Shown here: piece by piece, positions 1 through 64,000 of the stretch
Position numbering within the stretch: the first letter of the stretch is position 1
Layout: each line of letters begins with the position of its first letter
DNA from: a virus
Lineage: Duplodnaviria > Caudoviricetes
Strand: one strand, 5' to 3'
Length of the DNA stretch: 64,000 bases
IMG/VR virus record: IMGVR_UViG_3300036805_000167
Location: 74,778 to 138,777 of that record
Translations under genes and position numbers: made by a program
Notes under the pieces: generated by a model
Seen by the model: only the letters and a program-made list of their open reading frames with translations
What the model was told of the DNA's origin: nothing
The model's database searches: none

Positions 1-276
1 GCCGAGCCATCCGTGGAAACTGACACGCCTGACGAGCTGATGTCAGTCAACGAGCCGAAGGCTGACACGCCTACCGAGCCCTGGGGCGCGCCGGAGACGG
101 TGCCCAGCATCGAGCACCGTGCGCCGAAGCTGCACGCCGTCGACGACCTGTCCAAGTTGACGTTGCCGCAGCTGCGTGACCTGGCCCGCGCCGAAGGCGC
201 GAGGGTCCGTGGCTCCAAGGCTGAGGTGGCCGCCGGCATCCGCGCCAACCGGACCGAGCAGGAGGCCAGCGCATGA
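1..276 (+). CDS. Protein with C-terminal SAP/Rho-N-like DNA-binding helix pair, probably 5'-truncated by the window
   Basis: Frame is open from base 1. C-terminal LSKLTLPQLRDLARAEGARVRGSKAEVAAGI resembles a SAP/Rho-N motif. Confidence 0.55.
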   Translation, partial: AEPSVETDTPDELMSVNEPKADTPTEPWGAPETVPSIEHRAPKLHAVDDLSKLTLPQLRDLARAEGARVRGSKAEVAAGIRANRTEQEASA

Positions 277-656
277 GCCGCTGCACCGATCACTGCCCAG
301 CGCCCGGTCGGGGCAGTTGGTGGCTGTTCGTCGTCGTCTCCACCGTGGTGTTCTCGACCGTCGCCACACTCGTGGTCCGTGGTGCCACTGCCGCGGACGG
401 TGCCGCCGACGCGGTTTTCCAGTGGCTGCTGATCGCCGCCGGACTGGCGGTCGCCACAGCCGGTGCCGGAGCTATCGCCTGGGGCGTCACCGACACGGTC
501 CGCTCCCGGACGGCGGTCGCCCGGTTCCAGGTCCACAACGCCACCCTCGGCGCGCGGGCGCTGACGGCGCGGAAGGCTCCGACGGCGCTGCCCGAGGCTC
601 CGGTGTACCGCGCGGACGCCGTGCGCGTCGCCGAGACCGAGCGCGAGCTGAGCTGA
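273..656 (+). CDS. Two-TM membrane protein (possible Spd-like spreading protein)
   Basis: Two hydrophobic segments; ATGA overlap with the upstream ORF; lies in the translocase operon. Confidence 0.6.
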   Translation: MSRCTDHCPAPGRGSWWLFVVVSTVVFSTVATLVVRGATAADGAADAVFQWLLIAAGLAVATAGAGAIAWGVTDTVRSRTAVARFQVHNATLGARALTARKAPTALPEAPVYRADAVRVAETERELS

Positions 657-659
657 CCC

Positions 660-1208
660 GTGCCTCGCGTCGAGCAACGACGTGCTTCCGAGGAGTTCGG
701 GGGCAAGCGCAAGCGCCGTACCCCCGGCCGTCGAGAGACGTCGTGGCAGCGCACGTCGCGGCGTGCGGGCAACGTGTTCCGCTACGGCCGCAAGGTGCAC
801 CGGCGTCACCGCGGCAAGACCGGGGCTGTGCTGTTCCTGGTGTCCTGCGCCGGCATCGCCGCGTCGATGGTTGCGTTCCAGGGCGCCGTGCAGCTCGTGA
901 CGATCGGGGCGTGCGGCGCGGGCATGGTCGGCGGTTACGTGCTGGACCGGCGTGCGCACGCCAAGAGCGCACAGTCGACACGGCGGGTGTCGTTCGCCGA
1001 CCGACGCCGTTACGCCACGAACCGTGCTGCTGGGCGTGCGTTCGATGACGACGACCCGTCGAGCACGCGTGTGCGGGTGCGGTCGCACACCCGTGACGGT
1101 GACGGCGTCGGCACGCACACCCGCGCACGCCCCGGCGCGCACGGCACAGCTGCGAAGCGTGCTGATCGGTGGGGTACCGAGGTCGACGACGAAGGGGGCA
1201 CGGCGTGA
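660..1208 (+). CDS. Basic two-TM membrane protein
   Basis: Arg-rich N-terminus, two hydrophobic segments, GTGA overlap with the translocase start. Confidence 0.55.
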   Translation: MPRVEQRRASEEFGGKRKRRTPGRRETSWQRTSRRAGNVFRYGRKVHRRHRGKTGAVLFLVSCAGIAASMVAFQGAVQLVTIGACGAGMVGGYVLDRRAHAKSAQSTRRVSFADRRRYATNRAAGRAFDDDDPSSTRVRVRSHTRDGDGVGTHTRARPGAHGTAAKRADRWGTEVDDEGGTA

Positions 1209-4200
1209 CCGTCACCGACGACCCGAGTACCGCTGTCGCCCGCCGGCCGGTCGGTGAGCTGGTGCTGTACGGACCCCTGGACGCCGCCGACACGCTGGTC
1301 TACGGCGCGCAGTCGGTGGTGGTGGGTGCGCTGGCGTTCATCTACCAGGACTGGTTGCCGTGGGTCCGCGACGACGCCCACACCGAGCGGCTCGACAAGG
1401 CCGACCGGATCGCCGGGGCCGCCGGGGGGCGGTTGTCGCTGCGGGAGCGTGAGGCGTGGCGGGAGCGCCGGGACCGGCGGATGCGTCGCACCTGGCAGGC
1501 CGTGTCGCTGTGCGTGCTGCTGGCCGTGGCGACGTGCGTGTCGGGGTTCGCGCCGTGGCCGTCGATCGGGTACGGGCTGGCCGTGACGGCCGTGATGGTC
1601 GTGCTCGCGCTGGTGGTCGACTCGAAAGAGGCGTCACGGTGGCTGCTGCGGCTGTGCGTGCTGCCGTGCGTGTGCTCCGTGCCGTTCGGTATCACGACGT
1701 GGCGGTGGTGGCCCGCGGCCGTGCTGTGCGTGCTGGCCGTGGCGGTGTGCGTGTGGCGTGGCCTGAACGTCACGCCACCGGCACGCCGTGACGGTGGCGG
1801 CCCGAAGCTGACCCGCCGGGACTGGGCGACGTTGTGGGCCTCGGCGTCGGGCGTGCTCGCCGAGCGTGGCAAAGAGCTGGAGCGCACCGGTGACGCACAC
1901 CCGATCAGCGCGGACGGCACAGAGCTCGGTGCCGGGTTCGGAGCTCGATGCGCCGACCCCGTGAGCCCGGACGACGTGCGTGCCCTGGAGCGCAATCTCG
2001 GGTTCCCGGTGGGCTCCTCGGCGTGGGTGCCGAACCCGAAGGCCGCGGGCACCGGGGAGCTGCGGCTGCTCTGGGCCGACCCGCTGCCGCCGAAGGCGAT
2101 GCCGCGCCGGGAGCCGATGTCGCTGTCCTACACCCGGCCGTTCGAGGTGGCCCGACGCACCGGGGGCCGCGTGACGTCACTGAGCCTGAATCGGACACGC
2201 ATGCTTTTTGCGGGCAATTCGGGGTGTATTGCGCCATGGACGCGCATCTACCTCCCCGACCGCGACGAGCACGTTCGTGTCGATGATCTCGCCGCAGCCG
2301 GAGAGGCAGTCACAGTCCAGGCATGGGATCCGTCTCGTGGCTGGGTTCGGGCTCAGACTCACGGGCCCCCGTACGTAAAAGGGACCGCGGCTTTGTATGA
2401 GGTGCGGTGCTCGGACGGGGCCACCATGACAGTGACGGGTCAGCACCGGTTCCTGACCCCGACAGGATGGCGTCGACTCGACTCGTTGCGCGCTGGACAG
2501 CTTCTCGCCGCACCTGCTCGCGCCGGTGGGCAGGGAGCTTCGGGATACCCGTCAGGGTCGTGCGTAGGTGCTCCGCGTTCGACGGGAACAGGCGCAGGTT
2601 GTCCGGGTGGTTGTTCGATGTGTCGCCGTCACGATGGTCGATCACCTCGTCCGGCGTCAGGTATCGGCCGAGCCGGTCTTCCATCACGACGCGGTGGACG
2701 GACACGTGGCCGTCCCATCGTTTCGCCTGAGGATGCTCCGGCATCCGCACGCTCACGTAGCCGTGCTTGTCGACGTGATAGCCCCGTAGCTGGGTGTTCC
2801 GTGACAGGGGCACAGCCTGGTTGCGGATCGGCACGCCCTGTTCCGGAAGCTGTCGGTACAGCCACTTCCACCCCACGCCCAGCTCTCCTGCGATGGGGCG
2901 GAGCCCCCAGCCCTGCTGGTACAGCTCGACGGCTCGCACGAGGGTGGTGGGGTCCAGCATCCGTGCAGTCTCTGCTGGTGTCTTCCCGTTCGTTTTTCTC
3001 ACTGGCCACCCCAGCTTGGCGAACTGCTGACTCACGGCCGTCTGAGTCACTCCGCAGCGCCTCGCAACTTCCGTGCAGGGCAACAACTCCTCAGTGTGCA
3101 GGCGGTACGCATCTCTTACTGACATCGACCACGTCGTTTCCTTCGGCACCACTTGATGGTACCAGGTGGCTCCGGATAGAGAGCGTTACACCTGCTGGTA
3201 AAGGTGTGTATTACGACCTGACGGTGCCTGGTCCTGAGTGCTACGTGGCCGAGGGGCTGCTAAACCACAACAGTGGGAAGTCGCAGGCGCTGCAGGATGT
3301 GCTGGACGCGGTGTGCGACATGCCCGACGCGACGTGGTCGGCGATCGACCGCCAGGAGGGCCCGACGTTCAAGGCGTATCGCAATCAGTGGAACCGCACC
3401 GGCACCTTCCACGAGAGCGACGACGCGCTAGGTGAGATCAAGCGGCTCCGGGCGCTGTGCAAGCAGCGCAACCGCCGTCTCGACGAGGGCATGGATGCCG
3501 ACCTGGACGGCGAGGTCGACCAGTGGTGGATCGTCGACGAATCCGGCGAGACCCCGGACCGCCGCGGGCACGTGCTGTTCATCGATGAGCTGTCCTCGGC
3601 GACCACCGATAAGGAGTTCGCCGAGAACCTGACCCTGCTGCTCGAGGTGTGCCGCAAGTCGAGCGTGTCGGTGGTGATGGCCAGCCCCGACCTGGATACC
3701 AACCGCGTGCCGCGGGCGGTGCTCGACCAGGTCAACGTCACGGTCGGGTTCGCCTGCCCGTTCTCGGATGCGGTGCAGATGTTCGGCAAGGGCTCGACGC
3801 AGTCTGGCTGGGAGCCGTACTCGCTGGTCACGGCCACTGACGACGAGCCCAACGACGCCGGCAAGGCGTTTATCCGCGGCGGCGGCTACAACCTGCCCGA
3901 GCTGCACCGCTTCGGCGCGATGGACCGCGAGGAGATCGTGGCGCGCAACCGCGCGCGGCGGCTGTGGCGCGAGCGGATGGGGATGAGCGCTGACGTCACG
4001 CCGGACGACGTCGAAGACGCCGAGATCGTCAGCGACGAAGAGATGGCGATCCGCGCGGCGCTGGAACTCTGCGGCGACCGCGCCGGACTTCCGGTCGCCG
4101 AGGCGAAGAAGTCCCTGACTGACGCACAGATCGCGTCGGTGCGGTCGGTGGCCCCGTCCCGCCCGACGCACGACCCCGGCGCGCGTCAGTCAGTCCGCGC

Positions 4201-4252
4201 GTACCGGCGGGAAGACCTGGTCAGCGCGTTGGAGGCGTTCGACGAGGCCTGA
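1205..4252 (+). CDS. FtsK/SpoIIIE (TraB-like) membrane DNA translocase, intein-containing
   Basis: N-terminal TM helices. Removing the intein restores Walker A GNSG|SGKS. Walker B HVLFIDE, a DAGKAFI motif and a C-terminal RAYRREDL end follow. GTG at 1205 follows a purine-rich RBS. Confidence 0.85.
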   Translation: MTVTDDPSTAVARRPVGELVLYGPLDAADTLVYGAQSVVVGALAFIYQDWLPWVRDDAHTERLDKADRIAGAAGGRLSLREREAWRERRDRRMRRTWQAVSLCVLLAVATCVSGFAPWPSIGYGLAVTAVMVVLALVVDSKEASRWLLRLCVLPCVCSVPFGITTWRWWPAAVLCVLAVAVCVWRGLNVTPPARRDGGGPKLTRRDWATLWASASGVLAERGKELERTGDAHPISADGTELGAGFGARCADPVSPDDVRALERNLGFPVGSSAWVPNPKAAGTGELRLLWADPLPPKAMPRREPMSLSYTRPFEVARRTGGRVTSLSLNRTRMLFAGNSGCIAPWTRIYLPDRDEHVRVDDLAAAGEAVTVQAWDPSRGWVRAQTHGPPYVKGTAALYEVRCSDGATMTVTGQHRFLTPTGWRRLDSLRAGQLLAAPARAGGQGASGYPSGSCVGAPRSTGTGAGCPGGCSMCRRHDGRSPRPASGIGRAGLPSRRGGRTRGRPIVSPEDAPASARSRSRACRRDSPVAGCSVTGAQPGCGSARPVPEAVGTATSTPRPALLRWGGAPSPAGTARRLARGWWGPASVQSLLVSSRSFFSLATPAWRTADSRPSESLRSASQLPCRATTPQCAGGTHLLLTSTTSFPSAPLDGTRWLRIESVTPAGKGVYYDLTVPGPECYVAEGLLNHNSGKSQALQDVLDAVCDMPDATWSAIDRQEGPTFKAYRNQWNRTGTFHESDDALGEIKRLRALCKQRNRRLDEGMDADLDGEVDQWWIVDESGETPDRRGHVLFIDELSSATTDKEFAENLTLLLEVCRKSSVSVVMASPDLDTNRVPRAVLDQVNVTVGFACPFSDAVQMFGKGSTQSGWEPYSLVTATDDEPNDAGKAFIRGGGYNLPELHRFGAMDREEIVARNRARRLWRERMGMSADVTPDDVEDAEIVSDEEMAIRAALELCGDRAGLPVAEAKKSLTDAQIASVRSVAPSRPTHDPGARQSVRAYRREDLVSALEAFDEA
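2310..3149 (-). CDS. HTH-HNH homing endonuclease encoded antisense inside the intein
   Basis: Two HTH-like segments (CTEVARRCGVTQTAVS; GLRPIAGELGVGWKWL), then GYVSVRMPEHP...HRVVMEDRLGRYLTPDEVIDHRDGDTSNNHPDNL, an HNH_3-type signature. Confidence 0.9.
   Translation of the reverse strand: MPKETTWSMSVRDAYRLHTEELLPCTEVARRCGVTQTAVSQQFAKLGWPVRKTNGKTPAETARMLDPTTLVRAVELYQQGWGLRPIAGELGVGWKWLYRQLPEQGVPIRNQAVPLSRNTQLRGYHVDKHGYVSVRMPEHPQAKRWDGHVSVHRVVMEDRLGRYLTPDEVIDHRDGDTSNNHPDNLRLFPSNAEHLRTTLTGIPKLPAHRREQVRREAVQRATSRVDAILSGSGTGADPSLSWWPRPSTAPHTKPRSLLRTGARESEPEPSHETDPMPGL
3150..3164 (-). promoter_or_regulatory. Extended -10 promoter (TGgTACCAT) for a leaderless HNH transcript
   Basis: Minus-strand TGG-TACCAT at 3164-3156, then 6 nt, then GTG at 3149. 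Same geometry as the other leaderless starts in this genome. Confidence 0.65.
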
Positions 4253-4288
4253 CGATCTGACGCGGCCTGACGTTCGACCTGACGAGGA
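4248..4288 (+). repeat. Four closely spaced CTGACG direct repeats directly after the translocase gene (clt-like)
   Basis: cctgacgatctgacgcggcctgacgttcgacctgacga. Confidence 0.55.
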
Positions 4289-4297
4289 GATGACACG

Positions 4298-4492
4298 GTG
4301 ACCGAGCCATCGGGGTACGACACGCCGACCGAGGACGACGTCTCGGAAGCGTTCGAGGACGGCTTCCGCGAGGGCATGCAGGCGGCTCGTTGCGGTGATG
4401 GCTGCCAGCACCACCGCACATGTCCGCAGAGCGACGAGTACCGGCTACCGCTGCGGGACAAGCTCAAGTCGCTGTTCGGGGGGCAGCAGTGA
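4298..4492 (+). CDS. Small hypothetical protein (Cys/His cluster)
   Basis: GAGGAG RBS upstream; CGDGCQHHRTC motif. Confidence 0.6.
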   Translation: MTEPSGYDTPTEDDVSEAFEDGFREGMQAARCGDGCQHHRTCPQSDEYRLPLRDKLKSLFGGQQ

Positions 4493-4974
4493 GCCACTCG
4501 ACGGTGGTTGTGGTCGTCACGGTGCTGGTCGTCATGCTGGCGCTGTTCGGCTACGGCTTCTACCGCGGCGCCCGCTACGGCGGCAAGCTGTCCGGTGCTG
4601 CGCCGCGGCCCTCGCGAGCTCCGCACCCGGACGGCAAGGGCTGGGACCCGACCGCGGTGTACGTCTACCTCGACGCCGACCAGGCGGTGCTCTACGCCGG
4701 CATCTCGTCGGCGCCGCAGATCAGGGCTCGACAGCACTGGGACGCTCCCGATGAGGTTGAGCTGTGCTCGCAGGTGGCGAACATCCGCGCGCACTGGTTC
4801 CCGGACCGCTACGCCGCGCTCTGTGTGGAATGGGCGCTGATCCACTACTTCGACCCGCCGTACAACAAGGCGCGTAGCGGCAGCTGCGACGCGTGGACCC
4901 AGCCGCGCCCGCCGATCGTGCCGGTGACGGTGAAGATCCCTCGTCGACGGGCGCTGGCGCGCTCCTTGCGCTAG
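4489..4974 (+). CDS. GIY-YIG nuclease-like protein with N-terminal TM anchor
   Basis: Hydrophobic N-terminus, then AVYVYLD...LYAGIS..PQIRARQH...ALCVEWALI...PPYN. Confidence 0.75.
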   Translation: MSHSTVVVVVTVLVVMLALFGYGFYRGARYGGKLSGAAPRPSRAPHPDGKGWDPTAVYVYLDADQAVLYAGISSAPQIRARQHWDAPDEVELCSQVANIRAHWFPDRYAALCVEWALIHYFDPPYNKARSGSCDAWTQPRPPIVPVTVKIPRRRALARSLR

Positions 4975-5001
4975 GGCACTCTGAGGCATAGAGTGAGAGT
5001 C

Positions 5002-5175
5002 ATGACCACGGACACGCTCCTCACGCTCGAGGAGGCCGCCACTCAGCTCGGTGTGGAACCGGAAGCCGTCAAGGCTCGGCTGCGGCCTGTCGGTTCGTTC
5101 ACCGAGCCGCCCCGACACACCGTGGCGCTGTACTCGGCCAACGACGTCGCGCGGATGGCGCGGAAGCCACGATGA
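5002..5175 (+). CDS. Small HTH DNA-binding protein
   Basis: LLTLEEAATQLGVEPEAVKARL; TAGAGT -10 lies 7 nt before the ATG. Confidence 0.65.
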   Translation: MTTDTLLTLEEAATQLGVEPEAVKARLRPVGSFTEPPRHTVALYSANDVARMARKPR

Positions 5176-5272
5176 GCCGCTTGGCCGAACTTCGACGACC
5201 CACCGTAACCAACCTTTAAGCCGGTTCGATTATCAGCAAGACGCTTTTCCCATCTGACCCATGGAGAACTCC

Positions 5273-6124
5273 GTGACCCGCTCCCTCCGGCCGCTCGCCC
5301 TCGTCGGCGCCGGCCTCATCGCGACAAGCCTGACCTTCGGGTCGGGCGTCGCGCTCGCCTCTCCGGCCCCGGCCGAGACCCCCGCCCTCTGCGTCTCCGT
5401 CGACGCGGCCGTCAAGGCGGTCAACACCGCCAAGAGCACCCTCGCCGACAAGGTGGCCGCCCTGACCGATGCGAACTCTGCGGTTACCGCTGCAGAGTCC
5501 GCGCTCAACCTGCTCCCCGCTGGCGACCCGGGACTCGGTGCAGCGCAGACCACCCTCCAGAACGACAAGCAGGCCGTGCAGGACGCCGAGGTCGCGAAGA
5601 ACGCCGCCCAGGCCGACCTCACTGGAGCCAAGCAGAGCAAGGAGAACGCACTCTCGGCGGTCGCTGACGCCGGCATCAACTGCGACACCGGCACCACCGC
5701 GCCGCCTGCGGAGACGACCACCACGCCGCCCGCGAAGACCAACACCACGCCGCCCGTCACTGAGCCGAAGCCAACCACGCTCACTGTCGCGGACGTCCGC
5801 GCGGAGATCGACGCGCTCAACTGCGATCACTTCGCGGAGAAGAACGGCAAGATCGAGGACGACTCGTTCTCGCTGATCGGGCACTCCACCAGTCAGGAGC
5901 GGGGGGCCCTTTCCGACGCCTACAGCGCCAAGCTCCACGACCTCAACTACTGCGTGAGCGGCTACACCCCGGCCCCGCAGAGCTCGACCGTGAACAACGG
6001 CAGCACCGAGATCAACAACGGCGTGGTCGTCAACCCGACCCAGGACGACGGCTCTAAGGCCACGACCTCGGGCAACGAGGTCACCGACGTTCCGAGCGGC
6101 TCCATCCAGACCGGGGCGGTGTAG
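5273..6124 (+). CDS. Secreted coiled-coil, Pro/Thr-rich protein; candidate sortase substrate
   Basis: Sec signal ending VALA|S, Ala-rich heptads, PT linker, four Cys, C-terminus VTDVPSGSIQTGAV. Confidence 0.75.
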   Translation: MTRSLRPLALVGAGLIATSLTFGSGVALASPAPAETPALCVSVDAAVKAVNTAKSTLADKVAALTDANSAVTAAESALNLLPAGDPGLGAAQTTLQNDKQAVQDAEVAKNAAQADLTGAKQSKENALSAVADAGINCDTGTTAPPAETTTTPPAKTNTTPPVTEPKPTTLTVADVRAEIDALNCDHFAEKNGKIEDDSFSLIGHSTSQERGALSDAYSAKLHDLNYCVSGYTPAPQSSTVNNGSTEINNGVVVNPTQDDGSKATTSGNEVTDVPSGSIQTGAV

Positions 6125-6129
6125 GGACC

Positions 6130-6729
6130 ATGCGAGTCGCCACCACTCGCGCGGTCCTCGCGCTCGCCACTGCCATCCTGCTCGGCGGCGGACTCCTGAC
6201 CGCCTGCTCCACGGACACCCCGGCAGCTCCTCCGCCGGGACAGGGCAGCATCGCCGCCCAGCAGCAGTCGACCGTCGCGCCCTTAGCCGACTACACCATG
6301 ACGGTGTCGAAGCTGGGGCTGTCCAACGCGGCTCTAGTGCCGCTCGGACTCAACGCCGACAAGACCATCCAGGTGCCGCCGCTCTCGGCGCCCCAGGAGC
6401 TCGGCGTCTACAGCAAGGGGCCGCTGCCCGGCGGCAAGGGTCCCGCGGTGATCCTGGGTCACATCAACGCCAACGGAGTGCCGGGAGCGTTCGCGCACCT
6501 CGACACACTTAAGGCCGGAGACCAGGTCGCAACCACCGCCCCGGGCGGCAAGGCCACGAAGTTCGTGGTTTACAAGGTGCAGACAGTGCCGAAGGCAGCG
6601 TTCCCGACTGCGGCGGTGTACTCCGACACCTCCGGGCCGGAGCTGCGGCTCATCACCTGTGGCGGTGCGCTGGATCGTTCAGCGCACAACTACCTCTCGA
6701 ACGTGATCGTCTGGGCTCGCCAGACCTGA
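6130..6729 (+). CDS. Class F sortase with lipoprotein-type signal
   Basis: GPAVILGH (catalytic His), ELRLITCGG (catalytic Cys), YLSNVIVWA; lipobox LTAC. Confidence 0.92.
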   Translation: MRVATTRAVLALATAILLGGGLLTACSTDTPAAPPPGQGSIAAQQQSTVAPLADYTMTVSKLGLSNAALVPLGLNADKTIQVPPLSAPQELGVYSKGPLPGGKGPAVILGHINANGVPGAFAHLDTLKAGDQVATTAPGGKATKFVVYKVQTVPKAAFPTAAVYSDTSGPELRLITCGGALDRSAHNYLSNVIVWARQT

Positions 6730-6736
6730 CGCAGAC

Positions 6737-6775
6737 CACAGCGCCCCCGTAGCATCTCGCTGCGGGGGCGCTGTG
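6737..6775. terminator. Bidirectional hairpin between convergent blocks
   Basis: CACAGCGCCCCCGTAGC-atctc-GCTGCGGGGGCGCTGTG. Confidence 0.8.
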
Positions 6776-6785
6776 CTGCGCGGCG

Positions 6786-7820
6786 TTAGCCAGTCACCGA
6801 AGCCAGCGTCGACCCCTTGGCAACACCGTGGAACACGATCTCCGAGGTCTTCCCGACCGCCGCGTCCCGATACGTGCCGATCTTGCCGTAGCTCGACTGC
6901 CCCGAGTACAACGTCCCGCCGTGGGCCTTGCCCGAGAAGGCCACCGCCCCGTTGTGCCACGCACTCACCGAGGCGTTGCCGGTGGTGAACGGCACCTCGA
7001 GGACCACCGAGTGCTTCACGTCGGTGGTCGCATCGCAGATGATCTCGGTGCCGGTCTCTGAGCCGCCAGCGGAGTGCCACTGCAGATAGACCGCATTACG
7101 ACCCGACTTGCTGCCGACCATGAGCTCCAGCGGCGGTGAGCCCGTCGAGGAGTTCTTGCACTGCGCAATGGTCTGCCAGGTACCGGTGCTCGTCGGGAAC
7201 CCACCGAGCAGCGTGAAGTCGTAACGCAGGAACAGGGTGCCAGTCAGGTTGCCCCACCCCGCGACGTACGCCTCGCAGCGCTGGTAGCTACCCGACGCCG
7301 CCGACGCGCCCGGCCCGGGTGAGCCGCCAGAAGACGGCAGCCTGACGTGCATGCCGTCCGACTGGAACGACGGCACAGCCGACTGGTGTGAGTCGTTCGC
7401 CGACGTCACCCCCGACGACGTCAAGACCGGGAGCGCCGCCCACTCTCCGGTCGTCGTTCCCGTGCCGGAGCCGGTGGTATCACCGCCTCCGCCGCTGCCA
7501 CCAGCAGAGCCAGAAGTGCGGTGAGCATCGATCCCCTTGATGAGTGCCTCGAGCAGCTGCGCCTTCTCGACCAACGTCCGCGCCTTGGGCGCGGCGCCGT
7601 AACGCGCAGTGGTCTGGTCGACGATCCCGTCCCAGGCCTGCGCGTCGCTGCGATAGGGACCGGGATCGCTACCCGAGACGGGTGCGGCGATGTTCAACCC
7701 GGCCGAGAGGTTCCACGCCGCAGCCAGGGCCTTGTCGAGGCGATCGAGGACGGTGTCCGGGTAGGAGCCAGAGCTGGCGCTACCGGTCAGTGCCGCGAGC
7801 AGGTTGGTCTCGTCGGACAT
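6786..7820 (-). CDS. Protein with C-terminal polysaccharide-lyase-like beta-jelly-roll domain
   Basis: RCE...FP..WQTIAQCK...GSPPLEL...WHNG...YGKIGTYR; helical N-terminus with a Gly linker. Confidence 0.65.
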   Translation of the reverse strand: MSDETNLLAALTGSASSGSYPDTVLDRLDKALAAAWNLSAGLNIAAPVSGSDPGPYRSDAQAWDGIVDQTTARYGAAPKARTLVEKAQLLEALIKGIDAHRTSGSAGGSGGGGDTTGSGTGTTTGEWAALPVLTSSGVTSANDSHQSAVPSFQSDGMHVRLPSSGGSPGPGASAASGSYQRCEAYVAGWGNLTGTLFLRYDFTLLGGFPTSTGTWQTIAQCKNSSTGSPPLELMVGSKSGRNAVYLQWHSAGGSETGTEIICDATTDVKHSVVLEVPFTTGNASVSAWHNGAVAFSGKAHGGTLYSGQSSYGKIGTYRDAAVGKTSEIVFHGVAKGSTLASVTG

Positions 7821-7829
7821 GTGCGTCTC

Positions 7830-9239
7830 CTAGATCCCGAGAGCGAACCAGTGGGGCAACCCGTTGCTGGCGTAACCGGTCGTCAGGTTGGCGGTCGTGG
7901 GCAGCGCGGACTGGCCGGTGATGCTGGCGCTCCAAGTGGCAGCTGTCGTCGGGTTCATGAACCCCGTGGGGGTGCCAGTACCCCCGAGTACCTGGAAGGT
8001 GGGCGCCGTGGTCATGGTCGCGAGCACGCCGGCGTAGACGTAGAGCCCGGGAGTGATCGGCACAGTTGCGGAGAGCACCCACTCATACATCGTTGTCGCC
8101 GTGATCGTGGTGGCCGTGGTGATCGTTGCTACGCGAGTGAGCGCGGCGGTCGACGCGCCGGTGTAGATGCCCACCAGGAAGTTGCCGCCAGAGCCCGCCG
8201 TGCCCGAGAACATCCGCACGGTCCGAGCGGTGAAGGTGGACCCGGCTATGCCTCCCACCATCCAGAGAGTGCCGCTGGTGGCCGTCTTGGCTGCGGTACT
8301 CATCCAGCGGGGCATGTTCGAGTAGTAGTCGCCGTAGAGCGCGACGTCCCCCGAGCTCGCGAGGAACCTGGGGTCGGTCGCCGACGCCGCCCCGTGGGCT
8401 TTCACCGCCGAGTACGTCGAGTTCGAGCTGCCGGCGGTGCCGGTCCACGCGCCGCCCGGGGAGTTGCCGTCGAAGTAGACCCCGGGAGCGGTAGCCGCCT
8501 CCACCATGTACTGCGACAGGCTGATCGTCTGCCCTGCAGCGGCCCCGTAGAACGAAAGGTAGGGCCGCAGCTGGTTGGCGCCGCCCGGTCCCACCACGGT
8601 GTAGGACAGCCGGATGTAGTTCCCGGTGGCGGTCCGCCGAGATGCGCTCAGGCTGGCGTTCGGGGGCACGGTCGTCGTCGAATAGGCACCGGAGGCGAAC
8701 CAGTTAGCCGACATGACCATGGTGATCCCGGCCGGTGCCTTCACAGCGATCGAGATGGTGTACGTCGTGCCCGCCGCGACCGTGGCCTGTGGCAGTGTCA
8801 CCTCGCCGGTGGCGTTGGCGACGAACGTTGCGGTCAGACTGGTCGACGAACCATCAGCCCCACCGGTGGCCGAGCGCGCCGGCGCGGCAGTGATGCCCGT
8901 ACCTGAGTCGGTCTTCGCGCTGTAACCGGCGTTGTCGACCAGGCCGTTGGGGTTGGGCGACAGGTTGGTCCTCGAGGCCAGCAGCGACGGCCCGATCCCG
9001 CTGGTCTCGGTGTCGGTGAGTGCTGCGGCGTTGGCGGTGAGGTTGTCCGAATACTGCTTCGTGCCAGCCTGGAGTGCCAAGGTGGGGTCACCGGGCAACG
9101 TCACCGAAGTGGTGAAGACCGGCGAGTCGAGCGGCGCCTTCGTGGCGTCACCGTTATCTACGTACTGCTTCGTAGCCGCCTGCAGAGCCGATGTGGGGTC
9201 TGCAGGCAGCGCGATCGGTGTGAGGAAAGTACGGGCCAC
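7830..9239 (-). CDS. Tail fibre / minor tail protein with carbohydrate-binding-like domain
   Basis: DPT.ALQAATKQYVD repeats, NLSPNP and YFDG motifs; Thr/Ala/Gly-rich. Confidence 0.75.
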   Translation of the reverse strand: MARTFLTPIALPADPTSALQAATKQYVDNGDATKAPLDSPVFTTSVTLPGDPTLALQAGTKQYSDNLTANAAALTDTETSGIGPSLLASRTNLSPNPNGLVDNAGYSAKTDSGTGITAAPARSATGGADGSSTSLTATFVANATGEVTLPQATVAAGTTYTISIAVKAPAGITMVMSANWFASGAYSTTTVPPNASLSASRRTATGNYIRLSYTVVGPGGANQLRPYLSFYGAAAGQTISLSQYMVEAATAPGVYFDGNSPGGAWTGTAGSSNSTYSAVKAHGAASATDPRFLASSGDVALYGDYYSNMPRWMSTAAKTATSGTLWMVGGIAGSTFTARTVRMFSGTAGSGGNFLVGIYTGASTAALTRVATITTATTITATTMYEWVLSATVPITPGLYVYAGVLATMTTAPTFQVLGGTGTPTGFMNPTTAATWSASITGQSALPTTANLTTGYASNGLPHWFALGI

Positions 9240-9292
9240 GCGAGCTCCCAGGTCGAGCCATCAGGTGATCAGATTCTTTGAGGTTCATCTCG

Positions 9293-9715
9293 TCATGTTG
9301 GCCTGTAACCAACATTGGCAACTTGGAGGTAACCCTGCTTAACGAATACCGATACTGACGGATCGTCGCAGTAGACATGAAGAGACGTCTGCGGATCGGC
9401 GTAACCGTCGACTATGCCAGTTAGTCCGACTGTATAACTTTCGTTAAGCGATGTACCATGCCCGTATGCAATGGCCACCGGGTCGCGGCCAGGCGATGCT
9501 TCAAGCTCGAACCGTGCGGTGCCCCAGTATCCCCGGAATTCAAAGCGGAGCGACACCGTGAACATCCAGTAACCGTAGGATGTGTTGATGATCGTAGGGT
9601 TCCCGCTCGCATCATTACTGATCGTGAGGCCCTGCGGGTCACCGGTTGGGGTGCCGAAAATCGACACACCTGGGTCGGGAGCTCCATAGAGCCCGTCGAC
9701 GAGAAGAACAGCCAC
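9293..9715 (-). CDS. Hypothetical protein in a lower-GC patch
   Basis: GGAGG RBS; beta-rich sequence; visibly more AT-rich DNA. Confidence 0.55.
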   Translation of the reverse strand: MAVLLVDGLYGAPDPGVSIFGTPTGDPQGLTISNDASGNPTIINTSYGYWMFTVSLRFEFRGYWGTARFELEASPGRDPVAIAYGHGTSLNESYTVGLTGIVDGYADPQTSLHVYCDDPSVSVFVKQGYLQVANVGYRPT

Positions 9716-9741
9716 GGATCGACCTCCGTATTGAAGGGGAC

Positions 9742-10920
9742 TTAACCCACGATGGAGATGAGGTAGTTGTTGGCAGCCGGGGCGGCCGGGAAGGCGAGCA
9801 CCACGTTGTTGGCGTCAGACGCGGTGTCGTCGACTTCGACAAGTTGTCCCGTAACTGTCCCGGATGGCGGCACTGAACCCGCGCGGATAGTTACCGAGAC
9901 TGCCCAGTTATTGAGTGCGTGGTTGACTGTCACCGTCGCGCCGGACACCGAGAAGATGCCCGAGGTCGACGCGGGGACCGTACCGGTAACCTTGCGGGCG
10001 ACCACCGCGCTGTCGACCTGCAGCGAGTTGCTAGCCAGCGAGAGGCCACCAGCAAAACCGGTAGTGTAGTTCAGTCCGAACGCGGCTCCGGACAGAGTGA
10101 TGGGATAGGTGGCGGTGTAAGTCGCCCCGGCGTTACCGCGGATGACGAAGGCGGTAGGCGTGGTGTCGACAGTGATGGCAACGTCGGTGGTCAGAAGCGC
10201 GAACAGGTCGGCGTTGGTGCCCTCGCGGACGTCCCAGAACGAGCCCGGAGTGGCTGTCGCACCGCTGGCGTAGTTGGTGGGTCGAGCAGCGGAGGTTGCA
10301 GAGGCCCACACCCATGGTCCGTTCTGGGCCGCAGTGGTCTGTCCCGTTAGAAGGAAAACGTCGCCAGCGCTCATGGTGACGCCATCGATGGTGGACCCGG
10401 GCGCGGTAGTGGGGCTAGCGATGTTGGTGGAGCTCGCGACACGCACGGACCCCTTCATCACCATGCCGGAAGTCAGCGAACCGACCTGCGTGTCTACGTA
10501 GTTCTTCGTGGCCGCGTCAGTCGAGACGGTGGGGTCAGCGACGGCGGTCAGTTTCTGCGAGTTGACGTTGACCGCCGCGTTCGGCGCCGTCAGCGAGGTC
10601 CACCTGTAGCCGAAGACGGTAGCTTGGAAGTCGGAGATCGTTGACGAGGTCTGGGTGCCAGCGTGGTTGGCGCGGGACTGGTACCACGATCCGGGATGGA
10701 CCGCTGAGTCCAACGCCCCGCCGAGCTGGTCCGCAGAATCCGAGGTGGCACCCCAGCTTGAACCGCCCCACTGGTAAAACCGCGAGTTGGTGGTCAGGTA
10801 GACGATGCGCCCGGCGTCACCGGGGCCGAGCCCGGTCGGCAGGCTCGCTACGTTCTGCGCGCGGGCGTTGAGCAACTCGAGGTTGCTCATGTCGATCGGG
10901 GTCAGGAACTTCCGTGCCAT
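9742..10920 (-). CDS. Tail fibre / minor tail protein
   Basis: SRANHAGTQ, DAATKNYVD, KGSVRVAS, LLTGQTTAAQNGPW motifs typical of phage fibres. Confidence 0.8.
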   Translation of the reverse strand: MARKFLTPIDMSNLELLNARAQNVASLPTGLGPGDAGRIVYLTTNSRFYQWGGSSWGATSDSADQLGGALDSAVHPGSWYQSRANHAGTQTSSTISDFQATVFGYRWTSLTAPNAAVNVNSQKLTAVADPTVSTDAATKNYVDTQVGSLTSGMVMKGSVRVASSTNIASPTTAPGSTIDGVTMSAGDVFLLTGQTTAAQNGPWVWASATSAARPTNYASGATATPGSFWDVREGTNADLFALLTTDVAITVDTTPTAFVIRGNAGATYTATYPITLSGAAFGLNYTTGFAGGLSLASNSLQVDSAVVARKVTGTVPASTSGIFSVSGATVTVNHALNNWAVSVTIRAGSVPPSGTVTGQLVEVDDTASDANNVVLAFPAAPAANNYLISIVG

Positions 10921-10932
10921 GAGGGTGTCTCC

Positions 10933-11265
10933 TTAGGACAGGTAGGCCACACCGGACACGGTGATGCCGTAGGGGAACGTGATGACCACCCGTGACGTCG
11001 GCAGCGGGTAGGAGGGGTCACCCTCGATCTCACTGCCATCGGAGTCGAGCAGCGTGATCCCACCCGGCGCGAAACCCAGGTTGTGGTCGATGACCCATGG
11101 GTTGTCCGCCGAGAGTTGCCGGTGGGTATGCCCCTGGCCCACCCCGGGCAGTAGCTCGCCGTGCACCGAGATGACCTCGGCGCCGGCGAGCTCGTCGACC
11201 GGCTCATAGGCCAGCTCGACGACGCTGCCCTGGCCGATCTCGATGACCTCGACGGAGTCAGTCAT
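10933..11265 (-). CDS. Small virion-associated protein
   Basis: WVIDHNLG...SGVAYLS motif. Confidence 0.65.
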   Translation of the reverse strand: MTDSVEVIEIGQGSVVELAYEPVDELAGAEVISVHGELLPGVGQGHTHRQLSADNPWVIDHNLGFAPGGITLLDSDGSEIEGDPSYPLPTSRVVITFPYGITVSGVAYLS

Positions 11266-11659
11266 GCTCCACGTCCGCGACGATCTGGAAGGGCCGCTTC
11301 CGCACGATGGTGTAACGCAGGTCGGGGTCATCGCTGCTGTCCGAGGACAGCTCGATGTCGAGATACCCAGACCAGTTGGCTGGCTTGCCTACCCACGCCG
11401 AGGGGCGCAGCCGTAGCTGCACCGTCCCGGTCGTGGCTACGCCACCGTCGGCCTTCTTGACCTCGGCGGAGCCGATCAGGATGTCGGTGCCGTCCGAGGT
11501 CCACTCGAATACCGCGTCGACCGTGGCGCTGTTCTTGCGGACCTGCGCGCGGATGTACCAGTCGCTCGGGTCGACCACCACGTCATTGACGAACACCGCC
11601 CATACCGGGGAGAGCCAGGAGTCTCCCCGGTATGCGACCAATGACGCTGGTGTGGCCAC
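11258..11659 (-). CDS. Small BppU-N-like tail accessory protein
   Basis: YRGDSW...IRAQVR...YLDIEL pattern. Confidence 0.6.
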   Translation of the reverse strand: MATPASLVAYRGDSWLSPVWAVFVNDVVVDPSDWYIRAQVRKNSATVDAVFEWTSDGTDILIGSAEVKKADGGVATTGTVQLRLRPSAWVGKPANWSGYLDIELSSDSSDDPDLRYTIVRKRPFQIVADVEHD

Positions 11660-11660
11660 G

Positions 11661-11819
11661 TCAGAACCAGTACCGGCGGCCGCCGACAGGATGCCCGGCG
11701 CCGCCGAGGACCAGCAGGAGCAGGCCGATGACGGCGAGGATGATGCCGATGGTGAACAGCACCTTCACGGCCGGGATCAGTAGCCCGACCACGATGAGGA
11801 TGATCCCCAGGACGATCAC
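11661..11819 (-). CDS. 52-aa two-TM protein (DUF6131-like), not in the ORF track
   Basis: Translated by hand: MIVLGIILIVVGLLIPAVKVLFTIGIILAVIGLLLLVLGGAGHPVGGRRYWF. Confidence 0.75.
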   Translation of the reverse strand: MIVLGIILIVVGLLIPAVKVLFTIGIILAVIGLLLLVLGGAGHPVGGRRYWF

Positions 11820-11822
11820 GGG

Positions 11823-12155
11823 TCAGACCTGCTTACGGAAGCGAGGGGCCGTCGCGACCGGGGTGACCTGACGGCGGGCGACCAGCGCGGTCGCGTGCGA
11901 CGACACGAGCCCCGAGATCAGGCCGACCAGGCCGACGACGACGGTGCCGACCGGGACCAGGTTGCTGGAGATGTAGTCGACGGTCGTATTGAGCAGCGCG
12001 GCCTGCTCGGAAGAGAGCACGCCGACAGCGACGAGAACGCCTACCGCAGTGACGAGGAACGCGGCGAGCGACCCCCACAGCGCGGCGGCCTTGAGGACGG
12101 GCTCGGGGGTCTCGGCGACAGGCTCATTGCTGACGGGGGCGATGGGGTCAGTCAT
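11823..12155 (-). CDS. Holin
   Basis: Two TM segments, ARRQVTPV C-terminal motif, AGGAG RBS, downstream of the endolysin. Confidence 0.75.
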   Translation of the reverse strand: MTDPIAPVSNEPVAETPEPVLKAAALWGSLAAFLVTAVGVLVAVGVLSSEQAALLNTTVDYISSNLVPVGTVVVGLVGLISGLVSSHATALVARRQVTPVATAPRFRKQV

Positions 12156-12187
12156 CTGCGTCTCCTGGTTGAGGAAGTCGGGGTCGG

Positions 12188-12508
12188 TCACAGCGCCTGC
12201 AGCTCGAGGACCAGCGCGCCGGGACCATTGACAGTCACGTCGTACTCGATCCACTCAGTGCCAGCTGGCAGGTTCGTGTGAACGCGCGTGGCGGACTTGA
12301 ACGTCTGCCCGGTCCACGCGGGGCCAGCGCCAGGCGCGGGACCGTCCGAGTCCGCGGACCTCTGGAACCAGACGTTCGCGACACCGCCGCCGGTGGCGCG
12401 AACCGACACCCAGGCGTTCTTCACGATCGCTGAGGTCGGCATCCCACCTGTCGGGCAGATGACTGTACCCAGGTAGCGCCCGGCGGCCGGAAACTCGCGC
12501 TCGATCAT
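12188..12508 (-). CDS. Small protein in frame with the endolysin (possible separate cell-wall-binding subunit)
   Basis: Separated from the endolysin only by TGA TAG GGA GCT TTC. Confidence 0.6.
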   Translation of the reverse strand: MIEREFPAAGRYLGTVICPTGGMPTSAIVKNAWVSVRATGGGVANVWFQRSADSDGPAPGAGPAWTGQTFKSATRVHTNLPAGTEWIEYDVTVNGPGALVLELQAL

Positions 12509-12520
12509 GAAAGCTCCCTA

Positions 12521-13324
12521 TCAGGTCAGCAGCAGACGCTGCTGGGCGTTGGTGGGCGACGTCGTTGGCGAGGAGCTCGAGCCGCCGTAGACGAGAGCGC
12601 GGAGTTGGTCCTTCGTCCCGCGGTAGGCGTTGACGTCGATCTGTCTGCCCGCAACCGTCGCGCGGTCGCTGAACTGCAGGACTGTCGTGTTGCCGCCGCC
12701 GTAGGAGTCCCAGAACGACGACGGGACCTTGGCATAAATGCCCGAGGCGTAGCCGGTGGCGGTCAGGTAGCGCGACGACACGACCGGCGGCAGACCGGCC
12801 AGCGACGGTGACCCGAGCTGCTGCCAGTACCAGCGAGGGACGTAGGCCAGCGGGACAGCCACGCCGAGGTTGCGGCATGCGGTGATCAGCGCCTTGAGGT
12901 TGGCGACCGAACCCGAATCCGCCTCGAAGTCCATCATCACCGGACGCCCGTGGCATGCGCTCTTCACTGTCTGCGCTTGCGCCGCGACGCTTGCGGTGGT
13001 CACGTAGTGGTAGACGTAGGTGACCATGCCGAGCTGGTCCGCGCGGTCGAGCCATGTCTTCGCGCCGGCGGCCCACGACGAGCTCGTCCCCTGCGAAGCC
13101 TTGACCGCCAGGAACGAGAACCCTTCGGCGGCGATCTCGTCGATGGAGATACCGGCCTGGAACGTCGGATGAATGTCCGGGCCGTAGATCACCGACGCGG
13201 TGGCCGCCGCCGCTCGGGGAGCGAGCTCCGGCGCTTCGGGCGTGGTTAGCTCACCAGGCTTGGCGTCCTGTTCGGCGTAGTCGGCGACGCCGTTGCCGTC
13301 GAGGTCTTCGTGCCTGCCGGGCAT
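12521..13324 (-). CDS. Endolysin, GH25 muramidase
   Basis: YGPDI..FQ, VKASQG, YVYHY, AQA, MMDFEAD (DxE), LQFSD, IDVNAYRG. Confidence 0.9.
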   Translation of the reverse strand: MPGRHEDLDGNGVADYAEQDAKPGELTTPEAPELAPRAAAATASVIYGPDIHPTFQAGISIDEIAAEGFSFLAVKASQGTSSSWAAGAKTWLDRADQLGMVTYVYHYVTTASVAAQAQTVKSACHGRPVMMDFEADSGSVANLKALITACRNLGVAVPLAYVPRWYWQQLGSPSLAGLPPVVSSRYLTATGYASGIYAKVPSSFWDSYGGGNTTVLQFSDRATVAGRQIDVNAYRGTKDQLRALVYGGSSSSPTTSPTNAQQRLLLT

Positions 13325-13325
13325 G

Positions 13326-13688
13326 TCAGCTCTCGCCGGCCTCGAGCGCGTGGACGGTGTAAGTACTGGCGTGGCCGCTCTCGACCATCACCTGGCCCCA
13401 GTCCCGCCCGTCGGGCAGTGTCACCGAGGCGAGGACGCGGCCGTAGTTGTCGCGGCGCCCGAGCGACCCCGGAGAGGTGAGGGTGACAGTGTCGCCCGGC
13501 TGGACGAGGGTCTTCGCGAACTCCGTCGCTGCCTGCCCCTCCGGGGTCGAGTTCTCCGGCGCGTTGATGCCGTTCACGCGAACCCTGGCGCTGGTCAGTC
13601 CGACGCCCAGCCCCAGCGTGATGGTGCAGACCGGCGTGTCGCCGTCGTAGACGTAGTTCACGACGGCGGGCGCGACGAGAGTGGCCAT
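13326..13688 (-). CDS. Thermonuclease (SNase-like)
   Basis: VYDGDT...RVRVNGINAPE...DNYGRVLA...MVESGHA; ATGA overlap with the upstream gene. Confidence 0.9.
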   Translation of the reverse strand: MATLVAPAVVNYVYDGDTPVCTITLGLGVGLTSARVRVNGINAPENSTPEGQAATEFAKTLVQPGDTVTLTSPGSLGRRDNYGRVLASVTLPDGRDWGQVMVESGHASTYTVHALEAGES

Positions 13689-14911
13689 CAGTGGCCCTGG
13701 CGCTTGATCTCGGCGCTGGCTTCCTGGCTGATCGTGTCCGCCTGTCGGCGAATACGCAGCAGCGCACCGAGACACCCGGGGTTCGTCGGGTCGGGGGTCG
13801 GAGTGGGGTCCGGGGTGGGGTCGGGGGTCGGAGTGGGGTCCGGAGTGGGGTCCGGGGTCGGAGTGGGGCCAGTGCCGCCACCGGGGGCGGGAACCTGCGT
13901 ACCGGAGGTCAGGACGGTAAGCAGCTTGCCCCAGTCGACGACGCCGAAGCCGGTGGTCATGTCGCGACCGGGTCCAGCCTTGTAGCCGCCGTTGTCGCCG
14001 ACGGTGACGTCGTAGGCGATGGTCGGGTTCGTCAGGACGGTGTTGAGCAGGTCGAAAGTCTTGCCGTAGGCCTGCTTGGTGATCGCGTAACAGGCAGCGT
14101 AGAGCGGCGCGACCGCCGAGGTGCCACCGATGACGTAGGTCTGTCCATCGACCACGACCTGGTAACCGGTCGACGGCGAAGCGTTGCCGGCGACGTCGGG
14201 AACCTGGCGCCCGGCGAACACCTTGGAGACGCCGCCGCCGGTGGCGGACTGGGTGTCGGAGTCGTCCCAGGTGACCTCGGCCTTGCGGGTGCCGTCGGAG
14301 TTCAGGGTCAGCCTGGTGCCACCGCAGCCGATCACCGACGGGTCCGAGGCCGGATAGTCGGTGACGTCCGAGCCGGTCGAATCCTGCGAGCCGGTATCCC
14401 CGGAAGCCACGAACACCGGAATGCCGGCGGCGCGGGCGGTGGCCAGCACCGCCGAGAACGACTTGATCGACGCTGAGGACCACTGGTTCTCGGGGCCACC
14501 CCAGGAGATCGACACCGCGTCGCACTCCGAGGCGGCCTGTTTGGTGGCGTCGATGAACCCGGAGTCGGTGTTGGCCGCGAAGTACACCCGAATCTTGGCG
14601 CCCGGGGCGATCCCGGCGACCACCTCGACGTCGAGCATCACCTCACCGTCGGCGCCGTCCGGGCCGTCGGACTTGGACTTGCCGCCGTCGACACCGACCA
14701 CGGTGACGTTCGCCGACGAGAGTCCGGCCTTCGACATGTCCCCGGTGATGAACCCGCCACCGAGCTCGACGATCCCGACAGTGGTGCCGGTGCCGTCGTG
14801 GTCCAGTGGGGCGTTGTAGGCCTTTGCCACGTCGCGGGCGTTATAGGACGCGCCCGCCGCGCGGGGGCGAACGATCCCGGTGGTGATGGGCGGCTGGACG
14901 ATCTCGGACAC
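13688..14911 (-). CDS. S53 sedolisin/kumamolisin-like serine-carboxyl peptidase with PT-repeat tail
   Basis: GIVELGGG, GEVMLDVE (Glu/Asp), SISWG, ASGDTG, PDVAGNA, GGTSAVAP (Ser), DVTVGDNG/GPGRDMTTGFG; GAGGAG RBS before the GTG at 14911. Confidence 0.92.
   Translation of the reverse strand: MSEIVQPPITTGIVRPRAAGASYNARDVAKAYNAPLDHDGTGTTVGIVELGGGFITGDMSKAGLSSANVTVVGVDGGKSKSDGPDGADGEVMLDVEVVAGIAPGAKIRVYFAANTDSGFIDATKQAASECDAVSISWGGPENQWSSASIKSFSAVLATARAAGIPVFVASGDTGSQDSTGSDVTDYPASDPSVIGCGGTRLTLNSDGTRKAEVTWDDSDTQSATGGGVSKVFAGRQVPDVAGNASPSTGYQVVVDGQTYVIGGTSAVAPLYAACYAITKQAYGKTFDLLNTVLTNPTIAYDVTVGDNGGYKAGPGRDMTTGFGVVDWGKLLTVLTSGTQVPAPGGGTGPTPTPDPTPDPTPTPDPTPDPTPTPDPTNPGCLGALLRIRRQADTISQEASAEIKRQGH
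13785..13870 (-). repeat. Coding tandem repeat PTP(D)PT
   Basis: Repeated ggagtggggtc/ggggtc units. Confidence 0.85.
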
Positions 14912-14992
14912 CGTGAAGGACTCCTCGAGGTAGATGGCGCGCCAAGTGGCCTCGAAGATGGGCAGGCAGTCCATCTTCGAGGCCAAGGCAGA

Positions 14993-15370
14993 TCAGGCGC
15001 TCGCGCCGGAACCGTCGCCGGAGCCGTCGACTACCGGGGCGGTCGGGTCGCCGGAAACCGGGCCCTCGCCGCCACCAGTGGTGGACGGGACGAGCTGACC
15101 GACCTGGGCGACCGCGTCGTTGAGACCCGACAGGTCGAGGTTGGGGTTGGCGGCCTGCAGGTTCGAGATCTCGGTCTGGATGAGACCGGTGTCCTCGACG
15201 AGCTGCGCGGCGAGGTTGTCGAGATCGGCCTGGGTAACAGCCATGGCTACTCCTAGTGCGTTGAGACGGCGGAGAACTTCGTGGAGCTCGCCCCGAGTTG
15301 CCCGCTGCTCGAGCAGGACGGGACGCAGCAACCAGTCACGAAACTGATCGGGGACCGAGGAGTCGTGCAC
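14993..15370 (-). CDS. Coiled-coil hypothetical protein with a second internal start (ATG 15244)
   Basis: AGGAG RBS precedes MAVTQADLDNL inside the ORF. Confidence 0.6.
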   Translation of the reverse strand: MHDSSVPDQFRDWLLRPVLLEQRATRGELHEVLRRLNALGVAMAVTQADLDNLAAQLVEDTGLIQTEISNLQAANPNLDLSGLNDAVAQVGQLVPSTTGGGEGPVSGDPTAPVVDGSGDGSGASA

Positions 15371-15373
15371 TGA

Positions 15374-15601
15374 CTACTTCTTGCCCTTGGACTTCGAGGA
15401 CCGGGGCTTGCGCGCCGGCATCGAAGCAGGGCCGTCGAGCAGAACGGTCTGCGGGCTCTGTCCAGCGACGTGCTGGCGGCCCTGATTGACGTCCGGCGCG
15501 TCTTCGCGGTCAGCGCCGCCGTAGCCGGACCCGGCCTGCGAGAGCGTGCCGCCGGCGTCGGGCGTGTTGTCGACGGCACCGGAGCCGACGGGGGTGGTCA
15601 T
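15374..15601 (-). CDS. Small hypothetical protein
   Basis: GGAGG RBS; basic C-terminus. Confidence 0.5.
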   Translation of the reverse strand: MTTPVGSGAVDNTPDAGGTLSQAGSGYGGADREDAPDVNQGRQHVAGQSPQTVLLDGPASMPARKPRSSKSKGKK

Positions 15602-15693
15602 CTCAGATGCCTCCATGAAAGACGGACGAGTCCCCTAGCACGCTAGGCGGATGCCCTCTCTTCGCGGAGCCCTTGCATGGGTCCAGAGGAGAC

Positions 15694-16722
15694 TCACAGG
15701 GCCACAGCCGCGGACAACAAATTGAGCAGCTGGGAGACCAGCCCGCGGTCCTGCTTGGCAGGAGCGGGATCGGCCGGCGGCGTCTCAACGCTCGGCTCGG
15801 TCATCGGGGCCGAGTCGGTCGTCGGACTCGGCGCCTCGGTGCTCGAGTCGGTCGTCGGAGCTGGCTCCGTGGTCGGCTCGGCTGACGGCTCGGTCGTAGG
15901 GGCCGAGTCGGTCGTCGGACTCGGCGCCTCGGTGCTCGGCGGGAGGGGAGTGGCGGACCCCTCGGCGGGCTGTTGGGATTCGTCGGGTGGCGGCGGAGCC
16001 ATCGCCTGGGTAGTCGGCGGCGGCGGCGGCGGCGGCGGAGCCTCAGTGGTCGGCAAAGCTGGCAGCCCCGGGTCCGCGGAGACGGGGGGTGTCACCGCAT
16101 CGGCGGGGGTCGCCGCGGGCGCGGGAACACTCACGCCGTCGCTCGGCACGATTGCCGTCCCAGCTGGCGCCGGCGCTGCGGTGGGCGCCAGCGGCGAAGA
16201 CGGCAGGCCCGTGGCTTGGGGCAACGGTGCCTCGTTCGGCACGGGCGCGGGCGCCTGGACCGTGACCACACCCGGAGGCGGACCGACCAGGACCGTCGGC
16301 TGGCCAGGGGCAGCAACCATGATCGGTCCACCCGGTACAGCAGGGCCGAGCGTCGTCGGCTGCGACCCCTCCGGGTCTCCACCGGCGAGTAGCGGCGTTT
16401 CCCCTCGCTGCACCTGTTCACAGGTGCCCACCTGGTCAGCCGGAGTGTTGGCCCCGGCAGCAGTACACACCTGGCGGAGTGAGCTGGACAGGCTGTATAC
16501 CGACGGCGTCAGCAACGCCACGACCAGTGTCAGGGCCAGCACGCCCACGACGAGCATCGCCAGGGAAAGTCGCTGCTGGCGAGTGCGCCGTCGTACCTTG
16601 ACCAGGGTAGTGACAACGTCAGGTTGCTCAGAGCTCATCGACTTTGTCCGAGTCTGCGGCGCCGTGTCGACGCGAGGGGGTTCGTGGTGACTGTCAGTAT
16701 GGCGCTCCTGGAGGGCGTTCAC
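15694..16722 (-). CDS. Membrane-anchored Pro/Thr-rich protein (lysis-cassette associated)
   Basis: One TM segment, Cys pair, long PT-rich region with duplicated STEAPSPTTDSAP. Confidence 0.65.
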   Translation of the reverse strand: MNALQERHTDSHHEPPRVDTAPQTRTKSMSSEQPDVVTTLVKVRRRTRQQRLSLAMLVVGVLALTLVVALLTPSVYSLSSSLRQVCTAAGANTPADQVGTCEQVQRGETPLLAGGDPEGSQPTTLGPAVPGGPIMVAAPGQPTVLVGPPPGVVTVQAPAPVPNEAPLPQATGLPSSPLAPTAAPAPAGTAIVPSDGVSVPAPAATPADAVTPPVSADPGLPALPTTEAPPPPPPPPTTQAMAPPPPDESQQPAEGSATPLPPSTEAPSPTTDSAPTTEPSAEPTTEPAPTTDSSTEAPSPTTDSAPMTEPSVETPPADPAPAKQDRGLVSQLLNLLSAAVAL

Positions 16723-17036
16723 TGCGTTTGGCCGTAGTAAATAAAGTCGACCGAGGGCATGTCGTCGAGCCGAGCTCCCACCTCGATGAGCCGACCTCGG
16801 TAGCGGACCGCGAGCTCGAGGCCACGGTCACGCTGGCGGCGCATCTCGTCGACGTCGTGCTCAGCGGCGTTCGCGCGATCCTCCTGACGCCTGGTCTGGG
16901 CGTTGAGTCGTTCCATGAGGGACTGCTCGCTCTCCAACTTGCCCTTGCGCCACTGCTGGAAGACGTTCGCCAGGCCGGCGATAGCACCGGTGCCACCCGC
17001 GCCCAGTAGCAGGGGGAGCAGCACGTCGAGGCTCAC
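16719..17036 (-). CDS. Membrane protein with coiled coil
   Basis: N-terminal hydrophobic helix followed by heptads. Confidence 0.65.
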   Translation of the reverse strand: MSLDVLLPLLLGAGGTGAIAGLANVFQQWRKGKLESEQSLMERLNAQTRRQEDRANAAEHDVDEMRRQRDRGLELAVRYRGRLIEVGARLDDMPSVDFIYYGQTQ

Positions 17037-17494
17037 CGGTCACCATCCGCTGTCAGTCGTCGTGCCAGCTGCAACAACCGCCACTGAGCCACCCATCGAT
17101 CGAGCAACCCTGCTGCCTGCGCCAGCAATAGAGCAGCGACGAACAGGTAGGCCCCGTCGTGACGCGACGGTTCCCAGAACTGGGAGCCGACCGCTACTCC
17201 GTAGAGCGTCGCGGCAGAGGCCAGCAGGGGCAGTCCGACCAGTTCACCGGCCCAGCGCCTCACGATCATCCCTACTGAACAGATCAACCCACCTGCGATG
17301 AAGAACGACGCCCAGACGTAGACCATCCACGATGGGACGTTCGCGGCCACGGCGTTGGACGGGAAGAACAGCGCGGCGAGCCCGCCCCCGGAGAACGCCA
17401 AGTACATGACGTGCGGCAGGAGGGTGCGTCGGTCGCGGTGATCTTCGAGCGTCTCCGTGTGCTTCCCTCGTTCGGGGTAGTGGAAGAGGGACAC
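17033..17494 (-). CDS. Four-TM membrane protein
   Basis: Four hydrophobic segments. Confidence 0.7.
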   Translation of the reverse strand: MSLFHYPERGKHTETLEDHRDRRTLLPHVMYLAFSGGGLAALFFPSNAVAANVPSWMVYVWASFFIAGGLICSVGMIVRRWAGELVGLPLLASAATLYGVAVGSQFWEPSRHDGAYLFVAALLLAQAAGLLDRWVAQWRLLQLARRLTADGDR

Positions 17495-17576
17495 GGTGGT
17501 CAGCCTAAGAACGAGCGACGAGGCACTATCACTCTACGTGGGCGAGGTCAATGCTCTGAGTTACTCCGGAGGAGTA

Positions 17577-20500
17577 CTACATTCTGTTGTAAAACAGACT
17601 GCTCAGGACGTCCGGAGGGACGGGGGCCGCGTTGACGTCGACAGCCATCCCCGAGTAGGTGACCCCGGCCGAGGTGAACTGCAGCGCGTCAACACTGCCG
17701 CCGAGGACAGTGCCGCGTCCGAAGGTGGGGTTGGTCGCCAGGATGTCGTCGAACACCTTGCGAGGATTCTGGGCGGGGTCGGTCGTCGACGAGATCCAGT
17801 ACCTGGAGTTAATTAGCCGCAACCCGGTGGATGCGTCGATCGTGGCAGCGCCATGACTCGGCGCGTACCCCTGGAGGTTGGTGTAAAGCATCGTCACCGC
17901 GATGCCCGCCGAGTTGAAGGCAGCCAGGACCGCCAGCAGGTTGGACCAGGTGCCGCCGCCGTCCTCCCAGTCGAGCATCACCGGCGTCGTCGACGTGATC
18001 ATCACGTCGCCGCCCCAGTTCGGGTTGTTCGACGAGACGCGCGTCGGGTAGGCCATCCCCCCCGCGAGCCAAGAGCACTGCGCGCCGCCGAGTGCATCGG
18101 CAGCTCTCGGCGCGGACAGCACGCCAGACGCGACCCCGGCCGAACCGACCCCGGTGTCCCAGTAGTGCAGACACTCCGGGAACGACTTCGGATAGTTGAT
18201 AACCACCTTGTAACGCTGCCCAGGGGTCAGCGTGATCGGCGCCGAGAAGTACACCCGCTGCTTGCCGGTCCCCGAGAGCGGGAACGTCATGACCGGCGAG
18301 ACCGCGGTACCCGAGGTCGCCGAGTTGGCGCGCCAGAGCTGCCCAGTGACCCCGGTGATAGCGGTGGAAGGCCGGTCGAACACCAGGCCCGTGCACTGCG
18401 CAGAAGCGCTGACGCGGAACTCCGTGCCCAGAGAGTAGGGCCCGTCGCTACGCACCGAGTCGACCGGCAGGTCGTCCGGGAACAGCATGCGTGACTCGGT
18501 GTCCAGCACTGCCTTGCAGCGGCTGGCCTGCGCCGCCGGGGACTCCGTGCCACCGACGTACCAGTACCCGGCGAACGTCTCCGACCACGTGGGCACACCC
18601 CGAGAGGTGGACAGCGCCGTCGACCAGTAGGGGTCGATGGACGCGCCGTAGACCGAACCGGCGTCAGTAGTCCCACCCCCCTGACCGATCTTGGCGACGT
18701 GCCCGGCGTAGCCGGTGTTCGCCACTCGCTGCAGGTCGATCGGCGTGCCCTGCTCCCATTGGTAGTGGCTGGTGTCGATGTAGAACGACCAGCCGGTCGG
18801 CGCGAGGGCCTGCACCGGCAGCGGGCGCACACTGATCTGGTCGTTGATCCCGTTGGAATCCAGGGTGCGGTGAGTCTTGACGACGATCCCGATGACCGGG
18901 GTCGACTCCCCTCGGAAGTGCAGGCGCGCGACCATCCCCACCTGAGTGCGGGGATTGCCGCGCACCGGAAGGTCCTCGAGGACGCTCACCGGCTCAGCCA
19001 TCGCCGCCAGCAGCTCCTGCGCGACCGAATCCAGCACCCCCGGGGTCTGACGCCAGTCGGAGGTGTTGAGCGAGAGCGCGCGGGGCGAACGGTACTTCGC
19101 GATGGACGCCTCGTTGCGGTACTCCTCGACGTGATCGGGGAGGGTGATCATCGGCCAACCACCGATGTGCAGCGCCGGGTCGCCAGGCTCACCTGCGAGG
19201 TTCGCGACGTTGGCGTCAGAGCCCAGGCGCACCGTGGTCGAGCTCGAGGTGTTGTTGACCGTGAGCAGCATCTTCCGCGGCCCGGTCTGGCAGTAGGTGA
19301 CGACAACGATGTAGTTGTTGACCTCTCCCGTCCAGTTGGTGCCGTAGGAGTAGGTCCAACCGTGGGGGATGTCCCCGGTCCACTGCGGGAGCGGGTTGGG
19401 CGTCGTGGTCTGGTCGTCGAAGTAGTACGGGACCGTGCCACCCTGGCGGCCCGCCGCCCCCCACGGCCAGTCGAGCTCGAACTTCGAGATACCCGGGGGG
19501 CAGACGAACTGCAGCGCGTCCTGGGCCTGCACCACGGTCTGCCAGTCCCCCGAGTGGTACTTCGGGGTGGACGTGTAGCCGATGACGTTGCGGATCGAGT
19601 CCGACGAGATGGTGTAGGCGACGTCGGACAGGTTGGTCTCGACGTCGATATCAACGTCGACCGCCTCCGAACGAGAGTCGGTCCGCGGTCGAAAGAAGTA
19701 CCGCCCATCAGGGGTGAAGCCGTGCACCCCGAACTCGGCCTGCACGGCAGCCTTGAGCACCTCCCACGAGTCGGCTGCAGCGACATCGGGTAGGTAGAGG
19801 AGCTCGTTGTTGCCGCGGGCGATGTCAGCCTGCGGAGTGAAGTACTCGCCGGCCTGCCACTCCGCCAGCGACGGTGCGTCGTACTTGACCCACGCCTGCA
19901 GGTTGGTCCACCCGCGGAACATCTGGCCGTTGACCTGCAACGTCGGACGGTAACCGTGGGCCGGAGTCGTCGAGGGGATCGCGAGGGTGTAGGTGCGAGT
20001 GACCTGGTCGACTCGGACAGTGATGACCAGGCTGGTCGCCGAGGCCATCCGGAAGTGCAGCCCCACGAAGCGCCAGCTGGGGGTCCTACCGGTGGGGATG
20101 TGCGGGGTCGAGTAGACGTTGTTCGCGCTGGTGCTCAGCCCGGCATAGATGTCGCCGTTACCGAAGCCCGACAAGAACAACCTCGGGTACTGGTTGTCGT
20201 CGTTGTCCGAGACGATGTCGCCGGGGCGAATCTGCAGGATGCGGTTCTCGAAGCTGGCGCCGAGGTTCATGTAAGACCCGATGTGCAGCCAGCACGACAC
20301 GCCGACGCCGTAGCCCGCCGCGAACTGGAACGGCGCGTTGTAACCGTCGGTGATGCCGTAGAACTCCTGGTAGCCGACGGTGCCACCGGTGGAGTTCTCC
20401 GGCGTGCCGAGCATCCCGAAGGGGTGGTTGTCCTCGGTCCACAACCCAGACTGTGGCCCCGTCCCGTAGATCGAGATGGGGGCACCGTTGAACCCGATCT

Positions 20501-21401
20501 CAGAGGCGAGACCGCCATGTCCGGTGCAAGAGATGATGGCGTCTTCGCGCGGCGGGGGGCTGGCGTAGATGCTGTTCTGACGCAGGACGAAGTCCACGAC
20601 CCACTGGGTGTTGATCGTCAGCGCCCAGGGGCGGCGCACGGCGTGGGTGACGAACTCTGCGTACGTCGGCAGCGTGATGACCTCACGGATGCGCTCCGAA
20701 GGGTCCACGGCCTGCAACTGGACCGACTCGTCGGCCTCGCCCATCCGCAGCGAACGGATCGGGCCGGTCAACTGGCGGTAAGTCTTCTCGCCGGCGTCGG
20801 TGAGTAGCCCCAGCTCGAACCGCGCGGTGGGGGTCACCAGAGTCTTGCCGTAGAGCGGAGAGTCGGGTCGGTACGGGGAAAGCTCCTCGGCGAAGGTGAG
20901 CTCAGCACCATCGCGGCGCCCACCGAGCTGGGCGGTCAGCGTGCCGGTGGCGTAACCGTCGACCACGCCGGACTCGTCGGGGAGCTCCCCGGTGATGGAC
21001 CGCTCAACCTCCACCGAACGGATGGTGTCCGAGAGGTCGGACGCGATACCCGTGAAGTCCTCGTCGGTCCAGTCGACCTGCAGTGACCACGCGGGCCACC
21101 GCTCCGGGCGCCGCTCGGCCTCATCGAACTGGGCGTCAGTGATGACCGGGATGACGATGCCGCCGAGCGCGCGGGTGGAGGCGATCCCCGGGTGACCCGG
21201 CCAGGACTTGATCGGCCGCCCAGTAGTGACTCCGGCGCCCGCCGTGCTCGGCTGCGACGCCGCCGTGTACCCCTTGGCGCCGACGCCATGGGTGCCGCTC
21301 GAGCCGACGAGCCCGTGCCCGACCAACGACGACTTCGACCAGCTACCGCCGGTCGCGACCGCGCCGGCAGTGGCCGCGATAGACCCTTGATAGGTCGGCA
21401 T
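17577..21401 (-). CDS. Large minor tail protein with C-terminal GH25-like domain interrupted by a DUF4082-like domain
   Basis: Tail-hub-like N-terminal part. IDTSHYQ...AKIGQG...GYWY...AQA, then SLGTEFRVS...NWGGDV, then VMLDWED...LQFTS...VDVN. Confidence 0.8.
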   Translation of the reverse strand: MPTYQGSIAATAGAVATGGSWSKSSLVGHGLVGSSGTHGVGAKGYTAASQPSTAGAGVTTGRPIKSWPGHPGIASTRALGGIVIPVITDAQFDEAERRPERWPAWSLQVDWTDEDFTGIASDLSDTIRSVEVERSITGELPDESGVVDGYATGTLTAQLGGRRDGAELTFAEELSPYRPDSPLYGKTLVTPTARFELGLLTDAGEKTYRQLTGPIRSLRMGEADESVQLQAVDPSERIREVITLPTYAEFVTHAVRRPWALTINTQWVVDFVLRQNSIYASPPPREDAIISCTGHGGLASEIGFNGAPISIYGTGPQSGLWTEDNHPFGMLGTPENSTGGTVGYQEFYGITDGYNAPFQFAAGYGVGVSCWLHIGSYMNLGASFENRILQIRPGDIVSDNDDNQYPRLFLSGFGNGDIYAGLSTSANNVYSTPHIPTGRTPSWRFVGLHFRMASATSLVITVRVDQVTRTYTLAIPSTTPAHGYRPTLQVNGQMFRGWTNLQAWVKYDAPSLAEWQAGEYFTPQADIARGNNELLYLPDVAAADSWEVLKAAVQAEFGVHGFTPDGRYFFRPRTDSRSEAVDVDIDVETNLSDVAYTISSDSIRNVIGYTSTPKYHSGDWQTVVQAQDALQFVCPPGISKFELDWPWGAAGRQGGTVPYYFDDQTTTPNPLPQWTGDIPHGWTYSYGTNWTGEVNNYIVVVTYCQTGPRKMLLTVNNTSSSTTVRLGSDANVANLAGEPGDPALHIGGWPMITLPDHVEEYRNEASIAKYRSPRALSLNTSDWRQTPGVLDSVAQELLAAMAEPVSVLEDLPVRGNPRTQVGMVARLHFRGESTPVIGIVVKTHRTLDSNGINDQISVRPLPVQALAPTGWSFYIDTSHYQWEQGTPIDLQRVANTGYAGHVAKIGQGGGTTDAGSVYGASIDPYWSTALSTSRGVPTWSETFAGYWYVGGTESPAAQASRCKAVLDTESRMLFPDDLPVDSVRSDGPYSLGTEFRVSASAQCTGLVFDRPSTAITGVTGQLWRANSATSGTAVSPVMTFPLSGTGKQRVYFSAPITLTPGQRYKVVINYPKSFPECLHYWDTGVGSAGVASGVLSAPRAADALGGAQCSWLAGGMAYPTRVSSNNPNWGGDVMITSTTPVMLDWEDGGGTWSNLLAVLAAFNSAGIAVTMLYTNLQGYAPSHGAATIDASTGLRLINSRYWISSTTDPAQNPRKVFDDILATNPTFGRGTVLGGSVDALQFTSAGVTYSGMAVDVNAAPVPPDVLSSLFYNRM

Positions 21402-21886
21402 CAGCTCACCGAGTCGCGCCAGAACCCGGACGCGTCGAAGGCGTAGGTCAGATTCGACCCATCGAGGATGGCTGGCCAGTCCAGCCACACCAGCGGAACG
21501 ATCGCGGAGTTCGCCGAGCCCGCAGTCGGGGCGTAGCAAACCCCGAGCTTGGCCAGCTTGTACGGCGTGGCACCCCCGCCCGAAGTCCCTGCCGTCGACC
21601 AGGTCGGGTTGGTGATCGCCAAGCTGACCTGGGTCGGCGAGTTGGACGGCGTGATCGTCACCGACGAGTAGGACTTGCGGGCGTAGGTCGTCCCACCCGT
21701 CCAGGCAGCTTCCTTGTTAGCGCTCACCGCGAGCACGTCCGCGAGGGTCAGGCGCGTCACCAGGGTCGAATCGGCTTCCACGCCGTTGGCGAGGATCACC
21801 GCGAGCAGCACGCCGGTACCTGCGTTGACCTGCTCGCAGTAGGACCGGGCCCGCCCCAGGGAGGCGAGAGTGGCCTTGTCGCTCAT
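21401..21886 (-). CDS. Minor tail protein
   Basis: YARK, W..AG, DGSNLT pattern; lies within the tail operon. Confidence 0.7.
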   Translation of the reverse strand: MSDKATLASLGRARSYCEQVNAGTGVLLAVILANGVEADSTLVTRLTLADVLAVSANKEAAWTGGTTYARKSYSSVTITPSNSPTQVSLAITNPTWSTAGTSGGGATPYKLAKLGVCYAPTAGSANSAIVPLVWLDWPAILDGSNLTYAFDASGFWRDSVS

Positions 21887-21902
21887 GGGTGTCGTCTCCT
21901 GG

Positions 21903-22922
21903 TCAGGGGGTGGTCTCGGTGAGTAGCAGAGCGGAGTCCCGTAGCCCGTAAAGCCGGTACGTGGTGGTCCCCGGGTCGGTGACGACGTACGGCGCGCCGC
22001 CGCCGGGCCACCATCCGCCGGAAAGGTCCTCCGGCGCGCAGTCCCCTTGCCAACTGCCCATGTTGGTCACGCCGCCGCTGGTCAGGGACCTGATCTGCCA
22101 TGCGGTGGTGAACACCGAACCGGCAACGGCTGCCTCGTCGGACACGGTCAGTCGGGGGGTGAGTGACACTGCCCCGTGAGTGCCGGGGTCGACCTCCAGC
22201 ACCAGCCGTTGCCACACACTCGAAGACAATACTGCCTGCTCAGGGCCGGTACCGTCGGCGTAGTAGGGGGAAGCGGTGCCATCGGCGGCGTACTCGGTCC
22301 ACGCGAGCTCGACAGGCAACCCGGCGACACCGACCACCCAGCAGGACAGCTCGAGCGGACCCTCAGCAGGGACGGCTGGCAACTGCCAGCTGCCGTCGCT
22401 CGCGTCGCCGGTCAGATACATGGTCCCGGGGCCGCCGGAAGGGCGCTGCCACTCCTGGGCGCCGCGCAGCAACGGCGCGGGGGGCAGCGTGGTGCGGTCA
22501 GAGGGCAACGACTTGAGGTCCCGGTAGGACAGCCCCCCGGCGGTGATGGCGAACCCGTCGGTGGAGCGTGCACGCGAACCACCGGAGGCGACCTGCTCCG
22601 GTAGGCGGTTGACCTCGTGCGGATCGATCAGCCGCAGCGGGTCAGGCACGAGGCCGTGCGACAAGGCATGTACGTAGGGCATGTGGGCGGGTAGCAGGTT
22701 GGCCCACCCCCAGGACCAGGTTCGCTGATATCCCAGAGTGTCGCGCCACTGCCTGCCGGTCAGCGACGTCGAGGAGCCGCCGAGGCGGGCATCAGCGACG
22801 GCGACGTCGGAGTAGATGTTGGGCAGCGGCCGCAGCCAACCAACCGACCCAACCCAGAAGGTGATGCCTTCGCTCTCGCCGCTGAGCAGCGACGAGGAAG
22901 GTGCTGCTCCGGGATAGGTCAT
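21903..22922 (-). CDS. Distal-tail-like minor tail protein
   Basis: Position in the tail operon; ATGA coupling at 22922; Trp-rich. Confidence 0.6.
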   Translation of the reverse strand: MTYPGAAPSSSLLSGESEGITFWVGSVGWLRPLPNIYSDVAVADARLGGSSTSLTGRQWRDTLGYQRTWSWGWANLLPAHMPYVHALSHGLVPDPLRLIDPHEVNRLPEQVASGGSRARSTDGFAITAGGLSYRDLKSLPSDRTTLPPAPLLRGAQEWQRPSGGPGTMYLTGDASDGSWQLPAVPAEGPLELSCWVVGVAGLPVELAWTEYAADGTASPYYADGTGPEQAVLSSSVWQRLVLEVDPGTHGAVSLTPRLTVSDEAAVAGSVFTTAWQIRSLTSGGVTNMGSWQGDCAPEDLSGGWWPGGGAPYVVTDPGTTTYRLYGLRDSALLLTETTP

Positions 22923-25444
22923 CAGTACACCCCGATGAACGGCATGGGAACGTCGACGTTCCCCGCGGCTGGCGTGAACGACGCAGGCAGGGTGGTGGTC
23001 ACGCCGGCGATGGCCTGGACGCGGTAGTTGCCGGTCGTGGTGACCGCCCCGTTCGAGATCTTCCAGGCGTAAGACGCCGCTGGAGGCGTGGCGACGCACT
23101 GGAACTTCGGGTTGGTGCCGGTGAACTGGTGCACGAGACCGACGTAGACGAACCGCCCGGCTGTCTGTGCCGCCACGGGGGCCGACAGCGCCGCGGCCTG
23201 CGCTCCGAGCGTCGTGAACAGCGCGGGGGTGTCGGCGGTGGAGGCCGCCAGAACACCCGCGTCGGTGTACACCGCGTAGCGGTTCACGGTCCCCGACCCC
23301 GCGGTCTGCGCCACCGTAGTCACGTAGGCGACCAGGCCGTTGATCGGTACGTTAGCGGGAATCCACAGACGATAGAGCCCGAGACGGCTCACGGTCTGAG
23401 CTGTCGCGCTCCCGACGCAGACGTCCGGGTGGACCGTCGCGGCGCTCAGCCCGTACTCGGCGATCGGGTACAGCCCGGAGTGTCCCGCCGTCAGCGTCGG
23501 CGCGGAGCGCACCGGAGCCGCCGTGACGCCCGTCGCCGAGCCGACCATCGGCGATACGACCAGGCCGGAGCCACCGAAGATCGCAGTGGTCGCAGCGAAC
23601 ACATACCCCGAAGTGATCGTCACCGGGTTCGCGCCGGGGGCGTAGACGCCGTACTGGGGCGAGGTCACTACCGGGGTGCCGCCCGGACCGTTGGTGTCGT
23701 TGTGGTCGTCGTCGACACCGGGGTAGACCTGCAGGTTATCGACGATCACCGGCATGGTGGCGGTCGCCGCCACCGAGAACCCGGCGTACCCGCCGGCGCC
23801 GGCGCCGGCGTTCCGGCCGTCACGGCGGTTTACCACGCCGGTGAACTGCAACGCGCCGGCGCCGGTGGCGTCGACGTAGATGCCGTTGTAGCCGTTGCGG
23901 TCGGTGGTGATCGACGAGACGATGCAACCACCCGAGCCCTGCCCGGAAGCCCAGTAGCCAGAGGTGAACAGGATGCCGCTCTGGCCGGACCACTCCGCGC
24001 GGCAGTTGGCGATCTGGCCGTTCATGAAGCCCTGGATGCTGAACCCGCTGTTGGTTGCACCGAGGGAGTTGCAGTCGACGATCGTCGAGTCGGGGACGTT
24101 GACGAACGTGTAGCCGTTGTTGCCCGACGCCTTGGCGAGACAGCCGACCAGTCGCAGCGACTGCGGGAACTTCGACGTGTCGGTGGTGCCGGCGCCGAAC
24201 CAGAACGACGTGTCCTTGGCGGCGTTCACGGTCACGTATTCGAAGCGAGCCTCGCGTACCAGCCCCGCGACCTGAATGCCCTTGGTGCCTGCCGGCGTGT
24301 TCGTGCCATCCAGGGTCAAGTTCCTGATCCGCGCGCCGACGTGGTCGTAGGTGCGCGCCGTCTCGTCCTTGCCGCGCAACCGCAGGATCGCGGTGCCGGT
24401 GTGCGAGGACAGTGGGCGGATGACGCACGGACTCGTCGGCGACGTGGCGTACGGGATGGTGTCGCCGTGGACACCTTCGATGGTGACGTTCTCGGGGATC
24501 TCGATGGACGAGCTCGTTGCGTAGATGCCTGACGGGAACCACACTCGCCCGCCGGGCGCTGCCAGCGCTGCCGCGATCGCCGAGTTGATTGCGGCGGTGT
24601 CGTCGGTGGTGCCGTCGCCGAGCGCGCCGTAGGCCTTGACGTCGTATGCCAGCCGAGTCAGGCCCGGCACGGTCGGCGCCGCCGCAGTTCCTCCCAGAGC
24701 GCCGGCGAGCTGCACGACACCCCTCGAGGTCGTAGTGGCGTCCGAGACGGTGCCGCCACCACCACCGGACACCGTGGTCGGCACGTAAGCAGTGCCGTTC
24801 CAGGCCGGGACCTGCCCGGGGCTGGGCGCGCCTCCGGCGTAGAGGTTCCACGAAGCGGCGGTGCCAGCCGCGGTGTACCGCGCGTCGAGCTGGGCGAGCG
24901 GCAGGTCGTCGGCGAGGATGAGCCACACGTGGTTGGTGGCGTTGTACTGCGCCAGTGCGCCCTGGCCGGGCAGTGTCGCCGAGACCGACGTGACGCCGGA
25001 ACCAGGCTTGGTGAACACGTCGGTGCCGCTGCAAGCCACCGTCAAGGCGTTCCCGGCGGTGGTCAACTTCCAGCCCAGCGAGGTCCCGTCAGGGGGGCTA
25101 CTGGGCAGAGTCAGTACCACTGCGGCGGAGCTCGTGTCGACCGGGACGTACTCCCCGGCGTTGACCGTGTAGGCCGCGGTCTTCGTCGCGGTGACGGTGT
25201 ACTTGCTCGACGAGGTGGTCGGCACATAGGCAGTGCCGTTCCAGCTCAGCACCTGACCGCTGGAAGGTGTCCCGCCGCCGTAAAGACCCCACGTGCCGTC
25301 TCCGCCACCGCCTGCGGCGATACCAGCCTCGATGTGAGTCAGCGCATCAGCGGTGACCGGGGTGGCCGACCTGCGGATCAGCACGCCGTTGGCGTCGTAG
25401 AGACCGTCTTCCCACGGGATGGGGTAGTACGGGCTGTAGGTCAT
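22922..25444 (-). CDS. Tail spike with right-handed beta-helix (Pectate_lyase_3-like)
   Basis: YDVKAYGALGDGTTDDTAAINSAI...VWFPSGIY followed by NG-rich beta-helix repeats; duplicated W.LY.GG.PS.GQV..WNGTAYVPTT. Confidence 0.85.
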   Translation of the reverse strand: MTYSPYYPIPWEDGLYDANGVLIRRSATPVTADALTHIEAGIAAGGGGDGTWGLYGGGTPSSGQVLSWNGTAYVPTTSSSKYTVTATKTAAYTVNAGEYVPVDTSSAAVVLTLPSSPPDGTSLGWKLTTAGNALTVACSGTDVFTKPGSGVTSVSATLPGQGALAQYNATNHVWLILADDLPLAQLDARYTAAGTAASWNLYAGGAPSPGQVPAWNGTAYVPTTVSGGGGGTVSDATTTSRGVVQLAGALGGTAAAPTVPGLTRLAYDVKAYGALGDGTTDDTAAINSAIAAALAAPGGRVWFPSGIYATSSSIEIPENVTIEGVHGDTIPYATSPTSPCVIRPLSSHTGTAILRLRGKDETARTYDHVGARIRNLTLDGTNTPAGTKGIQVAGLVREARFEYVTVNAAKDTSFWFGAGTTDTSKFPQSLRLVGCLAKASGNNGYTFVNVPDSTIVDCNSLGATNSGFSIQGFMNGQIANCRAEWSGQSGILFTSGYWASGQGSGGCIVSSITTDRNGYNGIYVDATGAGALQFTGVVNRRDGRNAGAGAGGYAGFSVAATATMPVIVDNLQVYPGVDDDHNDTNGPGGTPVVTSPQYGVYAPGANPVTITSGYVFAATTAIFGGSGLVVSPMVGSATGVTAAPVRSAPTLTAGHSGLYPIAEYGLSAATVHPDVCVGSATAQTVSRLGLYRLWIPANVPINGLVAYVTTVAQTAGSGTVNRYAVYTDAGVLAASTADTPALFTTLGAQAAALSAPVAAQTAGRFVYVGLVHQFTGTNPKFQCVATPPAASYAWKISNGAVTTTGNYRVQAIAGVTTTLPASFTPAAGNVDVPMPFIGVY

Positions 25445-28400
25445 CGTCGCACCAAGTCCTTCTGGCCGGTGGCCACCACACGCGCCAGCCCCGTCGCAGA
25501 GATGGGCTTCATAGCTTCCGAGATGCCCTGCTGAATACCAACCGCCACGGCCGAGACGATCGCATCATGATCAGGTCCCGAAGCGGACTGCGCCGCTGCC
25601 GGACCCCCCGGCTGCGCTGTCGAGCCGACATCCCGAACAGTGGTCGAGGTGATCTTCGCAGTGTTGGTGCGCGGCCTGATCGCGGTCACATGTGCGTTGC
25701 TGGGCAGGAACCCGGGCCGGTCCAGCATCTGCGCAGCGATGTTCATGATCGGCGAGAGCGACCTGACCAGATAGCCCTGGCTCTTGCTCATACCGTCGGC
25801 CAGGCGCTGAACGATCTTCCCACCGGAGATCAGCGGGTCACCCTTGCCTGAGAGCGGACCCTCCTTGGCGGGCGAGCTCGGGAACTGCGCCTTGATGCTC
25901 GCGGCGATCCGCGCGGCCGCAGCAGTGGCCTGCGCGCCGGCAGCGATCATGCCGGCGGTGAGCCGCTGGATCAGCGTCTGCCCGGCGTTGTACATCGCGC
26001 CGTCCTGCGCGTTGATCGCCGCCACGGCCTGCGTGGCGGTCCGCTGCGCAGACTGCACAGCTTGCTGACCGCCTTGATCGAAGGCCTGAACGATCTTCTG
26101 CCAGGTCTGGGTGACGATCTGGACCATCTGCGTAGTGGCCTGGGTGAAGTTCTGCACGATCGCCTGCAGGGCCTGGCGCACCGTGTTCGTCGCCGCGGTC
26201 ATGTTCGTCGTGAATGCCGCAGCGATAGCGACCAGCGCCGCAGTGACAGCGGTCTGCGCGCCGGTAACCGCAGCCGACGCCCCCGCCATCGAGGCCTGCA
26301 TCGCCGAAGAGAACCCGGCCGCGGCGGTGTTGGCGCTGGCGAACCCGGTCTGCGCGGACGTGGCGACCTGTGACATCGAGGTTCCGAACGCCGCCACCGC
26401 CGGGCCGATCGGCTGGGTCAGTGCGTTGCCGATGTTCGTGCCGCCCTGCTGGGCCGCAGCGACTGCCGGGTCCAGAGCACCGGAGACTGCTCCGGAGGTC
26501 GGATCGAGCGCAGCACCCACGGCCGCAGGCGCGGGCGCCACCGGTTGCGTGGTGTTGTCGTGGATGGCCTTACCCCCAGCCTGAGCAGCAGCGGCGGCCT
26601 GGTCCAACGGTGGCTTGACCGCACCGGGAACCTGATTGAAGATGCCGCCGACCTGGCCGGGCACCGGCTGGACCCCACCCACAGCGGCGGCGCGGACCTG
26701 CTCCATCGTCTGCTGCGCAGCGGGCACCGCCGGCCCGAGATGCTGCACGACCTGGCTGCCGGTGGGCTTGAGGTCGATGCCGATCTGCCCAGGGATCGGC
26801 GCAGCTCCGGCGTGGGCAGCGTTCTGGGTGGCCAGCAGTTGATCCTGGACGGTCTTCGGTAGCCCGGCGAACGCGTCTTGGGTGATGCCTTGGACCTGCG
26901 ACATCGGGCCCTTGACGTTGTCCGGGATCGCCTGCGCCCCGGAGTTGGCGTTGGCGGAAGCCTGCGCCAGCTGCGTCTGGATGATCTTAGGCAGCTGGCT
27001 GAACTGCGCCTGGGTCAGTCCCGGCATCGTCGAGATCGGAACCTTGACACCGTCGACGATGCCTTGTGCGCCAGGGACAGCGACGCCCTTGGCGGTCAGC
27101 AAGGACTTCTGGATGTCCGGCGCGAGCTTGTTGAACTCGGCCTGCGACATCCCCGGGATCTCCGAGATCGGACCCTTGATCGCCTGCTGGAGCTGCTTGG
27201 CGCCCTGCCCGCCGTTGGTCGAGGCCTGCCCCAGGGTCTGCTGAACCTGGGGCGGCAGCTGATCGAACTGCGCCTGGGTCAGTCCTGGGATCGTCGAGAT
27301 CGGGACGACGACGCCGTTCACGATGCTGTTGGCTTGCGCCTTCGCGGTCTGCCCCGCGGTCCCCAGCCCCGTCGCGATCGAGTTGTTGATCCCACCCATC
27401 GACGTGCCCACCTGGCCTGGCAGCGCGTTCATCGGCTGCACGACACCGGTCTGCAGGTACTTATTGAAACCGTTGAGCGCTTGATCGCTCTGGTCGCTGA
27501 AGTTGGACATGTTCTGCCCGGCGTCGCTGAACGAGCTCCTGGCCGCGTTCTGGAACTTGTCGAACGCGCCGCTGGTCAGGCCGATCGCATCAGTGACGTA
27601 GGCGAAGCCAGCGACGAGGCCGTTGAGCACTCCGGCGATGGAGTTGATCGCGGCGGCCACCAACTGCCCCAGCGGGACCAGGGCCTGCAGGAGCTGCGCG
27701 ATCGTCGTCAGCACAGGAACGAGAAGTCCGAGGATCGGCCCGAGGGCAGTGAACACGTTGCCCAGTGCCTGGACGATCGGTGTCAGCCCTGACGCCGCCG
27801 CGCTCAACCCGTCGCCCAGCAGCGTCGCGACCGCATCGATGACCGGCTGCAGCGCGGTCATCGCCGACTGCAGGGCACCGCCGATGGCCTGCGCCAGCGA
27901 AGTGATCGCCGGCATCGCCGTCTGCAGCGCCGAGGCCAGTGCGCCGCTGATGGCGTTGGTAACCGGCGAGATCGCCTGCACCACGTTGGCCAGCACGGTG
28001 ACCAGGTTCAAGAAGATACTGCCCAGGCCCTGCAGCGTCGGCGTCAACGACATCGCTGCGTTGCCGATCGCGGTGATCGCGGAGGCCAGCTGGCCGTTCA
28101 GGGCGGCACCGAGCTGGATGCCCATCGCGGTGAGCTGGTTGAACACGCCGAGCAGCGATTGCACCACCTGGACCAGCCCGGTGAACGCCTGCTGAATCTG
28201 GGGGCCCGACCGGTTGATGATGTCGTCGAACTGGGCCGAGAACTGCGAGATCACATCGGCGAGCTGCTTGAGCGCAGGCTGGGCCAGCGCCGCCAGCTGC
28301 AGGAACGCGTCGGTGATGCTGCCAATGGCGGGCGTCAGCGCATCGATGAAGCTCTTGGTGCCCTGCAGGATCGTGTTGATCTGCTGGGTGCCCCTGGCGG

Positions 28401-29976
28401 AGGTCACTACGTTGGTGAACCCCTGCGCCACACCCACCAGGCTCGTGGCGATGTCGTTCAGCGGCGCCTTGAGGCTCGAGATCAGCGGCTTGAGCTGCTG
28501 GAAGACCGGGGTGAGCTCCTTCTTGAAGGTGTCACTGATCGACTTCTTGAGATCGTCGATCGTCGGCTTGAGCGTCTTCGCGGCAGCCTTGATGCCGTCC
28601 ATGCCGAGCTTGACGACGGCGAACCCTGCAGCGGCGTTGGCGGCGAGACCGGGCAGGATGCCCAGCGCCGAGCCGAGCGCTCCGAGCGCCGGCCCGGCAA
28701 GCCCGGCAACGACGGGGATGAGGAGCTGCATCTTGGTGCTCATCCCGGCAACTCCGCTGGCCGCCCCTTCGGCGCCCTTAGCTGCACCGTCGCTGGCGGT
28801 CTCAACGTCGCCGAGCGCCTTGCCGAACAGGCCGCCGCTGTCCGAGGAGCTGGTGAACGCCGACTTGAGCTTGCCGAGGATGCCGACGTGCTTGGTTTCC
28901 TTCTCGCTGGTCGACTCATGAGCGTCACCGAGGACCTTCTCGGCCTCCGCGGCGACCTTGGTCTCGGTAGACGAGCCCCGCCGGGAGGTTCTGACCTTCT
29001 CCTCGGTGGTGGCGACGCGGCTGGCGGCGGCCTCGGAAGCGGTGCGCGCTTTCCCGAGGTTGGTCTCGTCCTTCTCCAGCTGGGCGTCGGCGATGCTGGA
29101 GAACTTGCGGGCGTTGGTGACGTCCCGCTCAGCGGCTTCGATCTTCGAGGCGGTGGCGCCCTCGTTGTTGCGCAGCGTGTTGAGGTTCTCTTCGCGCGCG
29201 CGGAGCTCGTCCGCGGCGTCTCCGGCCGTGGCGCGGGACTCGGCGACCCGCTCTTCGAGCGCAGCCACCTTGTCAGTGGCGACCAGCATCGACTGGCGAG
29301 CCTTGCTGAGTTCATCCTCCAGCTTGGAGTCGTTCGCCGTTGCCGTCTCAGCCGAGGTTCGCGCCTTGTCCAGTGCGGTCTCAGCGGCGGCAGCGGTGGA
29401 AGTTGCCTGCGCACCATCGGCACGGCTCTTCGCGACGGCGTTCTCGGACTGCTCGAGGTTGGTCGCCTCAGTGGCAGCCTTCGCGGCTGACGTGGCGATG
29501 CCGTCGAAGCCGCTCTTCGCGCGGTCTGAGTCGGCGCCGAGCTTCCCCACGGCGGTGGAGGCCTTGGTGGTCGCAGCGGTGATCTGGTCCCACCGCGTCT
29601 TCTCGTCGGTCTGATCCTTCTTGAGCTTGTCGATCGCCGGCTGCCAGACGGCCTTGAGCTTGTCGCGCAGCTTGGTCTGCTCGGTGGTCTGCTTGATCCG
29701 CGACTTCTCGGCATTCTGTGAGATGTCGTCAAACAGCCCCTGCTCATCGGCCTTGAGCTTGGAGAAGTCGTCCTGCCCCGAGGAACCGAAGCGGTCCATC
29801 GCCTCGCGCATCTTGGCCTCGGCGTTGCTGGTGTCGACGTCGACCGATATATGGATCGTCTTGTCGAGCCCAGCGGTCGCTTCCTCGATCGCGCTCTCTA
29901 GCTCGCCACGAAGCTCGGCGGCGAAGCCGGATGTGTCAGGCGTGATGCGCACGCTAGCTTCATCGATTACCGCCAC
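25441..29976 (-). CDS. Tape measure protein
   Basis: 1511 aa, Ala/Gln-rich helical; ASVRITPDTSGF start; FPSSPAKEGPLSG motif. Confidence 0.93.
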   Translation of the reverse strand: MAVIDEASVRITPDTSGFAAELRGELESAIEEATAGLDKTIHISVDVDTSNAEAKMREAMDRFGSSGQDDFSKLKADEQGLFDDISQNAEKSRIKQTTEQTKLRDKLKAVWQPAIDKLKKDQTDEKTRWDQITAATTKASTAVGKLGADSDRAKSGFDGIATSAAKAATEATNLEQSENAVAKSRADGAQATSTAAAAETALDKARTSAETATANDSKLEDELSKARQSMLVATDKVAALEERVAESRATAGDAADELRAREENLNTLRNNEGATASKIEAAERDVTNARKFSSIADAQLEKDETNLGKARTASEAAASRVATTEEKVRTSRRGSSTETKVAAEAEKVLGDAHESTSEKETKHVGILGKLKSAFTSSSDSGGLFGKALGDVETASDGAAKGAEGAASGVAGMSTKMQLLIPVVAGLAGPALGALGSALGILPGLAANAAAGFAVVKLGMDGIKAAAKTLKPTIDDLKKSISDTFKKELTPVFQQLKPLISSLKAPLNDIATSLVGVAQGFTNVVTSARGTQQINTILQGTKSFIDALTPAIGSITDAFLQLAALAQPALKQLADVISQFSAQFDDIINRSGPQIQQAFTGLVQVVQSLLGVFNQLTAMGIQLGAALNGQLASAITAIGNAAMSLTPTLQGLGSIFLNLVTVLANVVQAISPVTNAISGALASALQTAMPAITSLAQAIGGALQSAMTALQPVIDAVATLLGDGLSAAASGLTPIVQALGNVFTALGPILGLLVPVLTTIAQLLQALVPLGQLVAAAINSIAGVLNGLVAGFAYVTDAIGLTSGAFDKFQNAARSSFSDAGQNMSNFSDQSDQALNGFNKYLQTGVVQPMNALPGQVGTSMGGINNSIATGLGTAGQTAKAQANSIVNGVVVPISTIPGLTQAQFDQLPPQVQQTLGQASTNGGQGAKQLQQAIKGPISEIPGMSQAEFNKLAPDIQKSLLTAKGVAVPGAQGIVDGVKVPISTMPGLTQAQFSQLPKIIQTQLAQASANANSGAQAIPDNVKGPMSQVQGITQDAFAGLPKTVQDQLLATQNAAHAGAAPIPGQIGIDLKPTGSQVVQHLGPAVPAAQQTMEQVRAAAVGGVQPVPGQVGGIFNQVPGAVKPPLDQAAAAAQAGGKAIHDNTTQPVAPAPAAVGAALDPTSGAVSGALDPAVAAAQQGGTNIGNALTQPIGPAVAAFGTSMSQVATSAQTGFASANTAAAGFSSAMQASMAGASAAVTGAQTAVTAALVAIAAAFTTNMTAATNTVRQALQAIVQNFTQATTQMVQIVTQTWQKIVQAFDQGGQQAVQSAQRTATQAVAAINAQDGAMYNAGQTLIQRLTAGMIAAGAQATAAAARIAASIKAQFPSSPAKEGPLSGKGDPLISGGKIVQRLADGMSKSQGYLVRSLSPIMNIAAQMLDRPGFLPSNAHVTAIRPRTNTAKITSTTVRDVGSTAQPGGPAAAQSASGPDHDAIVSAVAVGIQQGISEAMKPISATGLARVVATGQKDLVRR

Positions 29977-30023
29977 TTCACACCCCCGTTGCTCCAGGTC
30001 AGAGGGGGTGATACTTTGTAGGC

Positions 30024-30839
30024 ATGGCTGCCACCGCTACCTACAAGGACCCCCGCCTGTCGAGCTCGCTCTGGAGCCACGTACGCCGAAGCACCAACGG
30101 CTGCTGGCACTGGACTGGAGCCATCGACGAGCGCACCGGCTACGGGATCACCTGGAACCCCATCAACGGCTCGACGATGCCGGCGCACAGGCGCTTCTAC
30201 GCCGCGCTCGTCAAACCCCTGATGCCACGAGGACGGCCGGGGTACCTGGAGGTCGACCACGAGTGCCATAACCGCAGCAAGGGATGCAAGGGCGGCCCGA
30301 CCTGCAAGCACCGCCGCTGCGTAAACCCAGCCCATCTGGCCGCCAAAACGTCGCGGGAGAACTCCGGCGCTTCGCGGCATACGCCCGCGAGCATCAATCG
30401 GGCCAAGACCCACTGCGACCGCGGCCACCCTCTGTCCGGCAACAACGTCCGCTACTACTACGGCAAGCGCTGCTGCTACGAGTGCCACCTGGCGACCACG
30501 AACGAGGCACGTCGTCAGCGCCTGGCTGCCGCGCGGCCCGAGGGATGGGCCAAGGTCGAGCGCGGCACGAAACTGACGCGCTGTCCGCAGGGCCATCCCT
30601 ACGACGGGGACAACCTCTACATCACTGCTGCTGGTACGCGGCAGTGCAAGACGTGCCGGAGCGCCGCAGCTGCGCGACATCGAGAAAAGTCCATCAAGGG
30701 CACCGTCCCTCGCGGGCAGCGCGCCGACTGGACGCACTGCAAGCACGGGCACGAACTGACCGGGGACAACCTCTACGTCGCGCCAAGCTCCGGCAAGCGG
30801 AGCTGCAAGACGTGTCGTCGCGCGTCCGCGCGCAAGTAA
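30024..30839 (+). CDS. Free-standing HNH endonuclease with three Zn-ribbon repeats
   Basis: GCWHWTG..GYG..AHR..EVDHECHNR..CVNPAHL, then three T.C..GH...N....R.C..C repeats; TACTTT lies 6 nt before the ATG. Confidence 0.9.
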   Translation: MAATATYKDPRLSSSLWSHVRRSTNGCWHWTGAIDERTGYGITWNPINGSTMPAHRRFYAALVKPLMPRGRPGYLEVDHECHNRSKGCKGGPTCKHRRCVNPAHLAAKTSRENSGASRHTPASINRAKTHCDRGHPLSGNNVRYYYGKRCCYECHLATTNEARRQRLAAARPEGWAKVERGTKLTRCPQGHPYDGDNLYITAAGTRQCKTCRSAAAARHREKSIKGTVPRGQRADWTHCKHGHELTGDNLYVAPSSGKRSCKTCRRASARK

Positions 30840-30841
30840 CA

Positions 30842-31200
30842 TCAGGCGTCCTCGCCGATGCCGGGGGCAGCGCCCATGTTCGGGTCCCCCCCGAACATCG
30901 ACATCATCGCGGCCTGGCCGCGCTGGGCCTTCTCACTGGCTCCCCATTCCTCGGGCGTGGGCTGGCCGTCAGTAGAGGCCGAACGCAGCGTGTCCCAGAG
31001 CTCCTCGAGGTGGTCCAGTCGGTCGCGGTCGAGCGTCATCGCCATGTCCGTATAGACCGACCAGGCCACGTCGAACCACACCCCGATGTCCTCGCTGCCG
31101 TCGAGGTGAGGTGCGTCGCGTGCGATCCGGCCAGCCATCCAGGCTCCTAACGCCGTTTCTGAGCCCGCGAGCGCGGCGAGCCGCTGGACAGCTCGGTAGG
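30842..31200 (-). CDS. Tail assembly chaperone, frameshifted (GT) extension
   Basis: The -1 frame PYRAVQRL... overlaps the TAC end and runs to 30842. Confidence 0.65.
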
Positions 31201-31740
31201 GCGGGCAGCAGCAGCCGACACGACGACGTCGACCAACTCCTCGAGCGCGGACTGCTCCACAGCCAGGTACATGGAATCCATGACGTAGATGAAGCGGCGC
31301 AGGCTGGAGCCGTTCTCGTCGGCGTAGCTGTGCGCGAGCGACTCGGAGGGGAAGACCGAGTCGCCGATCTTCCACTGCACCGGGAGGTTGTTGTCGTCAT
31401 CGTCGCCGACCACGACCAGCTCGCCGGCCTTCACCTCAGCTTCGGGGTCGTCTTTCTCGGCCGGGACGACCTGGCGAGGCTGCTCCTGCAGCGGCACGCC
31501 GTCGTCGTCGACGAAGGCGCGCATCAGGAAGTTGCGCAGCCCAGTGAGGCGCTTGCCGGGGCTGGCGTCCTCCGCGGACAGGGCGAACACCGACGAGGTG
31601 TCCATCTGGGCGCGGACGGTGAGATTCCAGAGCTCCTCGACCTCTCCGCGATACACGGCGAGTGAGAACGTCTCACGCTTGGCTTGAGAGCGGCGGCGCC
31701 CGATGACACGGGGCTCGCTCGAGGTGGTGGTGGCGGACAT
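31147..31740 (-). CDS. Tail assembly chaperone (G)
   Basis: Upstream of the TMP; ends ARPTELSSGS. Confidence 0.7.
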   Translation of the reverse strand: MSATTTSSEPRVIGRRRSQAKRETFSLAVYRGEVEELWNLTVRAQMDTSSVFALSAEDASPGKRLTGLRNFLMRAFVDDDGVPLQEQPRQVVPAEKDDPEAEVKAGELVVVGDDDDNNLPVQWKIGDSVFPSESLAHSYADENGSSLRRFIYVMDSMYLAVEQSALEELVDVVVSAAAARPTELSSGSPRSRAQKRR

Positions 31741-31799
31741 GCACCCCATGCTCGTCGGATGCGAGGTATGCGGGTCGGCTGCAGCGCCCCACGTAGCCG

Positions 31800-32219
31800 C
31801 TAGTCCGCAGCCGCGCGCAGCGACTCCTGCACGAACGGGTTGCGCTTAGTCCCCGGGTGCGAGACCTTCCGGAACGCCACGTTGGCGCCGACCTTCTCCC
31901 AGAAGAACCGCAACATGCCGTTGCCCCTGGCCCGAATCTCATGCGGCGACGTGCCGTAAATCTGGTACCCGAGCTGCGGGGTGAGACCCGCCTGCCCCGC
32001 GGTGATGTCGACGCTGTCCCCGGCGCTCTCCACGCGGATAGTGCCGATCAGGGTGCCGGTCTTCACGCCGACGTGGGCGCGCTGGTAGGCCGCCACGTTG
32101 TCCGCTCGACGGTGCAGGTCCTGCTGGACGCCCGGAGAGCGTTTGAGCGCCTCGATCTCAGCGCTGTTGATGTTCTGGCTGCCCGGCTTGAGCGAGAGCT
32201 TGACGTCGATACTGGGCAC
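31800..32219 (-). CDS. HK97 gp10-like neck/tail-completion protein
   Basis: VKTGTL..I, YGTSPHEIR, VSHPGTKRNPF. Confidence 0.8.
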   Translation of the reverse strand: MPSIDVKLSLKPGSQNINSAEIEALKRSPGVQQDLHRRADNVAAYQRAHVGVKTGTLIGTIRVESAGDSVDITAGQAGLTPQLGYQIYGTSPHEIRARGNGMLRFFWEKVGANVAFRKVSHPGTKRNPFVQESLRAAAD

Positions 32220-32731
32220 TACTGCACCGGTCCGATCGTCAGCTGCACGGCGTGCCCGGCGAGGCCGCCCAGCGGTCCGATCACCTCGACATCACCGATG
32301 ACCACCTGCGGGTTGGTGTCGATCCCGGGCGGGCTAGCAGCGGCACCTTGCCACGCGAACAGCGCAGTGATCAACCGTCCTGGGTCGGCCATGAGCCGCA
32401 GGCCGTCGTCGTTGAGCGCCGAGGCCGTCGGCACGTACCCGCGGCTGTCGACCACCGACACGCAGCGCATCAGCCGCAACTTGAAGTCGGCGCGCGGCAC
32501 ATGCATCGAGCGGGCCCCGTGGGAAGGGGTGCCGGTCTGATTGAGGCTGCGCGGAGTGACCCCGGAGTGCATCGCCGAGAGCGCCACCGCGAGGTGCTCG
32601 TCGTCAGCGGCGAGGATGCTCGGCGATCCAGCAGCGATATAGCGCCGCTCGGGCAGGTCCCAACCCTGCTCGGCGAAGTACCCCTCGACGAAGCTCAGCA
32701 TGCGCTGAGCAACCGCCGCGACGTCAATCAC
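32219..32731 (-). CDS. Tail terminator-like protein
   Basis: Position; RC and GPLGGLAG motifs. Confidence 0.6.
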   Translation of the reverse strand: MIDVAAVAQRMLSFVEGYFAEQGWDLPERRYIAAGSPSILAADDEHLAVALSAMHSGVTPRSLNQTGTPSHGARSMHVPRADFKLRLMRCVSVVDSRGYVPTASALNDDGLRLMADPGRLITALFAWQGAAASPPGIDTNPQVVIGDVEVIGPLGGLAGHAVQLTIGPVQ

Positions 32732-32976
32732 GCGCCGGCGCCCTGCGCGGTCTCGACACGCTCGATGAGCTCCTCACGGGTGCCGCTGGTCGAGAGACCG
32801 CGCTGGCGAGCGAGATCCTGCAGCTCAGCCTTCTGCATCCGGACGAGCTGGCCGCGGGGGTACACCGACACCTCGATCGCCGGCTCCGGGGCCTCGACGG
32901 ACTCCTCGCGCTGGGCGCGCGACTCCCCGGAGGGGGCGTCGTCGTACTTGCCGTCAAAAGGATCGTGGGCGCTCAT
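32728..32976 (-). CDS. Small SAP-domain protein
   Basis: MQKAELQDLARQRGLSTSGTREELIERV. Confidence 0.75.
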   Translation of the reverse strand: MSAHDPFDGKYDDAPSGESRAQREESVEAPEPAIEVSVYPRGQLVRMQKAELQDLARQRGLSTSGTREELIERVETAQGAGA

Positions 32977-33680
32977 GTGGTTGTCCTCCGGATGCGGGCC
33001 GCGTCGGGCGACCAGGCGCTGGCTCGCCGCGTGAACATGTGCGGGTTGACGCTGGAAAGCCAGGCGTCGATGTCCCAGATACCGGTCCGCCAACCCTGCA
33101 GGGTGGAGACCAGGCCGATAGTAATGCCTTCACGGGTGATGTTCTCAATGCGTGAAGGCAGGTTGCAGCGCCCACCGGTCCAGCTCTTGCCGAGCTCTAG
33201 GGCCAACTGCACCGCGGCGCGCTTACCACCGATGGGCGGTGCGATGCCGTGGTTGTAGACGATGGTGGTGCCGGTGTGCCACGGGTGGCCGTCTTCGCGG
33301 TAGACGATCCCCGAGGGGAGCTCGGCGACGTAGGGGACGTCAATACCATCCCGGGTCACCGAAGTGACCGCAGTGACTGGCGCGTCAGGGAGCTTGGCCA
33401 CCACCCGCCCCCTGACGCGCCAGCAGCCCTGGAAGAACCAGGGGTCCCCCCAGTAGTGCCAGTACGGCCATGCGTCGGGCTGGCGCTCGCCGGGGGGATG
33501 TTCGAGGACGACGGTCGACTCAGCGCTGCCGCTGTACTGCTTGCCCGACCAGAGGTAGAGCATCTCGGAGGCCTGGGTCAGTAGGTCCGTCCAAGTGTCG
33601 TCGTCCAGGCTTGGCTTCGATTCCGGCAGGTCGGCGAGGGTGGCCCACGGAGCGTTGATCATGCTCGTTGTCTGGGCCAC
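32973..33680 (-). CDS. Head-to-tail adaptor
   Basis: ASEMLYLWSG, CNLPSRI..ITREG, TGIWDIDAWL..VNP. Confidence 0.8.
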   Translation of the reverse strand: MAQTTSMINAPWATLADLPESKPSLDDDTWTDLLTQASEMLYLWSGKQYSGSAESTVVLEHPPGERQPDAWPYWHYWGDPWFFQGCWRVRGRVVAKLPDAPVTAVTSVTRDGIDVPYVAELPSGIVYREDGHPWHTGTTIVYNHGIAPPIGGKRAAVQLALELGKSWTGGRCNLPSRIENITREGITIGLVSTLQGWRTGIWDIDAWLSSVNPHMFTRRASAWSPDAARIRRTTT

Positions 33681-33724
33681 CCCACACCTCCTCTGTCGTC
33701 ACCAACCGCCATCGACCAAGTGGC

Positions 33725-34402
33725 TCAGGGACCGACGGTGGTGACGGCCGCGTAGCCGTACTCGTAGTCGGGCAGCGTGGTCTCCTGAATCCACTGGCAC
33801 ACGCGGCTCGTGATCGGGAAGGTCGACAGGTCACCGTTCGGCCCGTCCCCGAAGAACGAGTTCTCCTGCGCGATGCCCTCGAGACCGGTGTCGAAGGCGT
33901 TAGTGCCATCGAGGTTCTGGTCCTTGGTGAACTGCAGGTACACCTTCGGCATGAGCCAGTGGAAGTAGCCGACCACGGAGCCCTGCTGAATCTGCGAGGA
34001 CCACAGCTCCATCGCGACGCCGCCCGGCTTGGGGTCGACGCCGACTGGCGGGAAGGCGTAACCGATCGGCGCCGGGTCGGTGGTGACGTCGTCGGGGTCG
34101 GTGAACACGACGCCGCCGGCGAGGTACTCGATGGCCTGGGGGTCCGGGTAGCAGAAGTTGATGTTCCCGATATCCATGCGGAGCATGGTCTGCGGCGGCG
34201 AGTACGTGGTGCAGATGCGCCCGGCACCGTTGACGATCGAGACGTCATCCTGCTTGTTGTAGGCCGCGGTGAACGAGACCGAGATCATCGCGTCGGACCA
34301 GAAGATGTTCTGCGGCCCGACGATCGGGGCACCGAAGTTGTCGATCCTGGTGAACTTGGCCAGGACCGCCTGCAGCATCCCGGACTTGTTGTACGTAGCC
34401 AT
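33725..34402 (-). CDS. Major tail protein
   Basis: NGAGRIC, CYPDP, GVAMELWS, FGDGP; position. Confidence 0.8.
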   Translation of the reverse strand: MATYNKSGMLQAVLAKFTRIDNFGAPIVGPQNIFWSDAMISVSFTAAYNKQDDVSIVNGAGRICTTYSPPQTMLRMDIGNINFCYPDPQAIEYLAGGVVFTDPDDVTTDPAPIGYAFPPVGVDPKPGGVAMELWSSQIQQGSVVGYFHWLMPKVYLQFTKDQNLDGTNAFDTGLEGIAQENSFFGDGPNGDLSTFPITSRVCQWIQETTLPDYEYGYAAVTTVGP

Positions 34403-34426
34403 TCTTTCTCGTTCCTCCGGGATGGG

Positions 34427-35305
34427 TCAGGTAGCGCTGACGGTGCAGCCGACGAGCGACTGCGGGTCGAACATCAACATGGCGGCGCGTTCCGCCCACA
34501 CGGCGACACGGTTGGTTTCGTGGTCGACCACCCACGAGTCCTTGTCGTAGACCACTGGCTCGTCGAGCCAGTACTGCACCGGGCCGGTGCCGTAGACGGT
34601 CATCTCCTCGCTGTCGTCACTGAGCTCCGGCGGGTAGCCGGCGTCAGCGACCACGATCGACCCCAGCGGGGTGCGGATCAGGTCACCTTCGTCGCGCAGC
34701 GTCAGCAGCGACATGAGATGAACGCTGGGGATGTGCAGGTAAACCGGGCCACCGGCGATCCGGTCTTCGACCTCAGCCTCGACCAGGCCGATGGCCTCCT
34801 CGATGGTCGTCGCCCCGGTGGCCAGCGCCGATCCCGCCCCGGTCAGATAGGGGTTGACGTAAGGCCCCTCGTCAGCGGTCCCCAGGTCGGGCCGGGGGTT
34901 GGCCAGCGTCACCTGCCCGGTGGGCAGGCTCCACGGGTCGAGCGCGGACGCTTCGCCGGTCCACAGTTCGTGGGCCAGCGCGGTGGACGTGATCGCACGC
35001 AGGTTGCGCTCCGCGCGGTCGCGCATCACCGAGATCGGCCCACGCGGGCAGTGGGTGACCGTCTGGATGACGAACGGCCGGGTGGCGACGGGACTGAACT
35101 CGGTCTCGTCGCCGTACTCGGCTGCCACGTCGTCTGCGGTGCAGTCCTGCACCACCCGCCAGTAGGGGGAGGACTCGGGCCAGTGGATGAGCCCCTTGCG
35201 CCAGTCCACCCCCTCGGCGGTGCCGGGCATCGCCGAGGTCAGCAGCGCACCCTTGGTGCGCGGCTGTGGCCTCGGCGCGGGGACGTGCCCCAGCATCAGT
35301 TCCAT
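34427..35305 (-). CDS. Capsid-associated (minor capsid) protein
   Basis: Follows the MCP; TPLGSIVVADAGY, VYGTGPV, WAER. Confidence 0.65.
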   Translation of the reverse strand: MELMLGHVPAPRPQPRTKGALLTSAMPGTAEGVDWRKGLIHWPESSPYWRVVQDCTADDVAAEYGDETEFSPVATRPFVIQTVTHCPRGPISVMRDRAERNLRAITSTALAHELWTGEASALDPWSLPTGQVTLANPRPDLGTADEGPYVNPYLTGAGSALATGATTIEEAIGLVEAEVEDRIAGGPVYLHIPSVHLMSLLTLRDEGDLIRTPLGSIVVADAGYPPELSDDSEEMTVYGTGPVQYWLDEPVVYDKDSWVVDHETNRVAVWAERAAMLMFDPQSLVGCTVSAT

Positions 35306-35316
35306 CGGTCAGCGCC

Positions 35317-37089
35317 TCAGGCCGTAATCGTGGTCGGGTTGATCGTCCCGGACATGGCGCCGTTCGGCGTGACCGAAGCGACCAGGCGCAGTGCCTCGAC
35401 GCCGCGGGCAGCGATGCCCTCGAAGGACTCCGAGAACTGCCGGTAGCGGTTCCGGCGGACGAGCTGGGCGTCGCGGACGATGCCCAGGTCGAGAACGCCG
35501 CCGTCGAGGTGCTGGAAGTGCCCCTCGGGGTGGAGCAGGATGTCGACCTTGGTGGGGTAGTCCGGCACGGCCGTACCTGCAGCCTGCTGCAGGTACTGCT
35601 GCGCGGGGACGTCATCGGTCGTGGAGCCCGAAGTCCCCATGGTGTCGGCAGCCGGGTTGCCGTCGAGGTGCCACACCGGAATGATGTTGCGGCTGGCGAA
35701 GAACCCGTCGATCTGCGCGTCGGTGACGTTCAGCGACGAGAAGCTGTCGTCGTTGAACTGCCGCGCGAGGTCCGAGCGGATCATGGCCTTGGCCCAGAAC
35801 GGCAGGATCGCGCGCAGCGGCATGTTGCTCGACAGGCGGTGCACCGACCGGTAGTAGGTCTGGGCCTTGTCGAAGGTGACCAGCAGGTCGCGGGTCGCGC
35901 CGAGGATCGTCCCGGAGGTCATAACCTTCGACTTGGCCTGCAGCTGCGCGAGCAGGTGGTTCTCGCAGATGCGGTCGTGCCAGACCAGGGCTGCCTCGGT
36001 GTTGGCCTGCAGCGTCTCCGGGTCGAAGCGCGAAGAGATGTTCGCGAACTCGACCTGGAAGGTGATGGTCTCGACCTGGGCGGTCTCGGTCGGGGGGCAG
36101 TCAACAACCCACAGCGCCTTGAGCGGGCCGGGGGTGGCCGCTCCCGCCTCGTAGTTGGCGGGGTCCTCGGCGTCGACGTCGTTCTGCATCGACCAGAACC
36201 CGGTCGCCGACATGGGGCCGTCGGTGGCAGCGTTGATCATCGGCGAGAGGTCGCGGCGGAACTGGATGCCGCCACGCTCCACCTGGAAGCCGGGGAGCGA
36301 GTCGCGGATCGGGCGGCCCTGGGTGCCCCAGACGCCGTAGTTGTAGTCGATCGCGAGCGGCGCGCAGAGGCCGCCGGCGGCGGTGATCGCCTGCTGCGAA
36401 GTGACCCGGTGGATCTTGTTGGTGTTGACCTCGACGCTGTCGCCGGCCTTGAGGACGCGGTCCTCCGGGACGTCGTTGGCGTTGATCGAAGCAACGACAA
36501 CCGACTCGCCGTCGCCGGACTGGCCGGAGTTGGCGACCGAACGCAGCCGCGACTGGAGCGCCTTGCCGATCTGGGAGACTTCGAGCTGCTGTCCGGCGTA
36601 GAAGCCGTGGACATCGGCAGCGGCGGTGATGCTCATAGCCGGCTTGCCTGCGGGCGCCTTCGGGGCGGCCTTGGTGACCTCGCCCATCTTCGGCGCCTTC
36701 GGGGTGGCGGATGCGGCAACCAGCTCGGGCTCAGACTCGGACACCGGCTCCTCGGCCTTCTCTTCGGCCTCCGGGGTCGCCTCGGGCTCCTCCTGCTCCG
36801 CGACCGGCTCGGTCTCGGGCTCCTGCGGCTCGTCGGTCAGCGAAGCCAGCTCGTCGGCGGCGGCGTAGTCGGCCTCGCGCTTTTCGGCGCGAGCACCGAC
36901 CTCACCGTTGAGCGAGGTGAACGCGTCCTTGAGGCCAGCCAGCTCGCCGAGCTCGTCGCTCGACAGCGATCGGTCGGCGATCTTCGGGCGGAGCTCGGCG
37001 ATGCGAGCCTTCGCCTCCGAGTGCGTAGCGTGCAGCGTGTCGTCGTCCACCTCGGTCAGGCGGTTCACGACCTCGTCGTACTTGCCCAT
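35317..37089 (-). CDS. Major capsid protein with N-terminal scaffold-like region
   Basis: Acidic coiled-coil N-terminus; AAGGLCAP...Y, LPGFQVERGGI, LDLGIVRD..L...N.Y..FSESFE. Confidence 0.88.
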   Translation of the reverse strand: MGKYDEVVNRLTEVDDDTLHATHSEAKARIAELRPKIADRSLSSDELGELAGLKDAFTSLNGEVGARAEKREADYAAADELASLTDEPQEPETEPVAEQEEPEATPEAEEKAEEPVSESEPELVAASATPKAPKMGEVTKAAPKAPAGKPAMSITAAADVHGFYAGQQLEVSQIGKALQSRLRSVANSGQSGDGESVVVASINANDVPEDRVLKAGDSVEVNTNKIHRVTSQQAITAAGGLCAPLAIDYNYGVWGTQGRPIRDSLPGFQVERGGIQFRRDLSPMINAATDGPMSATGFWSMQNDVDAEDPANYEAGAATPGPLKALWVVDCPPTETAQVETITFQVEFANISSRFDPETLQANTEAALVWHDRICENHLLAQLQAKSKVMTSGTILGATRDLLVTFDKAQTYYRSVHRLSSNMPLRAILPFWAKAMIRSDLARQFNDDSFSSLNVTDAQIDGFFASRNIIPVWHLDGNPAADTMGTSGSTTDDVPAQQYLQQAAGTAVPDYPTKVDILLHPEGHFQHLDGGVLDLGIVRDAQLVRRNRYRQFSESFEGIAARGVEALRLVASVTPNGAMSGTINPTTITA

Positions 37090-37240
37090 GAGGCCGAGGC
37101 CCCTTCCTGTGTCGTACCGGTGCCTCGGCGCTGGGCGCCATGTTCGGCGGACTGGGAACGACGCTCCACTAGGCAGCTCGTCGTTCACTTGCTGGTGACG
37201 CTAGGCAACCGAGTTGCCCGGGCGTCCCAGTTGCGTGGGG

Positions 37241-38125
37241 CTAGACCTCGATGCCCTCGAGCAGCCGGGCGGCCTCGTCGGCGCGGTCGCGGGCCTCGAG
37301 CGACGCGGTGAGCTGCTCGATGCGCGACTCCAGGCCCTGCAGCCGCTGACGCTCGGTGCGTGCCGCGGACGCGGCGATGGCCTGGTCCTCGGTAGCGCCG
37401 GTGATCTCGTCGGCGCTGACCGGGACCTCCACCACGAACCGGGTGTGCTCGTCATCGGCGACCTCTACGACCTTGGCGATCTGGCCGGATGCGGTGATCT
37501 GGACGTAGTCGTCCTTGAAGAACTTGGACACGGGGGCCTCCTGGGGCTCCTGGATGGGGTTGGGGACGACGTTGGCGGCGACCAGCGGCGCGAGCTCGGC
37601 GGCCGAAGCCACCCGGGCGCGGGGAATGGGGAAGCCGGGCGTGTTGACCATCAGCGCCGCGACCAGCTCGAGCGACCCGCCCACCGGCCGCCAGTCGCCC
37701 GATACTGCGGAGGCGCGCAGCTTGTGCATGCGCAGGTCGTCGATGCCGGGGGCGACGGCGCCGGCGAACCACACGCCGTGGGCGTCCTCGCCGGCGCACA
37801 CCTGGGCGACCTGGGCGCCGGTGTCGTCGTAGTGCGCCGCGGCCTGGGTGGCGTCGCTGGTCAGCGAGGCGTGCCCGGTGTCGAGCGTCAGATTTCCGAC
37901 GGAGATGTCAACCGGCGCGTCACCGTCGAGCGCCTGCGTGGAGCCCACCATGAAGTAGCTGTAATCGTGCTGTGACCTCGGTGGCCGCACGTTCTTGCCC
38001 GGCATCCCCATGTGCGTCGAGTCCCAGGTGGCGATATGTCCATACACGCGGCCGGATGACTCGACAGTGACGGGGGTAGGACCGCTCAGTTGCGGATCGC
38101 GGAACCAGTCGATAGGCGGGGTCAT
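37241..38125 (-). CDS. Capsid maturation protease
   Basis: GRVYGHIATW, GEDAHGVWFAG, SGDWR, LELVAAL.VNTPGFP. Confidence 0.8.
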   Translation of the reverse strand: MTPPIDWFRDPQLSGPTPVTVESSGRVYGHIATWDSTHMGMPGKNVRPPRSQHDYSYFMVGSTQALDGDAPVDISVGNLTLDTGHASLTSDATQAAAHYDDTGAQVAQVCAGEDAHGVWFAGAVAPGIDDLRMHKLRASAVSGDWRPVGGSLELVAALMVNTPGFPIPRARVASAAELAPLVAANVVPNPIQEPQEAPVSKFFKDDYVQITASGQIAKVVEVADDEHTRFVVEVPVSADEITGATEDQAIAASAARTERQRLQGLESRIEQLTASLEARDRADEAARLLEGIEV

Positions 38126-38394
38126 CAGCGGTGCCTCCCTCGCAGGCGGCCCTTGCCCCTGCTTGCTGCTCGCGTATGACGCGACATGACGCGCGCCTTC
38201 TGGCTGACCGTCAGCTGCTTGGCGCTGCGCTGACGACGTTTGGTCTGCTTCCCCGAGCGGGCCTTCTTGGTGGCCTTGGCCTTGCCGGAGCGGCTGGGCT
38301 TGGTCGACGCCTTCGACGTGTGCGGGTCGCCGTAGGAGGCGAACCGGCCGCCGTTGACGCCCGACTGGATGCGGGCCTGCCTGGAGCTATACAC
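38125..38394 (-). CDS. Small, highly basic protein
   Basis: Lys/Arg-rich; GGRFA motif. Confidence 0.5.
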   Translation of the reverse strand: MYSSRQARIQSGVNGGRFASYGDPHTSKASTKPSRSGKAKATKKARSGKQTKRRQRSAKQLTVSQKARVMSRHTRAASRGKGRLRGRHR

Positions 38395-40978
38395 GGGCCG
38401 CCTCCGCGGGTTCCGGTGTCGGTGTCGACCAGACGGTCTCGACGGTGCACAAGCAACCGTGGTGATCGCCGGGATGGAACGCGGGGCCGATCCACGAGGC
38501 GTCCGCGCCCGCATCGAGGCGCGGGTCGGTCCACGAGGTGAACTCCAGGTCGTCGAGACGCTGGTGGGGCTCGAAGTGCTGCCGCGGGTTCGACGGGTAG
38601 TTCCAGCGGTAACCACGCACCGCCGCGTCGGCGCCGCGCATCACATCCACGACCTCGATGCCGGTACCGGGACCGGCCGCGGCCGAGACCGGGTCGCCCG
38701 GACCCCGCACCATCGTCCCGTCATCCGCAACACCAGCGGCGCCCTCGGGCAGGCCACCCATCTTCGACACCGCACCGCGGATCAGCGACGCGGGCACGTA
38801 GTCGGAGTGCGACTCGCCCACCGGCGGAGACGTCTCGCCGTAGAGCACCGCCCGGATGCGCTCGGAGAGCTTGCCCTTGAGCCAGTGCCACGCGTTCTGC
38901 GCCCGCGCGATCAGCCGGTCAGCCAGGCCCTTGGCCTTGCCCGCCCCGACCATCGAGGCCACCGTCGACTCAACCGCGCGGGCCGCCGAGGCAGTGTCGC
39001 GTTCGTACTGGGTGGCGAAGTCGTCCAGGGCGCCGTCCAAAGCGGCCTCGTCATCGAGGGACGCGGTCAATCCACGACCCCCGCGGGCGAGGACACCGCG
39101 AGGGTCGGTGCCGGTGGGGAACAGCGACGCAGTCACCGCCGACTTCTGCGACTGGGTGCGAAGCCGGTTGGCCGCCTTCTCCACCGCCCGGCCGATGGTC
39201 GCGTCGGCGTGGGCGAGCAGCGTGACCGTCAGGTCGGCGTCGATGCGGGCCAGCCGCGCTGAGGCGCGAGCGTGGACCTTCTCGCGCACCGCCGAGGCGC
39301 GCACCGTGGTCTGCGGCGGCGGAGAATCCGACTGTGTCGGCGAAGCAGCCGGAAGCGTGCGGGTGCGGTCACCGGCCTTGTTGACCTCGGTGGGGCGCCC
39401 ACCGGTCTGGCCGGCGTCCTGCGGCGTAGCCGCGTCCTGAGTCGGCGGCGCGTTCTTGCCAGCCAACGCCGCCATCGCCAGGCTCATCACCTTGGCGATC
39501 GTCGGCTCGGAGAGGTCCAGCCCGGACAGCGCGATCAACGCCGGAATCGACGCCTGGTAAGCACGGCCCTCGGACAGGTCACGGGACAGCTTCTCCATCG
39601 GGGAGGGCCGGTCTTCCTCAGTGAAGCCCAGCGAGCGGCGCAGCGCCGCGTCCGAGATAGCCATCGACTGGTGCGCGTCCTTGGCGGCCTGACCACGATC
39701 CGGGTCCTGCATCAGCTCGGACGGGTCGAACCAGAAACACAGCTTCTCCCGCTCCTCGCGAGAGACGCCCATGGCCTTGAGCGCCGGCCACAGGTAGGCA
39801 ACGGTCAACGCATCGCACATCCGCTCGGCGCGGGGCTCGATGTGGGACTTCACGGTGTCGGCGGAGATGACCGCACCGTTCCAGTGGTTGGTGTCGCCGA
39901 TACCGGTGAGCACCTCGGGCGGCAGGTCGATGCCGCGCGCCAACACCGCCACCAGGTTGTCACGACGAGCGTCGAGGTCCTTCGGGTCTTCGTTGTGCAG
40001 GTCGATGGTCCCGATGACGTCCTTCATCGGGGTGTCGTTCATCATCGCCGGGCCGCGGATCACCAGCGGCACCACCGCCGACGGGTCAGCCTCGTCGGCG
40101 ATCGGCTCGGTCATGAACGCGGCCAGCTCGGTCAGGAACGGGTCACCGTCCTCGTCGGCACCCTCGGCGTCCGAAGTGGCCGGGGCCTGGCCTGCGCGGT
40201 GCAGCGAGAGCTCGTCAGGCAGGAACAGCGCCTTACCCGAGGAGATACGGGACCGGTCGTGAGCTCGGCCGCGCCGCGAGAGCAGCGTCATCGCCTCGCA
40301 GGTCTCGAGCAGCGCCGCGATCGGCGAGTCCGGCCACAGGTGATAGCGCGGGTGCGGGTTCCACAGCCGCAGCAGCTCACAGCTCGACGGATCCAGGTCG
40401 CGGCCACCGCGGCCGGCGCCGGGTTCGACGAGGCGCACCATCTGGTTGCCGATGGTGACCTCGGAGACCGACTTGATCGACCAGTCCTCGCCGTCCTCGC
40501 CGTCCTCGCCGAGCAGATAGGCCTCGCCGGCGAACTCGAGGTTCTCACCGAGGCGCCCGAGCAGCGTGGAACCCTGCTGGTCAAGGTTGAGCCGACTCGA
40601 CGCAGTTAGCGCGGCGGCGCGGGTCGCAGCGCTGACCTGACTGACTGGCTTGGTGGGCTTGTCGGCCGAATCCTTCGACGCGTCCTGGGCACCTTCCAGC
40701 GGCTGCGGCGGCACCCCACGGGGCTGACGCTCAGCAGGAAAGACGCGCAGTCGTCCCAGGCTGGAGCGGATGAAGCTGGCCACGAACTGCAGCTCGGGCA
40801 CGGTGTCGCGGTAGACCCACGCGGAGTCCTGCCAACCGCTGCGCCGAGCGATGACCGGTTCGGGCTTGCGCAGGTCGATGCGCTGCCCGGCGGCGACCAT
40901 GGCCTTCGGCGCCTTGCGCGGCGGCGTAGCGGCCGGCGGCGGGGTGACAGTCTTCGCGAAGTTCTCCAGCAGCCCCAC
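38387..40978 (-). CDS. Portal protein fused to a MuF-like C-terminal domain
   Basis: ELQFVA, RLWNPHP..DSP, VVPLV, LPPEVLTG..NHW, WFDPS; C-terminal HPGDHHGCLC. Confidence 0.85.
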   Translation of the reverse strand: MGLLENFAKTVTPPPAATPPRKAPKAMVAAGQRIDLRKPEPVIARRSGWQDSAWVYRDTVPELQFVASFIRSSLGRLRVFPAERQPRGVPPQPLEGAQDASKDSADKPTKPVSQVSAATRAAALTASSRLNLDQQGSTLLGRLGENLEFAGEAYLLGEDGEDGEDWSIKSVSEVTIGNQMVRLVEPGAGRGGRDLDPSSCELLRLWNPHPRYHLWPDSPIAALLETCEAMTLLSRRGRAHDRSRISSGKALFLPDELSLHRAGQAPATSDAEGADEDGDPFLTELAAFMTEPIADEADPSAVVPLVIRGPAMMNDTPMKDVIGTIDLHNEDPKDLDARRDNLVAVLARGIDLPPEVLTGIGDTNHWNGAVISADTVKSHIEPRAERMCDALTVAYLWPALKAMGVSREEREKLCFWFDPSELMQDPDRGQAAKDAHQSMAISDAALRRSLGFTEEDRPSPMEKLSRDLSEGRAYQASIPALIALSGLDLSEPTIAKVMSLAMAALAGKNAPPTQDAATPQDAGQTGGRPTEVNKAGDRTRTLPAASPTQSDSPPPQTTVRASAVREKVHARASARLARIDADLTVTLLAHADATIGRAVEKAANRLRTQSQKSAVTASLFPTGTDPRGVLARGGRGLTASLDDEAALDGALDDFATQYERDTASAARAVESTVASMVGAGKAKGLADRLIARAQNAWHWLKGKLSERIRAVLYGETSPPVGESHSDYVPASLIRGAVSKMGGLPEGAAGVADDGTMVRGPGDPVSAAAGPGTGIEVVDVMRGADAAVRGYRWNYPSNPRQHFEPHQRLDDLEFTSWTDPRLDAGADASWIGPAFHPGDHHGCLCTVETVWSTPTPEPAEAARV

Positions 40979-40980
40979 GG

Positions 40981-41304
40981 TCAGGAAACCTCACGGTCGG
41001 CGAGCAGGCCGGTGACCGCGGAGATCGCCCACGGCATCGCGGCGAGGAGAAACAGGTCACGGCGCTTGCGACGCCCGGCGAGCTCAGCAGCGGCGGTGAC
41101 CCCGGCGGCGATCCATGCTCCCAGGCACCAGGGGCAGGACCACAGCATGTCGTAGCCGGCGGGGGTGCGCTTCGCCAGCGCGTCACGGGCCCGGACCGCG
41201 GGGGGGAAGTCGTCGGTGGTAGCCAGCCGTGTCAGCCGATAGGAGGCGAGGGCGGCGACCGCAACGGTCCACGGGTCACGTGTCCACCCTCCACGGCGCG
41301 CCAT
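40981..41304 (-). CDS. DUF1360-like membrane protein
   Basis: YRLTRL..DD...R...CPWCLG.W. Confidence 0.8.
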   Translation of the reverse strand: MARRGGWTRDPWTVAVAALASYRLTRLATTDDFPPAVRARDALAKRTPAGYDMLWSCPWCLGAWIAAGVTAAAELAGRRKRRDLFLLAAMPWAISAVTGLLADREVS

Positions 41305-41355
41305 AGCTTCGCACGGTAGGTGCCCGCGACAGGCTGATCGTCGGGTTGCGTGGGC

Positions 41356-41529
41356 TCAGCGACCCTTGCGACCCGAGTGTTTCGAGGCGGGGAGCCTGCG
41401 GTAGCGCACGATCTTCCCGCCAGCTGTGCGGTGAGCCTTCTCTCGAGCCCAGGGCTTCCCCGACGCGAACGCCCAGCGCCACTGCTTCTTGGACTTGTAC
41501 CCGTGGTAGGTACCCCGACGACGCACCAT
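41356..41529 (-). CDS. Small basic protein
   Basis: KSKKQWRWAFA..KPWA. Confidence 0.6.
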   Translation of the reverse strand: MVRRRGTYHGYKSKKQWRWAFASGKPWAREKAHRTAGGKIVRYRRLPASKHSGRKGR

Positions 41530-41732
41530 CAGGACTTCTTGCGCTTCTTGGCCCACTTCCGGGCGTTCGCAGCGAACGTCGCCCTCGCACGCGTCTTGGG
41601 GTCCTTCGACTTCTTGAGCTTGGCCAGCTTCGACGCGGGGACCTTCTGGCCCTTCTTCACGCCGGCGGCCTTGCGCAGCTTGCCCTTGTTCGCCGGGTTA
41701 ATTTTGATCTTCGTGCGCCTCTTCGTCGCCAT
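41529..41732 (-). CDS. Small Lys-rich basic protein
   Basis: IKINPANKGKLRK...RARATFAANARKW. Confidence 0.7.
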   Translation of the reverse strand: MATKRRTKIKINPANKGKLRKAAGVKKGQKVPASKLAKLKKSKDPKTRARATFAANARKWAKKRKKS

Positions 41733-41753
41733 GAGCCGAGGGTAGGCGCGTGA

Positions 41754-41936
41754 CTACCGTTCGACGCAGAGAAGCTGGGCCGAGCACCCGAGGCAGACGG
41801 CCAGCGCCGGAGACTCCGCCGTGCCCAGGCCGAGCTCGAAGTAGTACTCGTCGTTCTCGAACGGCTGCTTGCAGCTCGGGCAGCGGCCCAGCGCCGCGAG
41901 CATCGAGTCCACCGGCACCATCACCGCGTCACTCAC
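41754..41936 (-). CDS. Small Zn-finger protein
   Basis: CPSC...CLGC. Confidence 0.5.
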   Translation of the reverse strand: MSDAVMVPVDSMLAALGRCPSCKQPFENDEYYFELGLGTAESPALAVCLGCSAQLLCVER

Positions 41937-42129
41937 CGTAAGCCTCCCCCTGCTTCGGCGCCTGAAAGCCGTTGTCGTGGCGCATCGCGCAGTCGAAGCA
42001 CGCCCGGTCCCAGCGGGCGGTCCCGACGTGCACCCGGTTCCACGGCTCACCGACGCTCGGGCGCTCGTCGCACCACGGGCAAGGTGTGTAGCCGTCGGCG
42101 TACTCGATGTCGGCGTAGTCCTCGCTCAC
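41929..42129 (-). CDS. Small Zn-finger protein
   Basis: CPWC...CFDC. Confidence 0.5.
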   Translation of the reverse strand: MSEDYADIEYADGYTPCPWCDERPSVGEPWNRVHVGTARWDRACFDCAMRHDNGFQAPKQGEAYGE

Positions 42130-42308
42130 TGCCCACGCTCCTTGCGCAGCTGCTCGGCGACCTCACGGGCAGCTTCGCGGTCCGAGCGAGGATCGAGCCC
42201 GGTCAACTTGGCGACCTTGACGTCGCGGATCGTGTTGAGGATCAGGCCCAGTGCGAGCAGCGCACCCAGGACGATCACCGAGCCCAGGATCACGGCGCCG
42301 ACACTCAT
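42126..42308 (-). CDS. Small membrane protein
   Basis: One TM segment; stop/start coupled with neighbours. Confidence 0.55.
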   Translation of the reverse strand: MSVGAVILGSVIVLGALLALGLILNTIRDVKVAKLTGLDPRSDREAAREVAEQLRKERGQ

Positions 42309-42634
42309 CACAGCCTCCCCAGCTGGTACGGAGTGAGCTCCGGCGGGTGCCAGCCCTTGAGCCGGTCCCCGCAGCCGCAACCACCGGCCGAGCGCACGCC
42401 GATACGACCGATCGACGTGTCGAACCACCAGTCGGTGCCCTTGTTGCCGATCGTCGAGGCGTCGCGCTCGAACGGCACGTCGTAAACCGGGTGATCGGGG
42501 CTGGTCCAGGCCAGCAGCCGCCCCGTCCCCTGCTCGTCGGGCTTGGTGAGCACCACCTTGGCCTTGGCGTGGGTCACCGCGCCGTCAGGGCCGAGCAGCT
42601 TGACCGGGAACCGGTCAGCGACGATGACAGTCAC
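42308..42634 (-). CDS. Hypothetical protein
   Basis: GGCGCG motif; coupled to neighbours. Confidence 0.6.
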   Translation of the reverse strand: MTVIVADRFPVKLLGPDGAVTHAKAKVVLTKPDEQGTGRLLAWTSPDHPVYDVPFERDASTIGNKGTDWWFDTSIGRIGVRSAGGCGCGDRLKGWHPPELTPYQLGRL

Positions 42635-42870
42635 TCGTGCACCTCACGTCGATCCATGGCGTTGTGTATGTAGATGGTGCTCAACTGTCCGTCGGGCTCG
42701 ATACGCGGCTCGAGGGTGGGTACGCACCAGCACTCGTGGTAGCGATGCGGGCCGGGACGCTGCAACGTCAACCAGCCAGTGGTGTTGCGGTCATCGTCGT
42801 AGCCGCGCGGCACCTCATGGGTGCGCAGATCGTCCAGCGGGATGACGTCGACACTCGGGGTGACGTTCAC
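42631..42870 (-). CDS. Hypothetical protein
   Basis: DDLRTH...CWCVP...IHNAMDRRE. Confidence 0.6.
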   Translation of the reverse strand: MNVTPSVDVIPLDDLRTHEVPRGYDDDRNTTGWLTLQRPGPHRYHECWCVPTLEPRIEPDGQLSTIYIHNAMDRREVHE

Positions 42871-43373
42871 GACGCCTCACCCGCCGAGTCGCAGTACTCG
42901 GCGTAGCTGGTCGCCAAGCCCATCCGGCCACGGCGGATCAGCAGCGACGCGATCTTGCGGGGGTCGCGGAACACCCGGCCCCGCGGCGAGGTCCACGACC
43001 CGTCGGGGTTCGGTGTCCACTCCGCCGGATGGATCTGATCGGGACGCACCACCGCGCCACCGCCATAGGACACCTCCCCGGGGTCGCCGCTGACCTCGCG
43101 GCGAGTGTGGGGACGGCGACGGCGCGGCTCGGTGGGGTCGGTGGGGTCGGTCAGCGCATCCAGGTCGTAGGACACCCCGTGCCAGCGGGCGTAGCCGGCG
43201 ATGGTGGCCTCACGGAACGCCGCGGACACCGCGTGCCACAGCTGGTCGGGACCTTTCGCGATGACCGCGTGACCGCGGGCCTGCGGAGTGGAGACACGCA
43301 ACCGGCCGTCGTCGAGGCGTTGCAGTTGCAACTCCACGTGTCGTGCACCCGGCCGCGAACCCTGAGCACCCAT
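42867..43373 (-). CDS. Hypothetical protein
   Basis: Coupled ORF; W.SPRG motif. Confidence 0.55.
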   Translation of the reverse strand: MGAQGSRPGARHVELQLQRLDDGRLRVSTPQARGHAVIAKGPDQLWHAVSAAFREATIAGYARWHGVSYDLDALTDPTDPTEPRRRRPHTRREVSGDPGEVSYGGGAVVRPDQIHPAEWTPNPDGSWTSPRGRVFRDPRKIASLLIRRGRMGLATSYAEYCDSAGEAS

Positions 43374-43446
43374 CAGCGAGTGAGCCTTTCGTCGTGGATC
43401 ACAGCGCAGAGTAACGGGTTGGTCTCGTTCACATACTCCGGGACGC

Positions 43447-45213
43447 TCAGGCGTCGCGTTCGTGGGGCGAGCGAGAGTTGTGCCGCATCGCCCGCTGCAT
43501 GCCCATCGGCGTGATCCCACCGGTGCCGGTCGTGGCAGTGGCGCCCTGGCGGCTCTTCGCCGTGTTGATCGGGATGACTGCGCCACCGACGTCGGTGACC
43601 CGGGAGATACGCGCGGTGCCGCGCGCCGACTCCAGATGCGTGGTCAGCATCGACAGCACGTCGATCCGGTTCGGGCTCTTCTGGCCTTCCAACCACTGGC
43701 AACACTCGTACTCCAGGCGATCGAGCTGGCCGAGCAGGCACGCCCGGCCGGTCTCGAACGCCCCGGCCACCGACTCCGCGCGAACCCGCTTCGACTGCCG
43801 CGGAGTGATCGACACGACCCGCGGCCCAGTGGGTCCGGCGTCGAGGACCGCGCGGAACACCTTGAGCACCTGGCGCAGCGCCACCAGCTCAGCGGCCTGG
43901 TCGTCACCGCGGGCACGGAGCTCGTCGATGGCGAAGTGCGGGCGGGAATCGTCGCCGTTCTCCAGCTTGTCCTCGGGCACATCAGCGAGGGCCTGGGCCT
44001 GGCGGTAGAGCAGCGCCCAGGCGTCCGGGATGGAAGTGCGCATCCCGAGGTTGTGCTCCTGCACGATGCGGGTGGCGCCGTGGGTGATCCAAGCGAGGCA
44101 CGCCTTACGCGCCCACTGCGCCTGGGAAAGCTGCGCCGACAGGTCGTCGGTGAACACGATCTTCCCGTCGCGGGTCAGGCCGGCGACCAAGATGCCCGCC
44201 GCGTCACCGCGGCCGGTGTCGGCGGGGTCGACCCCGACCACAGTCAGCACGAAGTGTGGCCGCTGCGTGAGCCGGTGGGTGGCGAACCACGCGTGCTGGA
44301 AGATGCCGCCCTCGAGCGGGGCGGGACGCCCCTGGTACAACGCCGCGAAGTCCCGCTCCCCGACGTCCGCGCGGACCTTCTCCCAGTCCAGGCGCGTGCG
44401 ACCACGAGTGGAGATCAACCACTCACCGGACTCCCGGTCCAGCGCGTCCTCGGTCTCACCGTCGGAAAGAGCCGGGATGTTGATCAGCGGCCAGCCCTGC
44501 TCGATCATCCGCCCAGCAAGATCGTCTTCGTGCCAGCGGGTCTGGATGACCAGCGCCGGCGCACCCGGAGCGAGACGAGTACGGGCGACTGAGGTCCACC
44601 ACTCGTGCATCGCCTCGCGGACGGTGTCCGAGTCGGCCTGCTCCCGGCCTTTGAGGGGGTCATCCACAAGCATGATGTCAGCTGGGCGGCCGGTCAGCGC
44701 ACCGCCAAGGCCCACCGAGTACAGCCCGCCTCGGCGACCTTCGATGCCCCAGTCGGTGGCGTCACGGTGGCTCTGGTCCAGCGGCAGGCACAGCTCGGGG
44801 TGGGTCTTGAGGATGTTGCGGACCTCGCGGCCGGTCTGGCGCGCGAGGCTCTGCGCGAAGCTGACGTTGACGATGCGTCGGTCCGGGTCATCGCAGAGCA
44901 GCCAGGTGATCAGCCACCGCAGCTGAGTGGTCTTGAACTCCTGCGGCGGCACCGAGACCACCAGGCGACCGTCGTAGGAAGTGGCCGCCTCCTTCATGCG
45001 GCGCGAGACCAACTCGAGGGCCGGGGTGCGCTTGGTGCGCAGGTCGAACCGCTCCGCGAAGTCCAACGGCGTCGGGTGCTGCGCCAAGAACATCTTCCGC
45101 GCGCCACCGGGGTCCGCGGCGACCAGGGCATCCCGTTGCTTGCGCAGCTCCTGGAGCTGCTCGAGCTTGTGCAGCCGACGCGCGCGCAGGCTGGCGTTCT
45201 CGGGCTCGGTCAC
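43447..45213 (-). CDS. terL: Terminase large subunit
   Basis: VPPQEFKT, ALTGRPAD, VDDPLK, IQTRWHEDDLAG, ALYQGRP, VGVDPA, SPNRID. Confidence 0.95.
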   Translation of the reverse strand: MTEPENASLRARRLHKLEQLQELRKQRDALVAADPGGARKMFLAQHPTPLDFAERFDLRTKRTPALELVSRRMKEAATSYDGRLVVSVPPQEFKTTQLRWLITWLLCDDPDRRIVNVSFAQSLARQTGREVRNILKTHPELCLPLDQSHRDATDWGIEGRRGGLYSVGLGGALTGRPADIMLVDDPLKGREQADSDTVREAMHEWWTSVARTRLAPGAPALVIQTRWHEDDLAGRMIEQGWPLINIPALSDGETEDALDRESGEWLISTRGRTRLDWEKVRADVGERDFAALYQGRPAPLEGGIFQHAWFATHRLTQRPHFVLTVVGVDPADTGRGDAAGILVAGLTRDGKIVFTDDLSAQLSQAQWARKACLAWITHGATRIVQEHNLGMRTSIPDAWALLYRQAQALADVPEDKLENGDDSRPHFAIDELRARGDDQAAELVALRQVLKVFRAVLDAGPTGPRVVSITPRQSKRVRAESVAGAFETGRACLLGQLDRLEYECCQWLEGQKSPNRIDVLSMLTTHLESARGTARISRVTDVGGAVIPINTAKSRQGATATTGTGGITPMGMQRAMRHNSRSPHERDA

Positions 45214-45216
45214 CGC

Positions 45217-45702
45217 TTACTCGACCGCTTCGGCGTCGGCCTTCTCGGCGTCCTGCGCGTCCTGCTCAGCCTGGGCGACCTGGTCCATCGCGGCGAGCTC
45301 ACGCTGCAGCGCAGCGATCTCCTGGTCGACCTTGTCGATGGTGACCACCTGGGTCGGCGCGTCCAGCCCGAGCAGCTTGGCCTTGCGCTCGGCCCAGCCG
45401 CGGATCGAGCTCCACGCCTCGATGCGGCTGCGCGCGGAGACGTGGGCCTCGTCGCGGGCGATGCCCATCAGGTCGGCGATGGCGTCGTCGATGAGCATCA
45501 GCTCCTCGGCCCGATGCTCATCGACGTGCTGGGCCGGCGCCTCGGCGATCATGCGCTGGTAGTCGTTCCACGCGGTACCGACCGAGCAGCCGAGCGTCTC
45601 GGCGATCTGCTTCCAGCCCAACCGCTGACGACGCAGCTCGACCACGCGCCCAGCACGCTTCGCCACGTCGACCGGGTCGTGCGCGGGCTTTCCCTTCGCC
45701 AT
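45217..45702 (-). CDS. terS: Terminase small subunit
   Basis: N-terminal HTH, ERKAKLLGLDAP; directly upstream of terL. Confidence 0.85.
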   Translation of the reverse strand: MAKGKPAHDPVDVAKRAGRVVELRRQRLGWKQIAETLGCSVGTAWNDYQRMIAEAPAQHVDEHRAEELMLIDDAIADLMGIARDEAHVSARSRIEAWSSIRGWAERKAKLLGLDAPTQVVTIDKVDQEIAALQRELAAMDQVAQAEQDAQDAEKADAEAVE

Positions 45703-45778
45703 GCCCGGGATGATAGGCCGCGCCGCCGGCTCTGTGCCGGGGTTGTGCGGGCGAGGGATATGCGCTAGAGTCCTCTAC

Positions 45779-46057
45779 ATGAGCACCCCGAACCGCAAGC
45801 CCGCCAAGCGGAACTTCTCGCAGGCCCTGCCCACCCGCAAGCTGGTCAGCCACTGCCTCGGCTGCGACAAGAAGGCCTACTTCGAGCGCAGCCACGCCAA
45901 GGACGAGCGCAAGCGGCTGCGCCGCGCGGACCCCAACGAGATGCCGCTGTCGGTCTACCGCTGCCCCGACGACGACACCCGCTGGCACATCGGCCACGAC
46001 CACCTGCGCCACCTCGACGTCGTCGACTACTACAACTCGCTGGAGACCGGAGCATGA
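45779..46057 (+). CDS. Small Cys/His protein
   Basis: CDKKAY...VYRCP...WHIGH; leaderless start. Confidence 0.65.
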   Translation: MSTPNRKPAKRNFSQALPTRKLVSHCLGCDKKAYFERSHAKDERKRLRRADPNEMPLSVYRCPDDDTRWHIGHDHLRHLDVVDYYNSLETGA

Positions 46058-46254
46058 GCCGGCGGGCTGAGTGGTCGTGGGGCGACGCCACCGATACCAC
46101 CGAGGTGCGCATCATGGCGCTGCCTGACCGGAAGGCGTCGTACCTGGTGATGCACACCGACGACGGCATGCACCAGATCGCGCGGTTCCTCGACGACCGG
46201 GCGGCCGAGGAGTTCGCCGCCTGGCTGGACACGCGGCTGGGCGAGGGGGCGTGA
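46054..46254 (+). CDS. Hypothetical protein
   Basis: ATGA coupling with the upstream ORF. Confidence 0.55.
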   Translation: MSRRAEWSWGDATDTTEVRIMALPDRKASYLVMHTDDGMHQIARFLDDRAAEEFAAWLDTRLGEGA

Positions 46255-46436
46255 ACGACGACCGCCGCAACCTGACGGCGTGGCTGATCTTCACCTTCGT
46301 GATGCTGCTGTGCCTGCTGGCCACGGCGTTCGACCTCTTGACGTCGAGCCGAGTGACCCTGCTCGACGTTACCGTCCTGGCCGCGGGGCTCGTCGCGCCG
46401 GGCGGGCTGACGCTAGCGACTCGACGCATGACCTAG
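46251..46436 (+). CDS. Small two-TM protein
   Basis: Two hydrophobic segments. Confidence 0.55.
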   Translation: MNDDRRNLTAWLIFTFVMLLCLLATAFDLLTSSRVTLLDVTVLAAGLVAPGGLTLATRRMT

Positions 46437-46644
46437 AGCATGAATTGTGAGTGCGAAGAGGGTGAGAATTGGTGAGGGGGAAGGCCGACCACCCAGGCGC
46501 CTTGCTTTAAAAAAGGGCGCGAAACCCCGGGCGGTTTGCCGGCGGCCACGCATGCGGGTACGTGTACGCGCGCAGAGCACACGGAAAGAATTGCCTCGAG
46601 CTCCTTTCTTGCCCTCTGCCCTAGAGCGGCGTAGAGTGGCTTCC

Positions 46645-46974
46645 ATGCGAACAGTCATCCTCTCCGGGCTCGCCGTCATCATCATCGCGCTGGCCCCCCA
46701 CCTCCCCATGATCGTCCAAGCGGCGCCGCACCCGGCGACGAGCGCGCCGAGCTCGCAGCCGCGCGTCACCCAGGCACCCGCGGCCGAGGCGGTGCCGGCG
46801 CCGGGGGGTATGCCCGCGGGCTACTACGTCGCGGTGGACGCCGAGGCGCCCTCACAGTGCGTAACCGACCTGCTGGCGCTGGGGTGGACCGGCGATCCCA
46901 CCGACGGGCGTGAGGCTGTCATCGCCCCGCACAGCGTCTACGTCGCGGTCTGCCACCCGCTGGTGTCCGCATGA
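46645..46974 (+). CDS. Secreted or membrane protein
   Basis: Hydrophobic N-terminus; TAGAGT lies 7 nt before the ATG. Confidence 0.6.
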   Translation: MRTVILSGLAVIIIALAPHLPMIVQAAPHPATSAPSSQPRVTQAPAAEAVPAPGGMPAGYYVAVDAEAPSQCVTDLLALGWTGDPTDGREAVIAPHSVYVAVCHPLVSA

Positions 46975-47024
46975 GCCTCGCGGACATGCCCCTCTCGATC
47001 GCCGTCAACCGCGAAGGAGCTCCC

Positions 47025-47264
47025 ATGCCCCGCAAGACCTTCACCGCCGCCCTGCTCGACGAGACCGGCCAGGTGCTCGCCGCCGACACCAAGTACGCGT
47101 TCAACTCCACGATCAAGGCCAGCGAGGCCCTCGTCCGCGCGTGGGCGCGCGAGCGTGAGGTCTACTGCCACGGTGGACGCCCGACCCGCCAGGGCGACAT
47201 CTACACCCGCCAATGGATCGCCGAATCCGGCGAGCAGCTCACCGCCCACGTGAGCCCAGCATGA
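47025..47264 (+). CDS. Hypothetical protein
   Basis: AAGGAG RBS. Confidence 0.55.
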   Translation: MPRKTFTAALLDETGQVLAADTKYAFNSTIKASEALVRAWAREREVYCHGGRPTRQGDIYTRQWIAESGEQLTAHVSPA

Positions 47265-47422
47265 GCCTCATCGAGCTCGAGCGGGAGCGCCGGGATGATC
47301 ACTGCCCGGCCTGCGGCGAGGGCATCGACTGGGAGAGCGGTGATCACGAAATCCTGGAAAGTGGCTGGTCAGCGCGCTGCTGGATCACGCGGGCAAGCTT
47401 CGATCTTGCGGTGCTCGAGTAG
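47261..47422 (+). CDS. Small Cys protein
   Basis: CPAC motif; coupled to the upstream ORF. Confidence 0.45.
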   Translation: MSLIELERERRDDHCPACGEGIDWESGDHEILESGWSARCWITRASFDLAVLE

Positions 47423-47490
47423 AAGCTGACACTTCCTGTCAGGAGTTCAAGCGGGTAGTCGTTCACGTTGTCAACTCAGCGTTGACGAGC

Positions 47491-47523
47491 AGGGCCCGGC
47501 CTCGTGATTCGAGGCCGGGCCCT
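47491..47523 (+). terminator. GC-rich hairpin
   Basis: AGGGCCCGGCCTCG-tgatt-CGAGGCCGGGCCCT. Confidence 0.6.
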
Positions 47524-47559
47524 CTTGTGCTTTGCTCTAGGGCATGTAGAGTGGTCCCC

Positions 47560-47754
47560 ATGAGCACAGACCAGCACAGCGTCAAGGCCGCCGGCCTCCT
47601 CGTCGGCCACGTCCTCGCCACCGGCCAGACCGTCACCCGCGTCGAGATGTACACCGCCTACGGCCTGCACGGCGGCACCTGGATCGAGTGGACCACCGAC
47701 GACGGCGCCAAGGACTCCGCCCCCGCCTACTCGCTCGTCCACACCGCCTCCTGA
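47560..47754 (+). CDS. Hypothetical protein
   Basis: Leaderless promoter geometry. Confidence 0.6.
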   Translation: MSTDQHSVKAAGLLVGHVLATGQTVTRVEMYTAYGLHGGTWIEWTTDDGAKDSAPAYSLVHTAS

Positions 47755-47816
47755 CGTCGTGCGTGGCGCCCAGCTCGCCTGGGCGCCGCGTTCCCCGCCA
47801 GACCCGACCGAAGGAG
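47747..47816 (+). repeat. Intergenic repeat, copy 1 (stop codon + hairpin + RBS)
   Basis: Near-identical to 48139-48207. Confidence 0.85.
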
Positions 47817-47822
47817 CTCGAC

Positions 47823-48146
47823 ATGCAGACCACTGACATCCGCTACAGCCTCACCCGCCACGACGTCGCGCATGACTGCACCCAGACCGAGGTCCCCGTC
47901 GTCGACTCGCCCGCAATTGGCGCCGCCGCCGCCGCGGCACTGCGCAACCGCGTCAACGACCGGCGGGACGCCGCTGCCGCCCCGGTGCGCTGGTACGCGG
48001 GTGACAGCGGCACATGGGCGGCAGTGACCGACCTGCACCGCCGCGGGCAGCACGACGACGCGCTTGAGCTTGCCAGCTTCCTCTACTGGACCGAACGGCG
48101 CGCTGTCGCCCGGGACCACGTCGTGTGGACGCTCACCACCTCCTGA
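47823..48146 (+). CDS. Hypothetical protein
   Basis: AAGGAG RBS; flanked by the two repeat copies. Confidence 0.6.
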   Translation: MQTTDIRYSLTRHDVAHDCTQTEVPVVDSPAIGAAAAAALRNRVNDRRDAAAAPVRWYAGDSGTWAAVTDLHRRGQHDDALELASFLYWTERRAVARDHVVWTLTTS

Positions 48147-48207
48147 CGTCGTGCGGCGCCCAGCTCGCCTGGGCGCTGCGTTCCCCGCCAGACCGACCCG
48201 CTAGGAG
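48139..48207 (+). repeat. Intergenic repeat, copy 2
   Basis: cctcctgacgtcgtgcggcgcccagctcgcctgggcgctgcgttccccgccagacc. Confidence 0.85.
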
Positions 48208-48216
48208 TCCTGCCCC

Positions 48217-49449
48217 ATGATCACCGATTACCCCACCATCCACGCCGAGGTCCCCGCCGAGCTCCTCGAGCCGACCAGGCCGAAGGTGACCAAGGAACAG
48301 CAGCTGCTCAACGAGGTTGAGGGCGTGTTCCGCAAGTTCATGGCGATGCCCTCCGAGCACGCCTTCACCGTGGCGACGCTGTGGGTGGCCCACACCCACC
48401 TGCGCAGCACCGAAGGCCACTTCCTGCCCCGCACCACGCCCCGGCTCTACTACGGGTCCAAGCAGGCGGGCTGCGGCAAGACCATGGCCATGGAACTCAC
48501 CACGCTGATGTGCTTCAACGGCGAGGTCGTCATCGAGCCCACCGAACCCGGCCTGATCTCAAAGATCCACAACGACCACGCCACCGTCGGGCTGGACGAG
48601 ATCGATCTGTTCTTCGGCAACCGCGGCGGGTCGAAGTCCGGCCACCGCGCAGTTATCAACGGCGGCTACAAGCGCGGCACCACCGTCGACCGCGAGCGCA
48701 ACGACGAGACCGAGAAGCGCAACATCCACGCGCCCATGGTGCTCGCCGGCAAGAATGCCAACCGGTTCATGACCGCCGACGCATTCGAGACGCTGCGCAC
48801 CCGTTCGATCGCCGTGCTGCTCGAGCGCAAGCCTGTCGGTACCGAACTCGCCAAGTACCGCTCCGACCGCCACGAAGGCCACCTGCGCAGCATCGCGGCC
48901 CGCCTGGCCCGTTGGGGGCAGCACTTCGGCAAGCGGATCACGTGCCTCGACGTCGAGCCGCTGCTCGACGCGCTGGGCATCGACAACCGCGACGCCGAGG
49001 TCTGGAACCCGCTGTTCCAGCTCGCAGCCCACGTCGGTGGCGACTGGCTCGACCGCATCGAGGCTGCCGCCAAGGCATTGACCCTGGGCGACTGGGGTCC
49101 CGACGAGACGCCGGTCCTCTCGCCGGCCGAGGACCTCCTCAAGGCCGCTGCGGACGCTTTCGGCGACGACGAGGACTTCCTGTCCACCTCCGAGCTCTTG
49201 CGGCGCCTGCTGACCGCTGAAGGGTCGTGGTGGACCGAGGAGTGGTCGACCCCGCGGGCGGCGGCGATGGACCTGGCGACCACGCTGGGCACCTTCGGCA
49301 TCGAGGCGAGCCGCGGCTACGTCGACGGCAAGCAGGCCCGGGGCTACGCGCTGAGCGCCCTGCAGGCGGCCCCGGACGACGAGGACGAGGACTGGGGCGC
49401 CGAGTCCGCCGCTCCGGCAGAGTGGGACTGGAGCGGCATCGACGACTGA
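48217..49449 (+). CDS. DUF3631-like P-loop ATPase (replication-associated)
   Basis: TLWVAHTH, TPRL, GCGKT, LDEID, INGGYKRG, TRSI, NRDAEVW.PL, C-terminal ARGY. Confidence 0.8.
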   Translation: MITDYPTIHAEVPAELLEPTRPKVTKEQQLLNEVEGVFRKFMAMPSEHAFTVATLWVAHTHLRSTEGHFLPRTTPRLYYGSKQAGCGKTMAMELTTLMCFNGEVVIEPTEPGLISKIHNDHATVGLDEIDLFFGNRGGSKSGHRAVINGGYKRGTTVDRERNDETEKRNIHAPMVLAGKNANRFMTADAFETLRTRSIAVLLERKPVGTELAKYRSDRHEGHLRSIAARLARWGQHFGKRITCLDVEPLLDALGIDNRDAEVWNPLFQLAAHVGGDWLDRIEAAAKALTLGDWGPDETPVLSPAEDLLKAAADAFGDDEDFLSTSELLRRLLTAEGSWWTEEWSTPRAAAMDLATTLGTFGIEASRGYVDGKQARGYALSALQAAPDDEDEDWGAESAAPAEWDWSGIDD

Positions 49450-49463
49450 CCCCGCGCAAGGCG

Positions 49464-49498
49464 AGAAGGGCCCCGCAGCATCGCTGCGGGGCCCTTCT
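49464..49498 (+). terminator. Intrinsic terminator-like hairpin
   Basis: AGAAGGGCCCCGCAGC-atc-GCTGCGGGGCCCTTCT. Confidence 0.8.
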
Positions 49499-49510
49499 GC
49501 TGTCTGCGGA

Positions 49511-49623
49511 CAAGACAACCTTGCGTGAAGCAAGACAACCTCGCTCGAGCAAGACAACCTTGCGTGAAGCAAGACAACCTCGCTCGAGCAAGACGACCTT
49601 GCGTGAAGCAAGACAACCTTGCG
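49511..49623 (+). repeat. Iteron-like array: six CAAGACAACCT cores in alternating 20/19-bp units
   Basis: Spacers alternate TGCGTGAAG and CGCTCGAG; one core carries a single substitution. Confidence 0.9.
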
Positions 49624-49667
49624 GGGGCCCTCTTGCGTTCCCGGCCCCACCGTGTATGCTCTAGAGC

Positions 49668-50156
49668 ATGAGCACCGACCAGTACACCGTCACCAGCAAC
49701 GTCCTGCGCGCCGAGCTGCGCCTCACGCTCGACGATGGCGACCCGTGGGGGTCCGCGATGGGCTGGGCGTTCGCGCTCGGCGAGTGCCTCGCGGTGATGC
49801 GCTACGACTACGACGAGGACTTCCCAGCCAGGCCCCCGCACTTCGGTGCGGGGGCTCTCTTGCGTTCCCCCCAACGATGCTCTAGAGTATGGGATATGCA
49901 GATCAACGTAGTCCGCCGCTCCGCCCTCGCCCAGCTGGCCGTGCTCACCATGGCCGCCCCGATCTGGATGCTCTGGTGGATGCTCAAGATCGTCTTCCTC
50001 GGCCTGGTCGTGCTCGGCAAGGTGCTCGCCGTGATCTTCGGCGGCGTCTACGACCACATCGCCGCCCGCCGCGCCGGCACCACCGTGGCCGAGCTCAACG
50101 ACGCGGCCGACCAAGCCGCCAAGCACCGCCAGGCCGCCGTCTCGAACCGGCGATGA
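49668..50156 (+). CDS. Hypothetical protein; probably a gene remnant (49668) in frame with a membrane protein starting at 49896
   Basis: A second copy of the promoter lies inside the ORF at about 49848-49895. Confidence 0.5.
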   Translation: MSTDQYTVTSNVLRAELRLTLDDGDPWGSAMGWAFALGECLAVMRYDYDEDFPARPPHFGAGALLRSPQRCSRVWDMQINVVRRSALAQLAVLTMAAPIWMLWWMLKIVFLGLVVLGKVLAVIFGGVYDHIAARRAGTTVAELNDAADQAAKHRQAAVSNRR

Positions 50157-50307
50157 GCCGCCGCGCGCTGGTCTGGCCGCTGCTCGGCCTCGGGCTCGGC
50201 CTGGCCGCCGACTGGCTCTGCGCGATCCTCCCCGGCCTCGCCGGTTGACTCGTCAAGCTTCCCCCTCGTGCGTGCGTGCGCGACGCGAGCAGGCACACCC
50301 ACCCCGC

Positions 50308-50340
50308 AACGGCCCGTCAGCGAAGCGCTGACGGGCCGTT
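50308..50340. terminator. Hairpin between convergent genes
   Basis: AACGGCCCGTCAGCG-aag-CGCTGACGGGCCGTT. Confidence 0.75.
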
Positions 50341-50384
50341 CGGCGTTCCCGGGTCTCCCAGGGCCACCGGGCGCCGTGCGGCCG

Positions 50385-50678
50385 TCAGCGAAGCGCTGCG
50401 GCGCCTCTACGGGCCCCGCCGAACGCCTTGGCCTTGGCTGCCTCGTCCATCTCCGGCCCGCGCCACATCTCGTCACGGAAGAACATCACCCGCTCGCCGG
50501 CATGCGCCCCCGACTGCTTGACGATCTCGGCGGGCTCGAGGCAGCGCCCGTGCTCCCCGGCGGCCACCCGGTGCGCGTCGAACAGCCCCACCGACGCGAA
50601 GGTCCGGTGACAGCTCGAGCAGTGGGCCGCTCCCAGCGCCGTCCAGCCCGTCTCACACCCGTTGCAGGTGATGCTCAC
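50385..50678 (-). CDS. FDxHR-type phage Zn-binding protein
   Basis: HCSSCHRTF....FDAHR...C. Confidence 0.75.
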   Translation of the reverse strand: MSITCNGCETGWTALGAAHCSSCHRTFASVGLFDAHRVAAGEHGRCLEPAEIVKQSGAHAGERVMFFRDEMWRGPEMDEAAKAKAFGGARRGAAALR

Positions 50679-50889
50679 GTCCCTGACACCTCCACTTTGC
50701 CCGCGCCTGCCGAATCTGAGCGACTTTCTCGCGTCCCGAGGGTCAGGACACCGGGGAGCACCTCCGCGAGCCTCTCAGGCCGTCTCAGGCTCTCGAGAAC
50801 CCGCCGGCCGAACCCCTTGCCCCCTCGAGTTGCATGCGCTAGAGTATGGCTATCGGCAAGCGAGAGGCTCAGCCTCCGGCCGATCCCCC

Positions 50890-51273
50890 TCACGTGTACC
50901 CACGCCGTGCGGTCCGGGCGTGCTCGCTCGACGACCTCGCCGCCAGCACTTCACGAGCCCTCGCCTCGCCTGCCTTCTTGGCCGCTTCCTCATCGACCGG
51001 CCAGCCCAGGTCCATCAGGGTCCGAGCCTCGACCATGATCACCAAGGTGTCGTCGTCCGGAACCGCGGTGTGCACCTTCGCGGTGTCCAGCCCCGCCCGC
51101 TTCGACCACTGCCGGAAGCTCGACCGCTTCGACGACACCGACACCGACCCGTCCAGGTCGACGCCGCGCTTGAGCTCGTGGGCCTGCCCGTCGCAGTAGG
51201 CCCGCCAGTCGTTGAGCGGGCCACGCAGCGACTTCTCGCCCCACACCTTGTCCGGGTCCACGATCCGCGACAT
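50890..51273 (-). CDS. Hypothetical protein
   Basis: GAGGAGG RBS. Confidence 0.6.
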   Translation of the reverse strand: MSRIVDPDKVWGEKSLRGPLNDWRAYCDGQAHELKRGVDLDGSVSVSSKRSSFRQWSKRAGLDTAKVHTAVPDDDTLVIMVEARTLMDLGWPVDEEAAKKAGEARAREVLAARSSSEHARTARRGYT

Positions 51274-51339
51274 GTTCCAGCCCTCCTCAGGTCCTGTTGA
51301 CTCCACTCTAACGCTCTAGAGCGTTCAGCGCAAAGCTGG

Positions 51340-52005
51340 TCACGTCGGCATCGGAGGCGATACCGCAGGGCAGCCGTTGCCGTGCTCCTCATCGGACAGC
51401 GTTTCGCCGAGGTGGCTCTTGAGCTCGCCAGCCTTCACCGAGCGCAAGCCATCGGAGCGATCAGCGAGCAGGCACCCGCTCAGCGCCCACTTGGCCCCTG
51501 GGCGCCGGTAGACCGCACAGGCCCACACGCCATCGGAGGGCTTAGCCGCCCTGACGACCGCTGTGGCGGTCGCAGGACCATCCTCGGGCTCAGGACCCTC
51601 GGAATAGGTCACCAGCGTCTCCCAGCCCGCCTGAGAGGCCAGTGTGGCGATCCTGCGGGCACCGGCGGGAACCTCATCGGAGACCGCTTCCCGTCCCGGC
51701 GTCTTCGGAGCACCTTTCGAGCGCCACCGCTTGGCCACCGGCTTGTCCCACGCCCTCGGCGCCGACCAGCCCGCGCCATCGGAGCGCCGATCCCGCGGCG
51801 GGTACGCGGCGATCTCCGCCGAGCGCACCCGAGCGCAGACGTGGAGCCCGAGCGCCGGCAGTCGCTCACACCGCGGCGAGCATCCCTCGCACGTCGGCAT
51901 CGGCTGCGATCGGACCTGCCGCATCGGAGCCGCTTCCTCGGCTTCCTCCTGGCGCCGCAGCAGCTCCGCCGAGATGTCGACGATCTCGGGGTCGTCATCG
52001 CTCAT
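51340..52005 (-). CDS. Hypothetical protein
   Basis: Open frame coupled to the upstream ORF; Cys cluster. Confidence 0.5.
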   Translation of the reverse strand: MSDDDPEIVDISAELLRRQEEAEEAAPMRQVRSQPMPTCEGCSPRCERLPALGLHVCARVRSAEIAAYPPRDRRSDGAGWSAPRAWDKPVAKRWRSKGAPKTPGREAVSDEVPAGARRIATLASQAGWETLVTYSEGPEPEDGPATATAVVRAAKPSDGVWACAVYRRPGAKWALSGCLLADRSDGLRSVKAGELKSHLGETLSDEEHGNGCPAVSPPMPT

Positions 52006-52309
52006 CGGAGAGCCCTTCGCCGAGGGCTTGCTTCCACGCCGTCTGGAATGCCGCTAACGGGTCCATCGCCCAGACGAGCTGGAAAGCCCCGTACCCCTCG
52101 GCGACCTTCTCGTCGTCCCCCAACTCCCTCGCGGTCACCGTCTCAACGACATCCCGCTCGCGGACCGTCAGCTCCCCGACGCCGAAATGTCCCGACAGCC
52201 ACGAATACAACGCCAGGGTCACCACGCCATCGGAGCGCTCGACGACCTCCCCCACTGGGCACCGACCATCGGAGAGTCCGAGTGCCATCACGGGTCGCTT
52301 CTCGTCCAT
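51995..52309 (-). CDS. Hypothetical protein
   Basis: AAGGAGG RBS before MDEKRP. Confidence 0.55.
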   Translation of the reverse strand: MDEKRPVMALGLSDGRCPVGEVVERSDGVVTLALYSWLSGHFGVGELTVRERDVVETVTARELGDDEKVAEGYGAFQLVWAMDPLAAFQTAWKQALGEGLSDER

Positions 52310-52349
52310 CAAAGCCTCCTTCGTTGATCTTGTTTTCGAGGGTCTTCCG

Positions 52350-52556
52350 TCTGACACCTGACGGCCCTGACAGGTGAGGGGGCTCTACGAGACCCCCTCA
52401 CTCAACCTGTCAGCAAAGGGCAGGGGTTACCTGTCAGCACCTGTCAGCACCTGTCAGCCCAGCTCAGTAGGGGTGTCAGCTACCTGTCAGCACCTGTCAG
52501 AACCACCTGTCAGCAAGGGTGTCAGCACCCCTTGCTGACACCCCTTGCTGACAGGA
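52350..52556. repeat. Iteron-like (CC)TGTCAGCA array; candidate replication origin
   Basis: About nine direct TGTCAG copies flanked by inverted CTGACA copies, directly downstream of the primase-helicase gene. Confidence 0.8.
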
Positions 52557-52580
52557 CGAATCGGACACAGTTGTGGATCT

Positions 52581-54911
52581 TCATCGGAGATCGTTCCGCG
52601 CCGTCCAGACGTGCCGTCCGGTGGTGTTCTCGACCTTCCCGTCGGAGCCGTCTTTCCCGTCCGCAGGCGCGAGATAGCCCATCGCTCGAAGCGCCGACCA
52701 AGCTCGACGAACCGCGGGCTCGGAGTGTCCGCGACCCTTTCCGAGCCGAGTGACCGACAGCGCCGAGCTGGCCTGCACCCGCGAGACCCCGATGCCATCC
52801 GGGTCGGCAAGCCCAGCGTCGTGAGCCATGAACTTGGCCAGGTCGGGCACCGCGGCCTTGCCTGGTCCGTCGTAGTCATCGACGGCCCCGGGCATCGGAA
52901 GCTCAGCGGTCATCCATCTGCGCTCGACATCGCCCGGCAGTTCTCTCGGCGCGGGCAGGTCGACGTCGTCGCCCATCGGAAGCAGCACCGCGGCGTCGGT
53001 TCCGTCGGCCAGCGGGTGGTGGCGGAGGAAGAACTCCCATGTCTGTCCCGCCTCGCGCGCCTTGTCGCGGGTGACGCGCACGGTGACCTTGGGCGGGGAC
53101 TGCTTGTCGTTCTCGACGAGCGCCTCGGTGTCCATGCCGCCCTCGGTGGAGTTGCCACCGCGGGCCCGGTCCGGAGCGGACAGTCCGGTGTGGTCGACGA
53201 GCAGCACGCAGCAGCCGGTGGCCTCGCGGATGGTGTCGAGCGCGCGCAGCATGGAGCCGTTGTCCTCGGCGTCGTTCTCGTTGCCGACCATCATGCGGTT
53301 CTTGGTGTCGAGGATGACCAGGTCGACACCCTCGTCGACCACGGCGTCGATGAACGGCCGCAACGCCTCCTCGAGCAACAGCACCTTGTGGGGCACCGCG
53401 CGGAACCACCCGCGCAGCTCGTCGGCCTTGACCTGGTGGCGGTCCATCCACGCCTGGGCGCGCTCAGTGTTGACCGCCTCACCTTCGGCCATGATGTAAG
53501 CGACCTTGCCGCGCTCCATCGCCGAGCCGTTCCACTCCCACCCCAGCGCCATGCGAAGCGCCAGATCGATGGACACGAACGACTTGCCGCATCCCGGAGC
53601 TCCGAAGATGCGTGACAGCGAGTTGCGGTAGAGCAGACCTTCGACCAGCGATACCGGTCGGGGTCGAGCGAGGAACTGGTCGATGTCCAGGATGGTCAGT
53701 GGCGGCGCGTTCTCGGTCGCCAGCCGCTTGCGGGCCTGTTCCTTGATCCGCAACGAGTGGTACTCGCGCTCGACCTCCTTGGCCTCGCGCGCGGCTGCGA
53801 GCTCGGCCCGCTCCTCGTCGGTGAGCTCGCGCGGTTCGGGTGCCGGAGTGTCATCGGAGGGCTCATCGCCGGCTGGGGCGTCGATGCCCTCCCAGGGCAC
53901 CTGGGTCGTGGGCGTATCTACCCACGGGTCCTGCGTGGTTCCGAGCAGCGCGTACGGCAGCTCGCACGGGTCGCCGTCGCCCTTGGCGTCGTCGTACTGG
54001 GCGGCGGCCTTCTTGTCCACCGCGCCGAACAGGCTGCGTCGCCACTCGTCGGCAGCCACGCCCCCACCGTCGCGCCGGTCGCTGACCTCGGCCAGGAATT
54101 CGGCGCGCAGCTCACTGAGCACGCTGCGCAGCCCTTCGTGCCCGCTCGCTGCCAGTCCCACGATGCTCATCAGTCCGGACAGCGACTCGTGGGCGCCTTC
54201 GATCATCTCGGCGCGCATCGCGTCGCGCGCGCGCACCATCGCCGAGCATGGCTCGCTACCCAGGTAGTGGCCGGCGAGCCACGCCTCGATCTCCTTGTCG
54301 GACATGTCGGCCCCTGTGTAGGCGGTGTGCTCGCGTCCTTCGGTCAGTCCGACGACCCAGGCCCAGGGCAGCTCGGGCAGGTCTTCGGCCCGCGGCGGGG
54401 TCAGTGACACCGCGCCGTCGGGGTTGATCCATCGATAGGCCCGTTCGGTGTCGGGGTGGATCGAGGGCGGCACCACCGCATACCGGTGTCCGCGGTGCAC
54501 GGTCTCGATCGCCGGGCCGACCTTGCCGGGCCAACGCAGTGAGTTGCCCCCGCTCGACACCGGCACGCGGTAGAGCCGAATGCCGGACACCCCGTCATCG
54601 CGCGAGGTGGTGCGCCAGGTCGGCGGCAACTCCCCCCAGGCGCGCTCACGCAGCTCGAGAGTCTGGCCGCCGATCTTGTTGCCGTAATCGTCGACGTCGA
54701 TACCGAGCACGCCGTCGGGTAGGTGTAACGCGACGTTGCCGTCGCCGCGATCCTCGGCCCAGGCCATGACGTCGGGGAACGAGGGGAAGATGCCGTCCCA
54801 GCCGGTGTAGCCGGTGGGGGGCCAGGTCTTCTTGCCCGGCGGTAGCGGGATGACTCCTCGCCAGCCGGCGTTCCAGTAGTCGCCGGCGGCTTGCGCATAG
54901 GGGCCGGTCAC
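52581..54911 (-). CDS. Bifunctional primase-polymerase / AAA helicase
   Basis: GW..IPL..GKK, LGIDVDDY, VVPPSIHP..Y.W; GAPGCGKS, YIMAEG, LVILDT, VDHTG, RARG. Confidence 0.9.
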   Translation of the reverse strand: MTGPYAQAAGDYWNAGWRGVIPLPPGKKTWPPTGYTGWDGIFPSFPDVMAWAEDRGDGNVALHLPDGVLGIDVDDYGNKIGGQTLELRERAWGELPPTWRTTSRDDGVSGIRLYRVPVSSGGNSLRWPGKVGPAIETVHRGHRYAVVPPSIHPDTERAYRWINPDGAVSLTPPRAEDLPELPWAWVVGLTEGREHTAYTGADMSDKEIEAWLAGHYLGSEPCSAMVRARDAMRAEMIEGAHESLSGLMSIVGLAASGHEGLRSVLSELRAEFLAEVSDRRDGGGVAADEWRRSLFGAVDKKAAAQYDDAKGDGDPCELPYALLGTTQDPWVDTPTTQVPWEGIDAPAGDEPSDDTPAPEPRELTDEERAELAAAREAKEVEREYHSLRIKEQARKRLATENAPPLTILDIDQFLARPRPVSLVEGLLYRNSLSRIFGAPGCGKSFVSIDLALRMALGWEWNGSAMERGKVAYIMAEGEAVNTERAQAWMDRHQVKADELRGWFRAVPHKVLLLEEALRPFIDAVVDEGVDLVILDTKNRMMVGNENDAEDNGSMLRALDTIREATGCCVLLVDHTGLSAPDRARGGNSTEGGMDTEALVENDKQSPPKVTVRVTRDKAREAGQTWEFFLRHHPLADGTDAAVLLPMGDDVDLPAPRELPGDVERRWMTAELPMPGAVDDYDGPGKAAVPDLAKFMAHDAGLADPDGIGVSRVQASSALSVTRLGKGRGHSEPAVRRAWSALRAMGYLAPADGKDGSDGKVENTTGRHVWTARNDLR

Positions 54912-55021
54912 GAGCGGACGGCCCAGGTCAACGACGCCGAGCCCTGAACGTTACGTTCAGGATGATAACGATTCGGACACGTCACAGGTGTCCCACTGGC
55001 ATCATGGCTACTGTCGGCCAT
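54908..55021 (-). CDS. 37-aa leader ORF coupled to the primase gene (not in the ORF track)
   Basis: AAGGAG RBS; its TGA overlaps the primase GTG. Confidence 0.4.
   Translation of the reverse strand: MADSSHDASGTPVTCPNRYHPERNVQGSASLTWAVRS
54943..54961. promoter_or_regulatory. Perfect inverted repeat CCTGAACGT-t-ACGTTCAGG
   Basis: Lies about 30 nt upstream of the primase start. Confidence 0.5.
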
Positions 55022-55226
55022 AGCCGCACTCCTTCGTTAGGGCGATGGGTTGGCCACCGAGGCGGAGCACCGGGTCAGGGTGCTCCGCCTCATTTATGTC
55101 TTGGGGGTCTTGCTCGCGTGCTCCGGGGTCAGGGGAGCTCGCGCCGACCGGGGAACGCCATCTTGCTCCCGCTGGCTCAGGAGTGGAACAGCCCGCCCTC
55201 GCGGGTGGGCCGCGTCAGCTCGACGG

Positions 55227-55412
55227 TCATCGCTCGTCGCCGGTCAGTCGCGCAACCTCGCTGGCGGGGATGAACCACGCGCGGCCGAGCTTGGTCGCGC
55301 GGATCTCTTCTCGCTCGATCGCGCGGAGCACGGTGTTCCTGCTGACTCCCATGAGGTCCGCGAGCTCGTGCACGCGCATCGGCGGCCGGGCTTCGGTCGG
55401 TGGACTGGTCAC
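55227..55412 (-). CDS. Excisionase-like HTH_17 DNA-binding protein
   Basis: RVHELADLMGVSRNTVLRAIEREEIRATKLGRAWFIPASEV. Confidence 0.85.
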   Translation of the reverse strand: MTSPPTEARPPMRVHELADLMGVSRNTVLRAIEREEIRATKLGRAWFIPASEVARLTGDER

Positions 55413-55540
55413 TGCGCATCTCCCTCGGTCGCATCTTGTGTGGCCTAGAGAGTAGCAGTGCTTGTCTCTGGTGCCTAGTGGTGGTATCGTTCTCCTCGCA
55501 CCGGCCGAGCGGCCGGACCGCAGCACGAAGGGACACAGCA

Positions 55541-56023
55541 ATGACTGCAGACATGTCGAGCTTCCTGCTAGGGGGCTCGGGCGCGCCGTCGCTCAAGTTC
55601 ACGACCCCCGGCGATGCGCACACGCTCTCCCTCACGGAAGAGCCGACCCTGACCCAACAGACAGAATTCGGAACGGGCGAGCTCAAGTACTGGAAGGACG
55701 GCTCGCCGCGGATGCAGCTCGTCTGCACCGGTAGCGTCGACGAGTCCGAGCGCGACGGCGCCGATGACGACCTGACTCGCAGGCTGTACCTGCGCGGAGA
55801 GTCTCAGAAGGCCGTCGGGGCGGCCGTCCGTGAGGCCGGCGTCAAGACTCTCGAGGTCGGCGGCGTTATCTGGATCAAGTACACCGGGGACGGCCAGAAG
55901 GGCACCGGCGGCTTCGCTCCGAAGCTCTATACCGCGAAGTACAAGAAGCCGGAGCCCGGCCAGAGCGCTCAGGCCAGCTTCCTCGGGGATGCCAAGGCCG
56001 ACGGGGACAGCCCGCCCTTCTGA
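55541..56023 (+). CDS. ssDNA-binding protein (actinophage type)
   Basis: SLKF...GD, W.DG.P.MQL, KLYTAKY, C-terminal DSPPF. Confidence 0.75.
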   Translation: MTADMSSFLLGGSGAPSLKFTTPGDAHTLSLTEEPTLTQQTEFGTGELKYWKDGSPRMQLVCTGSVDESERDGADDDLTRRLYLRGESQKAVGAAVREAGVKTLEVGGVIWIKYTGDGQKGTGGFAPKLYTAKYKKPEPGQSAQASFLGDAKADGDSPPF

Positions 56024-56104
56024 TCGACCTCCCCACCGGGCCGTACCGACCAGTGCGGCCCGGTGGGGCCCTCCCTGCTATGCGCATGAGTAACGAAGGA
56101 GCAC

Positions 56105-56326
56105 GTGATGGAGTTTCCCGAGGCGCACGCCAAGGCGATGGACTGGCTCGGCCGCGTCGAGCACATCGCTGATGACGACGAGCAGGCCCATATCGAGGAG
56201 GACGATTTCCGCGAGTGGGCACTGGAGTGGATCGCCGGGAGCGCGAACGGCGCCACCGAGGCGGCTGCGATCGCGCAATTGGCCTTGGCCACACGCGACA
56301 TCGACTTCTCCAGGTGGTGTTCGTGA
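56105..56326 (+). CDS. Hypothetical protein
   Basis: DDEQAH.EED...FSRWC; AAGGAG RBS. Confidence 0.65.
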   Translation: MMEFPEAHAKAMDWLGRVEHIADDDEQAHIEEDDFREWALEWIAGSANGATEAAAIAQLALATRDIDFSRWCS

Positions 56327-56901
56327 TGAGCGAGCTGCTCTACAAGGCCGTGAACCCCGACCTGATCTCCCGGGGCGATCTTCGTTGGGAGATCGGCACC
56401 ACCGTCGTCCACCCGACCAGTACCGCGATGGTCCGCGACGACCCGAGGACGTACCTGTCGCTCTCGACCGAACCCGCCGAGACGTTGATCGGACGTAACT
56501 GGCCTGCGCGGCTGCTTCGCGTGAAGCCGATCGGCGAGGTGATCGACAGCGACCGGTACCCCTACAAGCGTTGCTGTATCGCCGCCGAGGTCGTCGACGA
56601 GGTCGAGTCGTGGCGGGTGTTCGGGCCCAACGGCGAGGCCGTCGTTGCGCTGATCGAGCGAGCTTCGCGGCTCACGGCGGACGAGGCCCATCGCCTCTAT
56701 GCCGCCTGGGGCGCCGCCAGGGGCGCCGCCTGGGACGCCGCCTGGGACGCCGCCTGGGACGCCGCCTGGGACGCCGCCTGGGACGTCGCCTGGGGCGCCG
56801 CCTGGGACGCCGCCAGGGCGTTGATGGTGCGTGACCTGATCAGCGCCGAGCACTTCGAGACACTGACCGCGCCGTGGCGCTCGGTCGTGGGGGAGCTGTG
56901 A
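56326..56901 (+). CDS. AAWD-repeat protein
   Basis: 12-bp coding tandem repeat at about 56701-56818; FGPNG and LTAPW motifs. Confidence 0.75.
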   Translation: MSELLYKAVNPDLISRGDLRWEIGTTVVHPTSTAMVRDDPRTYLSLSTEPAETLIGRNWPARLLRVKPIGEVIDSDRYPYKRCCIAAEVVDEVESWRVFGPNGEAVVALIERASRLTADEAHRLYAAWGAARGAAWDAAWDAAWDAAWDAAWDVAWGAAWDAARALMVRDLISAEHFETLTAPWRSVVGEL

Positions 56902-57110
56902 TGACGAATCTGCCCATCCCCGACGAGTCACTGAGCATGCTGGATCGCTGTCTTGCCCCGGACCACGGAGTGCACGGACCCGAGTGTGTCGCAGCCATCG
57001 CTCGCCCGGTCCTGATCGCCTACCTGCGAGAGAAGTCCAAGCAGCATGCGGGAACCGACTGGGACTACGCGTTCCTGCACTGCATCGACGAGCTGGAGGC
57101 CGGGCGATGA
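56901..57110 (+). CDS. Hypothetical protein
   Basis: Coupled ORF. Confidence 0.5.
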   Translation: MTNLPIPDESLSMLDRCLAPDHGVHGPECVAAIARPVLIAYLREKSKQHAGTDWDYAFLHCIDELEAGR

Positions 57111-57213
57111 CCGCTGACATGTACTGGTTCATCGCGGTCGTCCTGTCGGGGCTCGTCAACTACGAGTTGGGCGCCTGGGGCGAGCGTCGCCGACAGCGAA
57201 GGAAGGCCGAGCG

Positions 57214-57435
57214 GTGACGCCTGACTGGATGGTCGCCGCGGTGCGCGCCACCACCCGCGCCGGGCTCGAGGACGCCTGGCGCGAGGCCACGAAGGCCGGC
57301 GAGTGGACGGCCCGGGACGCGGCGTGGTGCGCGGCCCTGACCGCGCGGCTCGATGACGTGGACGCGGTGGCGATGAACGAGCTAGTGGGGGCGCTGGCCT
57401 CGAGCAACTACACCCGGAAGGGAGCGAAGCGGTGA
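57214..57435 (+). CDS. Hypothetical protein
   Basis: Coupled ORF. Confidence 0.5.
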   Translation: MTPDWMVAAVRATTRAGLEDAWREATKAGEWTARDAAWCAALTARLDDVDAVAMNELVGALASSNYTRKGAKR

Positions 57436-57707
57436 GCACCCCGGCGATGATCCTGCCGTTCGGCCTGCGTGACCCGGCGTTCCAGGAGCGCATCTGGGCG
57501 ATCAAGCGCGCCCAGGACGCCAACGTGCCGGTCGAGCAGTGGGCGTTTCTGCGCGAGCCGCTGGTCGCCCGGGGCGAGTTCGAGGCGTTCACGCACTGCC
57601 CGCGGGGCCACCTGGCGGAGCATCTGTGCGCGGATGCTCCGCGCCCGGGTTACGTCGCGCGGCGTTGCGAGCGTTGCGACAACTCGTGGTTGGTCCGCAC
57701 GCCGTGA
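57432..57707 (+). CDS. Zn-ribbon hypothetical protein
   Basis: CPRGH...CERC. Confidence 0.55.
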   Translation: MSTPAMILPFGLRDPAFQERIWAIKRAQDANVPVEQWAFLREPLVARGEFEAFTHCPRGHLAEHLCADAPRPGYVARRCERCDNSWLVRTP

Positions 57708-57909
57708 GGGCCCCGGATACCTGGTGCGCCTGACCAGAATGCAAGGTGCTCGATCATCATCTCATTGAGCGCGTTGTCATCGCTGGCATCCGGGCTACCT
57801 TCCCCGATCCGGCAGCTCCACACTACCGCCGAGAATGTCGCCACTGTCGTCACGTCTGGAGGCAACCAGCTTCTTGACTTCATAACCTAGAGCGCGCTAG
57901 GATACTGAC

Positions 57910-58098
57910 ATGACCACAACGCAGACCGCTCAGACCTACGACCAGCACGGCAATGAGGTGGCGGTGAGCTTCGAGCCGACTAGTGGCTGGATGTACCTCC
58001 GCGTAGCTGGCGTCGAGCTCTGGGTCTCGCAGAGCGAGTGGCGTGACATTCGTCGAGCCGGTGACCACGCTATGGAATCCGTACTGATCGACTTCTGA
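57910..58098 (+). CDS. Hypothetical protein (leaderless)
   Basis: TTGACT -35 and TAGGAT -10, the latter 6 nt before the ATG. Confidence 0.6.
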   Translation: MTTTQTAQTYDQHGNEVAVSFEPTSGWMYLRVAGVELWVSQSEWRDIRRAGDHAMESVLIDF

Positions 58099-58135
58099 GC
58101 TCGCCCCCTCCACTTTCTGCCAGGAGAAACTGACC

Positions 58136-59116
58136 ATGACCACGGTGGAAGACTTCCTCGCCAACGACCAGCAGGCGCCCGCCAAGATTCGTCGGGACAG
58201 GTGGTCCAGGCCCCTGGTGATGCAGCCCAGCGGCGACCGCATTGCCTACACCCGGGCATCCACGCTGGGCAAGGCCCTCGACGACGAGGCCGGGCTGACC
58301 GCCTGGAAGATGCGCTTGACCGCGGTCGGCGTGGCCAAGCGCAAGGACCTGATCCTCGCGGTCAACGCCCACTTCGCCGACAAGACCGCGATGTCGGGCA
58401 TCGTCGAGCAAGCCATGGACGCCGCCGAGGCCGGCGCCGCCGCCACCTCGGGCACCGCGCTGCACGAGCTCATGGACGCCACCGACCATGGTCGCGACCC
58501 GTACGTCCCCGAGGAGTATCGCGCCGACATCGCTGCCTACCGCGAGGCCACCAAGGGCTTGGAGTTCATCCGCTCCGAGGTGTTCGTCGTCGATGACGAG
58601 CTCCAGGTCGCCGGCACCTACGACAATCTGTTCCGGCTCAAGGCTCCGGCAACGACCCCCGACGGAACAGTGCTCCCGAAAGGGACATACCTGACAACTG
58701 ACAAGAAGACCGGCCAGGGCATCCAGTACGGCCACTGCAGCTGGTCGGTCCAACTGAGCTGCTACTCCCATGGGCGCCGCTACGACGCGGCCACCGAGTC
58801 GCGACTGGAAACCGAGCCGGTCAATCTCGACTGGGGCCTGATCGTGCACGCTCCGGTCGGCAAGGGCACCGCGCAGCTGTACTGGATCGACCTGCGCAAG
58901 GGTCGTGAGCTCGCGAAGCTCGCTGCGACGGTGCGCACCCAGCGCAAGGCCAAGACCATGGTCGCCGCGACCATCGAGCCGCCGTGCATCGAGCGCATCC
59001 CGGAAACCACCAGCCTCGAGGCGCTGCGCGAGCTCTGGACCGAGGCTCGCCAGTCCGGTGAGCTGACCGAACAGTTCCAGTCCGCCGCCGGCGACCACGC
59101 GAGGAGTCTGACGTGA
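58136..59116 (+). CDS. PD-(D/E)XK (RecB/Cas4-like) exonuclease
   Basis: YTRAST, L.AWK, GTALH, E..V...AGTYD, DKKTG, QLSCY. Confidence 0.85.
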   Translation: MTTVEDFLANDQQAPAKIRRDRWSRPLVMQPSGDRIAYTRASTLGKALDDEAGLTAWKMRLTAVGVAKRKDLILAVNAHFADKTAMSGIVEQAMDAAEAGAAATSGTALHELMDATDHGRDPYVPEEYRADIAAYREATKGLEFIRSEVFVVDDELQVAGTYDNLFRLKAPATTPDGTVLPKGTYLTTDKKTGQGIQYGHCSWSVQLSCYSHGRRYDAATESRLETEPVNLDWGLIVHAPVGKGTAQLYWIDLRKGRELAKLAATVRTQRKAKTMVAATIEPPCIERIPETTSLEALRELWTEARQSGELTEQFQSAAGDHARSLT

Positions 59117-59319
59117 AAGCCACATTCGAGGTGACCGGCCGCGACATCACTGAGCTTCATCGTGCCATCGCCGAGCGGGCCAACAAGTTTGCCGGAGATT
59201 CCGGGTTTGCGTACGAACTCGTCGATATATCGCCAGCCACACCTTTAATTCGTGCGGGGAGCGTGATCGTCACCTGGCAGGTCGAGGTCACCATCGAGGT
59301 AGCGCCCTCCGCTGACTAG
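59113..59319 (+). CDS. Hypothetical protein
   Basis: GTGA coupling with the exonuclease gene. Confidence 0.55.
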   Translation: MKATFEVTGRDITELHRAIAERANKFAGDSGFAYELVDISPATPLIRAGSVIVTWQVEVTIEVAPSAD

Positions 59320-59549
59320 CTTGTTCCACAGGCCCTGACCCGGCCCCCATCGCCCGACACGAAGGAGCTTCACGTGCGTTCCCACATCCATGGCGGCCCG
59401 CCGCCCGGTGCATGCCGCTGCTGGCACGCCCGCGCGGACCACCCCACCCGCTGTCACGCCGACGGCTGCCGCTGCCGCCGCTTCGTCCCCAATGCCCTGT
59501 CGGTGATCCTGACACTGCGTGTCTGGATCTATGCCCTGCGGAGTGCCTC

Positions 59550-60047
59550 GTGACCGCCGCTGAGACCCTGACCGTCGACCCGAACTGCCAGGGCACCCGC
59601 CACCACAGCTTCCGTTCGCACCGGGAGCACCACTGCACCTGCCCGGGCGAGTCCTGGGACCGTTGGATGGCGCACCGGGCGTTGCGCAACGCCCGGGAGC
59701 GTCCCCGCAACCGTGCCCGCGACGAGGTGCGTCGTTCCTCAGGACTGCGACGCACCGCCCCGAGGGTCTCGGAGTTCGAGGCGACCGAGCTGGACCGCCG
59801 GCTGCGTGCCCATCCGGACCTGGCCTGCCGCGACCATGACCATGAGCTGTTCTCGATCGACGGCGACGAGCGCACCCCACTGAATCAGCGCCAGATCGCC
59901 AAGGCCCGCCTGGTGTGCGGGGGGTGCTCGGCCCTCGCGTTGTGTCGCGAGGCGGCCTTGGCCCACGACGACGTCTTCATGATCCAGGGAGGGCTCACGC
60001 CCCGCGAGCGGGACCGCATCCGCAGCGAGCAGTGGGGTGCGGCGTGA
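59550..60047 (+). CDS. whiB: WhiB-family transcription factor with extra N-terminal Cys/His domain
   Basis: ACR....LF...AR.VCGGC....LCRE.AL.....IQGGLTPRER. Confidence 0.82.
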   Translation: MTAAETLTVDPNCQGTRHHSFRSHREHHCTCPGESWDRWMAHRALRNARERPRNRARDEVRRSSGLRRTAPRVSEFEATELDRRLRAHPDLACRDHDHELFSIDGDERTPLNQRQIAKARLVCGGCSALALCREAALAHDDVFMIQGGLTPRERDRIRSEQWGAA

Positions 60048-60664
60048 TCCCCCGTCCCTGCGACGACCCGGACTGCCCGGCCCCCAGTCACGACACCGAG
60101 TCCGCTGAGCGCATGGGCTGCACGTCCGAGGCCGCCAAGGCCGCCCGGCGCCGCATCCGCAAGCTGCGCGCCGCCGGCGCCCACCCCAGCGCGTTCACCC
60201 ACAACGTCGGCACGGTGCGCCGGCTGCAGGCCCTGGCGGTGCTGGGGTGGCCGTGCCAGGCCCTGGGGCAGCATCTCGGGTGCAGCGAGCAGGCGGTGGA
60301 GCGGATGCGCTCCGGGCGCATTCCCACGGTGTATGTGCGTACCGCGGCCCGGATCGCGGCGCTCTACGACGAGCTGTCGATGACCCCGGGCCCGAGTGCG
60401 TTGACCGCCGAGCGTTCCCGCGCCAAGGGGTGGCTGCCACCGCTGGCCTGGGATGAGCGGGCACTCGACGTTCCGGAGGCGGCTCCCGCCAGCACGCCCA
60501 CCCCCTGGCGAGCGCCGATGGTGCCCGTCGACCGCGACGAGGTGGCCAGGCTGACCGCGAAGGGTCGCAGTGTCGCGCAGATCGCGGCGGCGCTCGGCGC
60601 GCACCGTCGCTCGGTGCAGCGGGTTCGCGCGCAGCTGCGGGCCGAGCTCGAGGAGGCGTCGTGA
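60044..60664 (+). CDS. HTH DNA-binding protein
   Basis: GTVRRLQALAVLGW, WLPPLAWD, C-terminal SVAQIAAALGAHRRSVQR. Confidence 0.8.
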   Translation: MIPRPCDDPDCPAPSHDTESAERMGCTSEAAKAARRRIRKLRAAGAHPSAFTHNVGTVRRLQALAVLGWPCQALGQHLGCSEQAVERMRSGRIPTVYVRTAARIAALYDELSMTPGPSALTAERSRAKGWLPPLAWDERALDVPEAAPASTPTPWRAPMVPVDRDEVARLTAKGRSVAQIAAALGAHRRSVQRVRAQLRAELEEAS

Positions 60665-60827
60665 CCGACCACCGTGGCTACCGACCGCGCATGGACGACG
60701 ACGGCATCGACGTTCGCGCCATGGCCTCCCAAGGCCGCGAGGTCGACGAGTCGGTGTGCGTCGCTTGTCGAGCCGGTTCGCACCGCAACTGCCGATCAAA
60801 GACCTGCGCCTGTCCGAAGGAGCGATC

Positions 60828-61100
60828 ATGACCGACGAGACCTGCGGGCAGTGCGGCGAACCGATCCCCGACAGCTCGCACTCGCCGTGGTACTGCGCCG
60901 AGGCGTGTGAGCTTGCGTGGCGCACCGCGCAGTACGGCCTGACTGGGATCGCGGTGCTGCCGCAGCTGCCCCCGGAGCGTCCGTTGAGCCAGGACGGCTA
61001 CGGCGCAGTGGCCTGGTCGCAGCTGTCGTGGTGGCCACACCCGCGCCGCGACGTCCCGAAAGCCGACCACCTCAACGACGAGCGGAAGGACATGGCGTGA
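60828..61100 (+). CDS. Zn-finger hypothetical protein
   Basis: CGQC...YCAEAC. Confidence 0.55.
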   Translation: MTDETCGQCGEPIPDSSHSPWYCAEACELAWRTAQYGLTGIAVLPQLPPERPLSQDGYGAVAWSQLSWWPHPRRDVPKADHLNDERKDMA

Positions 61101-61477
61101 TGGACGTCGACGTGAAGCGTGCGTGGGTCGACGATCTGCGCTACGGCGGTCAACGCCAAGGCGCGGGGTACCTGCGCACCGAGGGCGGGCTGTTCTGCCC
61201 GCTGGGGCGGCTGAGCGAGCTCGCGGTGTCCGCTGGCGTGCTCGCTGAGCCGACGTTGGACCGTTCCTGGGGCGCCTACCGCTACCCTGACGGCGCGAGC
61301 TCGGTGTACGGCCAGCTCCCGGAGGCGGTGATGGCGTGGGCCGGGCTGCGCTCTCCTATGGGTGCCGACCTCGAACAGGCTTCGCGTGGGCACTTCGGGC
61401 ACCCCGACATCGCCGACGCCAACGACGACGGCATGAGCTTCGACGAGTTGGCGACGTGCATCGAGAAGTGGCTCTAG
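61100..61477 (+). CDS. Phage hypothetical protein
   Basis: WVDDLR.G..RQG.G.L......FCPLG.L...ND..MSFDELA..IE. Confidence 0.7.
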   Translation: MDVDVKRAWVDDLRYGGQRQGAGYLRTEGGLFCPLGRLSELAVSAGVLAEPTLDRSWGAYRYPDGASSVYGQLPEAVMAWAGLRSPMGADLEQASRGHFGHPDIADANDDGMSFDELATCIEKWL

Positions 61478-61526
61478 CCCGGCTTCACGAGCCCTGCGAG
61501 CCGTGCGTCCTGGAAGACTGCGCTGC

Positions 61527-61919
61527 GTGACCACTCCGGCACCGGCAGGTAGCGACCGGTGCTCGCCGATCGACGCTCTGAGTGCCTGCGAGCGCTGCTC
61601 GACCACCGCGCGGAACTGCTTCGAGACCTGGCAGATCGAGGATCATCGCTGCTGCGCCCGCTGTGAGCACGGCACCCGGTTCATGGTTGGCCGGGACCCA
61701 CGGCCGCGACCGACGAGGCGCCGGATTCCGCGGGGCTGGACCACCGACGGGCTGGAGAAGCACATCGAGCAGCGGAACAAGGTGCTGGCCTACCTGGTGG
61801 GTCAGCACCACGGTGGCCGGTCGGCCCGGGCGGAGACTCTCGACCGGGTACGCGACCAGATGGCGGGCCTGGTGTCGGTTCTGGGGCATGCGGAGATTCC
61901 GGCCCCTCGACAGGGTTGA
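61527..61919 (+). CDS. Cys-rich hypothetical protein
   Basis: CERC..C..CCARC.H. Confidence 0.45.
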   Translation: MTTPAPAGSDRCSPIDALSACERCSTTARNCFETWQIEDHRCCARCEHGTRFMVGRDPRPRPTRRRIPRGWTTDGLEKHIEQRNKVLAYLVGQHHGGRSARAETLDRVRDQMAGLVSVLGHAEIPAPRQG

Positions 61920-61952
61920 CCCTCTATCACGCCCTAGGGTATAGTTCTCGAC

Positions 61953-62210
61953 ATGAGCACAGCAGTTTTTTCGCGAGGGGTCCTGATCGCGCAGGCCGAG
62001 GCCGAGATCGCCGCCTGGGGGGATTCGCCCGACTACTGGCGCCACATGATCGACGTGGCGATCGGTAACGGCCACCCCGGCGCCGCCGAGGTGTATCGGG
62101 AGGCCGTGGTGCTGACCGAGCGCATCGACCGACTGGCCGAGGACGAGGTGTCGATGGACGAGCTCGAGGACGCGGAGTGGATCGAGACTCAGGTGCAGGC
62201 GCAGCAATGA
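61953..62210 (+). CDS. Hypothetical protein (leaderless)
   Basis: TATAGT lies 7 nt before the ATG. Confidence 0.6.
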   Translation: MSTAVFSRGVLIAQAEAEIAAWGDSPDYWRHMIDVAIGNGHPGAAEVYREAVVLTERIDRLAEDEVSMDELEDAEWIETQVQAQQ

Positions 62211-62419
62211 CCAGGGAACCGATGATCCTGACCGGCACCTCGCCTAGCGGCTACTCGTCGCACCGGATCGTGCTCGGCATCTCCGACGACGGTCACAACG
62301 TCTGCGCGATCCGCGTCGACCACAGCCCGGAGTTGATCGTCGTGCCACAGCGCGTCACCAGCGCCGCCGTCGCTGAGGCGATCGCCGAGGTCACCCGGAT
62401 TGCAGAGGAGCAGTCGTGA
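62207..62419 (+). CDS. Hypothetical protein
   Basis: ATGA coupling with the upstream ORF. Confidence 0.55.
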   Translation: MTREPMILTGTSPSGYSSHRIVLGISDDGHNVCAIRVDHSPELIVVPQRVTSAAVAEAIAEVTRIAEEQS

Positions 62420-62591
62420 ACGACGAACAGATGACTCGGGCGCGAGGGAAGGTATACGCCGCGCTGAGCGACCAGAAAGTGATCCGCAGGGGTGTTCTCG
62501 GTGGGTTGCGGCGAGAGCTCGACGCTCCGGAGATGGAAGACATCGCTGCGCTTGCCGTCGCTGCTCTCCGCGACGAGCTGGAGGCCGGGCG

Positions 62592-63017
62592 ATGAAGCCC
62601 TGTAAGGACTGTGGGTCGACGACCCGCAAGCTTTCAGCGCCGGGTCCGCGGTGCGCTACGTGCCACCGAGAGCGACGCAAGACGGTCAAGGCCGCCGCGC
62701 ATCAGCGTTACGTCGGCAGGACCTACGGCCTGCCTGCGGGTATGTACGACGCGCTCTACGAGGCCCAGGGCGGACGGTGCGCGTGGTGCGGCCTCTCGGA
62801 CGGTGGATCAAAGAAGCTCGCCGTCGACCACGACCACGCTTGCTGTCCCGACTCGACGTCGTGCGGGAAGTGCGTCAGGGGCTTACTGGACTCCGTGTGC
62901 AACCAGTTTCTCGGGTTTCGCATGCGCGACGACCCGGAGCGCATCCGCGCCGGCGCTCGCTACCTGACCGACCCACCCGCACAGCGGGTCTACATGTCCT
63001 GGAACGGAGTCTCGTGA
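62592..63017 (+). CDS. Endonuclease VII (Holliday junction resolvase-like)
   Basis: YGL...Y..L..AQGGRCAWC....LAVDHDH..C...VRGLL...CN..LG. Confidence 0.9.
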   Translation: MKPCKDCGSTTRKLSAPGPRCATCHRERRKTVKAAAHQRYVGRTYGLPAGMYDALYEAQGGRCAWCGLSDGGSKKLAVDHDHACCPDSTSCGKCVRGLLDSVCNQFLGFRMRDDPERIRAGARYLTDPPAQRVYMSWNGVS

Positions 63018-63259
63018 CCGCGTTGGTTGTCGTTATCGGCCTGGCTGTGATCCTGATCGGCGCGGTGACCGTCGACCGACTGCACCCTGAGGTCCGCGCG
63101 CAGCGGGCTCGCGACAAGGCGCGGCGCCGGGAGCGCCGGGAGTTCGACGCCGAGACGATCCGTCGCTTGCAGTCCCACGCTCGCGTGGTGAACCGGCTGC
63201 GCCTGGCCGGGCACCGCGAGCTCGCCGACGAGTTCGAAGCCAAGGGCCCGCAGCAGTAG
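63014..63259 (+). CDS. Small membrane protein
   Basis: N-terminal TM segment. Confidence 0.55.
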   Translation: MTALVVVIGLAVILIGAVTVDRLHPEVRAQRARDKARRRERREFDAETIRRLQSHARVVNRLRLAGHRELADEFEAKGPQQ

Positions 63260-63292
63260 ACGGGACACTCTAGAGCATGTTAGGATAAAGCC

Positions 63293-64000
63293 ATGACAAC
63301 AGATATGAGCCCGAACGAGGCCGCGGACGAGTTCGAGCGGCAGCGCCCCCAGAGCGCGGCGACCGAGTGGGGCCGCGTCCTGATCGACCACGCCCGCGCC
63401 ACCGCGCCCGCGTCCTCGGCCGAGGGCGACCCTCGAGTCGACGTCCTCGCCTCGCGGCTCTGCGTCACGGTCGAGGGTGGGCGCGACGAGGCCCGCGCGG
63501 TGCTCGCCCGTCTCGACGCGCTCCGCGCCACCTCGCTCCGCGCGACCGCGCCCGCGCCCGAGGGCGGGGACCTGGCCGCGCTTCTCCGCGAGATCGTCGC
63601 TGACGTTGAGCGTCGATACCCAGGCACTCGCGAGCCGGACAACCGCTCCGACTGGGGTCGAGGCGTCGCGTGGATGCTCGACCGGCTGACGACCATCGCC
63701 GACGAGAATCCCGCCCCCTCGGTAGCGGCCCCGCCACCCGAGGGCAGGAACTTGGTCGAACGGGCACGGTGGATGGGGCGCGTCGTCCGTGCGACCACCA
63801 CGATCGACGACAACGCCCGCGAGAACATCGCCGCCGAGATTGGCCGGCTCGCCGTGCGCCTCGCGCCTTCGGTCGCGCCCGAGGGCGGGGACCTGACTTG
63901 GCTCGTGGACGGGCTAACACGGATCGCGAGTGACCTCGAAGAGGCGAACGAATCGCTCGACGACGAGCGGGTCGCCGAGGAAGCGCGGTCGGCCGTCAGT
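63293..64000 (+). CDS. Ala/Arg-rich hypothetical protein, runs off the window
   Basis: TAGGAT lies 6 nt before ATG 63293; frame appears open to the end; repeated (A)PEG motifs. Confidence 0.55.
   Translation, partial: MTTDMSPNEAADEFERQRPQSAATEWGRVLIDHARATAPASSAEGDPRVDVLASRLCVTVEGGRDEARAVLARLDALRATSLRATAPAPEGGDLAALLREIVADVERRYPGTREPDNRSDWGRGVAWMLDRLTTIADENPAPSVAAPPPEGRNLVERARWMGRVVRATTTIDDNARENIAAEIGRLAVRLAPSVAPEGGDLTWLVDGLTRIASDLEEANESLDDERVAEEARSAVS

Follow-up and report, generated by a model that had tools for sequence, protein, structure and literature searches.

The intein and its host gene

The window (the whole stretch of 64,000 nt that was analysed, part of a record of 138.8 kb) contains a plus-strand ORF at 1169-4252 that reads through 1027 aa without any stop. 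It encodes an FtsK/TraB-like protein whose Walker A motif (GNSG|SGKS) is interrupted by a class-1 intein of 349 aa (2225-3271, plus strand), and the opposite strand of the intein carries a separate gene for an HNH endonuclease. The following features were assigned, with the evidence in brackets:

1169..2224, plus strand: N-extein of an FtsK/SpoIIIE(TraB)-like P-loop translocase, ending in ...LFAGNSG (ORF, PHROG, orthologue comparison)
2207..2224, no strand: left half of the putative homing site, FAGNSG codons (family consensus, empty-site allele L118)
2225..2512, plus strand: N-terminal splicing domain of the intein, 96 aa, with Cys1 as block A and T-G-Q-H as block B (local HMM, invariance, AF2)
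2310..3149, minus strand: predicted homing-endonuclease gene, HTH-HTH-HNH_3 (Pfam HNH_3 and HTH_23, PHROG HNH, family alignment)
2310..2453, minus strand: disordered run-on tail and stop codon of the HNH ORF, antisense to block B and to the stretch upstream of block B (pLDDT 42-46)
2454..2531, minus strand: C-terminal basic helix, residues 208-233 (AF2 pLDDT 83-89, conserved in the family)
2513..3145, plus strand: filler in the host frame, 211 stop-free codons rich in Arg, Ser, Pro, Gly and Ala, antisense to the body of the HNH gene (Pfam, AF2, stop counts)
2556..2780, minus strand: HNH (beta-beta-alpha-metal) nuclease core, residues 125-199 (HNH_3 on residues 152-192, pLDDT 82-95)
2841..3119, minus strand: two three-helix HTH modules, residues 12-46 and 68-104 (AF2 pLDDT 81-93)
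3146..3271, plus strand: C-terminal splicing domain of the intein, 42 aa, with block F (YDLTVPG...YVAEG) and block G (LNHN) (local HMM, invariance, AF2)
3156..3161, minus strand: candidate -10 box TACCAT, preceded by TGG, 6 nt ahead of GTG 3149 (family comparison)
3272..3289, no strand: right half of the putative homing site, SGKSQA codons (family consensus, empty-site allele L118)
3272..4252, plus strand: C-extein, opening with SGKS, the remainder of Walker A (orthologue comparison)

An earlier note, made from the letters alone, had read this locus as a contiguous cis-intein with a separate HNH gene on the other strand. A Pfam scan of both strands and the uninterrupted host ORF bear this reading out: Intein_splicing matches the plus strand with 38.3 bits (cut-off 35.8), and HNH_3 (PF13392) matches the minus strand with 40.1 bits (cut-off 24.8; E 2.9e-10).

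Residues 794-927 of the host ORF match an FtsK/SpoIIIE-like PHROG (E 8e-15), and the N- and C-exteins are 41% and 69% identical to an intein-less orthologue (P0104, locus L118), the kind of allele for which the earlier note had proposed a search. In this orthologue the junction is the uninterrupted sequence AGNSGSGKS, so that removal of the intein restores the conserved host motif, and 41 of the 60 nt around the junction are common to the window and the empty-site allele. Pfam PF01580 matches the P-loop of the orthologue only weakly (E 0.085) and is present in P0006 and P0007, which are more distant intein-bearing proteins. The consensus of the homing site across the family is GGnGGnnnnGGn|(a/t)(c/g)nGGnAAr(a/t)Cn. 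When the 138.8-kb record was searched with the C-extein, the gene itself was the sole match, and no paralogue appeared.

The Cys1 codon of the intein lies at 2225-2227, and its last two residues, His-Asn, are encoded at 3266-3271 directly ahead of Ser+1; the C-terminal end reads ...YVAEGLLNHN|SGKS. C1, T71 and H74 (the TxxH of block B, T71-G-Q-H74), D331, H348 and N349 do not vary among 15 relatives, and S, T or C occupies the +1 position in 64/64 non-redundant sites. A local HMM recognises the N-terminal domain with E 2e-49 and the C-terminal domain with E 7e-24. In the AF2 model both lobes are predicted with good scores (pLDDT 75-90 for the N-terminal and 76-92 for the C-terminal domain, 75-92 over residues 1-99 and 312-349), and Foldseek matches the splicing lobes best, with probability 1.00, to three mini-inteins, those of Mtu RecA, Ssp DnaB and Npu DnaB (E of about 3e-5 for Mtu RecA and Ssp DnaB). 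Together, the two lobes carry every catalytic residue, and they adopt a mini-intein-like fold in the model.

The antisense endonuclease gene

The HNH gene likely starts at GTG 3149, although 3152 and ATG 3125 are also possible, and ends with the stop codon at 2312-2310. Next to the Pfam match, PHROG HNH families match the minus-strand ORF with E-values as low as 5e-21. D172-H173, N181, N185, N192 and H195, invariant in the family alignment, are all kept in the 280-codon ORF of the window. A comparison of the sequence profile with the PDB returned the tandem-HTH proteins 8vd6 and 2lvs, significant over the HTH repeats only, and Foldseek with the whole HNH model gave no significant match in the PDB, with I-HmuI in fifth place (E 0.3).

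With its last 20 codons, the basic helix lies opposite the end of the intein N-domain (2453-2512), a short stretch that may therefore function on both strands. Free-standing relatives of the endonuclease possess comparable basic C-terminal segments. The 3' part of the gene also overlaps the coding sequence of block B, as the earlier note had observed; the end of the HNH ORF varies among relatives, and the motif 'WPRPSTAP' is conserved only in run-on ORFs.

The endonuclease gene is, as judged from its sequence, intact, and its relatives show purifying selection: dN/dS values, which stem from relatives and not from the window copy, are 0.05-0.31 for the HNH frame, against 1.4-3.0 for the host frame of the same DNA. 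In 17/17 loci of the high-GC clade, a TANNNT hexamer is found at exactly -12, with a gap of 6 nt to the HNH start, and the host residues encoded over this box are variable among relatives. Since the candidate -10 box is not accompanied by a Shine-Dalgarno sequence, it would be of the leaderless type; other lineages have SD-like motifs. A scan of 2100-3500 for sigma-70 consensus promoters and terminators found none, and the evidence for a promoter comes from the family comparison only. This comparison suggests a leaderless promoter for the HNH gene inside the intein. Together with the purifying selection, the conserved box supports the earlier proposal that the HNH gene is an independently expressed unit.

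The element occurs in a single copy in the 138.8-kb record, and no very close relative was found (the closest HNH relative of the window copy shares 51% identity). These two observations would fit the remnant of an earlier invasion that is now decaying, in which case the element would be fixed and immobile in this phage. We regard this as very unlikely, since the ORF is intact with a complete set of family-invariant catalytic residues, the TANNNT-N6-start signal is kept and purifying selection among the relatives is strong.

The filler between the lobes and its open frame

Between the two lobes, residues 449-659 of the host ORF have the character of a filler. The earlier note had described this part of the plus strand as free of motifs, and we found neither a Pfam match nor, in the AF2 model, any secondary structure (pLDDT 35-47). 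The possibility that it represents a real domain was rejected on these grounds and because dN/dS in the host frame of relatives is above 1. The GC content by codon position (GC3) across the region follows the HNH frame. The filler was shown to be constrained solely to stay free of stop codons.

Staying open is not trivial in this register. Position 1 of the HNH codons pairs with position 1 of the host codons, and any NTC, NTT or NCT codon that precedes an A in the HNH gene therefore creates a stop in the host frame. The earlier note had already recognised that the two frames are not codon-aligned and had named the NTC case, to which NTT and NCT have to be added. It had also suspected selection on the open frame. 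When the HNH codons of the window are shuffled synonymously, 3.5-3.9 stops are expected in the host frame, whereas none is present (P for zero stops 0.007-0.013). Both frames are likewise open in the homologues: 65 non-redundant related loci contain 0 host-frame stops versus 280 expected, and the antisense register is identical in 65/65 of them at a locus GC of 32-71%. An open frame that arises by chance from high GC was rejected as an explanation, because the register is prone to stops and the frame is also open in relatives with 32-46% GC. We conclude that selection maintains the open host frame.

Two of the relatives (L006 and L007) had been found via long open ORFs, which means an ascertainment bias, and this was corrected by retrieval based on the HNH. 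In at least 96 of the 115 loci retrieved in this way, the opposite strand has an ORF that stays open over the whole HNH, together with intein matches, and the host frame is closed in only one intein-matching locus.

These numbers also bear on the idea that the host gene is a split (fractured) one, whose halves would be made as separate polypeptides and joined in trans, the open frame being incidental. Free-standing endonuclease genes are known between the halves of split inteins (Dassa et al. 2009, PMC2677866), and one relative (L094) has a stop directly after the N-lobe and four further stops over the HNH region. Nevertheless, we consider such a split extremely improbable for the window: its ORF is uninterrupted, both lobes lie within a single ORF in at least 96/115 loci, and 0 versus 280 expected stops in loci that include genomes of 32-46% GC are not incidental. 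Of the link to split inteins that the earlier note had suggested, the existence of a split-like relative stands, while the window itself has no stop. We therefore read the locus as a contiguous intein that would be translated as one piece.

Mobility, relatives and known arrangements

Taken together, the locus is probably a two-strand selfish element, consisting of a class-1 intein at the P-loop codons (G|SGKS) and a free-standing antisense HTH-HTH-HNH_3 homing-endonuclease gene between its lobes. Translation of the translocase precursor would continue across the filler; the lobes would dock, and the intein including the filler would be spliced out, restoring GNSGSGKS. The HNH protein would be expressed from a leaderless antisense transcript of its own and would nick or cut intein-less P-loop alleles, and repair would then copy the entire element into the cut allele (homing). 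In this scheme, protein splicing, transcription of the HNH strand and cutting by the nuclease are all inferred. That homing is uncoupled from the expression of the host gene, as had been proposed, is plausible.

Several stages of a homing cycle are represented among the relatives, namely an empty allele (P0104/L118), a mini-intein (P0006/L119) and full elements (L006 and L007). In the phylogenetic tree, the splicing domains of the window cluster with those of a terminase intein (L011) and of the FtsK-like L006 and L007 (SH-aLRT 97). The splicing domains of the window and the terminase intein are about 70-71% identical, whereas their HNH proteins share only about 40-47% identity. HNH and splicing-domain identities correlate with r = 0.50, and the nearest neighbour is the same in 34/66 loci. 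This moderate co-variation and the diverged HNH of the window indicate that the HNH may sometimes move between inteins and that the two parts do not always travel together.

It is conceivable, on this basis, that the HNH is a selfish passenger which targets inteins lacking an HNH (mini-inteins) and shelters in the loop that is spliced out, while the intein itself has become immobile or moves in some other way. Possible targets exist in the form of the mini-intein alleles, three loci (L008-L010) possess an HNH with merely a fragment of the intein N-domain, and invasion of inteins by free-standing endonucleases is the origin proposed by Gosselin et al. (bioRxiv 10.1101/2025.01.02.630785). Nonetheless this appears unlikely to us. 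The start signals and the 3' end of the HNH gene are embedded in the coding sequence of the splicing domains, which precludes a clean separation of gene and intein, and related inteins occupy the same P-loop site in unrelated NTPases, beside empty alleles, which requires mobility of the whole unit.

Since the target would be the conserved DNA coding for GxxGxGK[ST], such an element could jump between unrelated NTPase genes, and the P-loop appears to be a universal landing pad through which one element reaches unrelated ATPases. We lean towards the view that the locus belongs to a very large group of composite mobile elements, each combining a P-loop-targeting intein with an antisense HTH-HNH gene whose lineage-appropriate expression signals lie inside the C-lobe coding sequence. 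The wobble positions of the HNH gene, which correspond to host codon position 2, would be tuned to keep the host frame permanently open. The element, which occurs in phages, bacteria and perhaps archaea at a locus GC of 32-71%, would have spread among unrelated NTPase genes (terminase, SNF2 and Sno helicases, AAA ATPases, FtsK/TraB translocases). This composite element may have had a single origin. An origin by simple inversion of an in-frame HNH module is unsupported: in one locus (L113), where an in-frame HNH_3 intein adjoins an antisense one, the order HNH-HTH along the host gene is physically the same as in the antisense form, whereas inversion would reverse it, although this is a single case.

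The earlier note had regarded the arrangement as an undescribed third one, and in this respect it has to be corrected. According to bioRxiv 10.1101/2025.01.02.630785, contiguous inteins with an antisense LAGLIDADG endonuclease were already reported by Gorbalenya 1998 (NAR 26:1741) and Gogarten 2002 for the Synechocystis DnaX intein. In the same preprint, Gosselin, Arsenault and Gogarten describe actinophage inteins whose antisense endonucleases are of the LAGLIDADG or VSR-like type; their intein survey contains HNH solely in-frame. These inteins resemble ours in being contiguous, with a stop-free host frame, an inter-lobe stretch without recognisable fold and an endonuclease on a separate opposite-strand ORF, and many of them reside in terminase large-subunit genes. 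They differ in that here the nuclease is of the HTH-HTH-HNH_3 type, the host is an FtsK/TraB-like translocase and the family is very large, with one register in all 65 non-redundant members compared. In the literature searched, which covers few subscription journals, no paper on an antisense HNH in an intein was found. Only the HNH type, the translocase host gene and the family size thus appear to be unreported.

Other known systems share single aspects. The fractured genes of Dassa et al. also have a free-standing endonuclease gene in the slot between the N- and C-lobes, but the intein of the window is uninterrupted, and its host frame continues across the endonuclease gene of the other strand; among the relatives, only L094 looks split. 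In-frame HNH inteins likewise unite the HINT splicing fold with an HNH-type nuclease in one element (compare L113), whereas the nuclease described here lies outside the intein polypeptide, on the other strand, with its own start and a promoter-like signal. In the ShiLan domain, a hidden out-of-frame HNH in a phage methylase (Arsenault et al. 2025, PMC11855218), the HNH also overlaps an open host frame; however, it shares the strand of the host gene, in a different frame, and lacks splicing domains, while the present HNH is antisense and has a complete intein around it.

Approximately 630 bp encode a functional protein on one strand, while the other strand has, across wide divergence, been constrained just to lack stop codons. 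The availability of empty, full, mini and split-like alleles supports the order 'splicing domain first, endonuclease invades later'. Gene callers usually annotate one of two strands, and they split the host gene or miss the nuclease; in the gene calls of the present record, the HNH is truncated to 216 aa and the 1027-aa host protein is missing among the protein-search matches. Inteins of this kind may tolerate an arbitrary loop of more than 200 residues, which could be useful for intein engineering, and their HNH enzymes are candidate nickases for DNA coding for GxxGxGK[ST].

The element and its two reading frames

The window is drawn from a 138.8-kb IMG/VR virus record and carries the following features:

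1169-4252, + strand: host ORF, a single stop-free ORF of 1027 aa
2225-3271, + strand: intein, with a Cys start at 2225 and a His-Asn end at 3271, followed by Ser
3152/3149-2310, - strand: HNH ORF of ~280 aa, with matches to HNH_3 (E 2.9e-10) and HTH_23, and to several HNH families of PHROG at E values as low as 5e-21
3161-3156, - strand: TACCAT, the TANNNT hexamer of the window, before GTG 3149

The earlier note had described an intein in a Walker A motif with an HNH gene antisense to it; this description is accurate, as is the register that it gives for the frames. The motif is split as ...LFAGNSG|SGKSQ..., and a profile scan of both strands yielded the intein splicing domain on the plus strand (38.3 bits, cut-off 35.8) and HNH_3 on the minus strand. 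The C-terminal part of the plus ORF matches an FtsK/SpoIIIE-like ATPase (E 8e-15, PHROGs). None of the catalytic positions varies in an alignment of 15 related inteins (C1; T71 and H74 in block B; D331 in block F; H348-N349 in block G). The AlphaFold model built on this alignment has pLDDT values of 75-92 for residues 1-99 and 312-349, and its closest structural matches are the mini-inteins Mtu RecA, Ssp DnaB and Npu DnaB (E ~3e-5, probability 1.00). Residues 100-311, described before as motif-less, reach only 35-47 and lack secondary structure; the plus-frame middle of the intein is therefore filler and not a domain.

The antisense HNH is a real gene. In seven pairs of relatives with 73-81% nucleotide identity, the HNH frame has a dN/dS of 0.05-0.31, whereas the same stretch read in the host frame gives 1.4-3.0, and the GC content by codon position in the overlap (0.68/0.51/0.76) tracks the HNH frame, not the host frame. 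The nuclease residues D172-H173, N181, N185, N192 and H195 are kept across the family alignment. The AlphaFold model of the protein comprises two three-helix HTH modules and a confidently predicted HNH core (pLDDT 82-95); residues 208-233 form a basic helix, and the tail is disordered. The tandem HTH array (residues 12-104; window 2841-3119, - strand) forms the N-terminal DNA-binding part and matches 8vd6, a designed 'CAP repeat' protein (E 1e-9), as well as 2lvs, a CRISPR-repeat-binding protein of Sulfolobus (E 1e-8); the number of modules in relatives is two or three. Since the last 20 codons of the basic helix overlap the end of the intein N-lobe (2453-2512), this segment may serve a function on both strands. 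The end point of the HNH ORF differs among relatives, and the tail past the helix (2310-2453) looks like run-on sequence.

The HNH start adjoins the coding region of the intein C-lobe. In 17 of 17 loci of the window's high-GC clade, a TANNNT hexamer occupies exactly positions -12 to -7, with 6 nt between it and an ATG or GTG, and a Shine-Dalgarno sequence is absent. The residues that the host frame encodes there differ from locus to locus (DGT, HSS, DHT, EVS, DCI and others), so what is conserved is the nucleotide sequence and not the intein residues. This layout, TANNNT-N6-start without Shine-Dalgarno, is that of actinobacterial leaderless transcripts. A generic sigma-70 scan found no promoter, and members of other lineages have SD-like motifs at -14 to -10 instead. 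We infer that the TANNNT box might be the promoter of the HNH gene.

In the public annotation, the gene call at 3152-2310 (P0022) is a 216-aa HNH protein beginning at internal Met65, and the 1027-aa host ORF is absent among the listed proteins of the record; evidently, the gene caller was confused by the dual coding. The record is classed as virus by IMG/VR, and the host gene is part of a TraB/FtsK-like module in it (window 1-5175 and upstream).

Selection for an open host frame

In the present register, an HNH codon NTC, NTT or NCT gives a host-frame stop wherever the next codon begins with A. Shuffling of synonymous codons within the HNH gene predicted 3.9 host-frame stops for the window, where none is observed (P(none) 0.007); the prediction for each of four relatives lay within 2.5-7.3. 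Loci were fetched via the HNH protein alone, which avoids the bias of finding relatives by long ORFs, and were scanned with small, narrow HMMs of both splicing lobes. In 71 of 115 loci, a single opposite-strand ORF without stops extends across the HNH gene and contains both lobes. Such an ORF has one detected lobe in 25 further loci and no match to the narrow lobe HMMs in 10; eight loci have neither spanning ORF nor intein match, and one has an intein match but a closed host frame. The register is identical in all 65 non-redundant loci (locus GC 32%-71%), in which 280 host-frame stops are predicted by shuffling and 0 are observed. The open frame cannot be chance and is kept by selection, as the earlier note had suggested; the host protein must be translated through the nuclease gene.

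The host frame closes in the relative L094 (IMGVR_UViG_3300012894_000085, 1-860), which reads ...GAG|CVRGDTEL...HKFLTQEGW... from N-extein to N-lobe, meets a stop immediately past the N-lobe and contains four further stops over the stretch antisense to the HNH gene; its contig breaks off ahead of any C-half. The gene may have passed into a split-intein ('fractured gene') state or be dead.

Relation to known systems

The assumption that the arrangement was undescribed did not hold: an antisense LAGLIDADG in the Synechocystis DnaX intein goes back to Gorbalenya 1998 and Gogarten 2002, as cited in Gosselin, Arsenault and Gogarten (bioRxiv 10.1101/2025.01.02.630785), who also report VSR-like endonucleases antisense to actinophage inteins. 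In the survey of that preprint HNH endonucleases occur only in-frame, whereas the HNH of the window is antisense. Arsenault et al. 2025 (PMC11855218) describe a methylase with an out-of-frame, same-strand HNH and no intein, and Dassa et al. 2009 (PMC2677866) free-standing endonucleases between the halves of split inteins. An antisense HNH within an intein was not found in the literature searched, the coverage of which is incomplete. The arrangement has been known since 1998, and the element is a variant of it with an HNH-type nuclease and a new host gene; its mechanism is well supported by comparative evidence. Added here are the retrieval of relatives independently of an open host frame, the single register with 0 vs 280 stops, the dN/dS contrast of the two frames, the embedded TANNNT-N6-start signal and, for this translocase lineage, alleles with an empty site and with a mini-intein.

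Insertion sites, alleles and mobility

Every insertion is located at a P-loop, G-x-x-G|[S/T/C]-G-K-[S/T], with the DNA consensus GGnGGnnnnGGn|(a/t)(c/g)nGGnAAr(a/t)Cn. The terminase large subunit is the host gene in 47 of 64 cases; the remaining hosts are SNF2-type helicases, Strawberry-notch-like AAA_34 helicases, one AAA ATPase and FtsK-like proteins. The splicing lobes of the window share 71% identity with those of the terminase intein L011 and group with it and the FtsK-like L006 and L007 (SH-aLRT 97), nested among terminase inteins. This pattern fits jumps between unrelated NTPase genes via common P-loop DNA, an idea put forward for other inteins (bioRxiv 10.1101/2025.01.02.630785).

An intein-less allele, as sought by the earlier note, is the 666-aa ortholog P0104 (locus L118) from another metagenome, which reads AGNSGSGKS unbroken. 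Its identity with the window is 41% over the N-extein and 69% over the C-extein, and 41 of 60 nt are common to both loci around the junction. Besides this empty allele, the window, L006 and L007 carry the full element, and the FtsK protein P0006/L119 has a mini-intein at this site. The terminase intein P0004 is reduced in its middle part, and L094 is apparently split or dead. All stages of a homing cycle are present among these alleles. The neighborhoods of the L118 contig and L006 resemble that of the window (small genes, a GIY-YIG protein downstream or upstream, DUF2637).

HNH and lobe identities co-vary only moderately (r = 0.50, Mantel 0 of 999), both have the same nearest neighbor in 34 of 66 loci, and the HNH of the window is far more diverged than its splicing lobes. 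Because of this moderate co-variation and strong divergence, the nuclease gene may sometimes move between inteins on its own.

At L008:2716-4717 (also L009 and L010), an HNH 51% identical to that of the window lies amid unrelated genes, with only an N-lobe fragment (block B region) and no C-lobe on the opposite strand and a second HNH_3 gene in tandem after the first; this copy looks relocated or decayed. The viral contig L113 has two inteins in neighboring ORFs (3-1694 and 1555-4755, both - strand), one with in-frame HNH_3 then HTH, which is the canonical layout, and the other with an antisense HNH. Three antisense-HNH terminase ORFs (L014:937-4323, L045:1066-4659, L055:979-4410) contain a second, downstream HINT-type domain (Hint_2, PT-HINT or Intein_splicing matches) and therefore carry two inteins.
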